From: Vulcanimicrobiota bacterium
GTDB taxonomy: Bacteria; Vulcanimicrobiota; Vulcanimicrobiia; Vulcanimicrobiales; Vulcanimicrobiaceae
DNA: 64,000 nucleotides
Assembly (NCBI GenBank): GCA_963733295.1
Contig: CAVTCS010000015.1
Location: 1,038-65,037, forward strand
Reading direction: 5' to 3'
Positions 1 to 64,000 of the stretch are shown here, in pieces. The notes below the pieces were generated by a model. The model had not been told where the DNA came from and did no database searches. It worked only from the letters and a program-made list of their open reading frames with translations. The position numbers were made by a program, and so were the translations under genes. Positions within the stretch are counted from its first letter, which is position 1. Every line of letters begins with the position of its first letter.

Positions 1-122
1 GTCACATGCGGAAGGTGTGATGCACTTCCGTCGAAACGCTGACCGAGCTTAGACATGAGAAGGAGCGGCAGATTCGCCCGGAGGAGCGTTCCGTTAAGAT
101 CAGCCGAGCTTACCATGCGCAT
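1..122 (-). CDS. 5' end (N-terminus) of a HAD-like hydrolase gene that continues off the left edge; paralog of the 1862..3331 gene
   Basis: The reverse complement of 1..122 reads MRMVSSADLNGTLLRANLPLLLMSKLGQRFDGSASHLPHV. This aligns with MHTVSS...VDLDGTLVRTDL of the 1862..3331 product (HAD motif I region, DLNGT here versus DLDGT there). Nucleotides 103..170 resemble 3312..3377. Confidence 0.5.
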   Translation of the reverse strand, partial: MRMVSSADLNGTLLRANLPLLLMSKLGQRFDGSASHLPHV

Positions 123-206
123 GCGTCTCTGTTGTCGGGCCGAAGATATGAGAATCTTTAGGACCGCCTCGACGCTTCGCCTGCTCGCACGTCGACAGGT
201 GGAGCG

Positions 207-1877
207 ATGAGTTTGCTCGAGTGGCTGGACGCGAGCCCCTTTCTTGAGGCGGCGCTCACGAGCGCGCTGCTCGTCATCGTCGCGCTGCTGGCCGTGTCCG
301 TGTCCGTGTTGCCCACGGAGGGACCGCGCCGACTCGGCCGCTCGCGCTGGCTCTTCGCTGCCTTCGTCGTGCTTGCGATCTTCGCCGCACGCTGGCCCTC
401 GACTCTCTCCTACCTCGAACTCAATCCGGAAGAGTCTCAGATGACGGCCCAAGCGATCACGATCCACCACTACCCGATTCCGTGGAAATCCTACGACACG
501 ACGACGAGCGGCCCGCTGAACAGCGCCGTCTTGGTGATCCCGGCATTATTTGGGAAATCGATCGATTTCGTGAGCACGCGTCTTGTCGCGATCGCGCTGA
601 TTCTCGGGACGCTCGCGTTCTTGTTTGCCATCATTCGAACGCTCTACGGTGAACTCGCCGCACGTCTCGGCCTACTGCTGCCGTTGGCGTTTTTCTGTTG
701 CGTTCGCACTCCCGACTTCGCGGACTACACGAGCGAGATGCTGCCGATGTTTCTCCTGTCGGCTGCGGCGTACGGTCTGGTGCGGTTCGGCATGGTCGAG
801 CCTCGAGGGATTGCGTTCACCGGTTTCGCTCTGGGATGTCTACCGTTTGCGAATCTTCAGAGCGCGCTACTCGGTTTCGCATTATTCGTGGTCGCTCTGG
901 GTTTGATCGCGGGGCATGAGGAGCTGGCGCCGAGTCATCGTCTTCGTTGCGTGATATCGCTGATCGCCGGCATCTGTTGCGTACCCGTGTTCATCCTGAC
1001 TCTCGTGACGCTGTCCTCGGCCTTCCAAGATTTCTACGTGAGTTACGTACAGTTTCCACTATTCAATCTGCGTTGGAGCTGTTGCAAAACCGCCGGACTC
1101 AAGCTCTTCGCCTCCGAGCCGTTTTCACACGCATTTCTCGTGGCGACCATCGTCTTGGTTGTGATGTCTTGGGCCGTAATCGTCGTGCTCGGACGAAAAG
1201 AGGCGCGAAAGCCGGTGATCTGGTTGCCTCCGGCGATAGCGCTCCTGCTGGTGCCGCTTTCGATCTACTCAATCGACCTGCCGCAGACGCTTTTCCAGCA
1301 TTCCCTGATCCTTCTGTTTTGGCCGCTCTGCGCCGCCGGGGCGTTCTCCGTGGGCGCCTTGATCGTGGAACTCAGTCACAACGAAGCGTTGAAGAATACC
1401 ACCGTTTGGATAGCGTCGCTGGTGGCTTTCGTCTCTTGCATCCTGCTCATCCACTTGAATTTTACCGTCGAGAACCCCTATCTCGGACGGCTACAGGAAA
1501 ATTTGGCGCACCCGCCGGACGCGGTCACGGCTATGTTGCGCAACCACGTACGGCGCGGCGACCGGATGGCTATTTGGGGGTGGATGCCGCGCTATTTCGT
1601 GGAGACCGGCGCGCTGATGGGTACGCGCGATTCCGTAACGCCGTACCAAATCGACAAGAGCGCATTTCGATCGTATTTTCGCGCGAGATATTTCAGCGAT
1701 ATGCGCACGAATAAGCCGAAGTTCTTTCTCGATGCCGTTGCGCCCGGCAGCTTCAAGTACAAAGACTGGGCCAAAGAAGGTCACGAAACGGACCGAGCCC
1801 TTACCGACCTAATCAGCGCAAATTACAAGCTGATCGATGAGGCAAACGGCGTCTTGCTCTATCAGCGCAATAAATAA
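207..1877 (+). CDS. Polytopic membrane protein, GT-C-fold (ArnT/PMT-like) glycosyltransferase candidate
   Basis: 556-aa ORF with many hydrophobic helices. An acidic first-loop motif (ELNPEESQ) and a soluble C-terminal domain are typical of polyprenyl-phosphate-sugar-dependent GT-C enzymes. GGTGGAG lies 3 nt upstream of the ATG at 207. Confidence 0.55.
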   Translation: MSLLEWLDASPFLEAALTSALLVIVALLAVSVSVLPTEGPRRLGRSRWLFAAFVVLAIFAARWPSTLSYLELNPEESQMTAQAITIHHYPIPWKSYDTTTSGPLNSAVLVIPALFGKSIDFVSTRLVAIALILGTLAFLFAIIRTLYGELAARLGLLLPLAFFCCVRTPDFADYTSEMLPMFLLSAAAYGLVRFGMVEPRGIAFTGFALGCLPFANLQSALLGFALFVVALGLIAGHEELAPSHRLRCVISLIAGICCVPVFILTLVTLSSAFQDFYVSYVQFPLFNLRWSCCKTAGLKLFASEPFSHAFLVATIVLVVMSWAVIVVLGRKEARKPVIWLPPAIALLLVPLSIYSIDLPQTLFQHSLILLFWPLCAAGAFSVGALIVELSHNEALKNTTVWIASLVAFVSCILLIHLNFTVENPYLGRLQENLAHPPDAVTAMLRNHVRRGDRMAIWGWMPRYFVETGALMGTRDSVTPYQIDKSAFRSYFRARYFSDMRTNKPKFFLDAVAPGSFKYKDWAKEGHETDRALTDLISANYKLIDEANGVLLYQRNK

Positions 1878-3331
1878 GTCCAAGAAACCGTTGCCGCGAC
1901 GGCACAAACGGCGCAGAGCGCGGCACAGGCGTAACTGACGCGATCTCGCAGCGCGAACACGATGGGATCCTCGTTCATCTGCCCGCGGTGGGCGAGCAGC
2001 CACGCCCGGCTCACCCAGTACAAGATCACCGGGCAAACACCCCAGAGAACCTCCGGATGACGGTACAGCTTGACGACCTCGGCGCTGTTAATGTAGAGGG
2101 CTAAGATCAAGACCGAGATGTAACCGCTCGCCGACCCGAGGGAGGCGAGCTGTTCGTAGTCTCCAGCGACATAACCGCGGCCATAAACCCGATCGATCGC
2201 GGTCTTACGCAGATTGTGCAATTCAGAGCAGCGTTTCATGAGCGCCAAGCTGACGAATATGAAGAGCGAGAAGGCGAGAAGCCAAAACGAGAGCGGCACG
2301 GCGACCGCGACGAAGCCTGCGATGATCCGTAAGGTATACAGAGCCGCCAGCACGACGACGTCGAGCATCGCGATTTGCTTCAGCGAAAGCGAGTATGCGA
2401 GCGTTACCGCGAAATACACCGCCAGGACGACGACCACTGGAAGGCTGACCGAAAACACCAGAAAGAAAGCCAGAGCTAAAAAGATCAAAGCAGCGACGGC
2501 GGCCGCGCGAATCGAGAGTTCGCCGTTTGCGAGCGGCCGTAAGCGTTTGTGGGCGTGGAGCCGATCGGCTTGAATATCGAAGAGGTCGTTGACGAGGTAA
2601 ACGGCCGATGCGCACAGACAAAAAGCGACGAAGACGAGCAGGTCGATGAGGATCGCCGGCCCATCGAAGACGCGGTGCGACGAAAGAAGCGGCACGAAAA
2701 TTAGAACGTTCTTCGCCCATTGATGGGGGCGGATCGCGCGAAGAAGCGTCCGGATCGACGGCCGGCGAGCGCCGAGTCGAAACGAAGCCGGCGCGGCTCG
2801 CCCTGCGCGTGCCGCAACTGCGTCCGTCGCGTTGACGATTCCGGCGACGCCCGCGGCGCTCCAAATGGGCAAGTCGGCTCGCGAGTCCCCAAGGTACTCG
2901 AAGGCGCCGCCGTCGGTCTTGGCCAGAATCGCTTCGAGCTTGCGCGCCCCCTTGCGGTTGACGCCTGCGTCCGTTGCGATAATTCCATCGAAAAGCCCGA
3001 GGTGAGCGGCGATCTGCGCTGCAATGGGCAGCGACGCCGCAGTAGCGAGATAGATACGTCGGCCGCCTTCGCGCTCGTGTTGAAGGTACGCGATGACCTC
3101 ACGGTCGTACGGAAGGTGCTCCGCATCGGCGTCGAAACCGTCGCTCAACTTCATCTTCAGCAGTGCCGGGCCGCCGCGAAACAGCCACCACAAGGCGAGC
3201 AGGAGCGTCAGCGGGTTGCTTTTCATCCGAACCAAGAACGCTTCGAACACGAGGTCGGTCCGTACGAGCGTCCCGTCCAAGTCGACGAAGATCGGCGTCT
3301 GGATCGAAGCTGCCGAGCTTACCGTGTGCAT
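1862..3331 (-). CDS. Fusion protein: N-terminal HAD-IB phosphatase domain plus C-terminal UbiA-family prenyltransferase (decaprenyl-phosphate phosphoribosyltransferase-like)
   Basis: 489 aa. HAD motif I is present (FVDLDGTLV). After about 200 aa comes a multi-TM domain with the UbiA Asp-rich motif NDLFDIQADRLH (NDxxDxxxD). Confidence 0.75.
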   Translation of the reverse strand: MHTVSSAASIQTPIFVDLDGTLVRTDLVFEAFLVRMKSNPLTLLLALWWLFRGGPALLKMKLSDGFDADAEHLPYDREVIAYLQHEREGGRRIYLATAASLPIAAQIAAHLGLFDGIIATDAGVNRKGARKLEAILAKTDGGAFEYLGDSRADLPIWSAAGVAGIVNATDAVAARAGRAAPASFRLGARRPSIRTLLRAIRPHQWAKNVLIFVPLLSSHRVFDGPAILIDLLVFVAFCLCASAVYLVNDLFDIQADRLHAHKRLRPLANGELSIRAAAVAALIFLALAFFLVFSVSLPVVVVLAVYFAVTLAYSLSLKQIAMLDVVVLAALYTLRIIAGFVAVAVPLSFWLLAFSLFIFVSLALMKRCSELHNLRKTAIDRVYGRGYVAGDYEQLASLGSASGYISVLILALYINSAEVVKLYRHPEVLWGVCPVILYWVSRAWLLAHRGQMNEDPIVFALRDRVSYACAALCAVCAVAATVSWTYLLR

Positions 3332-3412
3332 GCTCCTACAGTGTTCGGCTAGAAGGCCTTGACGAGTTTAGGACCGCGATGACGGAGAGCCTCCTCTGGC
3401 TGGACGCGAGCC
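3312..3412. repeat. Decayed copy of the divergent promoter region and first codons of the 207..1877 gene (paralogous to about 103..235)
   Basis: Blocks shared with region A (103..235): gccgagcttacc(a/g)tg(c/t)gcatgc, tttaggaccgc and ctggctggacgcgagccc. The remnant reads MTESLLWLDASP versus MSLLEWLDASP in the intact gene. Confidence 0.6.
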
Positions 3413-3495
3413 CGTGCGATACTTCGCGGTCGCGCTCACCTGTATGGCGCGCGAGCTCCGTGCGATATTTCGCGGTCGCGCTCACCTGTATGGCG
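3404..3495 (+). repeat. Tandem direct duplication, two units of about 46 bp
   Basis: Unit 1 (3404..3449) is cgcgagcccgtgcgatacttcgcggtcgcgctcacctgtatggcg. Unit 2 (3450..3495) is cgcgagctccgtgcgatatttcgcggtcgcgctcacctgtatggcg. They differ by one indel and one substitution. Confidence 0.85.
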
Positions 3496-5144
3496 TACTG
3501 ACCGTCGTTCTCGCGCTGCTTCCCGGGTTTCGCTGCTCGGCACGTGCCCTGTTCGCGCTCTCCGTCTGTGCGTTGTGCGTCGTGTCGGCTTGCGCGCAGA
3601 ATCCGGCCGGCACGGTCCCAACCGTCCGCTTCGACGTTGGGACGGATCCCTCGAACCTCAATCCACTCTTCGCGCACGTCGACGCGGGACAAGTCGAGCA
3701 GCAACTCGCCCGGCTGAGCTTCGAGCCGTTTTTCGATCTGGACGCACACGGCCGTACGGTGCCGCAACTGCTGAGCGTCGTGCCGAGCCTCGCGAACGGG
3801 GGCGTGACGCCGGACGGCCGTACGATCGTCTATCGCTTGCGACTTGGCGTGCGCTGGAGCGACGGCGTCCCGGTCACGAGCCGCGACGTGCTCTTCACGC
3901 TGGCGGCGATTCGCGATGCGCGCAACCCGGTCGGCTCGCGCGAAGGCTACGATCTCATCGATGCGGCTGCCGCTCCGGACCCGTATACCGTGCGATTGCA
4001 CTTGCGCAGGGCGTGGGCGCCGGCGGTGGCAACGTTCTTCGCTCCCGGCACCTCGCAGCAATACGTTCTACCCGCTCACGTGCTGGCGCGGCAGGTTCCG
4101 CTCGAACGAGCTGCCTTTAACGCGGCGCCCTCCGTCGGCGACGGACCGTTCACGTTCGTCTCCTGGGCCCGCGGCGATCGCCTCGTGTATCGCGCGAATC
4201 CACGCTACTGGCGCGGCAAGCCGAACGTCGAGAGACTCGAAATCCGCATCGTTCCCGATCCTCAAACGAATCTGAACTTGCTCGAAAGCGGAGCGATCGA
4301 CTTCAACCTGATTGCTCCCGCGCAGGAAGCGATTCTGCGCAAGTCGCAGGCCAAGCTGGCGTTTCTCTCGGTGCCGACCGCGTTGATTGCGGGGCTTGCG
4401 CTCAACGTCTCGCACGCACCGCTCGACGACGCGAGGGTCCGTCGCGCGATCGCGCAATCGATCGATCGCGACGCGATCTCGCAAAAAGTGACGTTCGCAC
4501 GTTATCCGGTTGCGGATTCGGACCGTCCGCGCTTTTCGTGGGCGTACGATCCGAGCGTGAAGGAGCCGCACTTCGACCCGAGCGCCGCCGACGCGGCGCT
4601 CGACGCGGCAGGCTGGACCTGGACGCCGGGGGTGCGCGTCAAGAACGGACGCCGTCTCGAACTAACCTACGTTCAGTTTCCCGAGACCACGACCGGCGTG
4701 CGCGTCGCGACGATGGTGCAGCGCGAGTTGCACGATCGCGGCTTCGACGTTACGCTCAAGTCGATCTCGAACGCGCAGCTCTTTTTGCCGGCAAGCGAGG
4801 GCGGGATCTTGGCCACGGGCCGTTTCGATCTCGCCTACGTCCCGTGGGCGATGGGAGCCGATCCGGACGACCGCTTCCTTCTGGCTTGCTCCGATGCGGT
4901 GAAGAACTATATGCGATATTGCAGCCCCGCAGTCGACCGTCTCGAAGGCGAGGCGGTCGCCGACCCGAACCGTTCCCAGCGTCGCGCTCGCTACGTCGCG
5001 ATCGACCGGATCGTCGCGCGCGAGGTGCCGATCGTCTATCTTTTCAACCCCAGTTACGTGTGGGCGTACCGGCCGCAGCTGCGGGGATTCGCGCCGAACG
5101 CCTTCATCCCGACTTGGAACGCCTACGATTGGAGCCTTCGATGA
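3414..5144 (+). CDS. ABC transporter substrate-binding protein, family 5 (peptide/nickel, DppA/OppA-like), probable lipoprotein
   Basis: 576-aa ORF of typical SBP_bac_5 length and sequence character (for example FNLIAPAQEAIL and YLFNPSYVWAYRPQLRGF). Lipobox-like VVSAC near the N-terminus. The start is uncertain (GTG 3414 or ATG 3444) because the 5' end lies in the tandem duplication. Confidence 0.7.
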   Translation: MRYFAVALTCMARELRAIFRGRAHLYGVLTVVLALLPGFRCSARALFALSVCALCVVSACAQNPAGTVPTVRFDVGTDPSNLNPLFAHVDAGQVEQQLARLSFEPFFDLDAHGRTVPQLLSVVPSLANGGVTPDGRTIVYRLRLGVRWSDGVPVTSRDVLFTLAAIRDARNPVGSREGYDLIDAAAAPDPYTVRLHLRRAWAPAVATFFAPGTSQQYVLPAHVLARQVPLERAAFNAAPSVGDGPFTFVSWARGDRLVYRANPRYWRGKPNVERLEIRIVPDPQTNLNLLESGAIDFNLIAPAQEAILRKSQAKLAFLSVPTALIAGLALNVSHAPLDDARVRRAIAQSIDRDAISQKVTFARYPVADSDRPRFSWAYDPSVKEPHFDPSAADAALDAAGWTWTPGVRVKNGRRLELTYVQFPETTTGVRVATMVQRELHDRGFDVTLKSISNAQLFLPASEGGILATGRFDLAYVPWAMGADPDDRFLLACSDAVKNYMRYCSPAVDRLEGEAVADPNRSQRRARYVAIDRIVAREVPIVYLFNPSYVWAYRPQLRGFAPNAFIPTWNAYDWSLR

Positions 5145-6553
5145 TCGCCGAAGCACCGCATGAGATCCGCGCAATCTTTGCCGAGCAGCGCCGGCGGTAC
5201 CGCTCCAATCCCAATCCCAGCCGGCGCGAGCGGCTCGCGCATCTCGACGCGCTGCAGAAAGCGATCGTCCGGCATCGGGAAGCGCTCTACGTCGCCATGG
5301 CGCGAGACTTCGGCAAAGCGCGCGACGAGGTGGAACTCAGCGAAATCTTCGTCACGCTCAGCGAGTTGAAGTTCGCGCGCAAGAACCTGGCGCGTTGGAT
5401 GCGTCCCAAAACCACTGCGACGCCGTTGCCGCTGTTCGGGGCGAAGAGCCACGTTCGCTACGAGCCCAAGGGCGTCGTCTTGATCATGTCCACCTGGAAC
5501 TTTCCGATCTACCTCACGTTGCCGCCGCTCATCGCCGCAGTCGCCGCCGGCAATCGCGCGATCGTACGGTTTTCCGAAAAGTCGCCGCACACGGGTGCCG
5601 TGATGCAGTCGATCATCGCCGAGGCATTTTCACCCGGTGACGTGATGATGGTCGGCGGTGGGATCGATGTCGCCGAAGAGCTGCTGAAGTTGCCCTTCGA
5701 TCACTTCTTCTTTACCGGCAGCGCGAAGATCGGGAAACGCGTGATGCGCGCCGCCGCAGAACACCTGGCGGGCGTCACCCTGGAGTTGGGCGGAAAGTCG
5801 CCCGCGATCGTAACCGCCGATGCCGACCTCAAGTCGGCAGCAAACCGGATTGCGTGGGGAAAGTTCATCAACGCGGGCCAAACCTGCGTCGCGCCCGACT
5901 ACGTCCTCGTGGAACGTTCCGCGGCGCCGGCGCTGGTCGAGCAGCTGAAGCTGCGGATCGCGCGCATGTACGGCCCGACCGAAGAGAATCGCAAAGCCAG
6001 CCGCGACTACGCGCGGATCGTCGACGATGCGGCGTTCGAACGTTTGAGCGCCGTTCTCGACGAGAGCCTTCGCGCTGGTGCCACGGTGACGCTGGGCGGG
6101 GGCCGCGAGGCCGCGACGCGCTTCATTGCGCCGACGATCCTCGAGAACGTGACGGTCGACTCACCGGTCATGCGTGAAGAGATCTTCGGACCGATTCTCC
6201 CGATCGTCACCTTCGAGTCGCTCGACGACGCGCTGCAAGACGTCCGCGCTCACGACAAGCCGCTCGCGCTGTACATCTTCAGCCGTTCGCGCAAGACGAT
6301 CGACAAGATTTTGGCCCGCTCGAGCGCGGGCGGGACCGGCATCGGCGACACCGTGACGCACCTCGTGAACGCCAATCTGCCCTTCGGCGGCGCCGGCGCG
6401 AGCGGGCTGGGCAACTACCACGGGTACGCCGGTTTTCGCACCTTCTCGCACGAGCGCGCGGTGATGACGCGCACGCTGCTCATGCCCCTGCTCTATCCGC
6501 CGTACACGAAACAGACCCGCCGGGTGCTCGCGCTGCTCGATCGGTTCTTCTGA
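5141..6553 (+). CDS. NAD(P)-dependent aldehyde dehydrogenase (class 3-like)
   Basis: The internal ATG at 5141 overlaps the upstream stop (ATGA). Motifs ELGGKSP and GQTCVAPDYV are present. The 4538..5140 part of the listed ORF is Arg-rich out-of-frame read-through of the SBP gene. Confidence 0.85.
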   Translation: MIAEAPHEIRAIFAEQRRRYRSNPNPSRRERLAHLDALQKAIVRHREALYVAMARDFGKARDEVELSEIFVTLSELKFARKNLARWMRPKTTATPLPLFGAKSHVRYEPKGVVLIMSTWNFPIYLTLPPLIAAVAAGNRAIVRFSEKSPHTGAVMQSIIAEAFSPGDVMMVGGGIDVAEELLKLPFDHFFFTGSAKIGKRVMRAAAEHLAGVTLELGGKSPAIVTADADLKSAANRIAWGKFINAGQTCVAPDYVLVERSAAPALVEQLKLRIARMYGPTEENRKASRDYARIVDDAAFERLSAVLDESLRAGATVTLGGGREAATRFIAPTILENVTVDSPVMREEIFGPILPIVTFESLDDALQDVRAHDKPLALYIFSRSRKTIDKILARSSAGGTGIGDTVTHLVNANLPFGGAGASGLGNYHGYAGFRTFSHERAVMTRTLLMPLLYPPYTKQTRRVLALLDRFF

Positions 6554-6559
6554 TCGCCA

Positions 6560-7567
6560 GTGAACCGCCGCCCGAACTCGGCGGCAATTCTGCGCGCGGT
6601 TCCGGGTGCCGGCACAACGCACATCGCCTCGATCGACGGGCTCCGTGCCGTAGCGGTTCTCGGAGTCGTCGCTTATCACGCGAACTTTTTGCCCGGAACG
6701 ATCGGGGCGCGCGGCGTCGATCTGTTCTTCGTTATCTCCGGTCTCTGCCTGTCGCTGCCCGTGCTGCGCAAGGGCGAGGAGCTGCAACGCACGCGTTTTT
6801 GGATCAATCGGGTTTGGCGAATCGTACCCGCATATTGGGTAGCTCTTCTGATTTTTGGCGCCCTGTCGCTGACGGCGTTCGGGTTGCCGACCGCTGAGAC
6901 GCCAAAGCGCTCGTTCGAGTTCCTGCAAGAAGCGCTCTTCTCCACCGGCTTCACGCCTCCATATAACGGGTCGTTTTGGACGCTCCAGTTCGAGGCGCAT
7001 TGGTACGTCTTCTTCCCGTTTATCCTTGCGCTTTTTATGAAGAGCCGCGCGCTGTTTTTCGGGCTGCTGATCGGACTCTATCTCTGGTATTTGTCCCCGA
7101 TCCGCGTTCCCGATGCCGGCATGCTGCCGTGTTTCATGTTGGGGATCCTCGCCGCCGATCTGTACCTTCGCGGATTGACCCGTTCGAGGATGTTGCTCGG
7201 ACTTGCGGCGCTTTTCCTCACGCTCGCGGTCGCCTTTCGAAGCACTAGCGACGATCACGGCGATCCCTTGTGGCACATCGCCGCGTTCTGCGTTGTCCTA
7301 GCCGGGCTAGGAGTCGCGTCGAAAGCGCTTTCGTGGGCTCCGCTGGCCTTCATCGGCGTGGCCTCGTATAGCATCTATCTCGTTCACGGACCCATTCTCG
7401 CCTGGATGCACGACAAGCTCGGCCTGCCGATGATCGCGGCGGCGCTCGCGTCGGTCGTTGCCGGCATCGCGTTTTGGGCCTGCGTCGAGCACCCGATGTC
7501 GAAGCCGGCCTTTCGCAACGCGGTGGGTGCGCTGCTTCCGAGACGTAGCAAGCCCGAAGTCACTTAG
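6560..7567 (+). CDS. Acyltransferase family 3 (OafA/YrhL-like) membrane protein
   Basis: 335 aa. Contains IDGLRAVAVLGVVAYHA...GVDLFFVISG, characteristic of acyltransferase_3, and about 10 TM helices. Confidence 0.8.
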   Translation: MNRRPNSAAILRAVPGAGTTHIASIDGLRAVAVLGVVAYHANFLPGTIGARGVDLFFVISGLCLSLPVLRKGEELQRTRFWINRVWRIVPAYWVALLIFGALSLTAFGLPTAETPKRSFEFLQEALFSTGFTPPYNGSFWTLQFEAHWYVFFPFILALFMKSRALFFGLLIGLYLWYLSPIRVPDAGMLPCFMLGILAADLYLRGLTRSRMLLGLAALFLTLAVAFRSTSDDHGDPLWHIAAFCVVLAGLGVASKALSWAPLAFIGVASYSIYLVHGPILAWMHDKLGLPMIAAALASVVAGIAFWACVEHPMSKPAFRNAVGALLPRRSKPEVT

Positions 7568-8970
7568 TCGCGGCGAGACGGCGTCGCGCCAGTACGGCAA
7601 ACCCGATGGCGGCGACGAGCAGTAGGATCAAGATCGCGCGTTCGACCAGGAAGAACGGCGTGTATTCGAATTCCAGCGTCAACGCATAGTCGATTGCGGG
7701 CCACGAGATCAGAAACGGAATCGGACTCGCGGAACCCGAGGAGTACGTAGGGCAAGCTCCATGCGAGGTATTGCGACAGCGGGTATTGTCCGAGGCTCGG
7801 GAACGACCAGCCGACGCCGACCGAGAAGCGCTGGCGCCACAGTGCGAGCCCGACGGCCGCGACCGCAACGATGCAGAGCGTGAGATGCAGTGCCTGCTGA
7901 AGGAGCGGCGGAGCATGATCGTACCCGGCATACACTTGCCCGAGCGCATCGAAGTACTGCTTCCCGCCGAACGCGAGCGATGCTGCGAGCCACAGCGCCC
8001 CAGCCGACAACGAGGGCCAGAGCCGCTCTTTCAGACTTGGCCTGTCCCAGAACACGACGATGCCGCTGAGGATTAACGGCAATTTGATCGTTCCCGCCGC
8101 GGCAACGAGAAGTATCGCGAGCCAGACGTGCCGCCGCACGACGTAGGCCAGCAAGATGAACGCAACGCCGGTCAGATCGTTGTGCGCTCGAATCAAATAG
8201 CGGCCGTACAGGGCGGGGTTGAGCGCGAACAGGATCGTCGCGACCGAAGGACCGAGCACCCGATAGACGCAGAAAGTGCAAGTCGCGATCGCGGCCAATC
8301 CGAGGAGTCGCATTGCGAGCACTTGTTGCCAAAGCGAATGCGTCATGGCGACCGCACCGGCCGCGATGATGCTCCAGAGCGGTCCGTACGGCGAGGGCAA
8401 AAGCGGCGTGCCCCAGATCGAGTTGATGATCGAGTCGTCTCCGGGTAGCCGAACGGCGAGCGGCGCATACTGGTGCGGCCAGTCGAGCGCATGGGCGATG
8501 TAGAAATAGAGATCGACGCTCGTCGTCAACGAGCGCAAAGCGACGGCCGCCAAGCAGGCCGCGGTGAGGAGCGTTATGATAACAACGCCCAGCCGCCGGC
8601 AATCGGCACGGCGCATGACTCCGAAGATCGCCAAGAGCACCAAACTCTGAACCACCGATAAGGCTTGAGCCCATTCGACGAGCGAACGGTTTGCGGTCGC
8701 GCTGAACGGCGGATCCGGCGCGAAGAATTTCAAGGGTAGCGCCGAGTCAAACCAGTCGGGCACTAGCGCTTGATGAAGCACGGCCCGGTCGGTCACAGCG
8801 GTCTGCAGCGCGAACGTCACGCAAAGTGCGACGCACAGGGCGGCAAAGAGTACCGTGTCGCGCGGCCCTACACGCAATCCAGCCCGCGCCGGCGCGTCCG
8901 CGAACGAGCGGCCGCTGAAAAGCGAGAGCCCAAGCGCAAGTATCGCTAGGATGTAGTAGGGAGCAACCAC
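7560..8970 (-). pseudogene. Large polytopic membrane protein (possible GT-C/DUF2029-like glycosyltransferase) with an apparent frameshift near 7735..7750
   Basis: The 468-aa frame turns Arg-rich and non-membrane-like after ...LAWSLPYVLLG. The overlapping frame (ORF 7560..7949) continues with a convincing membrane C-terminus, SASPIPFLISWPAIDYALTLEFEYTPFFLVERAILILLLVAAIGFAVLARRRLAATK. Confidence 0.5.
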
Positions 8971-9011
8971 GAGGTCACAACTCTAGCATCAAGGCCCCGC
9001 GCGCTGCCGGC

Positions 9012-9269
9012 CTAATTGCCCGAATGCTTTTCTTCCGATAGCGCTTTCGCCATGTCGCGATAGAGGTGACGCATCGCGTCGATCAGCAGCTGCCCAACCC
9101 GGAACACGGCGTCGCCCGAAATCGAGATGCCTTCCCACTCCGTACCTTCGTGCCGGTGCACGAGCGCATACGTGTCGTCGCCAAGCGCGTACACGGCAAA
9201 TTCGTTTGACTCGGCCAGACATTTCATTCCGGCCACGGCATCTTGATCGAATTTCGTAAGAAGCTTCAC
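9012..9269 (-). CDS. Hypothetical small protein (85 aa)
   Basis: Clean ORF with balanced, non-Arg-rich composition in an otherwise empty gap. No family recognised. Confidence 0.45.
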   Translation of the reverse strand: MKLLTKFDQDAVAGMKCLAESNEFAVYALGDDTYALVHRHEGTEWEGISISGDAVFRVGQLLIDAMRHLYRDMAKALSEEKHSGN

Positions 9270-9327
9270 GTCACTGATCCAATCGGTTGTTACAGTTGGT
9301 CGGATTATACCACGCGAGCGCTACAGG

Positions 9328-10743
9328 CTACAGGGCCTTTACTGCGGCCGTTAGTTGGCCGATCGAGCCCTTTGCGTCGCCGAAGAGCATCGCGGTGTTG
9401 GGCAACTCGTAGAGCGGGTTGTCGATGCCGGCGAAGCCAGGCTTCATCGAACGCTTGAGGACCACGACGTTGTGCGCCTTGTCGACGTCGAGGATCGGCA
9501 TGCCGTAGATCGGGCTCGTCGCGACGAGACGCGCGGCTGGATTGGTGACGTCGTTCGCGCCGATGACCAGCGCGACGTCGGCGCGCGGAAACTCCGGGTT
9601 GATGTCGTCCATGTCGTAGAGCGAGGTGTACGGGACGTTCGCTTCGGCGAGCAGCACGTTCATGTGACCCGGCATCCGTCCCGCGACCGGGTGGATCGCG
9701 TACTTGACGGTGACGCCCTTTTTCTCGAGCTGATCGGCCAGCTCGCGGAGGCTGTGTTGCGCCTGCGCCACGGCCATGCCGTAGCCCGGAACCACGATGA
9801 CGTTCTGCGCGTAGGCGAGCATCGTCGCAACGTCGTCCACCGAGACTTCGCGAACGTTGCCGCCTCCGCTCGTGCCCGCGGCCGGCCCTTCACCCTTCGC
9901 AACTTTGCCGAACGCTCCGAAGAGCACGTTCGTGATGGAACGGTTCATGGCTTTGCTCATCATCAACGTGAGCAGCGTCCCCGAAGCTCCCACGAGCGCG
10001 CCGCTGATGATCAGCACGTTGTTCGCGAGCACGAAACCGGTCAGTGCCGCCGCGAGGCCGGTGAACGAATTGAGCAGTGAAATGATGACCGGCATGTCGG
10101 CGCCGCCGATCGGCATCACGAAGAGCAGGCCCAAGAGCGCGGCTGCACCGAGCGCGATGAAGAAGGCCGGCAACGTGTACTGATTGGCGATCACGAAGCC
10201 GGCCGCGACGACGATCGTCAACGCGATCAAGGAGTTGACGATCTGCTGTCCCGGATAGGTGAGAGGACGCCCGCTCATCACTTCCTGCAGCTTGAGAAAC
10301 GCGATGATGCTGCCGGCGAAGCTGATCGAGCCGATGACGCACGACAGAATCATCGTCACCGCCTGGTCCCAGGTGACGTACGACGTGGCGGGATTGAGCT
10401 TGAGAAACTCGGCCGCTGCGACCATTGCGGCCGCACCGCCGCCGGCGCCGTTGAAGAGCGCGACCATTTGCGGCATCGCCGTCATCTTGACGGCGCGTGC
10501 CGCGTAGATTCCGACCGCAGCGCCTCCGCCCACGCCCGCTACCACGATCCACCACATCGTCGAAAAGTCGAGTTGGAAGCCGGTGGCGATCAGCGCGATG
10601 GCCATGCCGAGCATCGAGATGAGGTTGCCGCGGCGCGCGGTCTTCGGCGAACTGAGATAGCGCAGCCCGAGGATGAAACAGATGCCCGTGACGAGGTAGG
10701 CGCCGTTGATGGCCAGCGCCGAGGCCGAGCTCGTATCGGTCAC
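9328..10743 (-). CDS. pntB: NAD(P) transhydrogenase subunit beta
   Basis: 471 aa with an N-terminal TM domain and a C-terminal dIII NADP(H) domain (GYGMAVAQAQ, HPVAGRMPGHMNVLLAEA). Confidence 0.92.
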   Translation of the reverse strand: MTDTSSASALAINGAYLVTGICFILGLRYLSSPKTARRGNLISMLGMAIALIATGFQLDFSTMWWIVVAGVGGGAAVGIYAARAVKMTAMPQMVALFNGAGGGAAAMVAAAEFLKLNPATSYVTWDQAVTMILSCVIGSISFAGSIIAFLKLQEVMSGRPLTYPGQQIVNSLIALTIVVAAGFVIANQYTLPAFFIALGAAALLGLLFVMPIGGADMPVIISLLNSFTGLAAALTGFVLANNVLIISGALVGASGTLLTLMMSKAMNRSITNVLFGAFGKVAKGEGPAAGTSGGGNVREVSVDDVATMLAYAQNVIVVPGYGMAVAQAQHSLRELADQLEKKGVTVKYAIHPVAGRMPGHMNVLLAEANVPYTSLYDMDDINPEFPRADVALVIGANDVTNPAARLVATSPIYGMPILDVDKAHNVVVLKRSMKPGFAGIDNPLYELPNTAMLFGDAKGSIGQLTAAVKAL

Positions 10744-11054
10744 GGCTTGTTGGTTCCCTCGGGAGTGGGAGCGACGCGCGGCTTGAACATCGCGAGCATT
10801 CGCTGGGTCACGACGTAACCACCGAACACGTTGAGCGAGGCGAGAAAGACCACGATCAACGAGAGCACCGGGCCCAACTTCGGTTCGGCGACGATCGCGA
10901 CGAGCAGAGCGCCTACGAGCACGATGCCGTGAATGGCATTGGTCGCCGACATGAGCGGCGTATGCAGGGTCGTCGGTACCTTCGAGATCACTTCGAGCCC
11001 GACGAAAACCGCGAGCACGAAGATGGTGAACTCGGTGAGGAGCTGAGCGTTCAC
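10740..11054 (-). CDS. pntAB: NAD(P) transhydrogenase subunit alpha part 2
   Basis: 104-aa three-helix membrane protein (HTPLMSATNAIHGIVLVGALL). It has 4-nt overlaps with both neighbours. Confidence 0.88.
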   Translation of the reverse strand: MNAQLLTEFTIFVLAVFVGLEVISKVPTTLHTPLMSATNAIHGIVLVGALLVAIVAEPKLGPVLSLIVVFLASLNVFGGYVVTQRMLAMFKPRVAPTPEGTNKP

Positions 11055-12190
11055 GCCGTGCTCCCGGCCAAAGCTTTCAGCGTCGGTTCGTGCACGATCG
11101 TTCCATCGCGCACGAGCGTCGTGCCCTTGATGATTTCGTCGGACATGTTGAGATCGAGAGCTCCATCTTTGATCAGGAGTTGCAAGAGCGCGTTGACGTT
11201 GCGCGAGTACAATTGGCTCGCGTGATAGGGCATCGTCGAGGGCAGGTTCGTGTTTCCCACGATCGTTACGTCGTGCACGACGATCGTCTCGCCGGGTTTC
11301 GTCAGCTCGCAGTTGCCGCCGGTCTCGGCGGCGAGGTCGACGATGACCGAGCCGGGCTTCATGCCGCGCACGGCCGCCTCGATGATGAGTAGCGGGGCGC
11401 GCCGCCCGGGAACGGCGGCGGTCGTGATGACGACGTCTTGCGCGGCGATGCTCTCGGCCAGCAACTCTTGCTGCTTTCTCTCCTGCTCGGGTGTAAGCGC
11501 CTTGGCGTAGCCGCCGGCTCCCTCACCTTCCACACCGAGATCGAGCGCGAGAAAGCTCGCGCCGAGGCTCTGCACTTGCTCTTTGACGACCGAACGCGTG
11601 TCGAACGCGGTGACGACACCGCCGAGGCGGCGCGCCGTTGCGATCGCTTGGAGTCCCGCCACGCCGGCGCCGAGAATGAGGACCTTCGCCGGCGGAATCG
11701 TTCCCGCGGCGGTGGTGAGCATCGGGAAAAAGCGCGGCAGCAGATTCGCCGCGATGAGGACCGCTTTGTAGCCCCCGATGTTCGCTTGCGACGAAAGCAC
11801 GTCCATCGCTTGGGCGCGCGTGATGCGCGGCAGCGCGTCCATGCTCAACGCGTTGATCTTGCGGGCCGCGTAGGCTTCGACCGATGCCGGGTCGCCGAGC
11901 GGTGCGAGCAGAGCGATGAGTGTTTGGCCGGGGCGCGTGAGCGCGAGCTCAGCGGCGCTCGGGCGCTGAACTTTCACGATCAGCTCCGCCTTGCCGTACA
12001 CCTCCGCCGCGCCGTTTGCGAGCGTCGCACCGGCTTCTTCGTACGCCGCGTCGAGGAACGAAGCTGCGCTTCCGGCTCCGTGCTCGACGATGACGGTCGA
12101 GCCCGCCTTGACCAGCTTCGCCACCGTTTCCGGGACGAGTGCGACCCGGCGTTCGCCCGGCACCGTCTCGCGCGGAACGCCGATTACCAT
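11051..12190 (-). CDS. pntAA: NAD(P) transhydrogenase subunit alpha part 1 (dI)
   Basis: 379 aa. Begins MVIGVPRETVPGERRVALVPE, carries the Rossmann motif ILGAGVAGLQAIATA and has alanine dehydrogenase/PNT architecture. Confidence 0.92.
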   Translation of the reverse strand: MVIGVPRETVPGERRVALVPETVAKLVKAGSTVIVEHGAGSAASFLDAAYEEAGATLANGAAEVYGKAELIVKVQRPSAAELALTRPGQTLIALLAPLGDPASVEAYAARKINALSMDALPRITRAQAMDVLSSQANIGGYKAVLIAANLLPRFFPMLTTAAGTIPPAKVLILGAGVAGLQAIATARRLGGVVTAFDTRSVVKEQVQSLGASFLALDLGVEGEGAGGYAKALTPEQERKQQELLAESIAAQDVVITTAAVPGRRAPLLIIEAAVRGMKPGSVIVDLAAETGGNCELTKPGETIVVHDVTIVGNTNLPSTMPYHASQLYSRNVNALLQLLIKDGALDLNMSDEIIKGTTLVRDGTIVHEPTLKALAGSTA

Positions 12191-12300
12191 GGAGCCGTTC
12201 GGGGCGCGTGGTCGAGCATGAGTCGCTTCAGTACCGTCTCCGGCAGCGCCGCTCCTGGAAGTGCTTTCGCTTTGGCATCGAACGGCTGACTTAGGCCGAT

Positions 12301-13995
12301 ATGCAAGTGCGTTCCCCGGAAGCCGCCAACGCGCTCCCGCTGATCATCATCGTCGGCGGCGACGCGCTGGCGCTCAAAGCGTGCTACGAGCTGACCTCCG
12401 CACGCGGACAGGTCGTGACAGTCCTTTGGGAGCACGGCGCCGGCGGCTTCGCGGACAAAGTGCGCGCGTTGGGGGCGACCTTCATCGAGCGCAGGCCGAA
12501 CGATGAAGAGGCCTTGCGCGCGGCGGGCGTGCTTCGCGCAGCCTCGATCATGGCGCTCACCGACGACGACCACCTCAATCTGCTCGTCGCGCTCAAAGCG
12601 CGCGACCTCAACTCGTCGATTCGCGTCGTGATGCGGCAGTTCAATCGGACTTTGGGACGCAAACTCGAACAGAATCTCGCGGACTGCTCGGTCATCTCCC
12701 TCTCCGCACACTCCGCCGCGACCTACGCCGGCACCGCCGTCGACCATCAGTGCTTTTACGGCTTGCAGTTTCCCAACATCGACGGTCCGCTGGTCGGGTT
12801 CGCAAGCCGCTCGACGTCGCGCCCCGGGCTGGAAAACTCGACCGTCTCGGAGGCGGAGACGGATCTCGGCGAACGCATCGTCGCGATCGACGGCGAGACC
12901 GGTTACGCGCGCGACGCCGTCCTGACCGGCAAATCCGAGTTGACGACCTTCGGCATCATCCGGCCGCGTCCGGCGGTCCTTCGCGGGCCGGTCGACGGGG
13001 TGCGCCGAGGCGCGGCGGTTTCGCCGCGCCTGAGTTGGCTCGCAAAACGCTGGGTGCACCTCGGCACGCTGGTGCAGCGACTGATCGTGACCGCCGTTGT
13101 CATCTACGCTGCTGCGACGACGTTCTTCGCGTTCAAGCTGCACCTCGATGCTTTGAAGGCCGCCTACTACGTGCTCTCGACGATGACGACGGTCGGATAC
13201 GGAGACATTACGCCCAAGCTCGACGACCGCACCGAACTCATCGCGGCGATGCTCATCATGACCCTCGGCGTCACCTTCACGGGCATCTTTACGGCAATCG
13301 TGACGGCGCGCCTGACCCAAGCGCAGTGGGTCGCGGTGCAGGGTCTGCGCCAGATCAAACGCCGCGGGCACATCGTCGTGTGCGGCGCGGGAAACGTCGG
13401 CTCGCGCGTGATCGAGTATCTCCTCAAGCTCGAGCAGCGCGTCGTGGTCATCGAAGCGAATCCGAAACCCTCGATCGTCGAACTCTCGCGCGACCGGCAC
13501 TTCGACCTGTTGACCGGCGACGCCACTGCCGACACGACGCTCGATCTCTGCAATTTCGGTCAGGCCGAAGCGCTGGTCGCGTTGACCAACGGCGACGCGA
13601 TGAATCTCGAGGTCGCTCTCGGTGGACGCGCGCGCAATCCCGAGATGACGATCGTGATCCGCGTCGGGGAGGCCTCGTTCGAGGAGTCCGTCCGCCGTCA
13701 CTTCGCGATCGAGCACACCTACGCGACGGCCGCCCTGGCCGCCCCGGTGCTCGCCGGGCTCGCGCGGCACCCCGGCGCGCGCGGCCGGATTCAGATCGCC
13801 GGCCGCGAGTACGCGATCGGCGAGATCGTTCAGGGAGCCGGCGTCGTCGGACCCGAGGTGCCGGACTGCGTCCCGCTCTGCGTCTGGCGCGACGAGGCGC
13901 TCGGATACATCAGCGACTTCGCCGAAGTCCTTCCCCACGACCGCGTGCTGCTGCTCGTTCCCGTCTGGCAGTTGCGCAAGGACGCGATGGAGTAA
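12301..13995 (+). CDS. Potassium channel with RCK/TrkA-N domains
   Basis: 564 aa. The K+ selectivity filter TTVGYGD is flanked by TM helices. Rossmann-like segments lie N-terminal (IIIVGGDALA) and C-terminal (IVVCGAGNVGSRV). Confidence 0.85.
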   Translation: MQVRSPEAANALPLIIIVGGDALALKACYELTSARGQVVTVLWEHGAGGFADKVRALGATFIERRPNDEEALRAAGVLRAASIMALTDDDHLNLLVALKARDLNSSIRVVMRQFNRTLGRKLEQNLADCSVISLSAHSAATYAGTAVDHQCFYGLQFPNIDGPLVGFASRSTSRPGLENSTVSEAETDLGERIVAIDGETGYARDAVLTGKSELTTFGIIRPRPAVLRGPVDGVRRGAAVSPRLSWLAKRWVHLGTLVQRLIVTAVVIYAAATTFFAFKLHLDALKAAYYVLSTMTTVGYGDITPKLDDRTELIAAMLIMTLGVTFTGIFTAIVTARLTQAQWVAVQGLRQIKRRGHIVVCGAGNVGSRVIEYLLKLEQRVVVIEANPKPSIVELSRDRHFDLLTGDATADTTLDLCNFGQAEALVALTNGDAMNLEVALGGRARNPEMTIVIRVGEASFEESVRRHFAIEHTYATAALAAPVLAGLARHPGARGRIQIAGREYAIGEIVQGAGVVGPEVPDCVPLCVWRDEALGYISDFAEVLPHDRVLLLVPVWQLRKDAME

Positions 13996-14003
13996 GAGGC
14001 AGC

Positions 14004-14573
14004 GTGCCGATCGAGTTCTGGAACAGCCTGTGGAGCTTCTTGACGTTCCTCGTCATCGCGGCGACCGTCATACCCGCGGTTTTGCAGATGCGCCACTTGA
14101 GCTCCAACAACCAGATTCAATCCTTGCTGTCGCTGGAGCGCGACTTCAACGAGTCGCACTTGCAGGCGGCCTTCCACTACGTGCAGCACGATCTGCCCGG
14201 GCGTCTCGAAGATCCCGCCTACAGGGCCGAGCTCGCGCACATCGGATTCGTCGATCCCGTGATGCATCCCGAGATGAAAGTCTGCAATTGGTTCGACCAG
14301 ATCGGGACCTTTGTCAAGAACGGGCTCGTGGGCGAACGCGCGTTCTTCGAACTCTTTGGGCGGCTCGTCGATCGCTATTGGGAGCTGCTCTCGCCCACCG
14401 TCGCACTGTTACGCCGCGAGCGCGGCCCGCGCCAGTATCAAAACTTCGAATATCTGACGGCGCGCTACCGCCGCTGGGCGCAGCAGTACCCCGACGGCCT
14501 CTACCCCGGCAACGTCCCGCGGTTGCAGCTCGAGGACCCTTGGCTCGCGGCCGATCGCACACTCACGCCGTAG
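14004..14573 (+). CDS. Hypothetical N-terminally membrane-anchored protein (189 aa)
   Basis: GTG at 14004, 8 nt after the channel stop. One N-terminal TM helix (LWSFLTFLVIAATVIPAVL) and a well-composed soluble domain. The rest of listed ORF 12750..14573 is Arg-rich out-of-frame sequence. Confidence 0.55.
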   Translation: MPIEFWNSLWSFLTFLVIAATVIPAVLQMRHLSSNNQIQSLLSLERDFNESHLQAAFHYVQHDLPGRLEDPAYRAELAHIGFVDPVMHPEMKVCNWFDQIGTFVKNGLVGERAFFELFGRLVDRYWELLSPTVALLRRERGPRQYQNFEYLTARYRRWAQQYPDGLYPGNVPRLQLEDPWLAADRTLTP

Positions 14574-14973
14574 GCGTTTGACCCGGCGCTGAAGCGGTTG
14601 CGTTGGCTCCGCCGAGCGCGGTGCTGTCCATGCGGCGCAAGCGCTCGGCCATCACTTCCATCACTTGGACCGCGAAGAACGGCGTGTTTTGAACGAGGTA
14701 GAGGAAGCGTTTCTGATTGACCGGCACAACGCTCCCGTCGCTCTTCCCGATCGCGGTCGCGCTCCGGTCGCGATGATCGATCAAGGCCATCTCCCCGAAG
14801 ACGCCGCCGGATGAGACGGTTTCGACGATCGCGTCACCGATCTTGAGGTCGACCTCGCCCGAGACGACCACGTACATGTGATCGCCCGGATCGCCTTGCG
14901 TGAAGAACGTTTGGCCTGCTTTGAACGCTTCGGCCATCGGGTCGTTTTGAAACAGGGTCAGCGGCGTCGCCAT
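14563..14973 (-). CDS. Stand-alone cyclic-nucleotide-binding domain protein
   Basis: 136 aa from the internal ATG at 14973. Contains the cNMP-binding signature FFTQGDPGDHMYVVVSGEV...GGVFGEMALID...RSATA. The upstream part of the listed 312-aa ORF is Arg-rich. Confidence 0.8.
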   Translation of the reverse strand: MATPLTLFQNDPMAEAFKAGQTFFTQGDPGDHMYVVVSGEVDLKIGDAIVETVSSGGVFGEMALIDHRDRSATAIGKSDGSVVPVNQKRFLYLVQNTPFFAVQVMEVMAERLRRMDSTALGGANATASAPGQTPTA

Positions 14974-15005
14974 CGTGGATGCTCCTTTCGGGAGGTTGCC
15001 GGGAT

Positions 15006-15878
15006 TCAGCGCGTCGCGGCGGCCGGCACGCCGAGTGCGATCCGGTTTCGCAGCACGCCGACGTGATCGATCTCGACTTCCACGACGTCCCCGTCCTTCA
15101 ACCACTCGGGGGGCGTGCGCGCCATGCCGACGCCATCGGGTGTTCCGGTCGCGATGACGTCGCCGGGCTCGAGGGTCATCCCGCGCGAGAGGCTCGCGAT
15201 GATTTGTGCAACCGCGAAGATCATCGTACTCGTGTTGGCATTCTGTTTGACGACACCGTTGACGCGCAGCTTGACTTGCAGCGTCTGCGGATCGGGAATC
15301 TCGTCGGTTCCGACGATCCACGGTCCCATCGGGCAAGCGTCGTCGAGGCTCTTCCCTTTGAACCATTGCTGGTGCTCGCGCTGCAAATCGCGCGCGGTGA
15401 GGTCGTTGATGCACGTGTATCCGAAGACTACCGAGAGCGCGTCGGCTGCGGGAACGTCGCGGCAGACTTGTCCGATCACGACGGCAAGCTCGGCTTCCCA
15501 ATCGTATTCCGACGAAACCTCCGGCGAGAGATGCAGCGTCTGCTCTTGCCCGGCGATCGCGGTGGGCGCCTTCGTGAAGAAGGCCGGCACCGAGGGCAGG
15601 TTCATCGGCTTCCCCGTTGCGCGCGCGACCTCTTCGGCGTGTCCCCTATAATTGCGCCCGACGCAAAAGACGTTCTTGTGCGGACGGACCGGCGCGACGA
15701 GTTTGACTTCTCCGATTTCGACGGGCATCACGTGCGACTTATACGCGGCTCGCTCGCGGGCGGGAAGCGCGATGAAGTCGATCAGCGAGGCGAACTCGTC
15801 CGGCAGCGGGTGAATGAGATGCCCTTCGAGGATTCCCGGGCGGACGACGCCGTCGTGGGAGAAGCTGACGTAGCGCAT
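15006..15878 (-). CDS. Fumarylacetoacetate hydrolase (FAH) family protein
   Basis: 290 aa with FCVGRNYRGHAEE and TGTPDGVG motifs, typical of FAH-family hydrolases/isomerases. Confidence 0.85.
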   Translation of the reverse strand: MRYVSFSHDGVVRPGILEGHLIHPLPDEFASLIDFIALPARERAAYKSHVMPVEIGEVKLVAPVRPHKNVFCVGRNYRGHAEEVARATGKPMNLPSVPAFFTKAPTAIAGQEQTLHLSPEVSSEYDWEAELAVVIGQVCRDVPAADALSVVFGYTCINDLTARDLQREHQQWFKGKSLDDACPMGPWIVGTDEIPDPQTLQVKLRVNGVVKQNANTSTMIFAVAQIIASLSRGMTLEPGDVIATGTPDGVGMARTPPEWLKDGDVVEVEIDHVGVLRNRIALGVPAAATR

Positions 15879-15928
15879 GGGGTGACCGTCCTTTCGAGCG
15901 AACCTTTCGCGGAGGCGTCTGGGTCAAC

Positions 15929-16552
15929 ATGCGAATTGCGATTCTGGGCGCGACGGGAGGAATCGGCCGCTGGCTGGTGGCCGCGGCTCGAGAGGACGAG
16001 GACCACGTCAAGCTGCTCGTCCGCGACCGCCGCAAGCTGCCGGCCGACATGGGCGCGCTCGGCGTCATCCAGGGCGACGTTTCGGATCCCGCGGCGGTCG
16101 ATGCGACGGTCGCCGGGACCGACGTGGTGCTTTCCGCGCTCGGCGCCAGCGGGCGCGGCCCGACCACCCTCTACTCCGCGGGAACGGCCAATATCATCGC
16201 TGCCATGAAGGAGCACGGCGCGTCGCGATTGCTGGTCGTCTCCTCGCTCGGCGTCGAAGACGATCCCGGGGCGCCCTTCCTGTTCAAGCGCCTGATAGCG
16301 CCGTTCGTTTTACAAAACCGGCTGGCCGACATGCGTCTGATGGAGCACGCGGTCGAGAACAGCGGTCTCGTGTGGACGATCGTGCGTCCCGTTGGCCTCG
16401 ACGACGGGCCGCGCACCGGACTCTACCGCGCGGGCGAGCGTTTCGTTCCCGAGAACGGACGGCATATCTCGCGCGCCGACGTTGCCGATTTCATGGTTCG
16501 CGCGATCGCCGACGAACGGACGATCAGAAAAGTCGCGGTGCTCGCGTACTAA
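15929..16552 (+). CDS. NAD(P)H-binding (NmrA/atypical SDR-like) protein
   Basis: 207 aa. N-terminal Rossmann motif MRIAILGATGGIGRWLV, with size and layout of the NAD(P)-binding_10 family. Confidence 0.75.
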   Translation: MRIAILGATGGIGRWLVAAAREDEDHVKLLVRDRRKLPADMGALGVIQGDVSDPAAVDATVAGTDVVLSALGASGRGPTTLYSAGTANIIAAMKEHGASRLLVVSSLGVEDDPGAPFLFKRLIAPFVLQNRLADMRLMEHAVENSGLVWTIVRPVGLDDGPRTGLYRAGERFVPENGRHISRADVADFMVRAIADERTIRKVAVLAY

Positions 16553-16556
16553 AAGC

Positions 16557-16802
16557 TCACGGCGCGCGGCGCGTGAGATGCCATTCGTCGCAGTAGTGAC
16601 AGTGATAGGTAAAGAGCTTGCCGGCCATGCCGTTCATGGCGACGTGCGCGCGCGCTTCGGCTTCGCTGCGATAGCCGTCTTTGGTGGCGCAGCTGCGCGC
16701 GATGTCCTTATCCACAATCTCGTCGATGCCCTCGCGGCTTCGCAACCACCACTTCAGCGGATCGAAGCCATCTTTCTTTTCCGCGTCGCTCACGTTCGCC
16801 AC
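16557..16802 (-). CDS. Hypothetical small protein with C-terminal Cys/His cluster (about 81 aa)
   Basis: Only the C-terminal part of listed ORF 16557..17231 has protein-like composition, ending ...FTYHCHYCDEWHLTRRAP. GTG at 16802 lies 4 nt after the upstream gene's stop. The start is uncertain. Confidence 0.4.
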   Translation of the reverse strand: MANVSDAEKKDGFDPLKWWLRSREGIDEIVDKDIARSCATKDGYRSEAEARAHVAMNGMAGKLFTYHCHYCDEWHLTRRAP

Positions 16803-16806
16803 CCCG

Positions 16807-17289
16807 CTACTTTTTTTGGATGATCGCGGAAAAGTCCGGCAGCGGACTCGCCGGATGCATCTTCTTCGCATTTTGCTGCGCGAACAGGTCGACCGCGCCC
16901 ATCGCGTTCGGATCGACGCCTCCCGCTTGCACCAAGGCGACGTGGCGGGTGACCATCTTGGTCCGAGGATCGTAATCGTAAGTGAGCCGGTAGACGCCGG
17001 CGACCGCGCTCCCGTCGGGCTTGCGGATGAAGACCTGCAAGGCATTTCCATAGACGCGGGCATCGAAAGACTGATCGCTTGCGTGCTTGGCGGAGCGAAC
17101 GCGCACGACTTGTCCCTTACGGTTGACCTCCACCAGGTACTCGGCATGCTGCGCCGTTTTCGGTGCGGCCGTCGAGCGCGGCATCGGAGGCGGCGCTTGC
17201 TGCGCGCGAAGGCCGGCTGGGAGCGAGGCAAGCGCGACGGTCAGACCGGCCGCCGCGGCCAGGCGGCCGGCACGGCCCGCACGGGCCAC
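16807..17289 (-). CDS. Secreted hypothetical protein, TonB-C-terminal-like fold possible
   Basis: 160 aa with a signal peptide (LAAAAGLTVALASLPAGLRAQQ). The mature part, EYLVEVNRKGQVVRVRSAKHASDQSFDARVYGNAL, resembles TonB_C-type domains. Confidence 0.55.
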   Translation of the reverse strand: MARAGRAGRLAAAAGLTVALASLPAGLRAQQAPPPMPRSTAAPKTAQHAEYLVEVNRKGQVVRVRSAKHASDQSFDARVYGNALQVFIRKPDGSAVAGVYRLTYDYDPRTKMVTRHVALVQAGGVDPNAMGAVDLFAQQNAKKMHPASPLPDFSAIIQKK

Positions 17290-17453
17290 TAGTTACGGGA
17301 GAGCGCCGCGAAGACCGTGCGGCACGAGGCGCACGCCACGACGACCTGATAGGTCGTGGCCGTCAGGTTCGGCTTGTGCTCCTCGGCGCGCAACTGCTCG
17401 CGCCCGCACGATTGGCAGTGGGCCGACACCGATTTCTTCTGGGAATACTCCAC
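17289..17453 (-). CDS. Unlisted 54-aa zinc-ribbon-like micro-protein
   Basis: My own translation gives V(M)EYSQKKSVSAHCQSCGREQLRAEEHKPNLTATTYQVVVACASCRTVFAALSRN, with two CxxC pairs. Its TAG overlaps the GTG start of the next gene by 1 nt (TAGTG). Confidence 0.4.
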   Translation of the reverse strand: MEYSQKKSVSAHCQSCGREQLRAEEHKPNLTATTYQVVVACASCRTVFAALSRN

Positions 17454-17482
17454 ACCCCGCGCATACCCGAAAAACGCGGGGG

Positions 17483-17950
17483 ATGCCTCCAGGGCCGCCG
17501 AAAACGCGCTGCGTGGAACGAAAGATTTTCCTCTTAGGTTCGGGCGCCGTCACGTTGCTCGGCGCGGTCTCGCAGGGCACCCAGACCGCTCCCAAGATCA
17601 ACGACGAGAGCCACGGTGCCGTGCGCGCCGGCGAGGGCGTCATCCTCAAGTCGATCAAGGTCTACTTGAACAACGACGGAAACGCCGACGGGCTCGTGCA
17701 GTGGTTTATCATCAACTTCAACTGGACGAACAACCTCGGCTACGTGATCGCTCCGAAGATCACGCATTGGACGATCGTCGATACGGAGAACATGCTCTGG
17801 ACCGCCATCGACGGCGGAAACACGCAGTCGATCGGAATAGCGGAGTACTACGACGGCCAGCTGCAGCGCGGAGAATCGCACGACTACACGGTCGCCTTCC
17901 ATCTCTCCGCGAGAATGGTCGGAACGCTCTTCTACGACGCGTCCTACTAG
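17483..17950 (+). CDS. Hypothetical secreted protein (about 146-156 aa)
   Basis: The C-terminal part of listed ORF 17087..17950 is well composed (INDESHGAVRAGEGVILKSIKVYLNNDGNADGLVQWFIINFNW...). Start is ATG 17483 or GTG 17513. A signal-like segment (LLGSGAVTLLGAV) is present. Confidence 0.5.
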   Translation: MPPGPPKTRCVERKIFLLGSGAVTLLGAVSQGTQTAPKINDESHGAVRAGEGVILKSIKVYLNNDGNADGLVQWFIINFNWTNNLGYVIAPKITHWTIVDTENMLWTAIDGGNTQSIGIAEYYDGQLQRGESHDYTVAFHLSARMVGTLFYDASY

Positions 17951-18002
17951 GACCGTCATTCAGCGCTCTGCCGGCCGTGCGGCCGGCGCTATCCTCGCGG
18001 TC

Positions 18003-20345
18003 GTGCTGGGGCTGACCGCGACGGCGCTCCCTTCGCGCGCGGCGCGCCCGCTGCTCGATCAACATCAGTGGGATGCCTACTTCGCGCTGTTCGCGCGCGA
18101 CGTATCGGTGCCGTGGAAGTCCGCGAGCGTTCGCCTCGACACGTATTCCGGTGCGCCGGTCGATTTCGCGGCCTACCAAGTCGATCCGGCCGACGTCATC
18201 GTGGCGGGACAAAATCGTGCGCCGCGCGCACTCGACACGAGCGCGCGAAAACCGATCGCGCGCTGGCGCTTCACGCCGCCGCCGGGGTATCGTTTCGAGT
18301 CGAGCGACGTCGACGTTCCGATCGGCAATCGCGAGGGTTTCTTCGTGATCGAAGCGCGGCGCGGGGAAGCGCTCCAGCAGGTCTGGCTGAATCGCACGCA
18401 CATCGGCCTCGTGACGATGGAGAGCCCCGAAGGTCTCGTCCTGTGGGCGGCGGATTTACACGACGGGCACCCGCTCTCGAACGTCACCATCGCGTTCCTC
18501 GTCGGCTTACAGCTCGTTTCCAAACGCACCGACTCATCGGGGTTGATCGTCTGGCGCGACGCGCGCCGGCCGAGTTTCGCACTCGCCGAGCAGGGCTCCG
18601 GACGCGCCTTCGTCTCGCTGCTGCCGCAGGCGCCGTTGCCGGCGACGCTCGTCGGATTGCGGCTCGACTCATCGACGGTGCGCGCCGGCGAGCGCGTCCG
18701 TTTCGCCGGCTTCGTGCGACGCCGCACGCCGGCCGGTTATCGCATCGCGACCGGTGAGGTCAGGGTGACGCTGGCAGGCCGCGGACGCACGCTCGCGGCA
18801 GCGAGCCTGCGCCTCGATGCGGCCGGCGCTTTCGGCGGCGAACTGATCGTTCCGGCGGAGAGCGACGCGGGCGACTATGCGGTCCTCGCCGCAGCCAGCG
18901 GCGGCGTCGGCGGAACTTCGGTGCACGTCGACGCCGCCTCGGACGTGCAACTCGCGATGCGCTCGAATTGCCCGTGCGACCCGAACGCGCCGGTGTCGAT
19001 AGCCATCGAAGCGCGGCGCGCGGGCGTTCCGGCGCCGGGCGTCGCGGTTCGCGCGCAAGTCGTGCGCACGCCGCATAGCGTGCTGCCCGGAACTCCCGCC
19101 GACGAAACGCTTTGGGGCACGACGCTCGTCGCCGATACGACGGTGCGCACCGACTCCCAAGGCCGCGCCGTGGTGACGATTCCGCAGCCGACCGACGGCC
19201 TCGATTCCACCTACGGCGTCGCCTTGACGACGCGCGGTGCGACGGCGACGGCGCGCGTCGCCGTTCCGCAGTCTCGCGTGGCGCTCTCGCTGGTGCCGGA
19301 TGCGCCCAGCGCCGACGTCGGCGCGCCGATCGGTTTTTCGGTGCGCGCCTTCGATCCGGTCGACGGTGCGCCGGTCGCGGATCTCGACGTGAACGTGCGT
19401 CTCTCGCACGGCGCAACGGTGCAAGATCAAACGCTCAAGCTCGACGAGAGCGGACGGGGGAGGGTGATCTTCCGGCAGACGAGCCTTGGTTCGAATCTGG
19501 CGTTGGCGAGCGCCCCGGCCGGCGCGAAGCGCGCGCTCGACGCAACCGCGGTTCTCGTCGAGCCGAGCGCCCTCTCCGGACGCACCGAATCGGATGCCGC
19601 CGCCGCAACTATCACGTTCGATAAAGCGCGCTACAAGCCGGGCGAAACGCTCGCGGTGCGCGCGAGCGCACCCGGTGCCACGGGCTCGGCGCTGATCGCG
19701 CTAGCCGGTGCGCGCACCTATCAAACCCGCCTGGCCGCCGTTTCGAACGGCGTCGCGAGCGCGAACATCGCGCTCGGCGACGCACAGGGCGACGTGCGCG
19801 TCACGGCGGCGTTCGTGCGCGACGGTGCGATCGCGCTCGCCTCGCAGCCGGTCGCAATCGACGGTCCCGGTCACCCTCGCGCACTGACGATCTCGTTCGA
19901 CAAAGCGGCCTATGCGCCGGGTGAGACGCTGCGCGCGACGGTGCGCGACGCAATCAGCGGCGAAGGCACGATCGTGCTGCGCGTCGCCGATGGACCCGAA
20001 AGCGGTTCGGCATTTTTTGACGACGCGCCCGCGGTCTTGACGACGGGCGGGACGACGTCGCAAAACCCGGCATCCGACAGTCCCGCGTGGCACGCCTACG
20101 TCGCGCCCGCCCATTCGAAAGCGAGCGATATCTTCGCCGCCGAGAATCCGCGCAAAGTTCCGACTGAACCGCCCTCGCTAGGCGCCGCTTCCACGCGCAC
20201 CTTGATCTGGCGGGTCGCGCGCGGACCGGGCGACAGCGTCGAACTCCCCGTTCCGGCGGAGCGCGGGCACTACGTCCTCTCGATTCTCGAATTGGCCGAC
20301 GACGGCGACATCGGCGCGGTCTCGGCCGGGTTTACGGTGCAATGA
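18003..20345 (+). CDS. Large secreted repeat protein with alpha-2-macroglobulin MG-like domains (no thioester motif seen)
   Basis: 780 aa with repeated Ig-like units of the bacterial A2M N-terminal type (for example GERVRFAGFVRR...GEVRVTLAG...DAAGAFGGELIVPAESDAGDYAV). No CxEQ motif. The signal peptide seems to extend upstream of the listed GTG. Confidence 0.5.
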   Translation: MLGLTATALPSRAARPLLDQHQWDAYFALFARDVSVPWKSASVRLDTYSGAPVDFAAYQVDPADVIVAGQNRAPRALDTSARKPIARWRFTPPPGYRFESSDVDVPIGNREGFFVIEARRGEALQQVWLNRTHIGLVTMESPEGLVLWAADLHDGHPLSNVTIAFLVGLQLVSKRTDSSGLIVWRDARRPSFALAEQGSGRAFVSLLPQAPLPATLVGLRLDSSTVRAGERVRFAGFVRRRTPAGYRIATGEVRVTLAGRGRTLAAASLRLDAAGAFGGELIVPAESDAGDYAVLAAASGGVGGTSVHVDAASDVQLAMRSNCPCDPNAPVSIAIEARRAGVPAPGVAVRAQVVRTPHSVLPGTPADETLWGTTLVADTTVRTDSQGRAVVTIPQPTDGLDSTYGVALTTRGATATARVAVPQSRVALSLVPDAPSADVGAPIGFSVRAFDPVDGAPVADLDVNVRLSHGATVQDQTLKLDESGRGRVIFRQTSLGSNLALASAPAGAKRALDATAVLVEPSALSGRTESDAAAATITFDKARYKPGETLAVRASAPGATGSALIALAGARTYQTRLAAVSNGVASANIALGDAQGDVRVTAAFVRDGAIALASQPVAIDGPGHPRALTISFDKAAYAPGETLRATVRDAISGEGTIVLRVADGPESGSAFFDDAPAVLTTGGTTSQNPASDSPAWHAYVAPAHSKASDIFAAENPRKVPTEPPSLGAASTRTLIWRVARGPGDSVELPVPAERGHYVLSILELADDGDIGAVSAGFTVQ

Positions 20346-23026
20346 GCGCGCTGCCCAAAAACGCGAAGCTTATGCTGCTCGACACGTACGGGCTGGTCTA
20401 CCGGGCCTTCTTCGCGCTTCCCGCGCTGAGCACGTCGCGCGGCGTGCCGATCAACGCAGCCTACGGTTTCACCCAGATGCTCACGAAGATCATCGGGGAC
20501 GAGAAGCCGACGCACGTGATCGCGGCCTTCGACAAAGGTTTGCCGCAAGCGCGCGTCGCGATCTACGCCGAGTACAAAGCGCAGCGCGACACGATGCACG
20601 ACGACTTGCGTTCCCAGTTCGCGCTCGTGCGCCGGATCCTCGCGACCTACCGCATTCCGATACTCGAGATCGAAGGCGAAGAAGCGGACGACGTGATCGC
20701 CACGCTGGCCCGGCAAGCCGCCGAAGCCGGTGCGCGCGCCGAAGTGGTCACCGGCGACCTCGACATGCTGCAGATCGTCGACGAACGCACGACGGTTTTG
20801 ACGACGCGGCGCGGGATTACCGAACTCGGGCGCTACGATCCGGCGGCGGTGCGCGAGCGTTTCGAGCTCGAGCCCTCGCAGCTTGCCGACTATCGCGGAC
20901 TCAAGGGCGATCCGTCCGACAACCTGCCGGGCGTTCCGGGAATCGGCGAGAAGACCGCGATCAAGCTCATCAAACGCGCCGGTTCGCTCGACGCGCTGTT
21001 GGCCGAGCCGAGTCTAGCAGGCACGCCCAAACTCGAAGCGCTGCTGCGCGAACACGGCGAGACCGCGCGCATCTGCCGCGACGTTTCAATCGTGTCGCGC
21101 GACCTCGCGCTGACGATTCCGTGGGAGGAGGCGCTCTACACGCCGCCGTCGGTCGAGGAGCTTTACGTTCTGTACCGGGACCTCGAATTCAAATCGCTGC
21201 TCGCGCGCCTGCCGGTTCCTACCAACGATGCGCTCTTCGCGCTCGACGACACCGAGCAGCTGAAGGGTACGTACCGCAGCTTCGTGCCGGCCGCCGATCC
21301 GCCCGAATTCGACGCGTTGGCGAAAGCGATCGACGCGCTCGCGAGCGGCGAGCGCGTTGCACTCGCCGCGCGCGGCGACGAGCTCGGCCTCAGCGGCTCG
21401 GCCGAAAGCGGAATCGCGCTCGCGCTCGCTGCGCTCGGCGTGCCGGCGGTGCGCGCCGCTTTCGAACGGCTGCTCGCGGGGAAGGCTGCGCTCGTGGCGC
21501 ACGATGCGAAGGGGATTCTGGCGGCGCTGCGCGCCCGTGGTGTGGCGGCTGCGCCGCAGTTCGCCGACGACACGATGGTTGCGGCTCACCTCCTCGATCC
21601 GTCGCGGAATTATGCCAAACTCGACGAGACCGCACGCGAGTATCTCGGGCTGCAAGTTCCGGATGACGCCGCGGCCTACGCCGATGCCGCGTTCCGGCTC
21701 GCTTCGGTGCTACGCGACCGCTTGCAGCACCGCGAACAGTCGCGACTGTACGAAGACGTCGAGCTGCCGCTGGTCCGAATTCTAACCGCGATGGAAGCGC
21801 ACGGCGTGGCGGTCGATCCGGCGGAACTGGGCGAGCTTTCGCGCGAAGTGGACGCGTCGGCAGTGCGTCTCCAAGAGGAAATCTACGAGTTGGCCGGCGG
21901 CCCGTTCAACATCGGCTCGCCGCAACAGCTCGGCACCGTCTTGTTCGAAAATCTCAAGCTGCCCGACGGCGGCCGCACCAAAACCGGCTGGGCCACCGGC
22001 ATCGAGGTCTTGCAGCCGCTCGCGCGCGATCACGAGATCGTCGCCAAGGTGCTGGAATACCGCGAAGTCACCAAGCTCAAGAACACGTACGTCGACGTCA
22101 TCCCCAAGCTCCTCGGAGCCGACGGACGCCTGCACACCGTTTTCAATCAAACCGCGACCGCGACCGGCCGGCTCTCTTCGACGAATCCGAATTTGCAGAA
22201 CGTGCCGGTGCGTGGCGAACTCGGCCGGCGAATCCGGCGCGCCTTCGTGGCGCCGCGAGGGCGCACGCTGCTCGCCGCAGATTACAATCAGATCGAGCTG
22301 CGCGTCATGGCGCACCTCTCGGGCGACGAGGCGATGCGGGAAGCGTTCCGGCGAGGGGACGACATCCACGACGTCACGGCCCGCGGAATCTTCGGCGTGC
22401 TCGAACCGGAGCGTCCGACTTCGAATCAGCGTCGCATCGCGAAGTCGGTCAACTTCGGATTGCTCTACGGGATGTCGGAATTCGGCCTCGCGCAACGTCT
22501 TTCGATCGAACGCATCGAGGCTCGCGCGATGACGGAGGCATACTTCGCGCGCTTTCCGCGCGTGCGCGAGTGGATCGAGAAGAATCTGGAGTTCGGCCGC
22601 GAGCACGGTTACGTCGAGACGATCCTCGGCCGGCGGCGCTATTTTCCCGATCTCCGCACGCGTAACTTCGCGCTTCGCGCAGCGGCCGAGCGTGAAGCGA
22701 CGAACGCTCCGATGCAAGGCAGCGCCGCCGACCTCATGAAGCTGGCGATGGTTCGCGTCGAGCGCGCCTTGTCGGCGGCCGGGCTCGACGCGCCGCTGCT
22801 GCTGCAGATTCACGACGAACTCATCTTCGAAATCGACACCGACAAAACGGCTGCCGCCGGCACGCTCGTCAAAAGCGAGCTCGAGAAGGCGCTCGCGCTT
22901 GCGGTACCGGTCGTCGTCGATCTCAAAGCGGGACGCACGTGGTACGACGTCGAGCCTCTCGAGGTGGAGGACGGCATCGAGCCCGTCGAAGTGGAAGGCG
23001 AGAATGTGGAGGTCGTTGATGTGTAA
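20342..23026 (+). CDS. polA: DNA polymerase I
   Basis: 894 aa with 5'-3' exonuclease, a 3'-5' exo-like domain and a family A polymerase domain (DYNQIELRVMAHLSGD, KSVNFGLLYGMS, QIHDELIFE). Confidence 0.95.
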   Translation: MSALPKNAKLMLLDTYGLVYRAFFALPALSTSRGVPINAAYGFTQMLTKIIGDEKPTHVIAAFDKGLPQARVAIYAEYKAQRDTMHDDLRSQFALVRRILATYRIPILEIEGEEADDVIATLARQAAEAGARAEVVTGDLDMLQIVDERTTVLTTRRGITELGRYDPAAVRERFELEPSQLADYRGLKGDPSDNLPGVPGIGEKTAIKLIKRAGSLDALLAEPSLAGTPKLEALLREHGETARICRDVSIVSRDLALTIPWEEALYTPPSVEELYVLYRDLEFKSLLARLPVPTNDALFALDDTEQLKGTYRSFVPAADPPEFDALAKAIDALASGERVALAARGDELGLSGSAESGIALALAALGVPAVRAAFERLLAGKAALVAHDAKGILAALRARGVAAAPQFADDTMVAAHLLDPSRNYAKLDETAREYLGLQVPDDAAAYADAAFRLASVLRDRLQHREQSRLYEDVELPLVRILTAMEAHGVAVDPAELGELSREVDASAVRLQEEIYELAGGPFNIGSPQQLGTVLFENLKLPDGGRTKTGWATGIEVLQPLARDHEIVAKVLEYREVTKLKNTYVDVIPKLLGADGRLHTVFNQTATATGRLSSTNPNLQNVPVRGELGRRIRRAFVAPRGRTLLAADYNQIELRVMAHLSGDEAMREAFRRGDDIHDVTARGIFGVLEPERPTSNQRRIAKSVNFGLLYGMSEFGLAQRLSIERIEARAMTEAYFARFPRVREWIEKNLEFGREHGYVETILGRRRYFPDLRTRNFALRAAAEREATNAPMQGSAADLMKLAMVRVERALSAAGLDAPLLLQIHDELIFEIDTDKTAAAGTLVKSELEKALALAVPVVVDLKAGRTWYDVEPLEVEDGIEPVEVEGENVEVVDV

Positions 23027-23597
23027 GCCGTTTTTGCTAACGCTGACTTTTCTCGCCCTGTTCGGGGCGGCGACGCCGGCTCGGGTCTTCGCGCAAACCT
23101 TGCCCGCGCAGCACGCCGGTTCGAAGGACGCCGCGACGGCGTGCAGCAATCCGCGGTTGCCCCCATCGATCTTGAAGGGCTCCGCGCCGTTTCAAGTAGG
23201 CGGCAGCCTGGAAACGATCTCCGTCGCGGCGCCGGCGCACAAGCTTACGCTGGCGGTCGCCTCGAACGAATCCGATCGGGAGCTCGGCCTGATGTGCGTC
23301 AACGCGCTCGCCCAGCATCACGGCATGATCTTCGTCTTTTCGATGCCCTCGTTGTACGGATTCTGGATGAAGCTTACGCTGATTCCGCTCGACATGATCT
23401 GGGTGGGCGCCGACGGCGCGGTCGCGAAAGTTGCAGCGAACGTCCCCGCCTCGACCCTCGACACGCGCGACAATGCCGTCGCCCGCCGTTACGGTCAAGG
23501 GCTCTACGTCATCGAGTTGAACGCCGGCGAAGCGGCGCTCGACGGCATTCGGGTGGGTGTCAAGCTGACGCTGCCGCACTTGCACGGAGCGAATTGA
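23019..23597 (+). CDS. DUF192 domain secreted protein
   Basis: ATG at 23019 (8-nt overlap with polA). Signal peptide MCKPFLLTLTFLALFGAATPARVFA. DUF192-like core LGLMCV...HGMIFVF...FWMKLTLIPLDMIWV. Confidence 0.7.
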   Translation: MCKPFLLTLTFLALFGAATPARVFAQTLPAQHAGSKDAATACSNPRLPPSILKGSAPFQVGGSLETISVAAPAHKLTLAVASNESDRELGLMCVNALAQHHGMIFVFSMPSLYGFWMKLTLIPLDMIWVGADGAVAKVAANVPASTLDTRDNAVARRYGQGLYVIELNAGEAALDGIRVGVKLTLPHLHGAN

Positions 23598-24430
23598 CGC
23601 GACGCGTTCTGTGCGGCTTGCTGGCGGCGGCGCCGCTCGCGCAGCGCGCGGCAGCGGCTCAGCCGGTCGACGGCGTGGATATCTTCGCGCGCGCCAAGGC
23701 CGCCTTCCGCGCGCACCCGCGTCCCGATTACGTGGTGTATACGCTGAACCGCAGCGAGCAAGTCGACGGCGTTCCGTCGCCCGTCGACACGTATCGTTTG
23801 CGCATCTGGTACCGCTCCGGCGATCGGGCGGCGATGGCGCGACGCCTCTCGGCGCAGACGGGACCCGGACCTTTGCAGTTCTTGCGCGTGGCGTTCAACC
23901 AGCCGACCGATCCGGGTCCGCCTACGACCGACATCTTCGAGCCCGTTCCACCCCACGGCGGCGTGCTGCCGACGCCGCTGCCGCACGAAGATTTGCGCAC
24001 GATCCAGAGCGTCCGCGTTGCGGGTGAGCTCGACTACCGCGTCGTCGCGGCGGAGGCGGCCGGCGACGCCTATCACGTTTGGGTTACGCCGCTGCGCGAT
24101 CCCGACCGGAATCGTCTGCGCGAGTTGTGGATCGACGTGCAGACGTACGACGTGCGGCGCGCGATTGCCACGGACCGGCTCTATTTCGACGGAGACTCGG
24201 AGAGCTGGGTGCCGGATCTCTTCGACATGAGGCTGGAGTTGCAAGACGGCGTTCCCGTGATCCGGCGCATTCTCTCGACGACCGAGGTCGACGACGATAC
24301 GAAAAAATACGGACCGCACAACCACAACGACTACATGTTCGAGGACATCGTTTTCCCGGACACCTTGCCGGCTTGGTACTTTCACCCGACTGAGTACGGC
24401 TTCCACATGAAAGACGCGCCCGAGTATTAA
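23594..24430 (+). CDS. Hypothetical secreted protein (about 278 aa)
   Basis: TTG at 23594 overlaps the DUF192 stop. The signal-like N-terminus is LTRRVLCGLLAAAPLAQRAAAAQP. The upstream part of listed ORF 23141..24430 is Arg-rich out-of-frame sequence. Confidence 0.5.
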   Translation: MTRRVLCGLLAAAPLAQRAAAAQPVDGVDIFARAKAAFRAHPRPDYVVYTLNRSEQVDGVPSPVDTYRLRIWYRSGDRAAMARRLSAQTGPGPLQFLRVAFNQPTDPGPPTTDIFEPVPPHGGVLPTPLPHEDLRTIQSVRVAGELDYRVVAAEAAGDAYHVWVTPLRDPDRNRLRELWIDVQTYDVRRAIATDRLYFDGDSESWVPDLFDMRLELQDGVPVIRRILSTTEVDDDTKKYGPHNHNDYMFEDIVFPDTLPAWYFHPTEYGFHMKDAPEY

Positions 24431-24435
24431 ATCGT

Positions 24436-24464
24436 TCGTCCGATCGGCATGTCCGATTGGACGA
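24436..24464 (+). terminator. Strong hairpin 5 nt after the stop codon (candidate intrinsic terminator or attenuator)
   Basis: tcgtccgatcgg-catgt-ccgattggacga forms a 12-bp stem (one G-U) with a 5-nt loop. A T-run (gttttctt) follows about 9 nt later, so it is not a textbook terminator. Confidence 0.35.
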
Positions 24465-24633
24465 CCGGCGGCGTTTTCTTCCGCCATTTGGTTGATTGTC
24501 AAAGCGGTGGCGAGCGCGTAGGCTTAGGGTCAGAGGTCAACTCCATTCCTTACGCCGGTTCGCGTCGCGCTCGACGACCTTCAAGACGGTTCAGTGCTTA
24601 AGCGTTTCGGCGAACTCGAAAGAAGAAAAAATT

Positions 24634-25866
24634 TTGCCGGTTCGTCATGCCGTTGCGATGGCGCTGAGCGTCCTCGCGCTGACTTTCTGCGCCTGCGTCC
24701 GAATCGCGCTCGCGGATCCGACGCCGGCCCCCGCACCCTCGCCCTCGGCCTCGCCCGCGCCGTCACCCTCACCGTCGCCCACGCCGCACCTCTTCCAACT
24801 GAGCGGCGAAGCCGACCTGGGCACGAATTTCCTGTTCGGTGCGGAGAAACTCCAGTTCACGAACGACACGAACGCGCGCGTTTTCGACTACCTCAACAAC
24901 GAGCTGAACTTTCAGAACCTCGAAGTGGCCGGGACGCTCAGCGCGGGAAATCTCGGCGGCAAAGTCCAGCTGAGCTTCGGTAACGACGCCAACATCATTG
25001 CCTCGTTCGGGCAGCCGAACGACGCCGAGTTCAACCTCACGCAAGCGTACTTGTCCTACGCCCTCGGCCCGGTGACGCTCCAAGCCGGCAAGTACGGCGC
25101 GCTGGCCGGCGAGGAAACCATCAACTCCGCGACCGACTGGAACTACTCGCGCTCGATCCTGTTCGGCTACGCGGTACCGTTTACGAACACGGGCCTGCGC
25201 GCAACCTGGGCGGCGCCCGCCCACCTCACCGTCATCGCCGGCGGAAACGAAGGTTGGGACGTCGTCAACAGCGCTAACCACGGCGTCTCGTTCGAAGGCG
25301 AGCTGGCCTGGAATCCGAGTTCCGCTTTCGGCGTCACCGTGGATACGCTGAATGGCAAGCAACAGATCTCGTACGGCGCTCTCGGCCCCGAGGGGAACCG
25401 CGCGCTCTACGACGTCATCGTGCAAGGCCAGCCGATCGCACCGCTGACGCTGGCGCTCAACTACGACTACGGAAGCCAGAAGGACGCATTCCCGGTGGAC
25501 TCGTCGGGTACGCCTCTTACGACCGCTTGCGTCGTCGACGGACTTCCTTCGTTCTGTTCGGTTCAAGCGACGGCGAACTGGAACGGCTTTGCGGCCTACG
25601 CGAACTACGCGTTCAACTCGCTCTGGAGCGGGACGCTGCGTGGCGAAGAGTTCAGCGACGGACAAGGCTACCGGACCGGCTACGCCCAGACGTGGACCGA
25701 GGGCACCGGAACGATCCAGTACGCGCCCGGCCCCTTCATCTTCCGGGCCGAGTATCGCCTGGACAACTTGAACCACCCCAACTTCTTGACGGCGACCAGC
25801 ACCGGCGGGAGCACCGGCACGAACCACCTCTCGACGATCGGTCTCGAGGCGATCGTGAAGTTCTAA
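24634..25866 (+). CDS. Outer-membrane beta-barrel porin-like protein with N-terminal Pro/Ser-rich linker
   Basis: Signal peptide ALSVLALTFCACVRIALA, then the linker DPTPAPAPSPSASPAPSPSPSPTP. Alternating-pattern beta strands follow, ending in the aromatic C-terminus ...IGLEAIVKF. Start is TTG 24634 or ATG 24658. Confidence 0.65.
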   Translation: MPVRHAVAMALSVLALTFCACVRIALADPTPAPAPSPSASPAPSPSPSPTPHLFQLSGEADLGTNFLFGAEKLQFTNDTNARVFDYLNNELNFQNLEVAGTLSAGNLGGKVQLSFGNDANIIASFGQPNDAEFNLTQAYLSYALGPVTLQAGKYGALAGEETINSATDWNYSRSILFGYAVPFTNTGLRATWAAPAHLTVIAGGNEGWDVVNSANHGVSFEGELAWNPSSAFGVTVDTLNGKQQISYGALGPEGNRALYDVIVQGQPIAPLTLALNYDYGSQKDAFPVDSSGTPLTTACVVDGLPSFCSVQATANWNGFAAYANYAFNSLWSGTLRGEEFSDGQGYRTGYAQTWTEGTGTIQYAPGPFIFRAEYRLDNLNHPNFLTATSTGGSTGTNHLSTIGLEAIVKF

Positions 25867-25927
25867 GAGGCCTCTTGAGGGCCCGGCGCAACTTTTCGGG
25901 GGGTCCGGCCGTTATGGTGTTTCGTAC

Positions 25928-26743
25928 GTGCCGGAACTCCCCGAAGTCGAGACGATTGCCCGCGGCCTGAATACCGCGGTAGCAGGCAAGACGATCTCCT
26001 CGGCGGCGGTGACCCTGGCGAAGGTGGTCTCTCCGGAGGCCGCGCGCTTCAAGCGAGAGATCGCGGGAGCGCGAATCGACGGGGTCGGACGGCGCGGAAA
26101 GTACGTGGTCGTCTCGCTGGATCGTGGTCGAAAGCTCGTCGTTCATCTTCGGATGACCGGGCGGCTGATCGTCCAGCAGGCGAACGCGACGCGTCCGGAG
26201 CCCTATAGCAACGTGCTCCTGACCTTTCACGATGGGACCCGCCTGTGCTTCGCTGACGTCCGCCAGTTCGGCAGGATGCGCCTGGCGGGGCCTGAAGAAC
26301 CGTGGGCTGCCGAGATCGGTCTCGAGCCCCTATCGGAAGAGTTCTCTTTTGATGCGTTCTCGCGACTGTTGGACGGGCGGACCACACCGATAAAGGTGTT
26401 CCTGCTCGACCAGCGCCGCATCGCGGGTATCGGCAACATCTACGCGTGCGAAGCGCTCTGGGAGGCGAGGATCCGTCCGAACCGTCCCGCCGGAACGCTC
26501 TCGCGTCAAGCGCGGAAGCGTCTCCATAGCTCGATTCAGACCGTGCTCCGGCGCGCGATCGAGATGCGCGGAACGAGCGTCGACGACTACGTCGACGCCG
26601 AGGGTCTGCGCGGCGGCTTCCAAAACCAGCTATCCGTTTACGGCCGGGAAGGCGAAAGTTGCCCGGCCTGCGGACGTCCCATCGTGAGAACCGTCCTCGC
26701 CCAGCGCGGCACGTGGTGGTGCCGGAAATGTCAACCCAGGTAG
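25928..26743 (+). CDS. mutM: Formamidopyrimidine-DNA glycosylase
   Basis: 271 aa. N-terminal (M)PELPEVE catalytic Pro, H2TH region and a C-terminal zinc finger, CPACGRPIVRTVLAQRGTWWCRKCQ. Confidence 0.93.
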   Translation: MPELPEVETIARGLNTAVAGKTISSAAVTLAKVVSPEAARFKREIAGARIDGVGRRGKYVVVSLDRGRKLVVHLRMTGRLIVQQANATRPEPYSNVLLTFHDGTRLCFADVRQFGRMRLAGPEEPWAAEIGLEPLSEEFSFDAFSRLLDGRTTPIKVFLLDQRRIAGIGNIYACEALWEARIRPNRPAGTLSRQARKRLHSSIQTVLRRAIEMRGTSVDDYVDAEGLRGGFQNQLSVYGREGESCPACGRPIVRTVLAQRGTWWCRKCQPR

Positions 26744-26762
26744 TCTTTCACGGCCTCATACC

Positions 26763-26791
26763 TTACAATTATCGCCCTCCGACCATATGAG
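26763..26791 (+). promoter_or_regulatory. Candidate sigma70-type promoter upstream of rpsA
   Basis: TTACAA (26763..26768), a 17-bp spacer, then TATGAG (26786..26791), in a locally AT-richer stretch about 70 nt upstream of the rpsA Shine-Dalgarno sequence. Confidence 0.3.
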
Positions 26792-26861
26792 GGAACTGCG
26801 CGAAGCGCGGCAGTGTGACCGGGCACCTTTCGATCCGGCGCATTGAGTAAAGGGGAATTTC

Positions 26862-28015
26862 ATTACTACAACCGACATCGCACCGCCGCCGGCGGAAGAC
26901 CTCGAAGAAGACCAGCTCGCGCTCGAACAGCGCATGTACGAAGAGAGCCTCAAGGTTCTCGATGAAGGTCAGGTCCTCGTCGGCCTCATCGTCGCGAAGT
27001 ATCAGGACGAGCTGCTCGTCGACATCGGCGGCAAGTCCGAAGGGGTACTCAGTTTCCGCGAGCTTTCGCTCGCCGATCGATCCCAAGGAACTTCACGTCG
27101 GCGACAAGCTCGAGGTGATGATCCACCGCATCGACGATCAGGACGGCACGCTGTTCCTCTCCGAGCGCCGGGCCCGCGCCCTCAAGACGTGGGAGAAGGT
27201 CATCGAAGCGCACGAGAACGACGAAGTGATCGAAGCGACCGTGACGCAGGTCGTCAAGGGCGGCGTCCTCGTCGACCTCGGCATGCGCGGGTTCGTTCCC
27301 GCCTCGCAGATCCGCCGTCAACCCGTCGGAAATCTCGACGAACTGGTCGGCAAGCATCTGCGGCTCAAGGTGATCGATCTCGATCACAAGCGTCATCGCG
27401 TGGTGCTCTCGCAGCGCCTGGTGCTCGAGGAAGAGCTCAACCTGAAGAAGTCGGAGCTGCTCGGCACGCTCGCGGTCGGACAGATCCGCGAAGGCGTCGT
27501 CGTTCGTCTAGCGGAGTTCGGCGCGTTCGTCGACCTCGGCGGCATCGACGGTCTCATCCACAACAGCGAGCTGTCGTACGCGCGCATCAAGCATCCGTCG
27601 CGAGGTCGTCAAGATCGGCGACATCGTTCAGGTCGAAGTAATGAAGTTCGATCCCGAGGCGAAGAAGGTCTCGCTTTCGCTCAAGCACGCGCTGCCCGAT
27701 CCGTGGATCGAGCACGCGGAGAAGCTCGTCGAAGGACAGCAAGCTCATCGCGCAAGTCGTCAAGGTCACGCCGAACTACCTGCTCGTCGAGATCGTCCCG
27801 GGCGTTCTCGCGATGGTGCCGAAGGGCGAATTCGAGCCGACGAGCTCAGTACAGTCCCGGGCGAAGAAGTCGAAGTGACGCTTCTGACGATCAACAGCGC
27901 GACGCGCCGCATCACCGGCTCGATTCAGCACGTCGCCGACATCCCGAGCGAAGAGCTCGCCGATCTCGGCGTCGAGGGCGACGTCGTCGCGGCCCTCGAG
28001 GCCGTCACCGAATAA
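26862..28015 (+). pseudogene. rpsA: 30S ribosomal protein S1 gene interrupted by four frameshifts
   Basis: S1-repeat sequence is spread over three frames. Frame 0 runs to about 27074 (...GKSEGVLSFRELSLA). Frame 1 covers 27076..27600 (IDPKELHVGDKLEV...SELSYARIKHPS). Frame 2 covers 27602..27739 (EVVKIGDIVQVEVMKFDPEAKKVSLSLK...VEGQ). Frame 0 covers 27741..27839 (KLIAQVVKVTPNYLLVEIVPGVLAMVPKGEFEP). Frame 2 runs from 27839 to the stop at 28013..28015 (DELSTVPGEEVEVTLL...). Start is ATG 26934 or an SD-positioned ATT at 26862. Confidence 0.85.
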
Positions 28016-28023
28016 CGGCGCGC

Positions 28024-28629
28024 GTGAAAGCGCGCATCGGGTTGAGCGGCGGCATCGGCTCGGGCAAGTCCGAGGTCGCCAAAATTTTTGCCGCGCGCGG
28101 GGCGCTCGTCATCGATGCCGACGAATTGGCGCGCGAGGCCGTCGCCGAGGGCAGCGAGGCTCTGCGCGCGATCGCCGCCCGTTGGCCGCAAGCGGTCAAC
28201 GGAGGACGGCTCGATCGAAGTGCGCTCGGGCGTATCGTCTTCAACGACGCCCAAGCCCGGGCCGAGCTCAACGCCATCGTGCATCCCGTCGTACGCCGCC
28301 TGGGGGCCGAACGCGAAGCGCAAGCTGCGCCCGGACAACTCGTGGTCCACGACGTTCCGCTGCTCTTCGAAGGCGACTTCTACCGCCGCTGCGATGCGAA
28401 CGTGCTGGTCGTCGCGCCGCTCCTACTCCGGATCGCGCGGACGATGGCCCGTACCGGGCTTTCGCGCCACGAGGTCGAACGCCGGATCGCCGCGCAGATC
28501 TCTCCCGGGCGGGCCCGCGCGCTGACCGACTTCACGATCGAAAACGACGGCACGCTCGAGGAGCTCCGCCGGCGCGCCGGCGACGTCTACGAAAGGCTCC
28601 TCGCACTCGAGCCATGGCCCCGCGGATGA
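28024..28629 (+). CDS. coaE: Dephospho-CoA kinase
   Basis: GTG at 28024. 201 aa with the P-loop GLSGGIGSGKS and ...VVHDVPLLFE... The listed ORF 26962..28629 runs through it only because no stop occurs in that frame. Confidence 0.88.
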   Translation: MKARIGLSGGIGSGKSEVAKIFAARGALVIDADELAREAVAEGSEALRAIAARWPQAVNGGRLDRSALGRIVFNDAQARAELNAIVHPVVRRLGAEREAQAAPGQLVVHDVPLLFEGDFYRRCDANVLVVAPLLLRIARTMARTGLSRHEVERRIAAQISPGRARALTDFTIENDGTLEELRRRAGDVYERLLALEPWPRG

Positions 28630-28663
28630 AACTTCGCCGGGTTCCGGCGAATATACGACTCTC

Positions 28664-29260
28664 ATGGATGCCAGCCAGTTCGCCACCGCGTATGCGCTCA
28701 GCACCAGCGTCGGCCTTCGGCCGTTCCTGACGCTGGCGCTTGCCGCGCTCGCGATCCACTTCGGCTACCTGCATCCGGTGATGCGCTTCGACTTCTTAGG
28801 GAGCGACGGTGCGGCGATCGTGCTGGGGATCTTGGCCCTCATCGAATTTTTCGCCGACAAGGTTCCTTACGTCGACCATATGGTGCACGTGCTGCACTTC
28901 GCGGCCAAACCGATCGCCGCGGCGGTGCTCGTCGGCAGCATCATTCCCGACGGCTCGACGCCCGATCTCGCAACGACTGGCTTGATGGCGCTCGGCGCGG
29001 CGAACGCGCTCGGCGTTCACGGTGGCGTCGCGGCGCTACGCGGCGCGTCGACCGCAACGACGGGCGGACTCGGCAATCCGGTGCTCAGTCTCATCGAGGA
29101 CGTCATCGCGGTGGTCGGGGTCGTCATCGCCTTCGTCGCGCCGTTTCTCGGCGCGGCACTCGCCGTCGTCCTGACGATCGTCGCGCTCTTCTGCATCCGC
29201 GGCTTCGTGCTCGCGCTGCGGCACGGCAACTCGACGGTCGCGCCGGGTCCACTGACCTAG
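28664..29260 (+). CDS. DUF4126-like integral membrane protein
   Basis: 198 aa with Gly/Ala-rich TM helices and FFADKVPYVDH, the motif typical of DUF4126. Confidence 0.6.
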   Translation: MDASQFATAYALSTSVGLRPFLTLALAALAIHFGYLHPVMRFDFLGSDGAAIVLGILALIEFFADKVPYVDHMVHVLHFAAKPIAAAVLVGSIIPDGSTPDLATTGLMALGAANALGVHGGVAALRGASTATTGGLGNPVLSLIEDVIAVVGVVIAFVAPFLGAALAVVLTIVALFCIRGFVLALRHGNSTVAPGPLT

Positions 29261-29267
29261 CTCGCCG

Positions 29268-29585
29268 CTAGCGAGTCCGCCCGCTTTGCGCCAATTCGCG
29301 AGGACGGACCTCGCGTTCGATTTTGCTCTTGAGTTTGTCTGCTGCGATGTCGAGATCGTAGCGCGCCTGTAGGTTGACCCAGAGCTGCGCCGATGTGCCG
29401 AAGAATTGCGCGAGTCGTAGCGCCGTCTCAGCCGTGATCGAACGCCGGCCGTGAACGATCTCGCCGATGCGCGCCGGCGTGACGCGAAGTTCCATCGCTA
29501 GACGATTTGCCGTAAGATCCATCGGCTTCATGAACTCCTCAAGGAGAATCTCGCCTGGATGCGGTGGAGAAATCTTCGGACTCAT
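29268..29585 (-). CDS. higA: HigA-family antitoxin (XRE helix-turn-helix)
   Basis: 105 aa. PHPGEILLEEFMKPMDLTANRLAMELRVTPARIGEIVHGRRSITAETALRLAQFFGTSAQLWVNLQ is the canonical HigA/VapI signature. Confidence 0.88.
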   Translation of the reverse strand: MSPKISPPHPGEILLEEFMKPMDLTANRLAMELRVTPARIGEIVHGRRSITAETALRLAQFFGTSAQLWVNLQARYDLDIAADKLKSKIEREVRPRELAQSGRTR

Positions 29586-29597
29586 ACCTTCCCTGCC

Positions 29598-29876
29598 TTA
29601 GTGATAATCGGCGATCTCAACGTCGTACGCGTCCCCGTTGTTCCAGCGAAAGCAGATGCAGTACTGTTCGTTGATACGGATGCTATGTTGACCCTGGCGG
29701 TCTCCCCGAAGCTTCTCGAGGCGGTTGCCGAATGGCACGCTAAGATCGTCTAGCTTATTCGCGGCATCGAGAAGGCGCAACTTAAGGATCGCCGGTCGCT
29801 CGATAGCTTGAAACTTCCGAATGCGTTCGCGGTTGGCGAATCGTTCCGTATTTCTGTCAGCGTAGCTGCGAATCAC
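29598..29876 (-). CDS. higB: HigB-family toxin (RelE/ParE superfamily mRNA interferase)
   Basis: 92 aa immediately upstream of higA. LEKLRGDRQGQHSIRINEQYCICFRW is typical of plasmid-maintenance killer HigB. GTG start. Confidence 0.85.
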   Translation of the reverse strand: MIRSYADRNTERFANRERIRKFQAIERPAILKLRLLDAANKLDDLSVPFGNRLEKLRGDRQGQHSIRINEQYCICFRWNNGDAYDVEIADYH

Positions 29877-29951
29877 CCGGTGTCAGCATATACCGAGGAG
29901 CGATATTCGTCAAGCGATAAGGCGCGCGCAGGATTTGCGTCCGAGGCGTTT

Positions 29952-31244
29952 CTAGATGACCTCCTCGTGGCCGGGCGACTCAAGGCCTGAGTGACGCGTC
30001 TTCTCGCCTTTGAAAAACGGTATCAGTGCGAGTAGTTGGTCGATGCGATCAGAAACAAACGGCAACTCGTCGTGAAGCAACGACCGCTTCCGTGGCCAAA
30101 TCGAATGAATTCGGTCTCGCATCTCGCGCGCAGCCGTCCGTACGATTCGCGGCGATAGGTCCGCGCGTTTGGCGAATTGCTCGAAGACGTCATCATCGAT
30201 GCCGGAGAACGCTTTGACGCCTCCGAGATCCAACGCAAGCTCATTGCGACCGGCAATCGAATAGGCGCTAGCGCAAAGGTAGTCGTACGCGGGAGCGAGC
30301 GCGGGGGTTCGCGCATCCCGGTAGATGAGCGACCAATTTTTGAGATGCATGTCCGTGTTGCCAATCGCTATGGTGAAGACGAGACGCTTCACAAAGTCCC
30401 GAAGCGCCTCAACGCCCATCCAACGATAGATGTCGCGCGCCATCTCGTTGTAGTCGTGGTTATCGTACTTGTCGCTCGGGTACTGCCGGTAGACCTGATT
30501 GAAGTCTTCAATATGGATACGATTCGCGCTATCAACACGATCGAATCTTCGGATCGCGAATGCCTTCGTCTCGTTCGTCCGAGGGATGTCGGCCGGCACT
30601 CCATCGATATCTGCAAGTTCGAAAATACGGCACTCCGGGACGTCCAAGCCGACTTCTCGTGCGAACTCCATCATCGCGTACTCGTTTTCCGGCACGCGTT
30701 GAAAATGCAGCGAGGGTAACTTCACGATATAGTCGCCATCTCGGCCCGAAACGGGAATCGTCAGTCCTCCGGTCGCGTTACGCATCGCGCTGAATTTGAG
30801 CTGCACGCCGGCAAGCGAGAACCGGAAGATTCGATCGGGGGGAGTCATCATTCGAGGACCTCCCGCCGCGAGGGGCGGGAGCGGGCGCCCCTCAAGGTCG
30901 CGAACGGTTACCGCTCCCGGCAAATCGCCTCCGGTAAGCCAGAGGAGCGCGAGATCGTCGCGGCGATCGATGCCGGCGTGCTCGGCGATGTACGCACGCA
31001 GATCTCCCTCCGGCAAGAGATTTGCGAAGAATGGTATGATGCGACCGACGCGACCGGGACGTACGCGCAACCGTCCGTAGGCGTCTATGAAACCCTGGGT
31101 CAACCTTGGACGCGTATCGTTTTCGATGTACGAATCGTCGAAGGTAAAGACGGTCTGCTGACCCTGCAACGCAACGATCGTACCGACGAGAACGTCGCGC
31201 AGGAACACTTGCAGAACCGTTGGGGTGTCCGGCATCGTCACCAC
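29952..31244 (-). CDS. hipA: HipA-family serine/threonine kinase toxin
   Basis: 430 aa. Has a HipA N-terminal coupling domain, the P-loop-like FSLAGVQLKFSA, the catalytic loop IGNTDMHLKNWSL and a downstream APAYDYL. Confidence 0.88.
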   Translation of the reverse strand: MVTMPDTPTVLQVFLRDVLVGTIVALQGQQTVFTFDDSYIENDTRPRLTQGFIDAYGRLRVRPGRVGRIIPFFANLLPEGDLRAYIAEHAGIDRRDDLALLWLTGGDLPGAVTVRDLEGRPLPPLAAGGPRMMTPPDRIFRFSLAGVQLKFSAMRNATGGLTIPVSGRDGDYIVKLPSLHFQRVPENEYAMMEFAREVGLDVPECRIFELADIDGVPADIPRTNETKAFAIRRFDRVDSANRIHIEDFNQVYRQYPSDKYDNHDYNEMARDIYRWMGVEALRDFVKRLVFTIAIGNTDMHLKNWSLIYRDARTPALAPAYDYLCASAYSIAGRNELALDLGGVKAFSGIDDDVFEQFAKRADLSPRIVRTAAREMRDRIHSIWPRKRSLLHDELPFVSDRIDQLLALIPFFKGEKTRHSGLESPGHEEVI

Positions 31245-31528
31245 TCGTCGCCGGCGATTGGCGGCGTCTCGGGCGCATCGCTCACCTTCATGACGGTCTC
31301 GACGGCTGTCATGCGCTCGCGCGGGACGAGGACGGGTTGAAGATCAAGTGCTTGGCTCAGTCCAAGCACGATGGACCAAGTCGGATTTATCTTGCCCGAT
31401 TCGATCCGCGCGACGGTTGAACGCGGGACGCCAACCGTTGCCGCGACCCAGGCCGCGCTCTTGCCCAGCTCTTTACGGCGATCGCTCAGGACCCGTCCAA
31501 TCGCCGTGGTGTTGCGTATAAGCCTCAT
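31238..31528 (-). CDS. hipB: HipB-like XRE-family antitoxin/repressor
   Basis: HTH segment GKSAAWVAATVGVPRSTVARIESGKINPTWSIVLGLSQAL. 7-nt overlap with hipA. I prefer the ATG at 31528 (MRLIRNT...) over the listed 31567 because palindromic operator-like sequence surrounds it. Confidence 0.75.
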   Translation of the reverse strand: MRLIRNTTAIGRVLSDRRKELGKSAAWVAATVGVPRSTVARIESGKINPTWSIVLGLSQALDLQPVLVPRERMTAVETVMKVSDAPETPPIAGDEW

Positions 31529-31555
31529 TTCGCCCGTATAGTAGCATATACGCAA
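31512..31555 (-). promoter_or_regulatory. Candidate HipB operator (inverted repeats around the hipB start)
   Basis: TTGCGTATA (31512..31520) and TATACGCAA (31547..31555) are perfect 9-nt inverted arms. A third half-site, CGTATA, lies at 31535..31540. The stretch is AT-rich. Confidence 0.4.
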
Positions 31556-31594
31556 CATAGAGGTCAAACATCAAGACCTGCGCTTCGAAAACGG

Positions 31595-33178
31595 TCACCC
31601 GCGTCCGCCGCGCAGCACCCGGCCGGGCAGTGCGCCTGTCGGGGTGCCGTCGCGTACGACGGTGCGGCCGTTGACCCAGACGCGCTCGAGGCCGATCGGG
31701 TACGCGTATGGGTGCTCGTAGGTCGCCGTATCGCGGATGGTCGCGGGATCGAAAAGCACGAGATCCGCGAAGGCTCCCTTTTCGAGCCGGCCGCGTCCGG
31801 CGAGACCGAAGATGTCGGCGGGGAGCGAGGTCATGCGCCGGACCGCTTCGGCGAGTTCGAGCGTGTGACGCCCGCGCACGAAGCGTCCGAAAACTCGCGG
31901 GAACGTTCCGAAGGTTCGCGGGTGCGGATAACCTTGCGCCGTGATGCCGCTTTTCGCGCGAGCCGACGCGTCGCTGCCGATACAGCTGAACGGCGCGCTC
32001 AGAACCGCGGCGACGTCGTCTTCACTCATGTTGAAGAAAATCGCTTGCACGTCGAGGCGTTCTTCGCGCAGCAGTTGCAGCGCGGCGCGCGCCGGCGAAA
32101 GGCGCACGCGCGCCGCGTACTCGTCGAGCCGCTGACCCTGCGCGTCGGCGTTGCGCTCGCTGCCGACCGTCGTCAGCAAGATGTCGTTCCACTCGCCGCC
32201 GCGATCGAGTTCGAGGCGCAGTGCGAGCGCCGCTGCGGTCGCGGGATCGGCCAGCCGTTCGAGCGTGGCTTCGCGTCCGCCGTCGCGCGCGTCGTCCGGC
32301 AGGATCGTATCGAGATCGGTCCAGCTCGCGACGTACGGGTAAAGATCCGCGTGAGCCGGAAAGCCCGCCGCGCGGGCGCGCTCGATCGCCGCCAGCGAGC
32401 GGTGGACTTTGCCCCAGTTTTTCTTTCCGGCGGCTTTGTGGTGAGAGAACTGAACCGCGACGCCGGCCCGCCGTCCGACGTCGAGCGCTTCGGCGACCGC
32501 TTCGAGCAATTCGTCGCCTTCGCTGCGCAGGTGCGAGACGTAGCGTGCCGCGCCGCCTTCACGCGCGGCGGCGGCGCAGGCCGCGAGTTCGCGCAGATCG
32601 GCGTAGCGCGAAGGGGTGTAGATCAAGCCGCTCGACACTCCGACGGCCCCTTGCTCGATTGTATTCCGAACGAGCGTGATCTCGGCTTCGAGTTCGCGCT
32701 CGTCGAGGCGTCCGGGGACGTCGCCGCGCACGCAGCGCCGGATCGTGCCGAGCCCGGCGAGGCTCGCGACGTTCAGCGCGACCCCCGTTCGCTCGACGAG
32801 TTCGAAGAAACCCGCGAGATCGGACCATTCGGGCTCGAGGCCGAGCGGCCGCAAACTCTCGCGCCGCAGTTCGAGCGCCGTGCCCGTCAACGGCGCGACG
32901 GAGCTACCGCAGTTGCCGCCGATTTCAGTTGTGACGCCTTGCACGATTTTGCCGTCGCAACGCGGATTTGCGAGCCACAGCTCGTCGCTGTGGGAATGAA
33001 CGTCGATGAAGCCGGGCGCGAGTGCGAGGCCCCGCCCGTCGACCTTTTCGTGCGCGTCGCGCTCGGAGAGATCCCCAATCAGGGCGATTCTGTCGTCCAC
33101 GAGGGCCAAATCCGTGCGGACCGGAACACCTCCGGAACCGTCGTACAGGTCCGCGCCTTCGACAATTAGTCCGATCAT
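31595..33178 (-). CDS. N-acyl-D-amino-acid deacylase (D-aminoacylase), amidohydrolase superfamily
   Basis: 527 aa. Metal-binding FIDVHSHSD near the N-terminus, with overall length and C-terminal beta-sandwich segment typical of D-aminoacylases. Confidence 0.8.
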   Translation of the reverse strand: MIGLIVEGADLYDGSGGVPVRTDLALVDDRIALIGDLSERDAHEKVDGRGLALAPGFIDVHSHSDELWLANPRCDGKIVQGVTTEIGGNCGSSVAPLTGTALELRRESLRPLGLEPEWSDLAGFFELVERTGVALNVASLAGLGTIRRCVRGDVPGRLDERELEAEITLVRNTIEQGAVGVSSGLIYTPSRYADLRELAACAAAAREGGAARYVSHLRSEGDELLEAVAEALDVGRRAGVAVQFSHHKAAGKKNWGKVHRSLAAIERARAAGFPAHADLYPYVASWTDLDTILPDDARDGGREATLERLADPATAAALALRLELDRGGEWNDILLTTVGSERNADAQGQRLDEYAARVRLSPARAALQLLREERLDVQAIFFNMSEDDVAAVLSAPFSCIGSDASARAKSGITAQGYPHPRTFGTFPRVFGRFVRGRHTLELAEAVRRMTSLPADIFGLAGRGRLEKGAFADLVLFDPATIRDTATYEHPYAYPIGLERVWVNGRTVVRDGTPTGALPGRVLRGGRG

Positions 33179-33258
33179 GCAAGTTTAAGCCCGAGCGCTC
33201 TGGGTACGAGCTTAGCGTTCGCCATGCTGTTCGCCGTAGAGCGAAGGGGTTCTAACAC

Positions 33259-33582
33259 ATGCCTGACGATTCGGCTAAGCCCAGCCCCGATGACAAATCG
33301 GGCGGAGAAATGTCCGTCCGCGAAGCCGGCAAGAAGGGTGGAGACACCGTTCGCGAGCGTTATGGTTCCGGCTTCTACGAAGCGATCGGGCGCAAGGGGG
33401 GCCAAGCCACCCGCGAGCGTCACGGTGCGCAGTTTTATGAGGCAATCGGCCAAAAAGGCGGCAAGGTCGTCAAGGAAAAGTACGGCAGCGATTTCTACGA
33501 GGAGATCGGGCACAAGGGCGGCCAGAAAGTCAAACGGCTGATCGCCGAAGCCAAGAAGAGCCTCGAAGAAAAGAAGGGCTGA
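33259..33582 (+). CDS. KGG-repeat general stress protein (YciG/GsiB-like)
   Basis: 107 aa with three repeats of the KGG stress motif: GKKGGDTVRERYGSGFYEAIGRKGGQATRERHGAQFYEAIGQKGGKVVKEKYGSDFYEEIGHKGGQK. Confidence 0.8.
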   Translation: MPDDSAKPSPDDKSGGEMSVREAGKKGGDTVRERYGSGFYEAIGRKGGQATRERHGAQFYEAIGQKGGKVVKEKYGSDFYEEIGHKGGQKVKRLIAEAKKSLEEKKG

Positions 33583-33592
33583 AGCCGCAACC

Positions 33593-34132
33593 TCACTTGA
33601 ACCGCACCGCGCCCCTCACGTGGTGTAATTCAAGTTGTCCGGTCGCGACGTTGAACTCCATGCTCCCGATGACAAGCGGCTTCTCAGCTCCGCTGCGGAT
33701 CGTTATCTTCTGCGGCAAGCTCAATTTTTGCGAGCCGTCGCTCCAGCTCGCGGAAGTCGTATCGAACGAACGTTTCGGTGGAGCGACCATCTCGACGTGA
33801 ATCGGTCCGGTCGCCATGAAGTCGTGGGTGATCGTGTTGACCGTGAGGTGCTTGGCGCGGACGCGTAGGTACGGTTTGCCGTGCTTGTAGATGACGCCGT
33901 TGTGCACGCCGTCGAGGTCGAGTTCGGTTTGATCGGGGCTCGTTACGATCTTGTCGTAATCGGCGGACCACGATTTCGAGTCGATGCGCTGACCCGCCGC
34001 GTGGCCTCCGACGAACACCGCCGGCGCGCCGCTGGGCGGCGTAGGCAAATCCTCACGGCCCGAAAGGTACACGGCGATTGCGAGCCAGAGCCCGATTCCG
34101 AAAGCCGCGATCGTCACGAGCCGGCGGATCAT
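33593..34132 (-). CDS. Membrane-anchored periplasmic protein, LptC-like candidate
   Basis: 179 aa from the ATG at 34132 (ATGA overlap with the lnt stop). N-terminal TM helix IAAFGIGLWLAIAVYL, followed by a beta-rich domain. The upstream part of listed ORF 33593..35254 is Arg-rich. Confidence 0.4.
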   Translation of the reverse strand: MIRRLVTIAAFGIGLWLAIAVYLSGREDLPTPPSGAPAVFVGGHAAGQRIDSKSWSADYDKIVTSPDQTELDLDGVHNGVIYKHGKPYLRVRAKHLTVNTITHDFMATGPIHVEMVAPPKRSFDTTSASWSDGSQKLSLPQKITIRSGAEKPLVIGSMEFNVATGQLELHHVRGAVRFK

Positions 34133-35637
34133 TCCCGCGGGATCGGACGCCGACGCCAAGCGGCGGCCAGGATGCCGGCGTACGCGAGCACGAGCGCGAG
34201 CGGGATAGGTGCCGCGCCGAGCGCGGCGTAGAGCGTCGGCGCCGGTGCACCGATGACGCCGGTGACGATCGTCATTCGGTCGAGTTCGCTGCGCCGCGTG
34301 TAACGGCCGGTCGGCGCGATCAGGCCGCTGATTCCGGTCGAGGCCGCGCGCACGACCCAACTGCCTGTCTCGATCGCGCGCATCTGCGCGATCTGGGCGT
34401 GCTGGTACGGTCCCGCGGTCGTGCCGAACCAAGCGTCGTCGGTTGCGATGATCAACGCATCGGCACCGTCGCGCACGTCGTTGACGACGAGCCCGCTGAA
34501 GGCGGATTCCCAGCACACGACCGGTCCGAAGCGCATTCCGTGGACCGAGACGATGCCGCTGGTTTCGCCGCTGGAAAAGTGCGAGATGTTTTTCGCCCAG
34601 GGTATCCACGATAGCGCTCGCGCGAACGGCAAGTGTTCCGCGAAAGGCACGAGTTGCCGTTTGCGATACACGGAATCGAGACCACCGTCCGAGCGGAAAA
34701 AGTAGAGCACGTTGTAGTCGCCGTCGTCGCGCTGTTGCAGCGTTCCGACGACGAGTTCGGCGCCGGTCGTTTTGGCCAATGCCGCGAAACGCGCTTGCAG
34801 CCAAGGCACGCGATTGAGCGAGATCGGAATGACCGTCTCCGGCCAGACGATCAACTTGGGCCGTTCGGCCGCAGCTTGACGGGTGAGCTCGTCGTAACGC
34901 TCGAGCGCGTCGTAGAATGCGTCGGGCGTGAACTTGAGGCTTTGCGGAATGTTGCCTTGAATTGCCGCGACCTTGTAGACGGGAGCCGGCGCCCAGCGCG
35001 CGGGCCAGAACGCCCACGCTAGCGCGACGACGCCGAGGGCGCAGGTGCACGCCACGAACGCGTCGCGATAGGCCTCGCGCACCCCGCGCAAGCGAATCGC
35101 ATACGCCGCGTACGCCGCGAAGGTGCACAGGACGAACGTCAGCCCATAAGGGCCGACGAAGGCGGCGACCGGGGCGAGCGGCGAGTCGACTTGCGAATAC
35201 GCGAGCGTCGCGAAGGGGACGCCGAGCTGTCCCATACCTTCCGCGCGGAACCACTCCGCGAAGGCGAAGATCGCCGCGGCCGCGAGCGGTGCGAAAGCGC
35301 GCGGGGCGCGGCTCGAAGCGAACGCGACGAGCGCTCCGGCCAGTGCGAAGCCGAAGAAGCCGTCACCCACCGCCGGCCCGAGCGTTAAGAAAAAGCCGAA
35401 GGGCGCGATGAAGGCGCCCGCCGTCTCGCCGAACCAGGCGTAGCTGATGGAGAAATAGACCAGCCCCGCAAGCCAACCGATCCAGAAGGCACGCCGCGGC
35501 GAAACTCCAAACCAAGCCCAGAAGAGTCCCACCGCGCCCAGCGGTGCCAGTGCGACCCAGTTCGTCTTTGGCAACGCCAGCGCCATCGCCAGAGCGCCGG
35601 CCACAGCTAGCGCGAACGGAATCAGTGAGGAAACCAT
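34129..35637 (-). CDS. lnt: Apolipoprotein N-acyltransferase
   Basis: About 502 aa with an N-terminal multi-TM domain and a C-terminal nitrilase-like domain (VWPETVIP, catalytic VVCWESAF). Start taken at ATG 35637 (MVSSLIPFALAV...). Confidence 0.85.
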   Translation of the reverse strand: MVSSLIPFALAVAGALAMALALPKTNWVALAPLGAVGLFWAWFGVSPRRAFWIGWLAGLVYFSISYAWFGETAGAFIAPFGFFLTLGPAVGDGFFGFALAGALVAFASSRAPRAFAPLAAAAIFAFAEWFRAEGMGQLGVPFATLAYSQVDSPLAPVAAFVGPYGLTFVLCTFAAYAAYAIRLRGVREAYRDAFVACTCALGVVALAWAFWPARWAPAPVYKVAAIQGNIPQSLKFTPDAFYDALERYDELTRQAAAERPKLIVWPETVIPISLNRVPWLQARFAALAKTTGAELVVGTLQQRDDGDYNVLYFFRSDGGLDSVYRKRQLVPFAEHLPFARALSWIPWAKNISHFSSGETSGIVSVHGMRFGPVVCWESAFSGLVVNDVRDGADALIIATDDAWFGTTAGPYQHAQIAQMRAIETGSWVVRAASTGISGLIAPTGRYTRRSELDRMTIVTGVIGAPAPTLYAALGAAPIPLALVLAYAGILAAAWRRRPIPRE

Positions 35638-36454
35638 GCTTCGCCGCGCCGCCGTCGTGACGTTTATACTCGCCACCGCGCTCGCCGCTTGTGGACGCCA
35701 AGTCACGCCGAATCCCTCAACCGCAAACCTCGACGGACGCATGGTCATCCAGTTTTCGACCCAAGGGCCGATGGATTTCGTCGACTTTAACTACGTCATC
35801 GTTCTCAACACGTGCGGGCTCAACGGCGAACCCTACCCGAACGCTTTCAATACGACTTTTTACAACTACTCGTACGCTTTCGTGCTCGGCGCCCAAACCG
35901 GCGGCCAATTCACCGCGCTCCCGACGCTGCTTCAATATCTGACAGCCGTCGGCACCACCAATCTCAATCCCCACTCCGTTCCGATTGGCCCGAGCACGGT
36001 CAACGCGGTCTATCCCTACAACGGCCAACCCAACACCTTCCAGATCACCTTCCTCCGATCGCAGCTGAACAATCCGCTCGGCGCAACTCCGGCGTGCCCG
36101 CCGGGAGGCGGCCCATCGCCCACTCCCGTGCCTTCAGTCTCACCGGCGCCCGGGCCCACCGCCACACCGAACTTCAACGTCAACGTCTGGTACGTCAATT
36201 TCTTCGTCGTCAATTCGGCCGGTGTGGTGCAAGACTCGCTGGGCGGACCGAACGATTCGTCGCAGTTCCAGTTCTCGTTCAACGTGACGCAGAATTTTGG
36301 ACAGCCGCTCCAACGGCTCGCCGGCGCAATGGGACCGAGCAATCAGGCCGCATTCATTACCGGCGGGCAGCTCAATAATTACGTCGCAAATCCCTCCACC
36401 TCGTCGCCCTCGACCTCGCCGTCGCCGTCACCATCGCCGTCACCGTCGCCGTAG
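35636..36454 (+). CDS. Hypothetical lipoprotein with C-terminal Ser/Pro repeat tail
   Basis: 272 aa. Lipobox LATALAAC. The tail is STSSPSTSPSPSPSPSPSP. No family recognised. Confidence 0.6.
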   Translation: MLRRAAVVTFILATALAACGRQVTPNPSTANLDGRMVIQFSTQGPMDFVDFNYVIVLNTCGLNGEPYPNAFNTTFYNYSYAFVLGAQTGGQFTALPTLLQYLTAVGTTNLNPHSVPIGPSTVNAVYPYNGQPNTFQITFLRSQLNNPLGATPACPPGGGPSPTPVPSVSPAPGPTATPNFNVNVWYVNFFVVNSAGVVQDSLGGPNDSSQFQFSFNVTQNFGQPLQRLAGAMGPSNQAAFITGGQLNNYVANPSTSSPSTSPSPSPSPSPSP

Positions 36455-36460
36455 CGCCCA

Positions 36461-39046
36461 CTAGTAGACAAAGCTCTGGGGCAGGATCGAAGACGACTGG
36501 TTTTGCCCTCCGAGCCCGATGCCGCCGCCGAGTCCCTGACTCGGGAATGCGAGAATCGTGACGGTGAAGAAAAATTGCTTGAGGTCCTGATTGTAGGCGA
36601 GCTGGAGTGAGTAGCACTTGCCGATGATCTTGTTGATGTAAACGTTCCTGTCGGCGAGCTTCGCCGGACCGTTGAGTTTCCAGTTCACGTTCGTCGAAAC
36701 CTGAAGGCTCGTATCGTAACCGAACGGCGTGATGAACTGGACGTTGGTCGTGCCGAAGCCTTGGCCTTGACCGGGTTGCCAGAAACCCCCGATCGAGAGG
36801 AAAGTCAGAATTGTGGGACGCGCGGTGATCTGATACGAGATCGGCTGCGCTTGCCGGTCGAAATCGGTTCCGGTCGAGAGCGAAACCGTGAAGAGATCGC
36901 GGTCGAAGAAGCGGATCGTATCCTGGGCGCCGTGAGCGCCGCCCGAGAGATGGTCGAGCAGCTGAAACGGGACGTCGGCCGGTCCGATCGGATTTTGCTC
37001 GTTGTACGTAATGGAGTTGACGATGTTCGATCCGATCGGCGTGTTGAGCGCCGCATTCTGCATCGCAAACGCTTTCTCGTCGCCCGTCGTGTACCAATCC
37101 TGGCGGATGCTGTAGTTGCCCGAGAAGTCGCTGTTGCCGAAAACCTTGAGGAAGATCGGCTGACTGTAGTAGAGTTCCGCGCGGCCCGCCGAGAACGCGT
37201 TTTGCGGCTCGGTGTAGAGACCGGCCGTGAACTGAATTTGCGGCTGCCAGGGTAGCCAAGCGAAGTTGTAGTGCGGCAAGATCTGCAGCTGGGGTTCGCT
37301 GTTGTAGCCGTAAGGGGTTTCCGTGTAATTGGTCTTGTCGTAGGTAAGATTGTAGTCGGCAAACTTCGTGAAGAGGTGGGTCAGGGTGTTGATGTGGAGC
37401 GTATCGGTCGTGGAAATCGCGCTGCTGAACTGCGTGTAGGTCAAGTTGATTTGCTGGTTGATGTCCGAACCGATCTGCATCGCGTCGATGAAACCGAAGT
37501 TGGTGTTGTCCGAGAGCGAGCCTTGCTCGAAACGGGAAATCGTAACGTTCTGAGTGCTGCGGTCGCCTTGGCGCACGATCGAGGCGGTGATGTTCTGACT
37601 GGCCGGCAGCGTGAGGTCGGGCCCGAAGTTGCCGGTGTAGGTGTATCCGAACTGACCTCGGATGCGCGACGAAAAGTTCTCCGTCTCCTGGAGGTTGAAG
37701 TTCGTCTGGCGCGCGTTTTGGACGTGGTTGTTGATCGTATAGGCGTCGATCGTTATGTATCTTCGATGGTTCTTGGTTCCGATGAACGCGGTGTAGCCGA
37801 GACCCAGGCCTTCCTTGGTGAAATACTCTACCCGGTAGTAACCGTAGTAGTATTCCGAATAGTAGAAGTCGAGACGCGCTTTGATGTAGTAGCCCTCGAC
37901 CGAATCGTAACCGATGACGGGAATGAAGCTCGTTTGCCGCCGCGGATCTTTGACGTTGCGTAGCGGGATGACCAGCAGCGGCAGGTAGAGGACGGCGAGC
38001 GGGCCGAGGAAGAGCACCGCCTTGTGGGCGACGAGCTTGTCGCCCGGATAGATGTCGAGCTCCCGCGCCTCGATGTGATAGCCGCCGTGGGGGTTCTCGC
38101 ACGTCGTGAAGGACGCGCGCTGGCCGTGGCTGACGCCGCTCGAGGCCGCGTCCAAGCGTTGCGCGGTGTAGTGGAGTTTGCCGGTTTGAACGCCTTCGGT
38201 CGTCTCGCCGCGTCCGTTGATCAGCAGCGCCTTGCGCGTGCGCGTGTCGAACTCGATTTCGTCTCCGTAGAGAATCGTGTCTTCGAGGTGATTGATGAGG
38301 TAAGGGTTCCCGGTGACCTTGACGGTGTGGTCGCCGTCGAAGTGCGCGCGCTCGCCGACGATCTGGCCCTCTTGGTAGAAGATGTGCACGTTGCCGATGA
38401 GGTCACCCGGCTGGCCCCCTTCGGTCGAGCCGGCGAGCCGGTCGGCGATGGCCACGACGGAATTCGGCGCGAGCGTGCGCAGCGGTGAAGGTGAGACTGC
38501 GGGCGTCGGCGTCGGCGGCGGAACCGGCGTCGGCGGAGCGCCTTTGAGCGGAATTGCCGGCGGGGTGCTCGAGGTGTCGAGGTAGATCGGTCCCGGCGAC
38601 GGCGACGCCGTCGGCGTCGGCAAGGGCGGCGGCGTGACGACCGGTGACCCGATCGGCGTCGGCGGGATCAGCGAGCCCGGAAAGTGCGGCGCCGGCGGAA
38701 TCGGAACGAGACTCGGGCTTGGACTCGGACTCGGGCTCGGCGTGGATGTCGCGGCTTGATCGGTTGCGGTGGCTGTCGCAGAAGGCGTTTCGGTGGGCAC
38801 GGATTGGTAGGCGAGCACGCGCGCGACGTGCGAACGGCTCGGCACGCTCGCGCTCGCGGCGGCTTGCGTGCCGGAAGAGCTCTTATGCTTCGGAAGCCCG
38901 CAACCGCTCTCGTCCATCGCCTTGAGCACGCGCGGGTCGACGCCTTGTTGCGATTGTTGCGGCACCGCGGCCGAGACCGGACGCAGCGCCCCCGCTCCAA
39001 ACGTCAGCACGAGGAGGAGCGCCGTCGCGGCGCGCGCGCGACGCAC
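36461..39046 (-). CDS. lptD: LPS-assembly outer membrane protein LptD (OstA family) with long Pro/Ser/Thr-rich linker
   Basis: OstA-like N-terminal domain (HIFYQEGQIVGERAHFDGDHTVKVTGNPYLINHLEDTILYGDEIEFD). A large Tyr/Asn/Thr-rich beta-barrel ends in ...LPQSFVY. GTG 39046 is preferred because the listed start would overlap lptF/G by 64 nt. Confidence 0.75.
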   Translation of the reverse strand: MRRARAATALLLVLTFGAGALRPVSAAVPQQSQQGVDPRVLKAMDESGCGLPKHKSSSGTQAAASASVPSRSHVARVLAYQSVPTETPSATATATDQAATSTPSPSPSPSPSLVPIPPAPHFPGSLIPPTPIGSPVVTPPPLPTPTASPSPGPIYLDTSSTPPAIPLKGAPPTPVPPPTPTPAVSPSPLRTLAPNSVVAIADRLAGSTEGGQPGDLIGNVHIFYQEGQIVGERAHFDGDHTVKVTGNPYLINHLEDTILYGDEIEFDTRTRKALLINGRGETTEGVQTGKLHYTAQRLDAASSGVSHGQRASFTTCENPHGGYHIEARELDIYPGDKLVAHKAVLFLGPLAVLYLPLLVIPLRNVKDPRRQTSFIPVIGYDSVEGYYIKARLDFYYSEYYYGYYRVEYFTKEGLGLGYTAFIGTKNHRRYITIDAYTINNHVQNARQTNFNLQETENFSSRIRGQFGYTYTGNFGPDLTLPASQNITASIVRQGDRSTQNVTISRFEQGSLSDNTNFGFIDAMQIGSDINQQINLTYTQFSSAISTTDTLHINTLTHLFTKFADYNLTYDKTNYTETPYGYNSEPQLQILPHYNFAWLPWQPQIQFTAGLYTEPQNAFSAGRAELYYSQPIFLKVFGNSDFSGNYSIRQDWYTTGDEKAFAMQNAALNTPIGSNIVNSITYNEQNPIGPADVPFQLLDHLSGGAHGAQDTIRFFDRDLFTVSLSTGTDFDRQAQPISYQITARPTILTFLSIGGFWQPGQGQGFGTTNVQFITPFGYDTSLQVSTNVNWKLNGPAKLADRNVYINKIIGKCYSLQLAYNQDLKQFFFTVTILAFPSQGLGGGIGLGGQNQSSSILPQSFVY

Positions 39047-39054
39047 CTGAACGG

Positions 39055-40212
39055 TCAGCGCTCGACCCGGCGAAACAGAATTGCGCCGGCGACTCCTAAG
39101 ATCAGGTTCGGAATCCACGACGCGAGATAGGGGTTGAGCGCCTCATTTTTTCCGAGTGCGGCGAACGCCGACATGATCAAGTAGTACACGAAGAAGAGCA
39201 AGATCGAAAGCGCGATTCCGAGCGTGCGGCCTTTCTTGCCGAAGGTTGCGGCAAGCGGCAACGCGATCACGACGGCGATCATCGAGGCGAACGGCAGAGC
39301 TAGCTTCTGAGCCAGCGTGATCTTGAGGACGTCCAGCGCCTGACCGCCTTGCCCGGTGTTCTGCATCGCGTGGATCTGGCCCGAAAGTTGCTTCGAGTTC
39401 ATCGTGTACGCGTCGTTCTGCGCGGTATTGAGGAACTGGTCGATCGTTTCGCCGAGCGGCAGCCCGATGTCGACCGTCTTGCTCTTGATCCCGCCGTTGA
39501 ACTCGCCGGTCGGCTTGAATTCGGTGACTCGCGCGTCGACGAGATGCAACGTCTGCCCCACGACGATGGCCCTCTGAGCGTTGATGACGCGCCGGAACGG
39601 ACTGTTCGTGGCCTGTTCGAAAATCATGACGTCGTCCATCGTCTTGTGGTCTTCCTCGACGTTTCCGACGTAGAACACGTTGCCGGTCGCATCGTCTTTG
39701 CGGAAGAACTGGGGCAGGATCGGCAACTCGGCGGTGTGATAGACGATCTGATAGAAGGTCCGCGTCGAGAGTTCGACGGCTTTCGGCGCGACCGTATCGT
39801 TGATGAAGTACGAGAGACCGAACATCGCGAGGCCCAAAATGAGCGGCGTGGCACAGATCCGCAGGAACGGAACTCCCGACGTGCGCAGCGCCGTAATCTC
39901 GTTGTCCGCTGCCAGCCGCCCGAAGGCGAGCAGCGTCCCGAAGAGGCAGGCGAACGGGAACGCGTACGGCGTGCACTGCGGAACGCGGAAAATAAGGAAG
40001 CGCAGCAGCAAGATGGCCGGCGCGTGCGCGTTGATGATGTAGTCGGCCGCCAAGAAAAAGATGTTGACGATCCAGAACAGCAAGAACGCGGCCAGCGAGA
40101 AACCGAACGGCCCCGCTAGTTCTTTGAGGATGTAGCTGTCGAGGATCGGCAAACGCCGGCCGAAGTGCATCGGCACGAGCGGTGCTGCACGAACGCTCTG
40201 AACCGTAGCCAC
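39055..40212 (-). CDS. LPS export ABC transporter permease, LptF/LptG (YjgP/YjgQ) family
   Basis: 385 aa. Contains YILKELAGPFGFSLAAFLLFWIVN, has six TM helices with a periplasmic beta-jellyroll insert, and ends ...AGAILFRRVER. Confidence 0.82.
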   Translation of the reverse strand: MATVQSVRAAPLVPMHFGRRLPILDSYILKELAGPFGFSLAAFLLFWIVNIFFLAADYIINAHAPAILLLRFLIFRVPQCTPYAFPFACLFGTLLAFGRLAADNEITALRTSGVPFLRICATPLILGLAMFGLSYFINDTVAPKAVELSTRTFYQIVYHTAELPILPQFFRKDDATGNVFYVGNVEEDHKTMDDVMIFEQATNSPFRRVINAQRAIVVGQTLHLVDARVTEFKPTGEFNGGIKSKTVDIGLPLGETIDQFLNTAQNDAYTMNSKQLSGQIHAMQNTGQGGQALDVLKITLAQKLALPFASMIAVVIALPLAATFGKKGRTLGIALSILLFFVYYLIMSAFAALGKNEALNPYLASWIPNLILGVAGAILFRRVER

Positions 40213-40218
40213 GGCGGC

Positions 40219-40698
40219 CTAAAAGATCGGCGTCGAGCGAAGCGCGGCTGAGACGCGTGCCACGTAGGCGCGCGTTTCTGAGAAAGGCGGTACGCCGCGC
40301 GACGCATCGACCGCGCCCGGACCCGCGTTATAAGCGGCCAACGCAAGCGGCACGTTGTTATGGTAGCGGACGAGCAGATCGTGCAAGTACCGGCAGCCTC
40401 CCGACACGTTTTCCTCAGGATCAAAACGGTTGGAAACGCCGTATGTGACGGCCGTCGCGGGCATTAACTGCATCAGCCCCGCGGCCCCGGCGGCGCTGAC
40501 GGCGCTCGGGTCGCCGTGCGACTCAACATCGATCATCGCCGTGACGAGCGTCGGCGAGACGTGGGCGCGCAGCGATTCGGTGGCGACCAAGCGACGGATT
40601 TCCGCTGAGGGCATGCTGTGAGCGGACGGAATAAGCCCCCCGGCACTGCAGCCGAAGAGCGCCCCGAGCGCAACTGCGGCGGCGGCTATCCTGATCAC
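40219..40698 (-). CDS. Lytic transglycosylase (SLT domain) lipoprotein-like
   Basis: About 159 aa from GTG 40698. Signal/lipobox ALGALFGCS. SLT motif IDVESHGDPSAVSAAGAAGLMQLMP...AYNAGPGAV. The remainder of listed ORF 40219..41451 is Arg-rich. Confidence 0.8.
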   Translation of the reverse strand: MIRIAAAAVALGALFGCSAGGLIPSAHSMPSAEIRRLVATESLRAHVSPTLVTAMIDVESHGDPSAVSAAGAAGLMQLMPATAVTYGVSNRFDPEENVSGGCRYLHDLLVRYHNNVPLALAAYNAGPGAVDASRGVPPFSETRAYVARVSAALRSTPIF

Positions 40699-40769
40699 GC
40701 ACGCCCTAGCTTCGTCGGCCGGCGGCCTCAGCCTCCGGCTCCCCTTGCGCCGCGCCCGAAGTGTGGCGC

Positions 40770-41780
40770 TCAAAGCTCCATCCTCACGACCGCCGCGCCG
40801 TCGATCTGGTCGGCTTTGACCGCGCGCAGCGCCGCGTTCACGTCGCTGAGAGCGAAGACCGTGGCGCGCGGCTGCAGATCGATCTCGGCGGCAAGCGCGA
40901 GGAAGTCGCGCGCATCGACGCGGGTCATGTTGGTAACGCTGCGGATCTCGCGCTCGCCCCACAACAGCGAGTCGTAGTCGAACTCCGGCATGCGATCCAG
41001 ATGGATCGCGTTGATCGCGACGACGCCGCCTTTGCGCAGCGCGCCGAGCGCCGCGACGACAACCTCGCCCGCGGGCGCGAACGTCACCGCACGATCCAGC
41101 GCTTGCGGCGGACGCTCGAGCGCGGCGCCGATCCAATCCGCGCCGAGGCTTTCGGCAAAGTCGCGGTGTTTCTCGCCGCGCGTCGCAACCGCGACCTTGC
41201 AGCCCCACGCTTTGAGCACCGGTAGCGCGAGGTGGGCCGAGGCGCCGAAGCCGTACAACCCCACGAATTCCCCGGGCCGCACGCCTGCAACGCGCAGCGC
41301 GCGGAAGCCGATGATGCCGGCGCAGAGCAGCGGCGCCGCATGCAGGTCGTCGAGCTTTCCCGGAATGGGATACGTGAAGTCGGCGCGCGCGACGGCGTGC
41401 GTCGCGTAACCGCCGTCGACGTCGTACCCGGTAAAAACCGGCGCGTCGCACAGATTCTCGCGCCCCTCACGACAGAAGCGGCACGTTCCGTCGGTGCCTC
41501 CGAGCCACGAAACGCCGAGACGCGTGCCGGCCGCGTAGTCCACGCCTGCGCCGCCGGCGACGACCGATCCGACGATCTGATGACCGGGCACGATCGAGGA
41601 ATGACGTGCGGGCAGTTCGCCCTCGACGATGTGCAGGTCGGTGCGACAGACTCCGCAGGCGCGAACGCGGAGCAAGACCTGACCCGGCGCGGGCGCGGGA
41701 AGTTCGCGCTCCTCGAGCACGAGCCGATCCTGCGCGATCGGGCCCGGCGCATGCAAAACTGCGGCTGTCACGACTCCCAT
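40770..41780 (-). CDS. Zinc-dependent alcohol dehydrogenase (MDR family)
   Basis: 336 aa from ATG 41780, with GGGAG 6 nt upstream. Motifs GVCRTDLHIVEGE and GLYGFGASAH (Rossmann). Confidence 0.88.
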   Translation of the reverse strand: MGVVTAAVLHAPGPIAQDRLVLEERELPAPAPGQVLLRVRACGVCRTDLHIVEGELPARHSSIVPGHQIVGSVVAGGAGVDYAAGTRLGVSWLGGTDGTCRFCREGRENLCDAPVFTGYDVDGGYATHAVARADFTYPIPGKLDDLHAAPLLCAGIIGFRALRVAGVRPGEFVGLYGFGASAHLALPVLKAWGCKVAVATRGEKHRDFAESLGADWIGAALERPPQALDRAVTFAPAGEVVVAALGALRKGGVVAINAIHLDRMPEFDYDSLLWGEREIRSVTNMTRVDARDFLALAAEIDLQPRATVFALSDVNAALRAVKADQIDGAAVVRMEL

Positions 41781-41863
41781 GCTTCGCTCCCAGTCCAAAA
41801 AATTCGCGCACCTTCAATAGACAAGGGGACTACTCTCGCCAGCGGCTTGCATTTCGACTAAGG

Positions 41864-42712
41864 ATGCCTATGAATCTCATCCCTGCTTTGCTGCGCCTGG
41901 GCTTCTCGGAATACGAGGCGCGGACGTACGTCGCACTCGTCCGGCGCAATCCGCTCAACGGTTACGAGCTGGCCCGCGAGGCCGGGATTCCCCGAGCCAA
42001 CATCTATTCGGTGCTCGAGCGGCTGGAGGAACGGCGGGCCGTCCTGCGCTCCGAAGGAACGACGGCGATCCGCTACGCTCCCGTACCCGCGCCGGAGCTT
42101 CTCGACCGGCTGGGCTCCGAGTACGCCGGGCTCGCCCAGGCCGCGAAGCACGACCTCGAAGGTTTGGGCGCCGCGCCCGACTTTGCGGAGGTCTGGAACG
42201 CGAAAGGCTACGCGGCGCTGCTCGACCAGGCACGCGCCGCCATCCGAGCGGCACAGCGAACGCTCTTGATCGCGGTGGCGCCGGCTGAAGCCTCGGCGCT
42301 CGCCGAGGACATGCGGCTCATCGAGGCACGGGGCGTCGCTATCACGACGCTGTGCGTGGCGGCCTGCGCCGCCGAGTGCGGTTCGTGCCTCGGGCAGATC
42401 TATCGCTACAACGCATTGCCCGATCGGCATCCGCGTTGGCTCATCGTGCTCGCCGACGAATCGGTTCTCGTCGCCGGCGAAGTCACTTCGAAAAACGACG
42501 CCAGCGTGCTGCGCACGACGCACAAGCTCGTCGTGGAACTTGCGAGCGCTTACATCCGGCACAGCATCGCGCTCGCAACGATCACGGAAGATCTCGACGA
42601 TCGACTCGAACAGCAACTCAGTCTGCGAACGAAATCCGTCCTCGGCAGTCTCGGGCCCATCGGCAGCAGCGAGGGTTTTCTCGAATACCTCAACCGTCTT
42701 TTACGAAAGTAA
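41864..42712 (+). CDS. TrmB-family transcriptional regulator
   Basis: Winged-helix N-terminus LGFSEYEARTYVALVRRNPLNGYELAREAGIPRANIYSVLERLEERRAV. The ATG at 41864 or 41870 follows AAGGA. Confidence 0.8.
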   Translation: MPMNLIPALLRLGFSEYEARTYVALVRRNPLNGYELAREAGIPRANIYSVLERLEERRAVLRSEGTTAIRYAPVPAPELLDRLGSEYAGLAQAAKHDLEGLGAAPDFAEVWNAKGYAALLDQARAAIRAAQRTLLIAVAPAEASALAEDMRLIEARGVAITTLCVAACAAECGSCLGQIYRYNALPDRHPRWLIVLADESVLVAGEVTSKNDASVLRTTHKLVVELASAYIRHSIALATITEDLDDRLEQQLSLRTKSVLGSLGPIGSSEGFLEYLNRLLRK

Positions 42713-42722
42713 GGAGTTTTCT

Positions 42723-42952
42723 ATGTCTCGAATTTCCCGGTCCACGCTCCTGGGAGCTTCCTCGGCGATCGCCTTGGTCGGCCCCGCCTTAATGAAGAAC
42801 TTCCTCGCCGCCGCCGAAGCTGCCGGCGAAAGCGACGTCAACTGGCACAAGTCTCCGCCTCCATTCTCGGCAACGAGACGACCCATGTCGCGATCTTAGC
42901 GCAAAGCCTCGGTTTAGGAACCGAACCCTACAAGGGCGGCTTCGTAAGCTAA
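42723..42952 (+). pseudogene. Remnant of a secreted ferritin-like-domain protein gene (signal peptide fused out of frame to a C-terminal fragment)
   Basis: Frame A reads MSRISRSTLLGASSAIALVGPALMKNFLAAAEAAGESDV... and then degenerates. A second frame reads ...LAQVSASILGNETTHVAILAQSLGLGTEPYKGGFVS*. Together they span about 75 codons, where such proteins are usually several-fold longer. Confidence 0.3.
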
Positions 42953-42966
42953 TTCGGGTCGATCCG

Positions 42967-44253
42967 CTATTCGAGCGAGAGGAGGTCGATCGTCACCTGC
43001 GAGCGCGGCGTTCGACCTCGACCTGCGGCGCGATACGCGATGACGACGTTCGTCGCCATCGCAACCCATGCGGTGAAACCGGAGAGTGCCGCGACGCGCA
43101 GAAGCGGCGCATCGCTTCGGACGAGCGCCAGGGCGCCGCAGACGACGGCAATCTGAAAGAGACCGAACGATATCCAACTCAATGGCAAGTTCAAGAGCTC
43201 GCCGGGACGGGTTTCGTCTTCGTCGCCGCGCACCATCGTCGCGACGAGTCGGATTCCGATGTGGTACAGGTGACCGTTGACCATCTGGCCGATCCAACCG
43301 ACGAGCAGAACGTAGACGGCGGCTGCGCCCGCGCCGCTGCCGGATCCGGCGAGCGCGGCCGCCAAACTCGCGATGCCGGCGAGCAGCCACAGCATGCCGG
43401 CCGCGAGAAACGCCTGCGGCGGGCGATGCGGCACCGTCGCTCGAGACAGGACGTCGAGCACGTCCGCAACGTAGACGAGTGCGCCGGCGAGCACGAATGC
43501 GAAACCGGCCCAGACGATCGCCGGAGTCTGCAAAGCGACTCCGAGGATGAAGCCCACCATCCCGACGAACTCGAGCGCGCCGGCGGTCCGGTGCGCGAAG
43601 GCCCAGCGCGAGCGCGCGCCGGAGATCGGGCGCACCGTGCGCGTCGATACGCCCATCACGAGAGTCGTGAGCCAGCCGATGATTCCGAGCGATGCATGGA
43701 TCGGCGGTCCGTTCGTCTCCAAGCGCGGCGGCAGCCATCCGCCGAGTGCGTACGCCAACGCGACGCCGAGGACCGCCGCGAACAACAAGGACGTGAGCGT
43801 GATCGACATGACGCGCGCGACGACCGACGCGACGCGGTCCGCTCCGGTTATCGCGGCCGCTAGCGTCCAGGCTGCCGGGATCGCGTACGCGGCGAGGCCG
43901 AGTAGGACGAGCGTCGCGCTCCACGGCAAGGCCCAAGCGGCGCCCTTCAAAAACGCGACTACCAGCAACGCTACGCCCACGCCGTAGAAGCCGAGAGCGC
44001 CGCGCGCAAACGTCTCGCCTTTCCACCCAACTTCGGTGAAGGTCGGAATCACGTGCACGAGGACCGAAAGCGCGATCATCGTAAGCCAGCCGAGCGCCAC
44101 GAGGTGCACCCACGCGAGCGCCGGGAGATCGAACCCGAACGAATTTCGCGACGCCAGGAAAAACAAGAGCAGCCAGGACAGGCCGTGCGCCGCGAAGCCG
44201 GCGACGAGACCGCCCGGCGGAATCCACGGACGCTGCGCGGCCGGCGCGCTCAT
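42967..44253 (-). CDS. Polytopic membrane protein, NnrS/heme-copper-oxidase-subunit-I-like
   Basis: 428 aa with about 12 TM helices and repeated His motifs in helices (HLVALGWLTMIALSVLVHVIP, HASLGIIGWLTTLVMG, GQMVNGHLYHIG). The family assignment is tentative. Confidence 0.45.
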   Translation of the reverse strand: MSAPAAQRPWIPPGGLVAGFAAHGLSWLLLFFLASRNSFGFDLPALAWVHLVALGWLTMIALSVLVHVIPTFTEVGWKGETFARGALGFYGVGVALLVVAFLKGAAWALPWSATLVLLGLAAYAIPAAWTLAAAITGADRVASVVARVMSITLTSLLFAAVLGVALAYALGGWLPPRLETNGPPIHASLGIIGWLTTLVMGVSTRTVRPISGARSRWAFAHRTAGALEFVGMVGFILGVALQTPAIVWAGFAFVLAGALVYVADVLDVLSRATVPHRPPQAFLAAGMLWLLAGIASLAAALAGSGSGAGAAAVYVLLVGWIGQMVNGHLYHIGIRLVATMVRGDEDETRPGELLNLPLSWISFGLFQIAVVCGALALVRSDAPLLRVAALSGFTAWVAMATNVVIAYRAAGRGRTPRSQVTIDLLSLE

Positions 44254-44312
44254 GGCCGGTGCTCCGCAGCGTCACGCAGAAATGACGCGGCTACGTGGAT
44301 AACGAGTCTCGT

Positions 44313-44456
44313 ATGGATGAATCCGCGCAAGAGCCGATCGGCGATCCGGCGTGTTGGCTCGATTTGATTTGCCCGGAGTGCGGTGCGATGTTGGGCGACG
44401 GGGCGGCCCACCGGCCCGAGTGTACCGAAAGCCACACCGGCCCGGTTTCGTCGTGA
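44313..44456 (+). CDS. Unlisted 47-aa Cys-containing micro-protein (zinc-ribbon-like)
   Basis: My own translation gives MDESAQEPIGDPACWLDLICPECGAMLGDGAAHRPECTESHTGPVSS. It ends 9 nt before the next gene. No clear SD. Confidence 0.3.
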   Translation: MDESAQEPIGDPACWLDLICPECGAMLGDGAAHRPECTESHTGPVSS

Positions 44457-44465
44457 GGAAACGCG

Positions 44466-44918
44466 ATGCCTCATGAAGCGCGCCTCTTCGTAAAGACCGC
44501 ACTGCTCTATTTCGTCGGAACCTTCGCAGCCGGTGCGATCCTTGCGATTCTCGAGGCTAGCCGCGTTCCCGTGCCGGTCATCTGGACGATCTTGCACGCG
44601 CATCTCGGGTCGGTCGGCTGGTTGTCGAACCTCGTCATCGGCATCGCGTTGTGGATGCTGCCGCTCAACCGGGAGCGCTTTCCGGAAACGCAGGGACGCT
44701 ATCCGGCATGGGCTCCGCTCCTTTGCTACGCGTTGCTGAACGGGGGGCTGCTCCTGAGGCTCGTCGCGGAACCGTGGATGGTTTCCGGGGGCGGAACTCC
44801 TGCGGCAATTTCCTTCGCGCTCTCGGGCGTGGCGCAGATGGCGGGGGTCATCGTCTTTGCCGCGATCGCTTGGCAGCGCGTGCGTCCGCCGGCACGCCCC
44901 GCGCCGGGCGTACGCTGA
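44466..44918 (+). CDS. Four-helix membrane protein sharing the H-x-LG-x2-GW motif with the 42967..44253 product
   Basis: 150 aa. Contains HAHLGSVGWLSNLVIGIALWMLP. AGGAA lies 6 nt upstream of the ATG. Confidence 0.55.
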   Translation: MPHEARLFVKTALLYFVGTFAAGAILAILEASRVPVPVIWTILHAHLGSVGWLSNLVIGIALWMLPLNRERFPETQGRYPAWAPLLCYALLNGGLLLRLVAEPWMVSGGGTPAAISFALSGVAQMAGVIVFAAIAWQRVRPPARPAPGVR

Positions 44919-44981
44919 CCGCCCCCGGGGGCGCAGGCTCCGCGTAACCGCAGCGTAACCGGATTCCGTAGCCTAAGGTCC

Positions 44982-46313
44982 GTGCCTCTCGTTTGCGTGG
45001 GACTCTCCCACAACACCGCGCCGGTCGACGTCCGCGAACGGCACGCCTTCCCGGCGCATACCATGGGCGAGGCCCTCATCGCACTTCGGGACTACGAGAC
45101 GGTCCGCGAAGCGCTGATGCTGCAAACCTGCGGCCGGCTCGAGATCTACGCCGAAGTCGAAGACTACGAAGAAGGCGTGGGTCAGATCCGCCAGTTCCTC
45201 GCGAACTTCCGCCACGGCGGCGTCGAGGACATGGACTCCTACATGTACACGCTGCTCGGGAGCCAGGCGATCGATCATCTCTTCCGCGTCAGCACGGGGC
45301 TGGACTCGATGCTGATCGGGGAAGCGGAAATACTCCAGCAAGTCAAAGAAGCGTTCATCGTAGGCCAGCGCGCGCGCTCGATCGGCAAGACGCTGCACGC
45401 ACTCTTCCGCGAAGCTCTGAACGCGGGCAAAGCGGCTCGCTCGCGGACCGACATCGGCGGCTTGTCGACCTCGATCGCGACCGCATCGGTGAGCGCCGCC
45501 CAACAGCACGTCGGCGATCTGCGCGGCGCCTCCGTCGTGGTCGTCGGTGCGGGAAAGATGGGTTCGCTCGTCGCGCGCCGCCTGGGGAGCGCCGGCTGCA
45601 GCGACATCGTCGTCCTCAATCGCTCGCAACAGCGCGCGCGCGAGGTCGTCGAACAGCTCGGGATCGGCCGCACGATGGAGTTGCCGGGTCTCGTCGAGGC
45701 GATGAAGTCGGCCGACATCGTCGTGACCTCGACCGGTGCCTCGACCTTCTTGCTCACGACGGAGAACGTCGCCGAAGCGATGCGAGCGCGACCGGAGCGC
45801 CCGCTCTTCATCGTTGATATCGCGGTACCGCGCGACTGCGACCCCGACGTCGCCCTCATCGAAGGCGTGCGCGTCGTCGACGTCGACGGCTTGCGCGGCG
45901 TGGTCGACGTGACGCTCGAGCGCCGGCGCGAAGCGATCCCGCACGTCGAAGCGATCATCGCCGAACGCAGCGAGCGGTTCCAGCAGTGGTATCAAGCGCG
46001 CGTCGCGGTGCCGGTGATTCGTTCGCTCGTGCAACGGGCGGAAGAGGTCCGCAGAAGTGAGCTCGAGCGGCTCTTCGCGCGCTGTCCGGAGTTGAGCGAG
46101 CGCGAGCGAACGCTGATCACCGGGATGTCGCTCACGATCATTTCGAAGCTGCTGCACGGTGCGATCACGAAGATTCGCGACAAGGCGATCGTGGATCGGG
46201 CGGAAGCATTGAGCAACGCGCAGATCCTGACCGAACTCTTCGATTTGCGGGCCGACGTGCTCGACGAGGTCCGTTCGCAGACAAGCCCGAGCCCGGAGCG
46301 CGTGCGCGAGTAG
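44982..46313 (+). CDS. hemA: Glutamyl-tRNA reductase
   Basis: 443 aa. Begins VGLSHNTAPVDVRER, then LQTCGRLEIY (catalytic Cys) and the NADPH motif VVVGAGKMG. Confidence 0.93.
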   Translation: MPLVCVGLSHNTAPVDVRERHAFPAHTMGEALIALRDYETVREALMLQTCGRLEIYAEVEDYEEGVGQIRQFLANFRHGGVEDMDSYMYTLLGSQAIDHLFRVSTGLDSMLIGEAEILQQVKEAFIVGQRARSIGKTLHALFREALNAGKAARSRTDIGGLSTSIATASVSAAQQHVGDLRGASVVVVGAGKMGSLVARRLGSAGCSDIVVLNRSQQRAREVVEQLGIGRTMELPGLVEAMKSADIVVTSTGASTFLLTTENVAEAMRARPERPLFIVDIAVPRDCDPDVALIEGVRVVDVDGLRGVVDVTLERRREAIPHVEAIIAERSERFQQWYQARVAVPVIRSLVQRAEEVRRSELERLFARCPELSERERTLITGMSLTIISKLLHGAITKIRDKAIVDRAEALSNAQILTELFDLRADVLDEVRSQTSPSPERVRE

Positions 46314-46370
46314 GCGTCGCGAATGCATCGCCCGCGCCGGCGTTGAACCTCAGCGTATCGAGGAACTTGG

Positions 46371-46856
46371 ATGAACGCGCAAGTGAAGGGTTTACGGCAC
46401 GCCGCACGGATCGCCGCCGGCGCCGTGGCTTTCGTGCTGCTGGCGGGCACCGCGCCGGCTTTCGCCTCGGTCGAACTGCGCGGCGTCATCGTGAGCGTTT
46501 CGGCCGCGCAAGACGAGGTCGTCGTCCGGCACGACGCGTCCCCTGGGATGCCCGCGATGACGATGAGCTTCCAGGTCGAGCCGAGCGAGAGCATCGCGCA
46601 ACTTCACGCCGGAGATCGTATTACGGCCCGTGCCGACCTGAGCGCGAATCCGGCGCAGCTCGCTGGCATTCGCGTCGTCGGACATGAGGCGGACGGCGCA
46701 GTAGGAATCCCCCGCAATCTCAAAGTTGGCGTCCAGGGCCCGCTGGGAGGCGTAGGGCTGCTCGCGATTGTGCTCGCGATCTTAGCCCTCGTAAGCTGGC
46801 TGATGTACCGTTTCGCGCGCATCCTCTTCAAGGAGGAGCCCGCCGGCAAAGATTGA
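46371..46856 (+). CDS. CusF-like copper-binding periplasmic domain protein with C-terminal TM anchor
   Basis: 161 aa. Signal peptide, then the CusF-type motif VVRHDASPGMPAMTMSFQV, then the C-terminal helix LLAIVLAILALVSWLMY. Confidence 0.6.
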   Translation: MNAQVKGLRHAARIAAGAVAFVLLAGTAPAFASVELRGVIVSVSAAQDEVVVRHDASPGMPAMTMSFQVEPSESIAQLHAGDRITARADLSANPAQLAGIRVVGHEADGAVGIPRNLKVGVQGPLGGVGLLAIVLAILALVSWLMYRFARILFKEEPAGKD

Positions 46857-46879
46857 CCCCCGGTAAAACGAGCGGCCAC

Positions 46880-47045
46880 TTGCAAAATATCCGGCCGGAG
46901 GCTACTCTTGCCGAATCCATTCGCGGGGTGCGGTGTGTTTCTGAGTTACCGGCGCCGCGCTTATCAAAGGCTGGGGTAAGCGCCCGGGCGGTTAGCGAAA
47001 GCCTCAAAGAGGCCGAACGCCTTTTCAGGCGGCTTTAGGTTTGGA
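46880..47045 (+). ncRNA. Candidate molybdenum-cofactor (Moco) riboswitch in the moaA leader
   Basis: The roughly 200-nt non-coding leader directly upstream of moaA has complementary segments (ggaggc 46897..46902 with gcctc 47001..47005) and conserved-looking GAAAGCCUCAAAGAGGCC. A small hairpin and T-rich stretch precede the GGAGG SD. This was not verified against a covariance model. Confidence 0.4.
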
Positions 47046-47057
47046 GGAGCGGAGATC

Positions 47058-48104
47058 TTGGACGTAGTCGAAGCGGTCGATCGCACAAAGGACGCGGCTC
47101 CGGTCGTCGACACGTTTCGCCGTGGCCTGCGCGACCTGCGCATCTCGGTTACCGACCGCTGCAACTTCCGCTGCACGTACTGCATGCCCGAGGACGTCTT
47201 CGGTCCGGACTATCAGTTTTTGCCGCACGCCGAACTTCTGACGTTCGAAGAAATCGTGCGCGTGGCAAAAATCTTTCACGGCCACGGCATCGAAAAGATT
47301 CGCCTTACCGGCGGTGAGCCTCTCTTGCGAAAAGGCCTCGAGACGCTCGTCGGAATGCTTTCGGCCGAATTGCCCGGCGTCGTTCTGACGCTCACCACCA
47401 ACGGCTCGGCGTTGAAAGCCAAAGCCAAGGCTCTCAAGGCTGCCGGCTTGACGCGCATAACGGTGAGCCTGGATTCGCTCGACGACGCGACCTTCAAGCG
47501 CATGAACGCCGTCGACTTCCCCGTCGCCAAAGTGCTCGAAGCGATCGATACGGCCGCGGACGCCGGGCTCGCGCCGGTCAAGGTCAATATGGTGGTCAAA
47601 CGGGGCGTCAACGACGGGCACATCGTCGATATGGCCCGCCACTTCAAGGGCTCCGGAAACATCGTGCGCTTCATCGAGTTCATGGACGTCGGTACGACGA
47701 ACGGTTGGAAAATGGATAGCGTCGTCCCGAGCGCCGAAGTCGTGCGCGCGATCGACGCGGCCTTTCCGTGCGAGCCCGTGCACCCCAATTACTTCGGTGA
47801 AGTCGCCAAGCGCTGGCGTTATAAAGACGGCTCCGGCGAGTTCGGCGTCATCTCGAGCGTCACCGAAGCGTTCTGCGGTTCGTGCACGCGCGCGCGGCTC
47901 TCCAGCGATGGTTCGATGTACACCTGTCTGTTCGGGCGGCACGGGCACGACCTCAAAGCGATGCTGCGCGGCGGCAAGAGCGACGACGAGATTCACGAGG
48001 TCATCGCAGGCATCTGGCGGCGACGCGAAGACCGCTATTCCGAGATCCGCACCGAGGAGACGTCGCGGCTGAGCAAAGTCGAAATGAGCTTTATCGGTGG
48101 ATGA
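47058..48104 (+). CDS. moaA: GTP 3',8-cyclase (molybdenum cofactor biosynthesis protein A)
   Basis: 348 aa. Radical-SAM motif [17 protein letters not shown], a C-terminal Cys cluster (CGSCTRARL) and the ending ...FIGG. Confidence 0.93.
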
Positions 48105-48111
48105 ACGAGCG

Positions 48112-48291
48112 ATGTCGATAGTTCAAGGGTACTGCGTTCCGTGCAAAGCGAACCGCGAGTTGAGCGATACCAAAGAGATCGAACGGAGCGGACTCCCGGC
48201 CGTCGAGGGCAAGTGCGCGGTCTGCGGCAACAGAGTCTTCGCCCTGGGCGTCCGAGCGCAGGCGCCGGCGAACGAAACGACCGACCCTTAG
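48112..48291 (+). CDS. Small zinc-ribbon protein (DUF5679-like)
   Basis: 59 aa from ATG 48112: MSIVQGYCVPCKANRELSDTKEIERSGLPAVEGKCAVCGNRVFALG, with two CxxC pairs. Confidence 0.55.
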   Translation: MSIVQGYCVPCKANRELSDTKEIERSGLPAVEGKCAVCGNRVFALGVRAQAPANETTDP

Positions 48292-48575
48292 CTTTCGCTA
48301 GCCTTCACGTGCTCGAAGGCGGCTCGGACCGCTTCTTTGAGCTGCGCCAAGTGCGTTTCGAGCGGGACGCCGGGGTCATGCAACGACCGCCCGTTTTCCT
48401 CGACCATCGAGGCGAGGTCGTCGAGGTCTTGGGCCGTGATCGCGCCCATCATGACGAGCGGGATAACGCTCGAGATCCCTTCGCGCGCAGCCATTGCTCC
48501 GGGCGGATCGGTTATGACCAGCCAATCGGTGGCAGAGCGCAGCGCTTCCTTCGCTTCGCGTTCGGTCAGCGGCAT
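48288..48575 (-). CDS. Hypothetical protein (95 aa), last gene of the orphan operon
   Basis: Well-composed ORF 4 nt downstream of the preceding gene. No family recognised. Confidence 0.5.
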   Translation of the reverse strand: MPLTEREAKEALRSATDWLVITDPPGAMAAREGISSVIPLVMMGAITAQDLDDLASMVEENGRSLHDPGVPLETHLAQLKEAVRAAFEHVKASES

Positions 48576-48579
48576 GACG

Positions 48580-49038
48580 TCATTCCCCCTCTTGCGGCTC
48601 CGGCGCCTCGGCCGGTGCGGGCACGTGCTGAATCCACATCGGAAAGTATGCCAGCATGTCGTCTTGGTTGGCCATGAATCTGATGACGTACCCGCCTGGG
48701 TACGGCCAGGACAAGCCGTTGAAGCTGATCACGTTCCGTGAAATCGGCTCCTTCGGAGTGAACGTCAGGTCTTTCACCCGCTGCTGCGCGATGAGCTCGC
48801 CCTTCGCGTCTTCAACCACGACGCGGCAATTCGCAATCGTCTGCGCGCTCTCGCTGAAGAAACAGAATATCGCAAACCAGCGCCCCGTCGGCGCCGGAAA
48901 ATCGGCGGCCGCGATCCCGTCCATGACGTTTTGGAACGTAACCGCGCCGCCTGGTTTGCCCTCGATGTTTTCGCAGGCGAACGCCATCTGGGTTCTTAGC
49001 GTGTCCACGTGCCGGAGATACGGGTCCGGGCGGCGCAA
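48580..49038 (-). CDS. Hypothetical protein (135-152 aa), orphan operon
   Basis: Well-composed ORF (MAFACENIEGKPGGAVTFQNVMDGIAAADFPAPTGRWFAIFCFF...). Start is TTG 49038 or ATG about 48987. No family confidently recognised. Confidence 0.5.
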   Translation of the reverse strand: MRRPDPYLRHVDTLRTQMAFACENIEGKPGGAVTFQNVMDGIAAADFPAPTGRWFAIFCFFSESAQTIANCRVVVEDAKGELIAQQRVKDLTFTPKEPISRNVISFNGLSWPYPGGYVIRFMANQDDMLAYFPMWIQHVPAPAEAPEPQEGE

Positions 49039-49053
49039 GCCCTGGGCCGCGCG

Positions 49054-49986
49054 TCACCCGAAGCGCAACAGCGAGTGGATCTCCGGGTAGCCCTCGTCGT
49101 CGGCGATGTCGAAGTGCATCATGGCGCCGTTCCCGGAGCTCCCGTCCGCCTCCGTTTCGAGATCGCACGCGCCCCAGCGAAGACCGTTGTCGCACAAGGC
49201 CGTCGCGATTTCACTTCGCAGGTGCAGAAATCCGCGCGCCGGATTGCGCGTCCGCGAAGCCGCGGCGCTCGAGTCGATCTTTGCGGGAATCCTGACGTGC
49301 TCGTAGTCGCGCAGGATGCGCAGGTACTGCACGCGCGAGTTGTTCGACCAACCCGGATGGCTCGCCCCAAAGTCGCGACTGCTCAGATGTCCTTCGAGTC
49401 GAGCCAGCGCGGCGTTCAAGGGCAGACGCTCCGTCTCGGGGATCGCCGCCAGCAGTTCTTCATCCGAGAGCTCGTCGACGTTCGGGATCGCGACTCGCGA
49501 CACTTCGGACGCCCGAGCATCGACCGCGAAGCTCAAGTACGTTGCCAGAGCGTCGGAAACGGCTTTGAATCGCGTCCATACGGACAGGGTCGTTTCGTTC
49601 GGTTGCCGGCTGCGGACGTCGGCGGCGGCGAGAGACGGCGTCATAAACTGCATCGCCCGGTCGTAGACGGCGAGCGCGGCTCCGCGCGTCCCGATGTGCA
49701 GATTCACCGCCGGGCTAAGGTCGATGGCCGATCCGGCGGAGTGATGACCTGCGTGCGGTCGCCAGCAAACGTGGGGTTCGAAGGCCCCGGCCCACTGGGA
49801 AAACGTTGCGTTCCCCTGTCCGGTCCACGGATCGATGCGCCGCGCAGGCTCCAGCGCATCGTAGATCGCTCGTACGGTGCTGTCGGCGCTTTGCAGTCGC
49901 TCCCGCATCGCCGGATTTACACCGGCCGTCGGGGCGACTCCGCACGCCTGGCCGAGAAACTGCGTGGCGATGAGAAACGAAGGCAT
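49054..49986 (-). CDS. Hypothetical protein with LAS/M15-type zinc-peptidase motifs
   Basis: 310 aa. PHAGHHSAGSAIDL resembles the SxHxxGxAxD motif, and the C-terminal GLRWGACDL...GAMMHFD resembles the WGG...D.MHF motif of VanY/M15 peptidases. About 200 aa separate the two. High third-position GC supports coding. Confidence 0.55.
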   Translation of the reverse strand: MPSFLIATQFLGQACGVAPTAGVNPAMRERLQSADSTVRAIYDALEPARRIDPWTGQGNATFSQWAGAFEPHVCWRPHAGHHSAGSAIDLSPAVNLHIGTRGAALAVYDRAMQFMTPSLAAADVRSRQPNETTLSVWTRFKAVSDALATYLSFAVDARASEVSRVAIPNVDELSDEELLAAIPETERLPLNAALARLEGHLSSRDFGASHPGWSNNSRVQYLRILRDYEHVRIPAKIDSSAAASRTRNPARGFLHLRSEIATALCDNGLRWGACDLETEADGSSGNGAMMHFDIADDEGYPEIHSLLRFG

Positions 49987-50018
49987 AGAGAGTTACTTGC
50001 GCGACGGAGCGATACGGT

Positions 50019-50564
50019 TCATTCCGGCGGTGCGACGATGTCGTCGAGCACGATCGTCGCGGAACCGGCATTCGCCCGCGGTTCAGATTGCGCCCGACGG
50101 TCCTCGGCAACGCGACGGCGATCGCGCGCATCGACTCGCGAGCGCAAGAAGAGCGGACGATCGAGATCCGGCGCCGGGTCCCCATCCGCTTTTTGCATCC
50201 ACCCGATGCGAAAAAGCACGGTGTCCCCCTCGACGCTCGCGGCTCGCGGAAGCGAGGGCTCGGGATAGGGAGGCCCCGGACCTTCCCACGCAAACCAGGC
50301 GGTCATGAACCAGGCGTAATCCGGAACGTTCAGATTCCACTCTACGCCCGGATAGAAGGTGCGGAACATCGGCGAAGCCGCGCGTTCCGCTTCTCGCTTG
50401 TTGAGTTGCATGCGCCAGTTCAAGCGGCCCCATTCGGCTGGATACTTGTCGACGCTCTGAAAAAAGCGCGTCGGCACCGCGCTCTCGAGTTCGACTCCAT
50501 CGATGAGGAGCGCTCCGTCGCCGGGCCAGCGCCAGAAGCCGGGCGGCGCCTGTTCCGGCCGCAT
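50019..50564 (-). CDS. Hypothetical Trp-rich protein (181 aa), orphan operon
   Basis: The C-terminal 181 codons of listed ORF 50019..50885, from ATG 50564, are protein-like (FWRWPGDGALLIDGVELES...YAWFMTAWFAWEGPGPPYPE). The upstream part is Arg-rich and overlaps the Cys-rich micro-ORF. Confidence 0.45.
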   Translation of the reverse strand: MRPEQAPPGFWRWPGDGALLIDGVELESAVPTRFFQSVDKYPAEWGRLNWRMQLNKREAERAASPMFRTFYPGVEWNLNVPDYAWFMTAWFAWEGPGPPYPEPSLPRAASVEGDTVLFRIGWMQKADGDPAPDLDRPLFLRSRVDARDRRRVAEDRRAQSEPRANAGSATIVLDDIVAPPE

Positions 50565-50584
50565 CGAGCAGCGTCCGGGCTTCA

Positions 50585-50758
50585 CTAGGTCCCGAGGGGC
50601 CGGCAGTCGCAGCAGTCTTCGCAGAGGTTGCAGCCCATGTGCAAGGGATCGGCTTTGACGCCGCACTTCGCGCAGATGATCACCTCGTCTACTTGCGCGT
50701 CGGGCTCTCGCGGCGGCGTTCGTTCTTGCGAAGACGAGAAGCGTAAAATATTGTCCAT
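50585..50758 (-). CDS. Unlisted 57-aa Cys-rich micro-protein
   Basis: Codon-by-codon translation gives MDNILRFSSSQERTPPREPDAQVDEVIICAKCGVKADPLHMGCNLCEDCCDCRPLGT (7 Cys in the last 29 residues). GGGGGAG lies 5 nt upstream of the ATG. It sits between two operon genes with 14- and 20-nt gaps. Confidence 0.55.
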   Translation of the reverse strand: MDNILRFSSSQERTPPREPDAQVDEVIICAKCGVKADPLHMGCNLCEDCCDCRPLGT

Positions 50759-50772
50759 TTGCTCTCCCCCGT

Positions 50773-51066
50773 TCAGCGGCGAATGGGTCCGAACCCGAGA
50801 TTGGGGAGGACGTCTTCAACGAACGCCTGCGGTCCCGATGCAACGATGTGCCGCTTGAGTGCCAGCAAGGCTTGCTTGTCGTCAAACGAAACCGGTTCCG
50901 AGTTCAGGATATCTGACCCAAGCATGACGACCGAGTTCGAGTCGCGCCAGACGTGGCCGCAGGCTTCACGCAAGCCCTCCGGCGTGAGGATGCCGTCCGC
51001 AGCCGCAGGGTAGCGGGCGGCCCCTGCCGCCGAACCTTGAGCCTCGCGAGCCTCGTTCCGATCCAT
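50773..51066 (-). CDS. Hypothetical protein (97-105 aa), first gene of the orphan operon
   Basis: Well-composed ORF (MDRNEAREAQGS...DDKQALLALKRHIVASGPQAFVEDVLPNLGF). Start is ATG 51066 or GTG 51090. A 7-bp-stem palindrome (51092..51109) lies just upstream. Confidence 0.45.
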   Translation of the reverse strand: MDRNEAREAQGSAAGAARYPAAADGILTPEGLREACGHVWRDSNSVVMLGSDILNSEPVSFDDKQALLALKRHIVASGPQAFVEDVLPNLGFGPIRR

Positions 51067-51191
51067 CGTCAAGCGGCGTACCACACGCACCGCCGATAAG
51101 CCTATCGGCCTCCGCGATTAGCGGCGCGGGACTTGGCAACGAGACCTCGGCCGAGATAGACTCTCATCCACGGGAAACGGAGTAGGCCGCA

Positions 51192-51344
51192 TTGGTAAGC
51201 ACGATCCTGGTCTTTGTTTTCGCGGGTGCGTGCCTCGCGACGTTCGCTTGCGGCGTCCGCGAGGAATGGAAGAACGCGCGGGTGATATCGGCCTCGGTGG
51301 CCGTTCTTGCTTTCCTGTTGGCGCTTGCATCAACGGTCAAGTAG
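51192..51344 (+). CDS. Possible 50-aa two-helix membrane micro-protein
   Basis: My own translation from TTG 51192 gives LVSTILVFVFAGACLATFACGVREEWKNARVISASVAVLAFLLALASTVK. The SD is weak. It competes with listed antisense ORF 51118..51333, which is Arg/Pro-rich. Confidence 0.2.
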   Translation: MVSTILVFVFAGACLATFACGVREEWKNARVISASVAVLAFLLALASTVK

Positions 51345-51361
51345 CGCTCCGGCTTCGCTCG

Positions 51362-51592
51362 CTATCCTCCCGACAAAATCGTCACAAGTTCCAGATGGCA
51401 GCGCGGGCAAAGTTCGATGACTCCGCGCCGCGTCTGCCGCTGGGCCCAGCGGTGGGCGCGGACGCCCGCTTTAGCCTCGGCGCGGCCGCAATGCAACCGA
51501 GCGCACTGAATCTGTTCGCCCTCGGCGAGGGGCGTGCTCATTCCGAGTGGGACATAGACTCCTACGATTTCCTCATCGCTCAAGCGTTTCAT
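51362..51592 (-). CDS. Small zinc-ribbon-like protein (76 aa)
   Basis: From ATG 51592 (GGTGG 5 nt upstream): MKRLSDEEIVGVYVPLGMSTPLAEGEQIQCARLHCGRAE...VIELCPRCHLELV, with a CxxxxC ... CxxC pattern. Confidence 0.45.
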   Translation of the reverse strand: MKRLSDEEIVGVYVPLGMSTPLAEGEQIQCARLHCGRAEAKAGVRAHRWAQRQTRRGVIELCPRCHLELVTILSGG

Positions 51593-51630
51593 AGACACCA
51601 CCTGTCCGAACGGATAATTGGAGGCAAACA

Positions 51631-51840
51631 ATGGCTGACACCCGCCTAGGTGAGATCGCGCGCAAGCTCGTGCCGCTGCTCAACGAATTCAAAGCGGAGG
51701 CGAGCGACGTGATGGAAGAGGACGGGCGGCGCGATGCGGTCATCTTGAAGGATTACATGATGCGTAAATACCCTCGCATCGTCATCTTCCTTGCGTGCGC
51801 GGATACGCTTGGCGAGTTGGCCGAAAACGCCCCCGGCTGA
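51631..51840 (+). CDS. Hypothetical small protein (69 aa)
   Basis: ATG preceded by GGAGG at 6 nt. Balanced composition. Divergent from the 76-aa gene, with only 38 nt between the two starts. Confidence 0.45.
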   Translation: MADTRLGEIARKLVPLLNEFKAEASDVMEEDGRRDAVILKDYMMRKYPRIVIFLACADTLGELAENAPG

Positions 51841-51859
51841 AGGCTGCCCTTAAGGGCGT

Positions 51860-52114
51860 CTACGGCGGAAAGACGACCGAGTGCGGCGGGACGCGGCGAC
51901 GAACGATGTCGATGGCCTTCCCGCTGTCCGACATCTGCTCTTTGAGCTCGACGAGCGCCGCTTCGACGAGCGCCGCCGTTTTGACGCGGTAGCCGATTGC
52001 CTTGAGGATGACGACGATCTCGTCCAGCGTTTCGACTGAGACCGGGGTCAGCGCCACGGTCGGGGAGCTAGCGGCTTTCCCAGGAGGTCCCGCGGGCGCG
52101 TGATCGTGTGCCAT
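51860..52114 (-). CDS. Small protein with ribbon-helix-helix-like segment (84 aa)
   Basis: AGGAG 5 nt upstream of the ATG. VSVETLDEIVVILKAIGYRVKTAALVEAALVEL resembles a CopG/RHH beta-alpha-alpha unit. This is tentative. Confidence 0.4.
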   Translation of the reverse strand: MAHDHAPAGPPGKAASSPTVALTPVSVETLDEIVVILKAIGYRVKTAALVEAALVELKEQMSDSGKAIDIVRRRVPPHSVVFPP

Positions 52115-52134
52115 TTAAACTCCTAGAACCGCGT

Positions 52135-52404
52135 TCAACGCATCTCCGGATCGCCGTTCGCGCTTATCATATCGCTGTGACTGCCGTTGCTGCGCTGGCG
52201 CTCCTGCTGCTGCCGTTCGAACCGTTCGATGATTATCCGGCGGCGGAGCTCTTCGATCTCACCGCCCGTCAGCGTGCGACGACCGGCGCCGCCGTGGGCC
52301 GCTTCGGAGTGGTCGCAGACTTCGCAGCGCGCCGGATTCGTGCTCCGGTGCGATTCTAGCTCCGTAAACTGCTCGCAAGGACCTAAACTGCTGTCGGGCG
52401 TCAC
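52135..52404 (-). CDS. Small Cys/His-containing protein (89 aa) translationally coupled to bcp
   Basis: The GTG at 52404 overlaps the bcp TGA (GTGA). Sequence is ...GPCEQFTELESHRSTNPARCEVCDHSEAAHGG...EIEELRRRIIIERFERQQQE. The listed ATG at 52458 would overlap bcp by 58 nt. Confidence 0.4.
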   Translation of the reverse strand: MTPDSSLGPCEQFTELESHRSTNPARCEVCDHSEAAHGGAGRRTLTGGEIEELRRRIIIERFERQQQERQRSNGSHSDMISANGDPEMR

Positions 52405-52868
52405 GGGAGAATCTTGAGGACCTCGACGGCGTGGTCCAGTACGGTCACTTTGGGCCAAACGTGAATGAGCTTTCCCATCCGGTCGAAGAGAAAAGTCGAT
52501 CGTTGTATCGCGTTCTTACCGTAGATGTTCTCCGGAACGATGACGCCGAACGCGTCGCACAAGAGCGAGTCCGTGTCGGCTAGAAGCCTGAACGGTATCA
52601 GATACTTTTCTTTGAAGAGGCGATGCGACTCGACCGAATCGCGGCTGACGCCGACGAGTTCGGTTTCCTTGCGCTTGAAGTGTTCGTACTCTTCGCGAAA
52701 CTGCGTCGCTTCTTTGGTGCAGCCCCACGTGTCGTCCTTAGGATAAAAGTACAGCACGAGCTGTCTGCCCAGCAGATCTTGCGTCGAAACCTCGGCTCCG
52801 GTATCGTCGCGCACCGTGATCGAGGGCAGGCTGGCACCTGGTTCAAGCATCTCGCCGAGTTCGCGCAT
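52401..52868 (-). CDS. bcp: Thioredoxin-dependent thiol peroxidase (peroxiredoxin Bcp)
   Basis: 155 aa with LVLYFYPKDDTWGCTKEA (peroxidatic Cys motif). Confidence 0.9.
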   Translation of the reverse strand: MRELGEMLEPGASLPSITVRDDTGAEVSTQDLLGRQLVLYFYPKDDTWGCTKEATQFREEYEHFKRKETELVGVSRDSVESHRLFKEKYLIPFRLLADTDSLLCDAFGVIVPENIYGKNAIQRSTFLFDRMGKLIHVWPKVTVLDHAVEVLKILP

Positions 52869-53923
52869 TACGGAGCCTTTTCCTCAATGAGGTTGGCGAT
52901 CGCCATGGCCGTGGCGGGCGCCAACAAGATCGCGTTGCGGTAGTGTCCGGCAGCCACGAAGTAACCGTCGAGCTCCGTTCCCCCGATGAACGGGCGACCG
53001 TCCGGGGAACGCGGTCGCAGGCCGGCCCACGTCTCGTCGACCGCGAGCTCGCCGAGCGCGGGAATCGCGCGTACGGCAGCTTCGCGCAAACGCTCCGTCG
53101 CCGCCGGTTCGATGTCGACGTCGAATCCCGCGTCCTCGACGGTTTCGCCGATCAACACGCTTCCGTCGGTTCGCGGGATGACGTAAACCCCGGGAGCGGA
53201 CACCTGCCGTTTCAGCAACGGGCCCGGCAGCATGAACGAGAGCAGCTGACCCTTGACCGGCACGATCGGAATGCGCACGTGGGGCGGTACGCCTCTCAAT
53301 TGCCCGGCCCAGGCGCCGGCTGCGTTGACGACCGTTTCCGCGGCTACAAAATTCTCGCCCGCGCGCACTCCGCGAACTTTCTCGTCCGCCTCGAGAGCGA
53401 CGGGTCCCGTTTGCTCCTCGAGACGCACCCCGACGTCGACGCACGCCGCGCGCAAAGCGCGCCCAAGGTAACGCGTATCGATCTGGCCCTCGTCTTCAAC
53501 GAGAGAAGCGCCGGCGGTCGCCGGTCCGAGCGAAGGCTCGAGGCCGCGCGCTTCGTCGGGTTCGAACCAGTGCGCGTGGATCCCGCGGGCGACGAGCGCC
53601 TCGGCCCGTTCGCGCAAACGAACCGCGTCGAACTCGTCGAGCGCGACCTGAATGATTCCGTCGACGCGCATGCACGGGTCGATGCCCGTGCGCTTGTGTA
53701 ATTCCTTGACGAAAACTTGGTACGTACCGAGCGCTCCGGCCAAGAACTCTTCTTGTTCCGCGCCGCCTTCGGAGTCGCTGAACGGCGCAAGTCTTCCGGC
53801 GCCGGACCACGAGGACGGCCCCGATGAATCGAAGGCCTCGACGACGCGAACTTCGGCTCCGCGTTTTGCAAGCTCGTACGCAATGCTGAGACCGATAAGT
53901 CCCGCGCCGATGATGACGACCAT
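52868..53923 (-). CDS. FAD-dependent glycine/D-amino-acid oxidase (ThiO-like)
   Basis: 351 aa from ATG 53923. Begins MVVIIGAGLIGLSIAYELAKRGAEVRVVE and ends in GHYRNAILLAPATA, typical of the ThiO/DAO family. Its stop overlaps the bcp start by 1 nt. The upstream part of the listed 513-aa ORF is Arg-rich. Confidence 0.78.
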   Translation of the reverse strand: MVVIIGAGLIGLSIAYELAKRGAEVRVVEAFDSSGPSSWSGAGRLAPFSDSEGGAEQEEFLAGALGTYQVFVKELHKRTGIDPCMRVDGIIQVALDEFDAVRLRERAEALVARGIHAHWFEPDEARGLEPSLGPATAGASLVEDEGQIDTRYLGRALRAACVDVGVRLEEQTGPVALEADEKVRGVRAGENFVAAETVVNAAGAWAGQLRGVPPHVRIPIVPVKGQLLSFMLPGPLLKRQVSAPGVYVIPRTDGSVLIGETVEDAGFDVDIEPAATERLREAAVRAIPALGELAVDETWAGLRPRSPDGRPFIGGTELDGYFVAAGHYRNAILLAPATAMAIANLIEEKAP

Positions 53924-54216
53924 TCGCGCCCGTTCGCGAAGCGAACCGTTCCCACATCCGCGCGCTCTGCTTGCGCCAAGAAGTCCGAGAAGGCGGACGT
54001 TTGGGCCGGCACGGCCGGCCTTGCGTTTCGCGACGAAATTCGTTTCCGGGGCGAGGTCGATACCGGCCGGGGTGGAAGTTTCACCATCCCAATTAAGGAA
54101 AAACTTTAGAGAGTGACTCCCGGGAAAGCACCGCAGAGTACGCGAGACCGTCGCGCCGAGCCCGTCGGCCGGCCCCCGCGTGCCACGGCCGGCTCCCGAT
54201 CGGGTCAGATAGCCTC

Positions 54217-55545
54217 GTGATCCTTTTAAGGACGGGACTCCCCGCCGGGCAGGAACCTCGTGCCGATGCCGGGGTGACCGAAACCCGCGCCTGGGCGATC
54301 GACGACGTGCTCGATGCTGCGCTGACCACAACCGGCGCCGAGATCGCCGAGATTTTCCTTCGCGAGGGCGGCGTGACAAGCGTCTCCCTCGCGGGCTTTC
54401 GGGGCCCATTCCGCGAGGCGTTTTATCAGATCGCGCGCTTCGAGGAGGGACAAGGTTATCCGGGCCTCGTCATAGCGGGCGGTCGTCCGATCGCGGCTGC
54501 GGACGCTTTGAGTGACGGACGTTTCCTGCGAACGCTCGTCAAGGAACTTGGCTTTCGTTATTTCCTATGCGTACCGGTCCCCGGACCCGACCGACCGGTC
54601 GGGAGCCTCGGCGTGGCTTGGCGGCGCGGCTCGGACGCGCTCTTTTCGCACTGCGTGACGCTTTCGCGCGAAGCCGAGCGGCTCGCCTTGATGCTCGACC
54701 GTGAAGCGCGCGCGCACCGCTCCGCGAACGAAGTCCGCCTCGCACCCGGTCGCTTCGAGGAGACGGAACGGCTGCTCGAACTTCGGGTACTCGGGAGTTT
54801 CGAGGTGCGGCTCGGCGGGATTCCCCTGAGCATGGATTCCTTCGCGCGGCGGCGTGCCTTGACGCTGCTCAAGATTCTCCTGACCAACTACGGCAAAGTC
54901 GTCGCCCGCGACGAACTGATCGAGTTGCTTTGGCCCTCGGATGCTCCCAAGGACGCGGTCCAGTTGCTCAAGGGCGCGGTTCACTACTTGCGTCGCGGCC
55001 TCGGCGAGGTGCAGAGCGGAAAGCCCAAGACGTCCTTCATTCTGACTGAAGCAAACGGCTATGCCTTCAATCCCGCGTCCCTGCACCGCATCGACGCACT
55101 CGAGTTCAAGGCCCTCGCGGACGAAGGTCTTCGTTTCGAACGCCAAGGCCGCTGGCGTGAAGCGGTCGATGCGCTGCAGGGCGCAGCGCAGTTGTACGGC
55201 GGAGATTATCTCGAGGACGACCTCTACAGTGACTGGTGTTTGAAACAGCGCCGGCGCCTGCGGGAGACCCTTTTCGACGTCCTGCTGGCGGCCTCGCGTT
55301 TGCTGCGAAGCTCGGGAGACTACGAGGCGGCGATCCGTCTCTACCGCCGCATTCTCGAGCTGGACCCCTGCATGGAGGACGTGCACCGCGATTTCATGGA
55401 GGTGCTGTGCCGAAGCGGAAAGCGCACCCAGGCACTCCGCCAGTTCGAAGAGTGCCGCCGGGCGCTGCGGGAGGAATTCGACTCCAGCCCCACCCTCGAG
55501 ACCGAGGCGTTGTACCGGAGCATTCTGGGCCGCCTGAGTGGGTGA
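54217..55545 (+). CDS. Transcriptional regulator: GAF domain plus SARP-type winged-helix DNA-binding domain plus BTAD
   Basis: 442 aa. The N-terminal segment is GAF-like. LRVLGSFEVRLGGIPL...RRALTLLKILLTNYGKVVARDELIELLWP is the SARP/OmpR-type wHTH. The C-terminal helical BTAD contains DYEAAIRLYRRILELDPCMEDVHRDFMEVL. The start is uncertain. Confidence 0.75.
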   Translation: MILLRTGLPAGQEPRADAGVTETRAWAIDDVLDAALTTTGAEIAEIFLREGGVTSVSLAGFRGPFREAFYQIARFEEGQGYPGLVIAGGRPIAAADALSDGRFLRTLVKELGFRYFLCVPVPGPDRPVGSLGVAWRRGSDALFSHCVTLSREAERLALMLDREARAHRSANEVRLAPGRFEETERLLELRVLGSFEVRLGGIPLSMDSFARRRALTLLKILLTNYGKVVARDELIELLWPSDAPKDAVQLLKGAVHYLRRGLGEVQSGKPKTSFILTEANGYAFNPASLHRIDALEFKALADEGLRFERQGRWREAVDALQGAAQLYGGDYLEDDLYSDWCLKQRRRLRETLFDVLLAASRLLRSSGDYEAAIRLYRRILELDPCMEDVHRDFMEVLCRSGKRTQALRQFEECRRALREEFDSSPTLETEALYRSILGRLSG

Positions 55546-55574
55546 TCGCCAGACTGCTCTACGAGCGAGCTTGC

Positions 55575-55608
55575 GGAACCAAAATGGAACCGTTGAAAGC
55601 TACTTTCA
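55575..55608 (+). promoter_or_regulatory. Candidate regulator-binding sites upstream of the mobB-like/narC/narGHJI operon
   Basis: Direct repeat GGAACC (55575..55580) and GGAACC (55586..55591), spaced 11 bp centre to centre. It is followed by the palindrome TGAAAG-cta-CTTTCA (55594..55608). The sites lie 60-95 nt upstream of the ATG at 55669. Confidence 0.3.
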
Positions 55609-55668
55609 TCGCATGACGGGGATCATGCCTGGCGTCGCGCCCGGTCGCGCGTCGTCTGCGCATTTACC

Positions 55669-56139
55669 ATGAAGATCGTGGTGGTAGGCGGCAGCGCGTC
55701 AAACGTCGGCAAGACGACGCTCGCGTCGCGCCTCATCCGTCAGCACGCCGGCGGCGAATCGACGGTCGCGCTCAAAGTGAGCGTTCGCGAGAAGCCGTGC
55801 GAAACGACCGTTCTCACGCTGCGTTCCGGCGAGGAAGCCGAGCATCGGAAAGACACCGGGAGATTGCTCGACGCCGGCGCCGAGTGCGTGGTGTGGGTGA
55901 CGGTAAACCGGGGCTCCGTCCGAACCGGACTCGCGCGCGGTCTCGCAGCTGCGCGAAAGCTGCGCCCGTCGACGGTCGTCGTCGAATCGACCTCCGCCGG
56001 CATCGAACTCCAACGCATCAACGACTCGTGGTTCGTCGCGGGCGAGGGCGATTGGAAACCCTGGGCCGAGCGTCATCGCCGGCGAGCAGATCACGTCGTC
56101 CTCTCCGAAGAAGTTTTCGAAGCGGTGGCGGCGCGATGA
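55669..56139 (+). CDS. P-loop NTPase, MobB-like (molybdopterin-guanine dinucleotide biosynthesis adapter) candidate
   Basis: 156 aa. Contains KIVVVGGSASNVGKTTLASRL (Walker A), KDTGRLLDAGAECVVWV and VVVESTS, which parallel the MobB layout. Confidence 0.5.
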   Translation: MKIVVVGGSASNVGKTTLASRLIRQHAGGESTVALKVSVREKPCETTVLTLRSGEEAEHRKDTGRLLDAGAECVVWVTVNRGSVRTGLARGLAAARKLRPSTVVVESTSAGIELQRINDSWFVAGEGDWKPWAERHRRRADHVVLSEEVFEAVAAR

Positions 56140-56183
56140 TACCTAGTCCACACATCGTTGTCGAGGAAGGAAGACGATTCGTT

Positions 56184-57056
56184 ATGCGCATCCTCTTCGG
56201 TCGCGTTCGCCTCGTCCTTGTGGCGGCAGTTGCCACGTTCGCGCTGATCCCCGCGTACGCTTCGCAAGCGCGAGCTGACGACGGCGCCGCGATCTTCACT
56301 GCGAAATGCGCGGCCTGCCACACGATCGGAAAAGGCAAAACGGTCGGTCCCGACCTCAAGGGCGTGACGACCACCGAACCTGCCGCCTTTCTCACCAAGT
56401 GGGTCTCATCGCCGAGCGCTCTCGTCAAAGCCGGCGATCCAAAAGCGCTTGCGCTGGTCAAAGCGTATCCGCTGCAAATGCCCGACCTCGGCCTCTCTGA
56501 TGCCGACGTCGCGGCGGTGCTGGGATACATCGCCGCGCAATCCGGCGGCGCGGCGAGCGGAGCGGCTGCCGCTCCGGCCCCGGCGCTGCCGCCCGGCGAC
56601 GCAGCTGCAGGACGCGAACTCTTCGTCGGCGGCACTCCGTTCAAGAACGGCGGACCGCCCTGCATGTCGTGTCATAGCATCTCCGGGATCGGTGCGCTGG
56701 GCGGCGGCACGCTCGGTCCCGACCTGACCGACGCCTTCCAAGCGAACGGTGGAGCGACGGGACTCGCCTCGTTCCTGGGCGGCACACCTACTCCAACGAT
56801 GAGCGCGGTGTGGTCGAAGCATCCGATGACTCCGCAAGAGATTGCGAATCTGGTCGCATTCATCAAAGAGGGCGCGATCGCGCAGCGCGCCCCCGACACC
56901 ATCGCTCAGCTCGCGCTGCTCGCCCTGGCCGGAGTCGTCATACTCGTCGTAATCGGTGGGTTCTATTGGCGGCGGCGCCTACTCGGCGTTCGCATCCCGC
57001 TGGTAGCCCGCGCAAATATGCTATTTCGTCAACGCCGTAACGTCGGGAGGTCGTAA
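56184..57056 (+). CDS. Membrane-anchored diheme cytochrome c, NarC-like
   Basis: 290 aa from ATG 56184 (GAGGAAGGAAG upstream). It has a signal peptide, two CxxCH motifs (CAACH, CMSCH) and a C-terminal TM helix (LALLALAGVVILVVIGGFYW). It ends 3 nt before narG. Confidence 0.75.
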   Translation: MRILFGRVRLVLVAAVATFALIPAYASQARADDGAAIFTAKCAACHTIGKGKTVGPDLKGVTTTEPAAFLTKWVSSPSALVKAGDPKALALVKAYPLQMPDLGLSDADVAAVLGYIAAQSGGAASGAAAAPAPALPPGDAAAGRELFVGGTPFKNGGPPCMSCHSISGIGALGGGTLGPDLTDAFQANGGATGLASFLGGTPTPTMSAVWSKHPMTPQEIANLVAFIKEGAIAQRAPDTIAQLALLALAGVVILVVIGGFYWRRRLLGVRIPLVARANMLFRQRRNVGRS

Positions 57057-57059
57057 GGG

Positions 57060-60000
57060 ATGGGTTGGATTCAAGATCTGGTCGACCCGAAATCCCGTCG
57101 CTGGGAAGAATTTTACCGTAACCGCTGGCAGCACGACCAAGTCGTGCGCAGCACGCACGGGGTCAACTGTACCGGCGGCTGTTCGTGGGCGGTCTATGTA
57201 AAAGACGGCATCATCACGTGGGAGATGCAGCAGACGGACTATCCGCTGCTGGAGAAGGGGCTTCCGCCGTACGAGCCGCGCGGGTGTCAGCGAGGCATCT
57301 CGGCTTCCTGGTACGTCTACAGTCCCATCCGCGTCAAGTACCCGTACATCCGCGGTGCGCTGCTCGATTTTTGGCGCAAGGCCAAAGCTCAGCATTCCAA
57401 CCCGCTCGATGCCTGGGGTTCGATCGTGCAGGACGAGCAAAAGCGCAAGCGCTATCAGCGCGCCCGCGGTAAGGGCGGTTATCGCCGCACGAACTGGGAC
57501 GAAGTGCTGGAGCTGATCGCCGCCGCGACCCTCTACACGGCAAAGACGTGGGGACCCGATCGCATCTTCGGTTTCGCTCCGATCCCGGCGTTCTCGTTCG
57601 CGTCCTATGCGGGAGGCGCGCGCTACCTGCAGTTGCTGGGCGGCGTGAACATGAGCTTCTACGATTGGTACGCCGACCTGCCGAATTCGTTCCCCGAAGT
57701 GTGGGGCGACCAGACCGACGTCTGCGAGAGCGCCGATTGGTACAATTCGAGCTACATCGTCTCGATCGCCGCGAACCTCAACATGACGCGAACGCCGGAC
57801 GTGCACTTCATATCCGAAGCGCGGACCAACGGCAGCAAGTTCGTCGTGATTTCGCCGGACTTCAACCAGGTCGCCAAATACTCCGACATGTGGATCCCGG
57901 TCAAGGCCGGTCAGGACATGGCGCTCTGGATGGCGGTCAATCACGTCATCCTCAAAGAGTATCACCACGACCGCACGGTCCCGTACTTCGACCACTACGT
58001 GAAAAACTATACGGATGCGCCGTTCCTCGTCGAACTGACGGGCGACGCGAAGAGCGGGTACGCGGCCGGTCAACTCCTACGCGCCAACCGGATCGGCAAA
58101 TACGCCGACGTCGAGAACGGCGATTGGAAGATGCTGGTGATGGACCAGCAAAGCGGGCCGAAGATGCCCAAAGGCACCGTCGGCTTCCGCTGGGGCAAGA
58201 AGGGCAAGTGGAACCTCACGATGACGGACGGCCTGGACGATAGCCCTATCGATCCGGTGCTGACCTTCCTCGACAAACACGACGAAGTGCTCCAGGTCGA
58301 GTTCTACGAATTCGCCTCGAAGGCTCAACCGGTGCGCGGCGTACCGGTCCGTTACATAGAAACCGCCAAGGGCCGCGTCCCGGTCGCGACCGTCTTTGAC
58401 CTCTACATGGCGCACCACGGTATCGACCGCGGCCTGGGTGGAGAGTACCCGAAGAACTACGACGACCCCGTGTCGTACACGCCGGCTTGGCAAGAACAAT
58501 ATACCGGAATCGGCCGCGAAACCGTCACGCGCTTCGCGCGGGAGTTCGCGACGAACGCGGAGCTTACCAACGGCCGCTCGATGTGCATCGTCGGAGCGAG
58601 CCTCAATCACTGGTACAATAACGGGCTTTGTTACCGGGGCCCGATCAACGCCATGCTGTTCACCGGCTGCTGCGGCGTCAACGGCGGCGGCATGAACCAC
58701 TACGTCGGCCAAGAGAAGCTGGCACCGCAAGCACCCTGGGCTTCCATCACCTTCGCCCTCGACTGGCAGAAACCGCCGCGCAGAGTGCAGTCGCCGCTCT
58801 GGCATTACGTCAACAGCAGCCAGTGGCACTACGAAGGCGACTTCGGCGAGTACGCGGCGGTTCCGCCGAACCCACGCTTTGCCAAGGGCCACGCCATGGA
58901 CATCGCGCGAGACTCGGTCGTGCGCGGCTGGATGCCGTACCAGCCGCAGTTCGATCGCAACCCGCTGGACTTCGTACGCGAAGCCGAGGCGGCGGGTGCC
59001 AAGGACGATGCGGCCATCATCAAGACCGCGGTCGACCAGCTCAAATCGGGCAAGTTGAAGTTTGCGGTCGAGGATCCGGACAACGAGAAGAACTGGCCGC
59101 GCGTCTGGATGATCTGGCGCGGCAACGCGATCATGGCGAGCGCGAAGGGGCACGAATTCTTCCTCCGCCACTACTTGGGGACGCACGACAACGCGGTCGC
59201 CGAAGAGCACGCTAAAGGAAAGGTGAAGAAGGTAACCTTCGTCGAGCCCGCGCCGCGCGGCAAGTTCGACTTGGTCGTCGACATCAACTTCCGCATGGAT
59301 ACCTCGGCGTTGTATTCGGACATCGTTTTGCCGACCGCGATGTGGTACGAGAAGAACGATCTGAACTCGACCGACCTTCACTCGTTCATCCACGTGCTCG
59401 GCGCGGCCGTGCCGCCGGTCTGGGAATCGAAGAGCGATTGGGACATCTTCAAGACGCTCGCCAAGAAGGTCAGCGAGATGGCGCCCCTAGCCTTCCCCGA
59501 ACCGGTGAAGGACTTGGTTTCGATCCCGCTCATGCACGACACGCCCGACGAGATCCAGCAGCCGCAGGTGCTCGATTGGACCGCCGGCGAGTGCGAAGCG
59601 ATCCCCGGGAAGACGATGCCCCACCTGCGCGTCGTGACGCGCGATTACAACGACATCTACAATAAGTACATCGCGCTGGGTCCCAACATCAAGACCGACG
59701 GCATCAGTTCGAACGGGGTCCAGATTCCGGTCGCAAAGTTCTACGACCAGATGCTCCAGACGCCGGTCTCGCTAACGCCCGACACACGCCATTTGCGCTG
59801 TGTCGAGTGGAAGGGGCAGAAGTATCCGAGTCTCGAGGACGCGCTCGACGTCAGCAACACGATCCTTCATCTCGCGCCGGAAACGAACGGGGACGTGTCC
59901 TACGCCGCGTTCGAACACGAGCAGGAGATCGTCGGTCTCCCGCTTACCGACTTGGCCGAAGGCATCCGCAGCGTACGCATGACGTTCGGCGATCTCACTC

Positions 60001-60701
60001 GCCAAGTGAAGCGCCTGCTCATCAGCCCGTGCTGGACCGGCATGGTCAACGATGGCCGGGCCTACTCGGCGTGGTGCATGAACGTCGAACGCTTGGTTCC
60101 CTGGCGCACGCTAACCGGACGTCAGCAACTGTACATGGATCATCCGTGGTACATCGACTTCGGCGAGCACTTCATGACGTACAAGCCCAAGCTCGATCCG
60201 CACAAGACGGGCGACATCGTCGTGAGCCCGGTGGACGACAAGAGCCTCATCCTCAACTACATCACGCCGCACGGGAAGTGGCACATCCACTCGACGTACT
60301 ACGACAACCTTCGCATGCTGACGCTGTCGCGCGGAATCGAGCCGTGCTGGATCAACGACAAGGACGCGGCCCGAATAGGGATCGTCGACAATCAGTGGGT
60401 CGAAGTCTATAACGACAACGGGGTAATGGTCACGCGCGCGGCCGTCAGCGCGCGCGTGCAGCCCGGAACCTGCATGATCTATCATGCGCCCGAACGCACC
60501 ATCTCGATGCCCAAATCCCAGGTCCGCGGCGGACGGCGCGCCGGCGGACACAACAGCCTGACGCGCACTCGCATGAACCCGCTCCAAGTCGCCGGCGGAT
60601 ATGCGCAGTGGTCGTACGGTTTCAACTACTGGGGACCCATCGGGATCATGACCCGCGACACGCACGCAGTCGTGCGTGCGCTCGAAAAACTGGAGTGGTA
60701 A
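57060..60701 (+). CDS. narG: Respiratory nitrate reductase alpha subunit
   Basis: 1213 aa. N-terminal [13 protein letters not shown]0-cluster motif and an intact full-length Mo-bisPGD catalytic subunit. Confidence 0.96.
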
Positions 60702-60734
60702 CACCGATCATGTCGATCGTAAGGAGCCTCTAAC

Positions 60735-62237
60735 ATGGACATACGCGCGCAAGTATCGATGGTGTTCCATCTCGACAAGTGCATCGGCTGCCACACTTGC
60801 AGTATTGCCTGCAAGAACATCTGGACCGACCGTAAGGGCACCGAGTACATGTGGTGGAACAACGTGGAGACGAAGCCCGGGACGGGCTATCCGACTACGT
60901 GGGAAGATCAAGACAAATACAAGGGCGGCTGGGTAAAAGACGGCGATAAGCTGCGCTTGCGTCTGCAAGGCCGGGCTGAAGGTTTGGGTAACATCTTCTT
61001 CAATCCGAATCTGCCGACGATCGACGACTACTACGAGCCGTGGACGTACCAGTACGACGAGCTGTTCAATGCACCGGAGGGTGACGACCAGCCGACCGCG
61101 CGTCCCATTTCCTTGATCACCGGGAAACCGATGGACATCGAAGCGGGACCGAACTGGGACGACGATCTCGGCGGTTCGCCGATTTATGCCAGCAACGACG
61201 TAAATCTCGAGAAATTGACCGATCACGAGCGCGAACAGCTCAACGAAGTCGAGCGCCTCGTGTTCTTCTATCTGCCGCGCATTTGCAACCACTGCCTGAA
61301 CCCGGCCTGCGTGGGTGCGTGCCCGTCCGGCGCGATCTACAAACGTGGTGAAGACGGCATCGTCCTCATCAGCCAAGAAAAGTGCCGCGCTTGGCGCATG
61401 TGCGTCTCGGGTTGCCCCTACAAGAAGACGTACTACAACTGGTCGACCGGCAAATCCGAGAAGTGCATCCTGTGCTACCCGCGCTTGGAAACGGGACAGG
61501 CTCCGGCCTGCTTCCACTCCTGCGTGGGGCGCATCCGCTACCTAGGGCTGCTGCTCTACGATGCCGATGGGATTCGGGATGCCGCTTTGAACAAGGACGA
61601 AGATCTGGTGATGGCGCAGCGCAACATCATTCAAGATCCGTTCGATCCGTTCATCATCGCCGCGGCCAAAGCAAACGGCGTCACCGATCAGCAGATCACC
61701 GCCGCGCAGAACTCGCCGGTGTTCAAGTTCGTCAAGAAGTGGGGCCTCGCGCTTCCGCTTCACCCCGAGTTCCGCACCCTGCCGATGCTGTTCTACGTGC
61801 CGCCGATGTTGCCGGTGCTCGGGAAGATGAAAGAGGGCATCTACGACAGTTCGGGCGTCGAAGGCCTCGGGCAGATGCTGAGTTCGCTCGAGCAAGCTCG
61901 TATTCCGATTCGCTACATGGCAAGCTTGTTCACAGCGGGCAACGAGGAAATCATCAGAGAGGTCTACCGCAAGCAGATCGCGGTCCGCTTGTACAAGCGG
62001 TCGCAGCGGGTTAAGGACATTTCCGCCGCGGAAGCGCAAGAGGCGCTCCAAATCGGAAAGACCACTCCGGAAGAAGCCGAGGCGATCTTCAACCTCACGT
62101 CGTTGCCGACGTTTGAGGAACGCTTCGTCATTCCGGCGTTCGCTCGCGAAGAGGCGATCGAACAAGCCCTCGATCCCTACACCCATAAGCCTGCGGCAGG
62201 TTTCGGCTATCGCGAGGCACCCGCTCGCAGATGGTAG
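60735..62237 (+). CDS. narH: Respiratory nitrate reductase beta subunit
   Basis: 500 aa with ferredoxin-type clusters (CIGCHTCSIACK, CNHCLNPACVGACPSGA, CRAWRMCVSGCPY). Confidence 0.96.
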   Translation: MDIRAQVSMVFHLDKCIGCHTCSIACKNIWTDRKGTEYMWWNNVETKPGTGYPTTWEDQDKYKGGWVKDGDKLRLRLQGRAEGLGNIFFNPNLPTIDDYYEPWTYQYDELFNAPEGDDQPTARPISLITGKPMDIEAGPNWDDDLGGSPIYASNDVNLEKLTDHEREQLNEVERLVFFYLPRICNHCLNPACVGACPSGAIYKRGEDGIVLISQEKCRAWRMCVSGCPYKKTYYNWSTGKSEKCILCYPRLETGQAPACFHSCVGRIRYLGLLLYDADGIRDAALNKDEDLVMAQRNIIQDPFDPFIIAAAKANGVTDQQITAAQNSPVFKFVKKWGLALPLHPEFRTLPMLFYVPPMLPVLGKMKEGIYDSSGVEGLGQMLSSLEQARIPIRYMASLFTAGNEEIIREVYRKQIAVRLYKRSQRVKDISAAEAQEALQIGKTTPEEAEAIFNLTSLPTFEERFVIPAFAREEAIEQALDPYTHKPAAGFGYREAPARRW

Positions 62238-62866
62238 CTGGCCCGAGCACGCTCCACGAGTCGCGGGTTCTCGAGCTTTTCGCAGATCTGCTCGAGTACC
62301 CGCGCTCCGACGTGGCGCAAACCGCGCGCGAGTGCCGTGACCTCGTTGCGGAAGAAAGTCCCGAGGCGGCGAAGCTCCTCGGTCAGTTTGTGGTGTTCGC
62401 CGAGCGAACGGCGCAGGACACGATCGAGGAGATCTTCACCGCCACCTTCGATTTGAACGCGTCGTGCCACCCGTACGTCGGGTATCACATGTTCGGCGAA
62501 GCCTACCAACGCAGCGCGTTGCTGCTCGAACTCAAAGATCGTTTCAGGGTTCGTGGTTTCGATCCGGGAGTCGAACTGCCGGATCACATCGCGGTACTGT
62601 TGCGCTTCATGTCGATATGTACCGACGACCCCGAAGCTAATGTGGAAATCGGCCGGGAAGCACTGTTGCGAACGCTCGAGCCGATGACCCTCGTACCCGA
62701 GGCCGAACCAGTCGAAGGCGACCAGGAGGTGCCGGAGGTCTTCGACATAGGCAACGACTATCGTCGTGTGCTGCAAGCCCTAATGCTGGTTCTTCAAGCG
62801 CGCTACGGTGCACCCGTTCAGCTCGAACACATACCCATCCCGGATCCGGAGCGCCTGGTTTCGTAA
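62231..62866 (+). CDS. narJ: Nitrate reductase molybdenum cofactor assembly chaperone
   Basis: 211 aa. Positioned between narH and narI, with the NarJ-like motif HPYVGYHMFGEAYQRSALLLELK. Confidence 0.85.
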   Translation: MVAGPSTLHESRVLELFADLLEYPRSDVAQTARECRDLVAEESPEAAKLLGQFVVFAERTAQDTIEEIFTATFDLNASCHPYVGYHMFGEAYQRSALLLELKDRFRVRGFDPGVELPDHIAVLLRFMSICTDDPEANVEIGREALLRTLEPMTLVPEAEPVEGDQEVPEVFDIGNDYRRVLQALMLVLQARYGAPVQLEHIPIPDPERLVS

Positions 62867-62899
62867 ACGCATAGAAGCTCGGAACAAGCGGAGGAATCC

Positions 62900-63640
62900 A
62901 TGTCAGACACGTTTATCTGGGGAGTCTGGCCCTACATGGCCGTCGCGATCTTCGTCTTCGGCAGCCTGTATCGCTATTTCTTCGATCGGTTCTCTTTCTC
63001 GAGCCAATCCTCGCAGTTCTTAGAGAACAGGATGGCGTTCTGGGGATCGACGATGTGGCACTACGGGATCATTCTAATCTTGATCCCGCATACGCTGGGA
63101 TTCTTCTTCCCGAAGGCGTGGGCTGCGCTGATCGCGGACCAAACGCGTCTCTACGTCATGGAAGTCACGGGCCTCGCGCTCGCGGTGATGGCGATATGCG
63201 GGTTGGCGATTCTGATCGTCCGGCGCTTGACGAGCGCTCGCGTACGGTTCGTCACGACGACGATGGACTGGGTGCTTCTTGCGGCGCTCGGCGCCCAGGT
63301 CGTGCTCGGATTTTGGATCGCGTTCTTCTACCGCTGGGGCTCGGAGTGGTACCTGCACACCTCGGTGCCGTGGCTTGAGTCGCTCGCGGTCTTCAACCCG
63401 CAACTTCAGTACGTCACCGCTCTGCCGATACCGGTCAAACTCCACATGCTGAACGCGTTTCTGATCCTTGCGCTCTTCCCGTTCACGCGCTTGGTGCACG
63501 TGGTCACCGTTCCGCTTCCGTACTTGTTCCGGCCGTACCAAGTCGTCATCTGGTACACGAACCGCAAGAAACAGTACGCCGCGCCGCCCGACGTCGCGCG
63601 AATCGGACCGGACGTTCCCTACTTGCCACGCGGCCTGTAG
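62900..63640 (+). CDS. narI: Respiratory nitrate reductase gamma subunit (diheme cytochrome b)
   Basis: 246 aa with five TM helices and conserved His residues (WHYGIILILIPH, RLVHVVTVP). Confidence 0.92.
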   Translation: MSDTFIWGVWPYMAVAIFVFGSLYRYFFDRFSFSSQSSQFLENRMAFWGSTMWHYGIILILIPHTLGFFFPKAWAALIADQTRLYVMEVTGLALAVMAICGLAILIVRRLTSARVRFVTTTMDWVLLAALGAQVVLGFWIAFFYRWGSEWYLHTSVPWLESLAVFNPQLQYVTALPIPVKLHMLNAFLILALFPFTRLVHVVTVPLPYLFRPYQVVIWYTNRKKQYAAPPDVARIGPDVPYLPRGL

Positions 63641-63672
63641 TCCAAATCATCCCACACAGTTCGTGGCCGTTC

Positions 63673-63690
63673 GCGGTCGGCATCGACCGC
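63673..63690 (+). terminator. Weak candidate terminator hairpin after narI
   Basis: gcggtcg-gcat-cgaccgc (7-bp stem) lies 33 nt after the narI stop. A second 7-bp hairpin lies at 63717..63733. Neither has a U-tract. Confidence 0.2.
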
Positions 63691-63909
63691 GGCGGCCGGC
63701 ACTGGTTCACAGACGTCCTCGGCGTGGCCGAGGCATCGACGCTTATCGCGCCCGTCGTTTTACGTGGCGGATTTCTTCATCGCGCTCGTTCGTGAGGAAC
63801 GCGCGGTGCGGAGCGAGGGCGTTTCGATGCGAGAATCTTCCCCGGTAAAGGTTGTGCCAAAGGCGTTGTAATAAGGAAGATTTTACCTCGGTTTCTAGCG
63901 GAGGTCGTT

Positions 63910-64000
63910 CATGCGGGAAACGCTCTTGTCTACTCAGGATCTTGCAAATCACGGTGACGCGCCCGGCACGTATGACGGGGTGCCGGTTCTCGATTTCGTC
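63910..64000 (+). CDS. 5' end of an unidentified gene running off the right edge
   Basis: ATG at 63910 preceded by GGAGG at 6 nt. It reads MRETLLSTQDLANHGDAPGTYDGVPVLDFV... and is too short to classify. Confidence 0.35.

Follow-up and report, generated by a model that had tools for sequence, protein, structure and literature searches.

A six-gene co-directional array in Vulcanimicrobiaceae, read as a species-specific reshuffling of vertically inherited, family-restricted genes

Overview

Six minus-strand genes (A to F) lie head to tail in the window, the 64,000-nucleotide stretch of Vulcanimicrobiota DNA analysed here. With a probability of roughly 0.55, the block consists of vertically inherited genes confined to the Vulcanimicrobiaceae (Eremiobacterota), uncultured soil bacteria, and its six-gene order is derived and species-specific. 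Several local inversions and transpositions in the window's species would have aligned the six genes. Since the order is peculiar to one species and the one typable product, that of gene D, resembles a cell-wall peptidase domain without its catalytic residue, the block is read as a reshuffled family-specific patch rather than as a portable new system; a conserved or transferable six-gene system was not supported.

Table 1. Positions of the genes and motifs in the window
Feature	Position	Strand	Description
Gene A	50773..51066	minus	97 aa from conserved ATG (MDR start); GTG at 51090 would give 105 aa
Gene B	50585..50758	minus	57 aa, 7 Cys, micro-protein
Gene C	50019..50564	minus	181 aa, Trp-rich orphan
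Gene D	49054..49986	minus	310 aa, divergent LAS/M15-like zinc-binding domain
HxxGxAxD zinc-ligand motif of D	49720..49743	minus	codons of H82-S-A-G-S-A-I-D89
A288-M-M-H291 of D	49114..49125	minus	codons; catalytic-acid position occupied by Ala
Gene E	48580..48987	minus	135 aa, DUF6941 family member
Gene F	48288..48575	minus	95 aa, acidic orphan
DUF5679 zinc-ribbon gene	48112..48291	plus	59 aa; PF18930 annotation; synteny
Mosaic of conserved small family-specific genes	51118..52404	mixed	g89m, s69, s84, s89
g89m	51362-51631	minus	zinc ribbon
s69	51631-51840	plus	
s84	51860-52114	minus	
s89	52135-52404	minus	overlaps bcp stop

Coding evidence and composition of the array

The six co-directional open reading frames of the original prediction were present at 48288-51066, and their protein-like composition with GC-rich third positions was borne out: GC3 was 0.72-0.80 and GC2 0.45-0.53, comparable to hemA, moaA and bcp, and dN/dS against homologues from other genomes was 0.09-0.49. 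Each gene had homologues in at least 13 related genomes, and gene callers predicted the identical six genes in four independent metagenome assemblies. The Cys-rich micro-protein that the supplied list of reading frames had omitted was genuine (gene B). The gaps A-B, B-C, C-D, D-E and E-F measured 14, 20, 32, 66 and 4 nt, so that the predicted spacing of 4-32 nt held for every junction but D-E; there, the MAFACE start shared by every E homologue sets E at 135 aa and the gap at 66 nt rather than 15. Terminator-like or promoter-like sites above chance were not found within the block, which, with its short gaps and lack of an internal terminator, resembles an operon and may now be co-transcribed in the window's species.

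The G+C content was flat (0.63-0.64) over the block and its flanks, with no compositional anomaly. PADLOC and PHROGs searches of the block returned no matches, boundary repeats and tRNA or Rfam elements were not found in it, and D was not found on phages or plasmids. The block bore no signature of a mobile element, and the reported absence of an integrase, transposase or nuclease was upheld. Membership of a defence island was not supported, given the lack of PADLOC and PHROGs matches and the syntenic, vertically inherited region with a G+C content equal to that of its flanks. The statement that no gene belonged to a recognisable family was correct for the window sequences, none of which was placed in a recognised family in Pfam, NCBIfam, PHROGs or PADLOC, but failed at the level of whole families, where D matched Peptidase_M15_4 in 29 of 31 members and E matched DUF6941 in 9 of 11.

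Gene order in related genomes

The neighbourhood was retained in 13 related genomes, MAGs of Vulcanimicrobiaceae/Eremiobacterota, with at least four different gene orders and orientations (Table 2), and the six-in-a-row co-directional order was confined to the window's own species (L001-L004). In arrangement R, D is convergent with B-A, E-F lies about 1.6-1.9 kb away past other genes, and C lies about 5 kb away beyond thiO-bcp. In a five-marker neighbour-joining tree, midpoint-rooted and without support values, the window clustered with a single genome of each of the types R, U and T, and the outgroups were all R, which indicates that R is ancestral and W derived.

Table 2. Arrangements of the neighbourhood (arrowheads give gene orientation)
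Type	Genomes	Gene order
W	window	moaA> DUF5679> <F <E <D <C <B <A <g89m s69> <s84 <s89 <bcp <thiO SARP>
R	L006-L013, L015, L030, L033, L034; short or partial L005 and L014 consistent over their reach	D> <B <A <g89m s69> <s84 E> F> <DUF5679 <s89 <bcp <thiO C> x114> SARP>
T	L031, L032	<A <s84 <s89 <bcp <thiO F> D> <B <g89m s69> E> <DUF5679
U	L035, L036	moaA> <B <A <g89m s69> <s84 C> x114> F> D> <CusF moaD> moaE> E> <DUF5679 <s89 <bcp <thiO SARP>

Family-wide, a set of about 15 genes is held within 10-15 kb, in which single genes or small blocks change order or orientation. Genes A and B, with g89m, s69, s84 and s89, form the stable backbone; C, D, E and F have changed place relative to it. Genes A-F lay within about 10 kb of one another in most of the family genomes sampled, except that searches found no C in L031 and no C, E or F in L005. 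The neighbourhood, which is syntenic but prone to rearrangement, also contains moaA, CusF/SCO1, hemA, thiO, bcp, a SARP regulator, moeA and a molybdoenzyme. The housekeeping flanks were retained as faithfully as A-F, and the linkage is thus not specific to the six. A lack of conserved co-occurrence had been named beforehand as a sign of chance juxtaposition; that sign is only half present, since within the family the genes do co-occur in the neighbourhood, but the surrounding housekeeping genes do so too. Such retention of a gene set with shuffled order among related genomes is like that of 'uber-operons', from which this locus differs in that its members are mostly orphan genes and a shared pathway explaining their retention is not evident.

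Some partial clusters recurred: in T, F and D adjoin with a gap of 0 nt, C-x114-F-D are tightly co-directional in U, and E and F are adjacent in W and R. Within these four arrangements the recurrence might exceed that given by pure chance shuffling, and functional links E-F, F-D and C-D are plausible. A tidy co-directional array reached after several independent rearrangements could likewise reflect selection for co-expression.

Gene D carries LAS/M15-like motifs but lacks the catalytic acid

Among known systems, D comes closest to the LAS zinc peptidases (MEROPS M15, Pfam Peptidase_M15_4 and VanY), such as the Ply500 and LysB4 phage endolysins, Serratia ChiX and VanX. The zinc-ligand motifs noted earlier in the 310-aa protein were real and conserved across the D family, in which H82, G85, A87, D89, W271, G272 and D275 were invariant and H291 nearly so. 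These residues make up H82-x2-G-x-A-x-D89, which fits the LAS zinc-ligand motif HxxGxAxD (PMC6354061), the WGxxD element W271-G-x2-D275, and the C-terminal His (H291) in an xxHF[DE] context. Unlike LAS peptidases, D has about 180 inserted, largely helical residues between the two motif regions; as a result the Peptidase_M15_4 alignment to the D family was confined to profile positions 5-29 of 70. VanY matched four family members, and window D itself fell below every threshold. Neither a signal peptide nor a cell-wall-binding domain was found in window D, and Foldseek searches of PDB and BFVD with its confident AF2 model (pLDDT 90, pTM 0.89) gave no neighbour and did not recover a LAS fold.

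LAS peptidases have a catalytic Asp or Glu three residues before the third zinc His, the position at which window D has Ala (NGAMMHFD). This acid, the counterpart of VanX Glu181, is essential in ChiX and LysB4, whose D120A and D129A mutants, respectively, were inactive (PMC5778951, PMC6354061). Among Eremiobacterota-clade D sequences in which the motif was found, the residue was non-acidic in 80 of 80; 79 read NG[AKS]xxHF[DE] (Ala 76, Lys 2, Ser 1) and the remaining one (P0061) read ECAVMTHFD. All 32 motif-bearing distant homologues had GDxxHFD, and the loss of the acid was therefore confined to the window's clade. This replacement suggests, from one motif position in the sequence, that D310 is probably a catalytically degenerate, domesticated copy, although a different residue could act as the base. 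D310 would have descended from a LAS/M15-type zinc peptidase domain, with the three zinc ligands kept and the catalytic acid gone. It may reside in the cytoplasm, bind zinc and retain recognition of a D-amino-acid or peptidoglycan-stem-like ligand; hydrolysis of such a ligand would be poor or nil, leaving a binding or regulatory role. The candidate partners of D310 are F and possibly C, which are repeatedly positioned directly upstream of D.

In other phyla the distant D domain occurred as a stand-alone protein, fused with a cell-wall peptidase domain of the M23 or VanY type (VanY in L025), or behind eCIS_core (DUF4157). It formed the C-terminal domain of eCIS_core proteins at 30-41% identity in P0094, P0107, P0110, L017, L018, L019 and L022, the L019 fusion having an additional M23 domain. 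P0110 (L027) adjoins an eCIS_core-CHAP protein and an AAA ATPase, and P0113 (L028), itself without eCIS_core, lies near an eCIS_core-SH3_3 protein. A toxin C-terminus behind a DUF4157 N-terminus is the architecture described by Geller et al. 2021 (PMC8213781). Unlike these toxins, window D and all its Eremiobacterota relatives lack eCIS_core and the catalytic acid and occupy a fixed housekeeping locus, with no eCIS structural genes among their called neighbours. Genes A, B, C, E and F were found at none of 18 non-Eremiobacterota D loci, a count that takes in L025, where the match is the C-terminal segment of D only, and L037 and L038, which were assessed by gene tables only.

Genes A and B are halves of one split protein

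In three of 13 genomes (L009, L011, L014) A and B were joined in frame. The pairing is firm: A and B are halves of one split protein, A being the N-terminal half, and the fusions thus identify at least one true functional pair among the six. Gene A, conserved at 59-82% amino acid identity across 13 genomes (dN/dS 0.09-0.24), is an acidic, probably helical orphan, and a Pfam search of its family gave no match. Gene B is preceded by a Shine-Dalgarno-like sequence (GGGGGAG) 8 nt upstream. In alignment its N-terminus was variable and its C-terminal motif, C-x2-C-G-x5-LH-x-G-C-x2-C-x2-CCDCRP, almost invariant, the L031 copy having one additional residue between the Gly and the following Cys. The sole family match was sub-threshold (NCBIfam PP0621, E = 0.008), and a zinc-ribbon-like metal-binding domain is probable. 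The joined A-B protein would consist of a helical domain and a Cys7-His metal-binding tail.

Genes C, E and F

All 121 homologues of gene C came from the Eremiobacterota clade. When 1.84 billion representative proteins were searched exhaustively with a profile of C, only six clusters were returned, all of its own family, with no relatives outside the clade. C is a strict orphan whose product is predicted to fold as an all-beta sandwich over residues of about 24-146, followed by a disordered tail at the C-terminus; its AF2 model (pLDDT 77.5) had no match in the PDB. In relatives C lies between thiO and the SARP regulator and is followed directly downstream by its usual partner, x114, which is absent from the window.

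Within the E family, matches to PF22091 (DUF6941) reached a best E of 1.2e-8, and many database homologues carried a precomputed PF22091 assignment, but window E itself scored below threshold. E mostly occurs next to F, with the DUF5679 gene as border. DUF6941 is a family of unknown function, and no mention of it was found in the literature searched. Gene F is 57-79% conserved in relatives, follows E in W and R, and immediately precedes D in T and U. It has a Shine-Dalgarno-like sequence, GAGGGGGA, and had no match in Pfam or PDB sequence searches.

Alternative explanations

It is possible, though unlikely, that the array is a functional module in the making, in which all six, or just C, D, E and F as its core, cooperate and selection for co-expression built the operon. 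The tight, co-directional, terminator-free packing is consistent with this, as are the proximity of A-F in most family genomes, the functional pair seen in the A-B fusions, and the recurrence of F-D adjacency in T and U, of C upstream of D in W and U, and of E-F adjacency in W and R. However, the commonest and ancestral order, R, separates D, E-F and C, the flanking housekeeping genes are kept nearby equally faithfully, D is found beyond the family without the other five, and x114 is missing. One example of a role for such a module would be envelope or peptidoglycan-precursor sensing or remodelling centred on D. The discrete accessory module first envisaged (toxin/immunity, defence or peptide maturation) is likewise not supported, in view of the variable order, the occurrence of D without the other five elsewhere, the flank-like G+C content, the lack of PADLOC and PHROGs matches and the absence of x114. 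Service to respiratory metalloenzymes, with the small Cys-rich or zinc-ribbon proteins acting as accessory factors for maturation or regulation (Moco, copper, haem) beside the moaA/moaDE/moeA, CusF-SCO1, cytochrome oxidase, hemA and molybdoenzyme genes, is improbable. Such genes dominate the neighbourhood in every arrangement, E is immediately 3' of moaD-moaE in U, the DUF5679 gene begins 7 nt downstream of moaA in the window, and CxxC-type motifs occur in B, s89, g89m and DUF5679. Yet this is guilt by association, with associations that differ among arrangements; none of the six genes matched a known cofactor-maturation family, and a role in cofactor assembly is not known for a LAS-like domain.

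A toxin-immunity or anti-phage island, with D a wall-degrading toxin and E, F or C its immunity protein, or the whole set a defence system, has a very low probability. Distant D homologues are indeed eCIS_core effector cargo beside other cell-wall hydrolase effectors (PMC8213781), and immunity genes are typically small adjacent reading frames. Window D, however, has no eCIS_core or other trafficking domain, signal peptide or catalytic acid. It is present in single copy, keeps a fixed locus and is inherited vertically, and the purifying selection on it resembles that on the neighbouring housekeeping genes. It has no consistently adjacent partner and was not found on phages or plasmids, and the block showed neither PADLOC or PHROGs matches nor a composition shift. 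It is scarcely credible that the genes form a RiPP-like maturation cluster, with B57 as the Cys-rich precursor peptide and D as the leader peptidase. The small size of B, its many Cys and its variable N-terminal part would fit, as would the peptidase-like gene nearby; but three genomes have B fused behind the C-terminus of protein A (90 aa), which is unexpected for a precursor peptide, D lacks the catalytic acid, and in the ancestral order B and D point towards each other. A recognised maturase is absent, the sole radical-SAM gene being a bona fide MoaA with Mob_synth_C.

Boundary and neighbouring small genes

The further mosaic of tiny genes that had been noted beside the block is real. Its genes g89m, s69, s84 and s89 are conserved and family-specific, and Pfam searches of them gave no matches. 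At the other end, the DUF5679 gene is convergent with F, whose stop overlaps its own by 4 nt, and it forms the conserved right-hand boundary of an E-(F)-DUF5679 block in every arrangement.

Coding content of the six-gene block

The six minus-strand reading frames originally predicted between 48288 and 51090 were borne out as an observation, with a corrected start for one of them, E. The genes, named A to F in order of transcription, all showed coding-type composition (GC3 0.72-0.80, GC2 0.45-0.53) comparable to that of hemA, moaA and bcp, and exactly these six were predicted by the gene callers on four independent metagenome assemblies carrying an identical locus (L001-L004). Their dN/dS values against homologues in other genomes (0.09-0.49) lay in the same range as those of the neighbouring bcp, thiO and moaA. 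Every E homologue begins at the sequence MAFACE, and the intergenic gaps, first put at 4-32 nt, were therefore revised to 14, 20, 32, 66 and 4 nt from A/B to E/F. Homologue alignments and gene calls ruled out two frames opening on TTG, a 152-aa form of E and a 288-aa ORF overlapping B and C.

Genes of the block and conserved small genes beside it (positions along the window)
Gene	Position	Strand	Product
A	50773-51066	minus	97 aa with the homologue-conserved start; 105 aa from a GTG at 51090
B	50585-50758	minus	57 aa, 7 Cys
C	50019-50564	minus	181 aa
D	49054-49986	minus	310 aa
E	48580-48987	minus	135 aa
F	48288-48575	minus	95 aa
DUF5679	48112-48291	plus	zinc ribbon, 59 aa
g89m	51362-51631	minus	conserved small Cys-motif protein, C-x4-C ... 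C-x2-C
s69	51631-51840	plus	69-aa orphan
s89	52135-52404	minus	conserved small Cys-motif protein, C ... C-x2-C

The layout of A-F is of the operon type, with one strand, short gaps and internal terminators not above chance; neither promoter-like nor terminator-like sites in the block exceeded shuffled expectation. All six proteins are acidic, and none contains a hydrophobic stretch fitting a signal peptide or membrane helix. G+C was 0.63-0.64 both inside and outside the block, scans of the window for Rfam families and tRNAs returned zero, and a search for boundary repeats as a recombination mechanism yielded only short chance repeats. In every family genome sampled the genes sit at this locus, so the block does not behave as a mobile or accessory island in composition shift, flanking repeats, tRNA/integrase or patchy distribution.

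No window protein had a significant match among the Pfam, NCBIfam, PHROGs and PADLOC profiles, and the PADLOC check for defence systems gave nothing beyond a single match of F to PDC-M02B (E = 0.019, 12 bits). The absence of any recognisable family thus held for the window sequences against these collections and failed at the family level for D (Peptidase_M15_4) and E (DUF6941).

Gene order in related genomes

Gene order was compared at 17 loci from 13 related genomes (Eremiobacterota/Vulcanimicrobiaceae and one labelled 'Limnocylindria'). The same genes were present there, but in four arrangements, of which W, T and U were each seen in at least two independent assemblies. L005 and L014, which are short or partial, followed R as far as their sequence reaches.

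Arrangements of the neighbourhood (> plus strand, < minus strand; x114, a 114-aa partner gene of C; s84, a further small family gene)
Arrangement	Loci	Gene order
W	window and its own species only	moaA> DUF5679> <F <E <D <C <B <A <g89m s69> <s84 <s89 <bcp <thiO SARP>
R	L006-L013, L015, L030, L033, L034	D> <B <A <g89m s69> <s84 E> F> <DUF5679 <s89 <bcp <thiO C> x114> SARP>
T	L031, L032	CusF-SCO1> <A <s84 <s89 <bcp <thiO F> D> <B <g89m s69> E> <DUF5679
U	L035, L036	moaA> <B <A <g89m s69> <s84 C> x114> F> D> <CusF-SCO1 moaD> moaE> E> <DUF5679 <s89 <bcp <thiO SARP>

Conserved order and orientation of the six were not found elsewhere, the six-in-a-row order being confined to the window's species, nor did the components co-occur beyond one lineage: D stands alone outside the clade and C is found in the clade only. 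A five-marker neighbour-joining tree (991 columns; midpoint-rooted, no support values) placed the window in a group with three genomes, one each of the R, U and T types, and all outgroups were R. This distribution argues that R is ancestral and that W, U and T each arose by a rearrangement of its own. Three blocks were stable, [B A .. g89m s69 s84], [E (F) DUF5679] and [s89 bcp thiO], and D, C and F shifted as single genes. The neighbouring housekeeping genes stay together as faithfully as A-F do.

A-F is not a portable or conserved system, and its head-to-tail array is a recent, species-specific state. The undescribed six-gene system of the original prediction was not supported; the block consists of family-restricted core genes in a syntenic, micro-rearranged neighbourhood. 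Because the six are core genes of this kind and the array is recent and confined to one species, a defence island, a toxin-immunity cassette and a RiPP cluster are all argued against, and phage-challenge or toxicity screening of the six-gene cassette can be spared. The locus records unusually fine, single-gene-level shuffling among related uncultured genomes, one outcome of which is an operon-like array.

The conserved orphan x114 lies directly 3′ of C in R and U (L035:6504-6848, L033:7302-7640, L010:13521-13859), with a gap of 0 nt in L035, and was absent from the whole 64-kb window. x114 gave no Pfam match, and a GIY-YIG-like motif suspected in it was dropped for that reason. In the U arrangement (L035:9323-10432), E stands directly downstream of moaD-moaE; the gene caller overlaps it with moaE, but with E opening at the conserved MAFACE the two lie 16 nt apart.

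Gene D carries LAS-like zinc-ligand motifs and has lost the catalytic acid

A database search returned at least 124 homologues of D, of which the best 120 were listed and 31 of these aligned (alignment A1). The motif HxxGxAxD was present in 115 of the best 120 of at least 124, the five exceptions being mostly short or truncated; the window protein reads H82-S-A-G-S-A-I-D89 at this site. Across the 31 aligned sequences, H82-x2-G85-x-A87-x-D89 and W271-G272-x2-D275 were invariant and H291-F-D nearly so. Both the window protein and the alignment fit the LAS-family pattern, SxHxxGxAxD with a C-terminal His (PMC6354061), and the LAS/M15-like motifs recognised earlier in the 310-aa protein were thereby upheld. 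H291, near the C-terminus, would serve as the third zinc ligand.

The zinc-bound water of LAS peptidases is deprotonated by an acidic residue, Asp or Glu, that lies three positions ahead of the third zinc His; the ChiX D120A and LysB4 D129A variants are inactive, and the equivalent residues are Asp130 in Ply500 and Glu181 in VanX (PMC5778951, PMC6354061). The corresponding position in the window protein is A288. Among the 84 homologues of the Eremiobacterota clade, window protein included (P0001-P0084), the motif was found in 80, and Asp or Glu occupied the catalytic position in none of these. It read NG[AKS]xxHF[DE] in 79 (Ala 76, Lys 2, Ser 1) and ECAVMTHFD in P0061. Among the homologues listed, all 32 motif-bearing distant sequences (30-46% identity) read GDxxHFD. 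D is under purifying selection (dN/dS 0.15-0.26) and has retained its zinc ligands. The most economical reading, drawn from one motif position, is that D in the window's clade would be a zinc-binding but catalytically degenerate domain kept for another role.

Peptidase_M15_4 was matched by 29 of the 31 aligned D relatives at E <= 1, and VanY by four; P0050, P0063, P0085 and P0086 just exceeded the 25-bit Peptidase_M15_4 cut-off. All these matches to Peptidase_M15_4 span only profile positions of about 5-29 of 70, because a largely helical insertion of ~180 residues separates the two motif regions. The window protein had zero Pfam matches, which is attributed to the absence of a ~19-aa segment, NPYIVTRNGxVPGGEPG...MRNR, that follows directly on the first zinc motif in most D homologues (A1 columns about 188-217) and is also missing from P0010, P0019 and P0061.

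An AF2 model of D was confident (pLDDT 90, pTM 0.89). Searched with Foldseek, it had no PDB or BFVD counterpart at E <= 0.001 and the LAS fold was not recovered, a failure that the large insertion may explain. The alignment profile of D, as well as those of E and F, gave only chance-level matches to PDB sequences, and tblastn of D and one distant homologue against phage and plasmid collections gave no match.

D-type domains in eCIS_core proteins

Seven distant D homologues (P0094, P0107, P0110 and those of L017, L018, L019 and L022) carry an N-terminal eCIS_core domain (DUF4157); L017 belongs to Solibacteraceae, L018 to Chromatiales and L019 to a Methanotrichaceae archaeon. The L019 protein (L019:5573-7981, a metagenome-assembled genome) comprises 803 aa with eCIS_core, Peptidase_M23 and a LAS-like domain of the D type, and is an eCIS-type effector with more than one hydrolase domain, from a lineage of methanogens. 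At L025 the distant homologue has a VanY domain as well. At L027 a D homologue stands in a row with an eCIS_core-CHAP protein, a second eCIS_core protein and an AAA ATPase, and at L028 another lies near an eCIS_core-SH3_3 protein. [quoted passage not shown]

The window protein and all Eremiobacterota homologues differ from these toxins in having no eCIS_core domain (alignment A1, Pfam). Judged on ~12 kb of called neighbours (moaA, CusF, hemA, thiO, bcp, a SARP regulator and small orphans), the window protein also lies outside any eCIS locus with sheath, tube, baseplate or AAA genes. The D family is an uncharacterised LAS-like domain with eCIS effector associations, of which the window's clade is a variant without the catalytic acid.

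D homologues occur without A, B, C, E or F nearby in Actinomycetota, Acidobacteriota, Pseudomonadota, Myxococcota and the Methanotrichaceae archaeon; no relatives of these five genes were found near the non-Eremiobacterota D loci (tblastn for L016-L029, gene tables for L037 and L038). Stand-alone D copies with the Asp exist too. A divergent IclR-family regulator lies upstream of such a copy on two unrelated contigs, directly adjoining it in Kribbella (L029, 7061-8930) and with one gene between in L037 (1044-4090).

Possible roles of D and its neighbours

Although the six do not form a conserved system, a smaller functional core around D is possible. E and F are neighbours in W and R, F and D in T and U (gaps of 0 nt and 41 nt, respectively), and C lies upstream of D in W and U; the recurrence of these pairs makes such a core conceivable, but with only four arrangements no statistic is possible. 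The surrounding moaA, moaDE, moeA, molybdoenzyme, CusF-SCO1, cytochrome oxidase and hemA genes suggest a link to respiratory metalloenzyme biogenesis, by guilt by association only. For the D family itself, the confident model, the lack of a PDB or BFVD fold match and the clear link to eCIS effector architecture make a new cell-wall-targeting toxin domain plausible. The Eremiobacterota D clade would then represent a natural 'D-to-A mutant' and a case of pseudo-enzyme domestication.

A bolder reading joins a proposed toxin ancestry of D to the gene order. D310, the window copy, and its ~80 Vulcanimicrobiaceae orthologues would descend from a LAS-like toxin domain not described before, whose active form resides in eCIS_core effectors of several phyla, and would have been domesticated in a catalytically dead state. 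This descendant would persist among the core genes in the role of a ligand-binding sensor, a scaffold, or a decoy or immunity-like protein, and would now be assembling a new operon with the orphan partners F, C and E in the window's subclade. We consider this reading improbable as a whole (roughly 0.15). If dead toxin domain and operon assembly both proved true, the locus would give a rare view of an operon arising out of family-restricted genes.

The remaining genes of the block and the flanking small genes

Of the five block genes other than D, E belongs to a DUF family and the rest are orphans. L009, L011 and L014 each encode A and B as a single fused ORF (131-137 aa), which establishes a functional link between the two; judged from these fusions, A and B represent a single protein that has been split. 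B varies in its N-terminal part and carries a C-terminal motif, C-x2-C-G-x5-LH-x-G-C-x2-C-x2-CCDCRP, that hardly changes between copies (L031 has one additional residue) and fits a metal-binding tail domain. The 121 homologues of C all fall within the window's clade, and a profile search run exhaustively over 1.84 billion representative proteins yielded no more than six clusters, all of the same family, and no relative outside the clade. The AF2 model of C (pLDDT 77.5) is an all-beta sandwich whose tail is disordered; Foldseek found no PDB match for it with E <= 0.001. In the E family, 9 of 11 aligned members matched DUF6941 (PF22091; best E = 1.2e-8) and many homologues carry a precomputed PF22091 assignment, the window protein alone falling below the threshold; a literature search on DUF6941 found no paper.

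When 59 proteins from the A, B, F, s69, s84, s89 and g89m families were scanned against Pfam, single chance matches were all that emerged. The s69 protein, which belongs to no Pfam family, shows 65-91% amino acid identity across the family (dN/dS 0.06-0.11) and exceeds its neighbours bcp and thiO in conservation. In all, about ten small orphan proteins from this little-known phylum, all of them strongly conserved and among them the A and B split/fusion pair and s69, are candidates for lineage-specific biology. A ribbon-helix-helix-like assignment of s84, suggested by sequence pattern only, had no Pfam support and is not claimed.

The DUF5679 gene starts 7 nt past the moaA stop and, at so short a distance, is probably co-transcribed with moaA; its own stop overlaps that of the convergent F by 4 nt (48288-48291). 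The E-(F)-DUF5679 block is kept in all four arrangements, and a literature search on DUF5679 returned nothing relevant. The s89 start and the bcp stop share 4 nt (ATGA), an overlap suggestive of translational coupling with thiO-bcp. For thiO, homologues and gene calls support the 351-aa form from 53923 in place of the 513-aa frame of the mechanical ORF list (52868-54409, minus strand). Between A and g89m, the interval 51118-51347 is conserved at the protein level in relatives (tblastx); two ORFs of comparable identity, g58m (minus) and g50p (plus), lie there, and the gene callers differ between assemblies.
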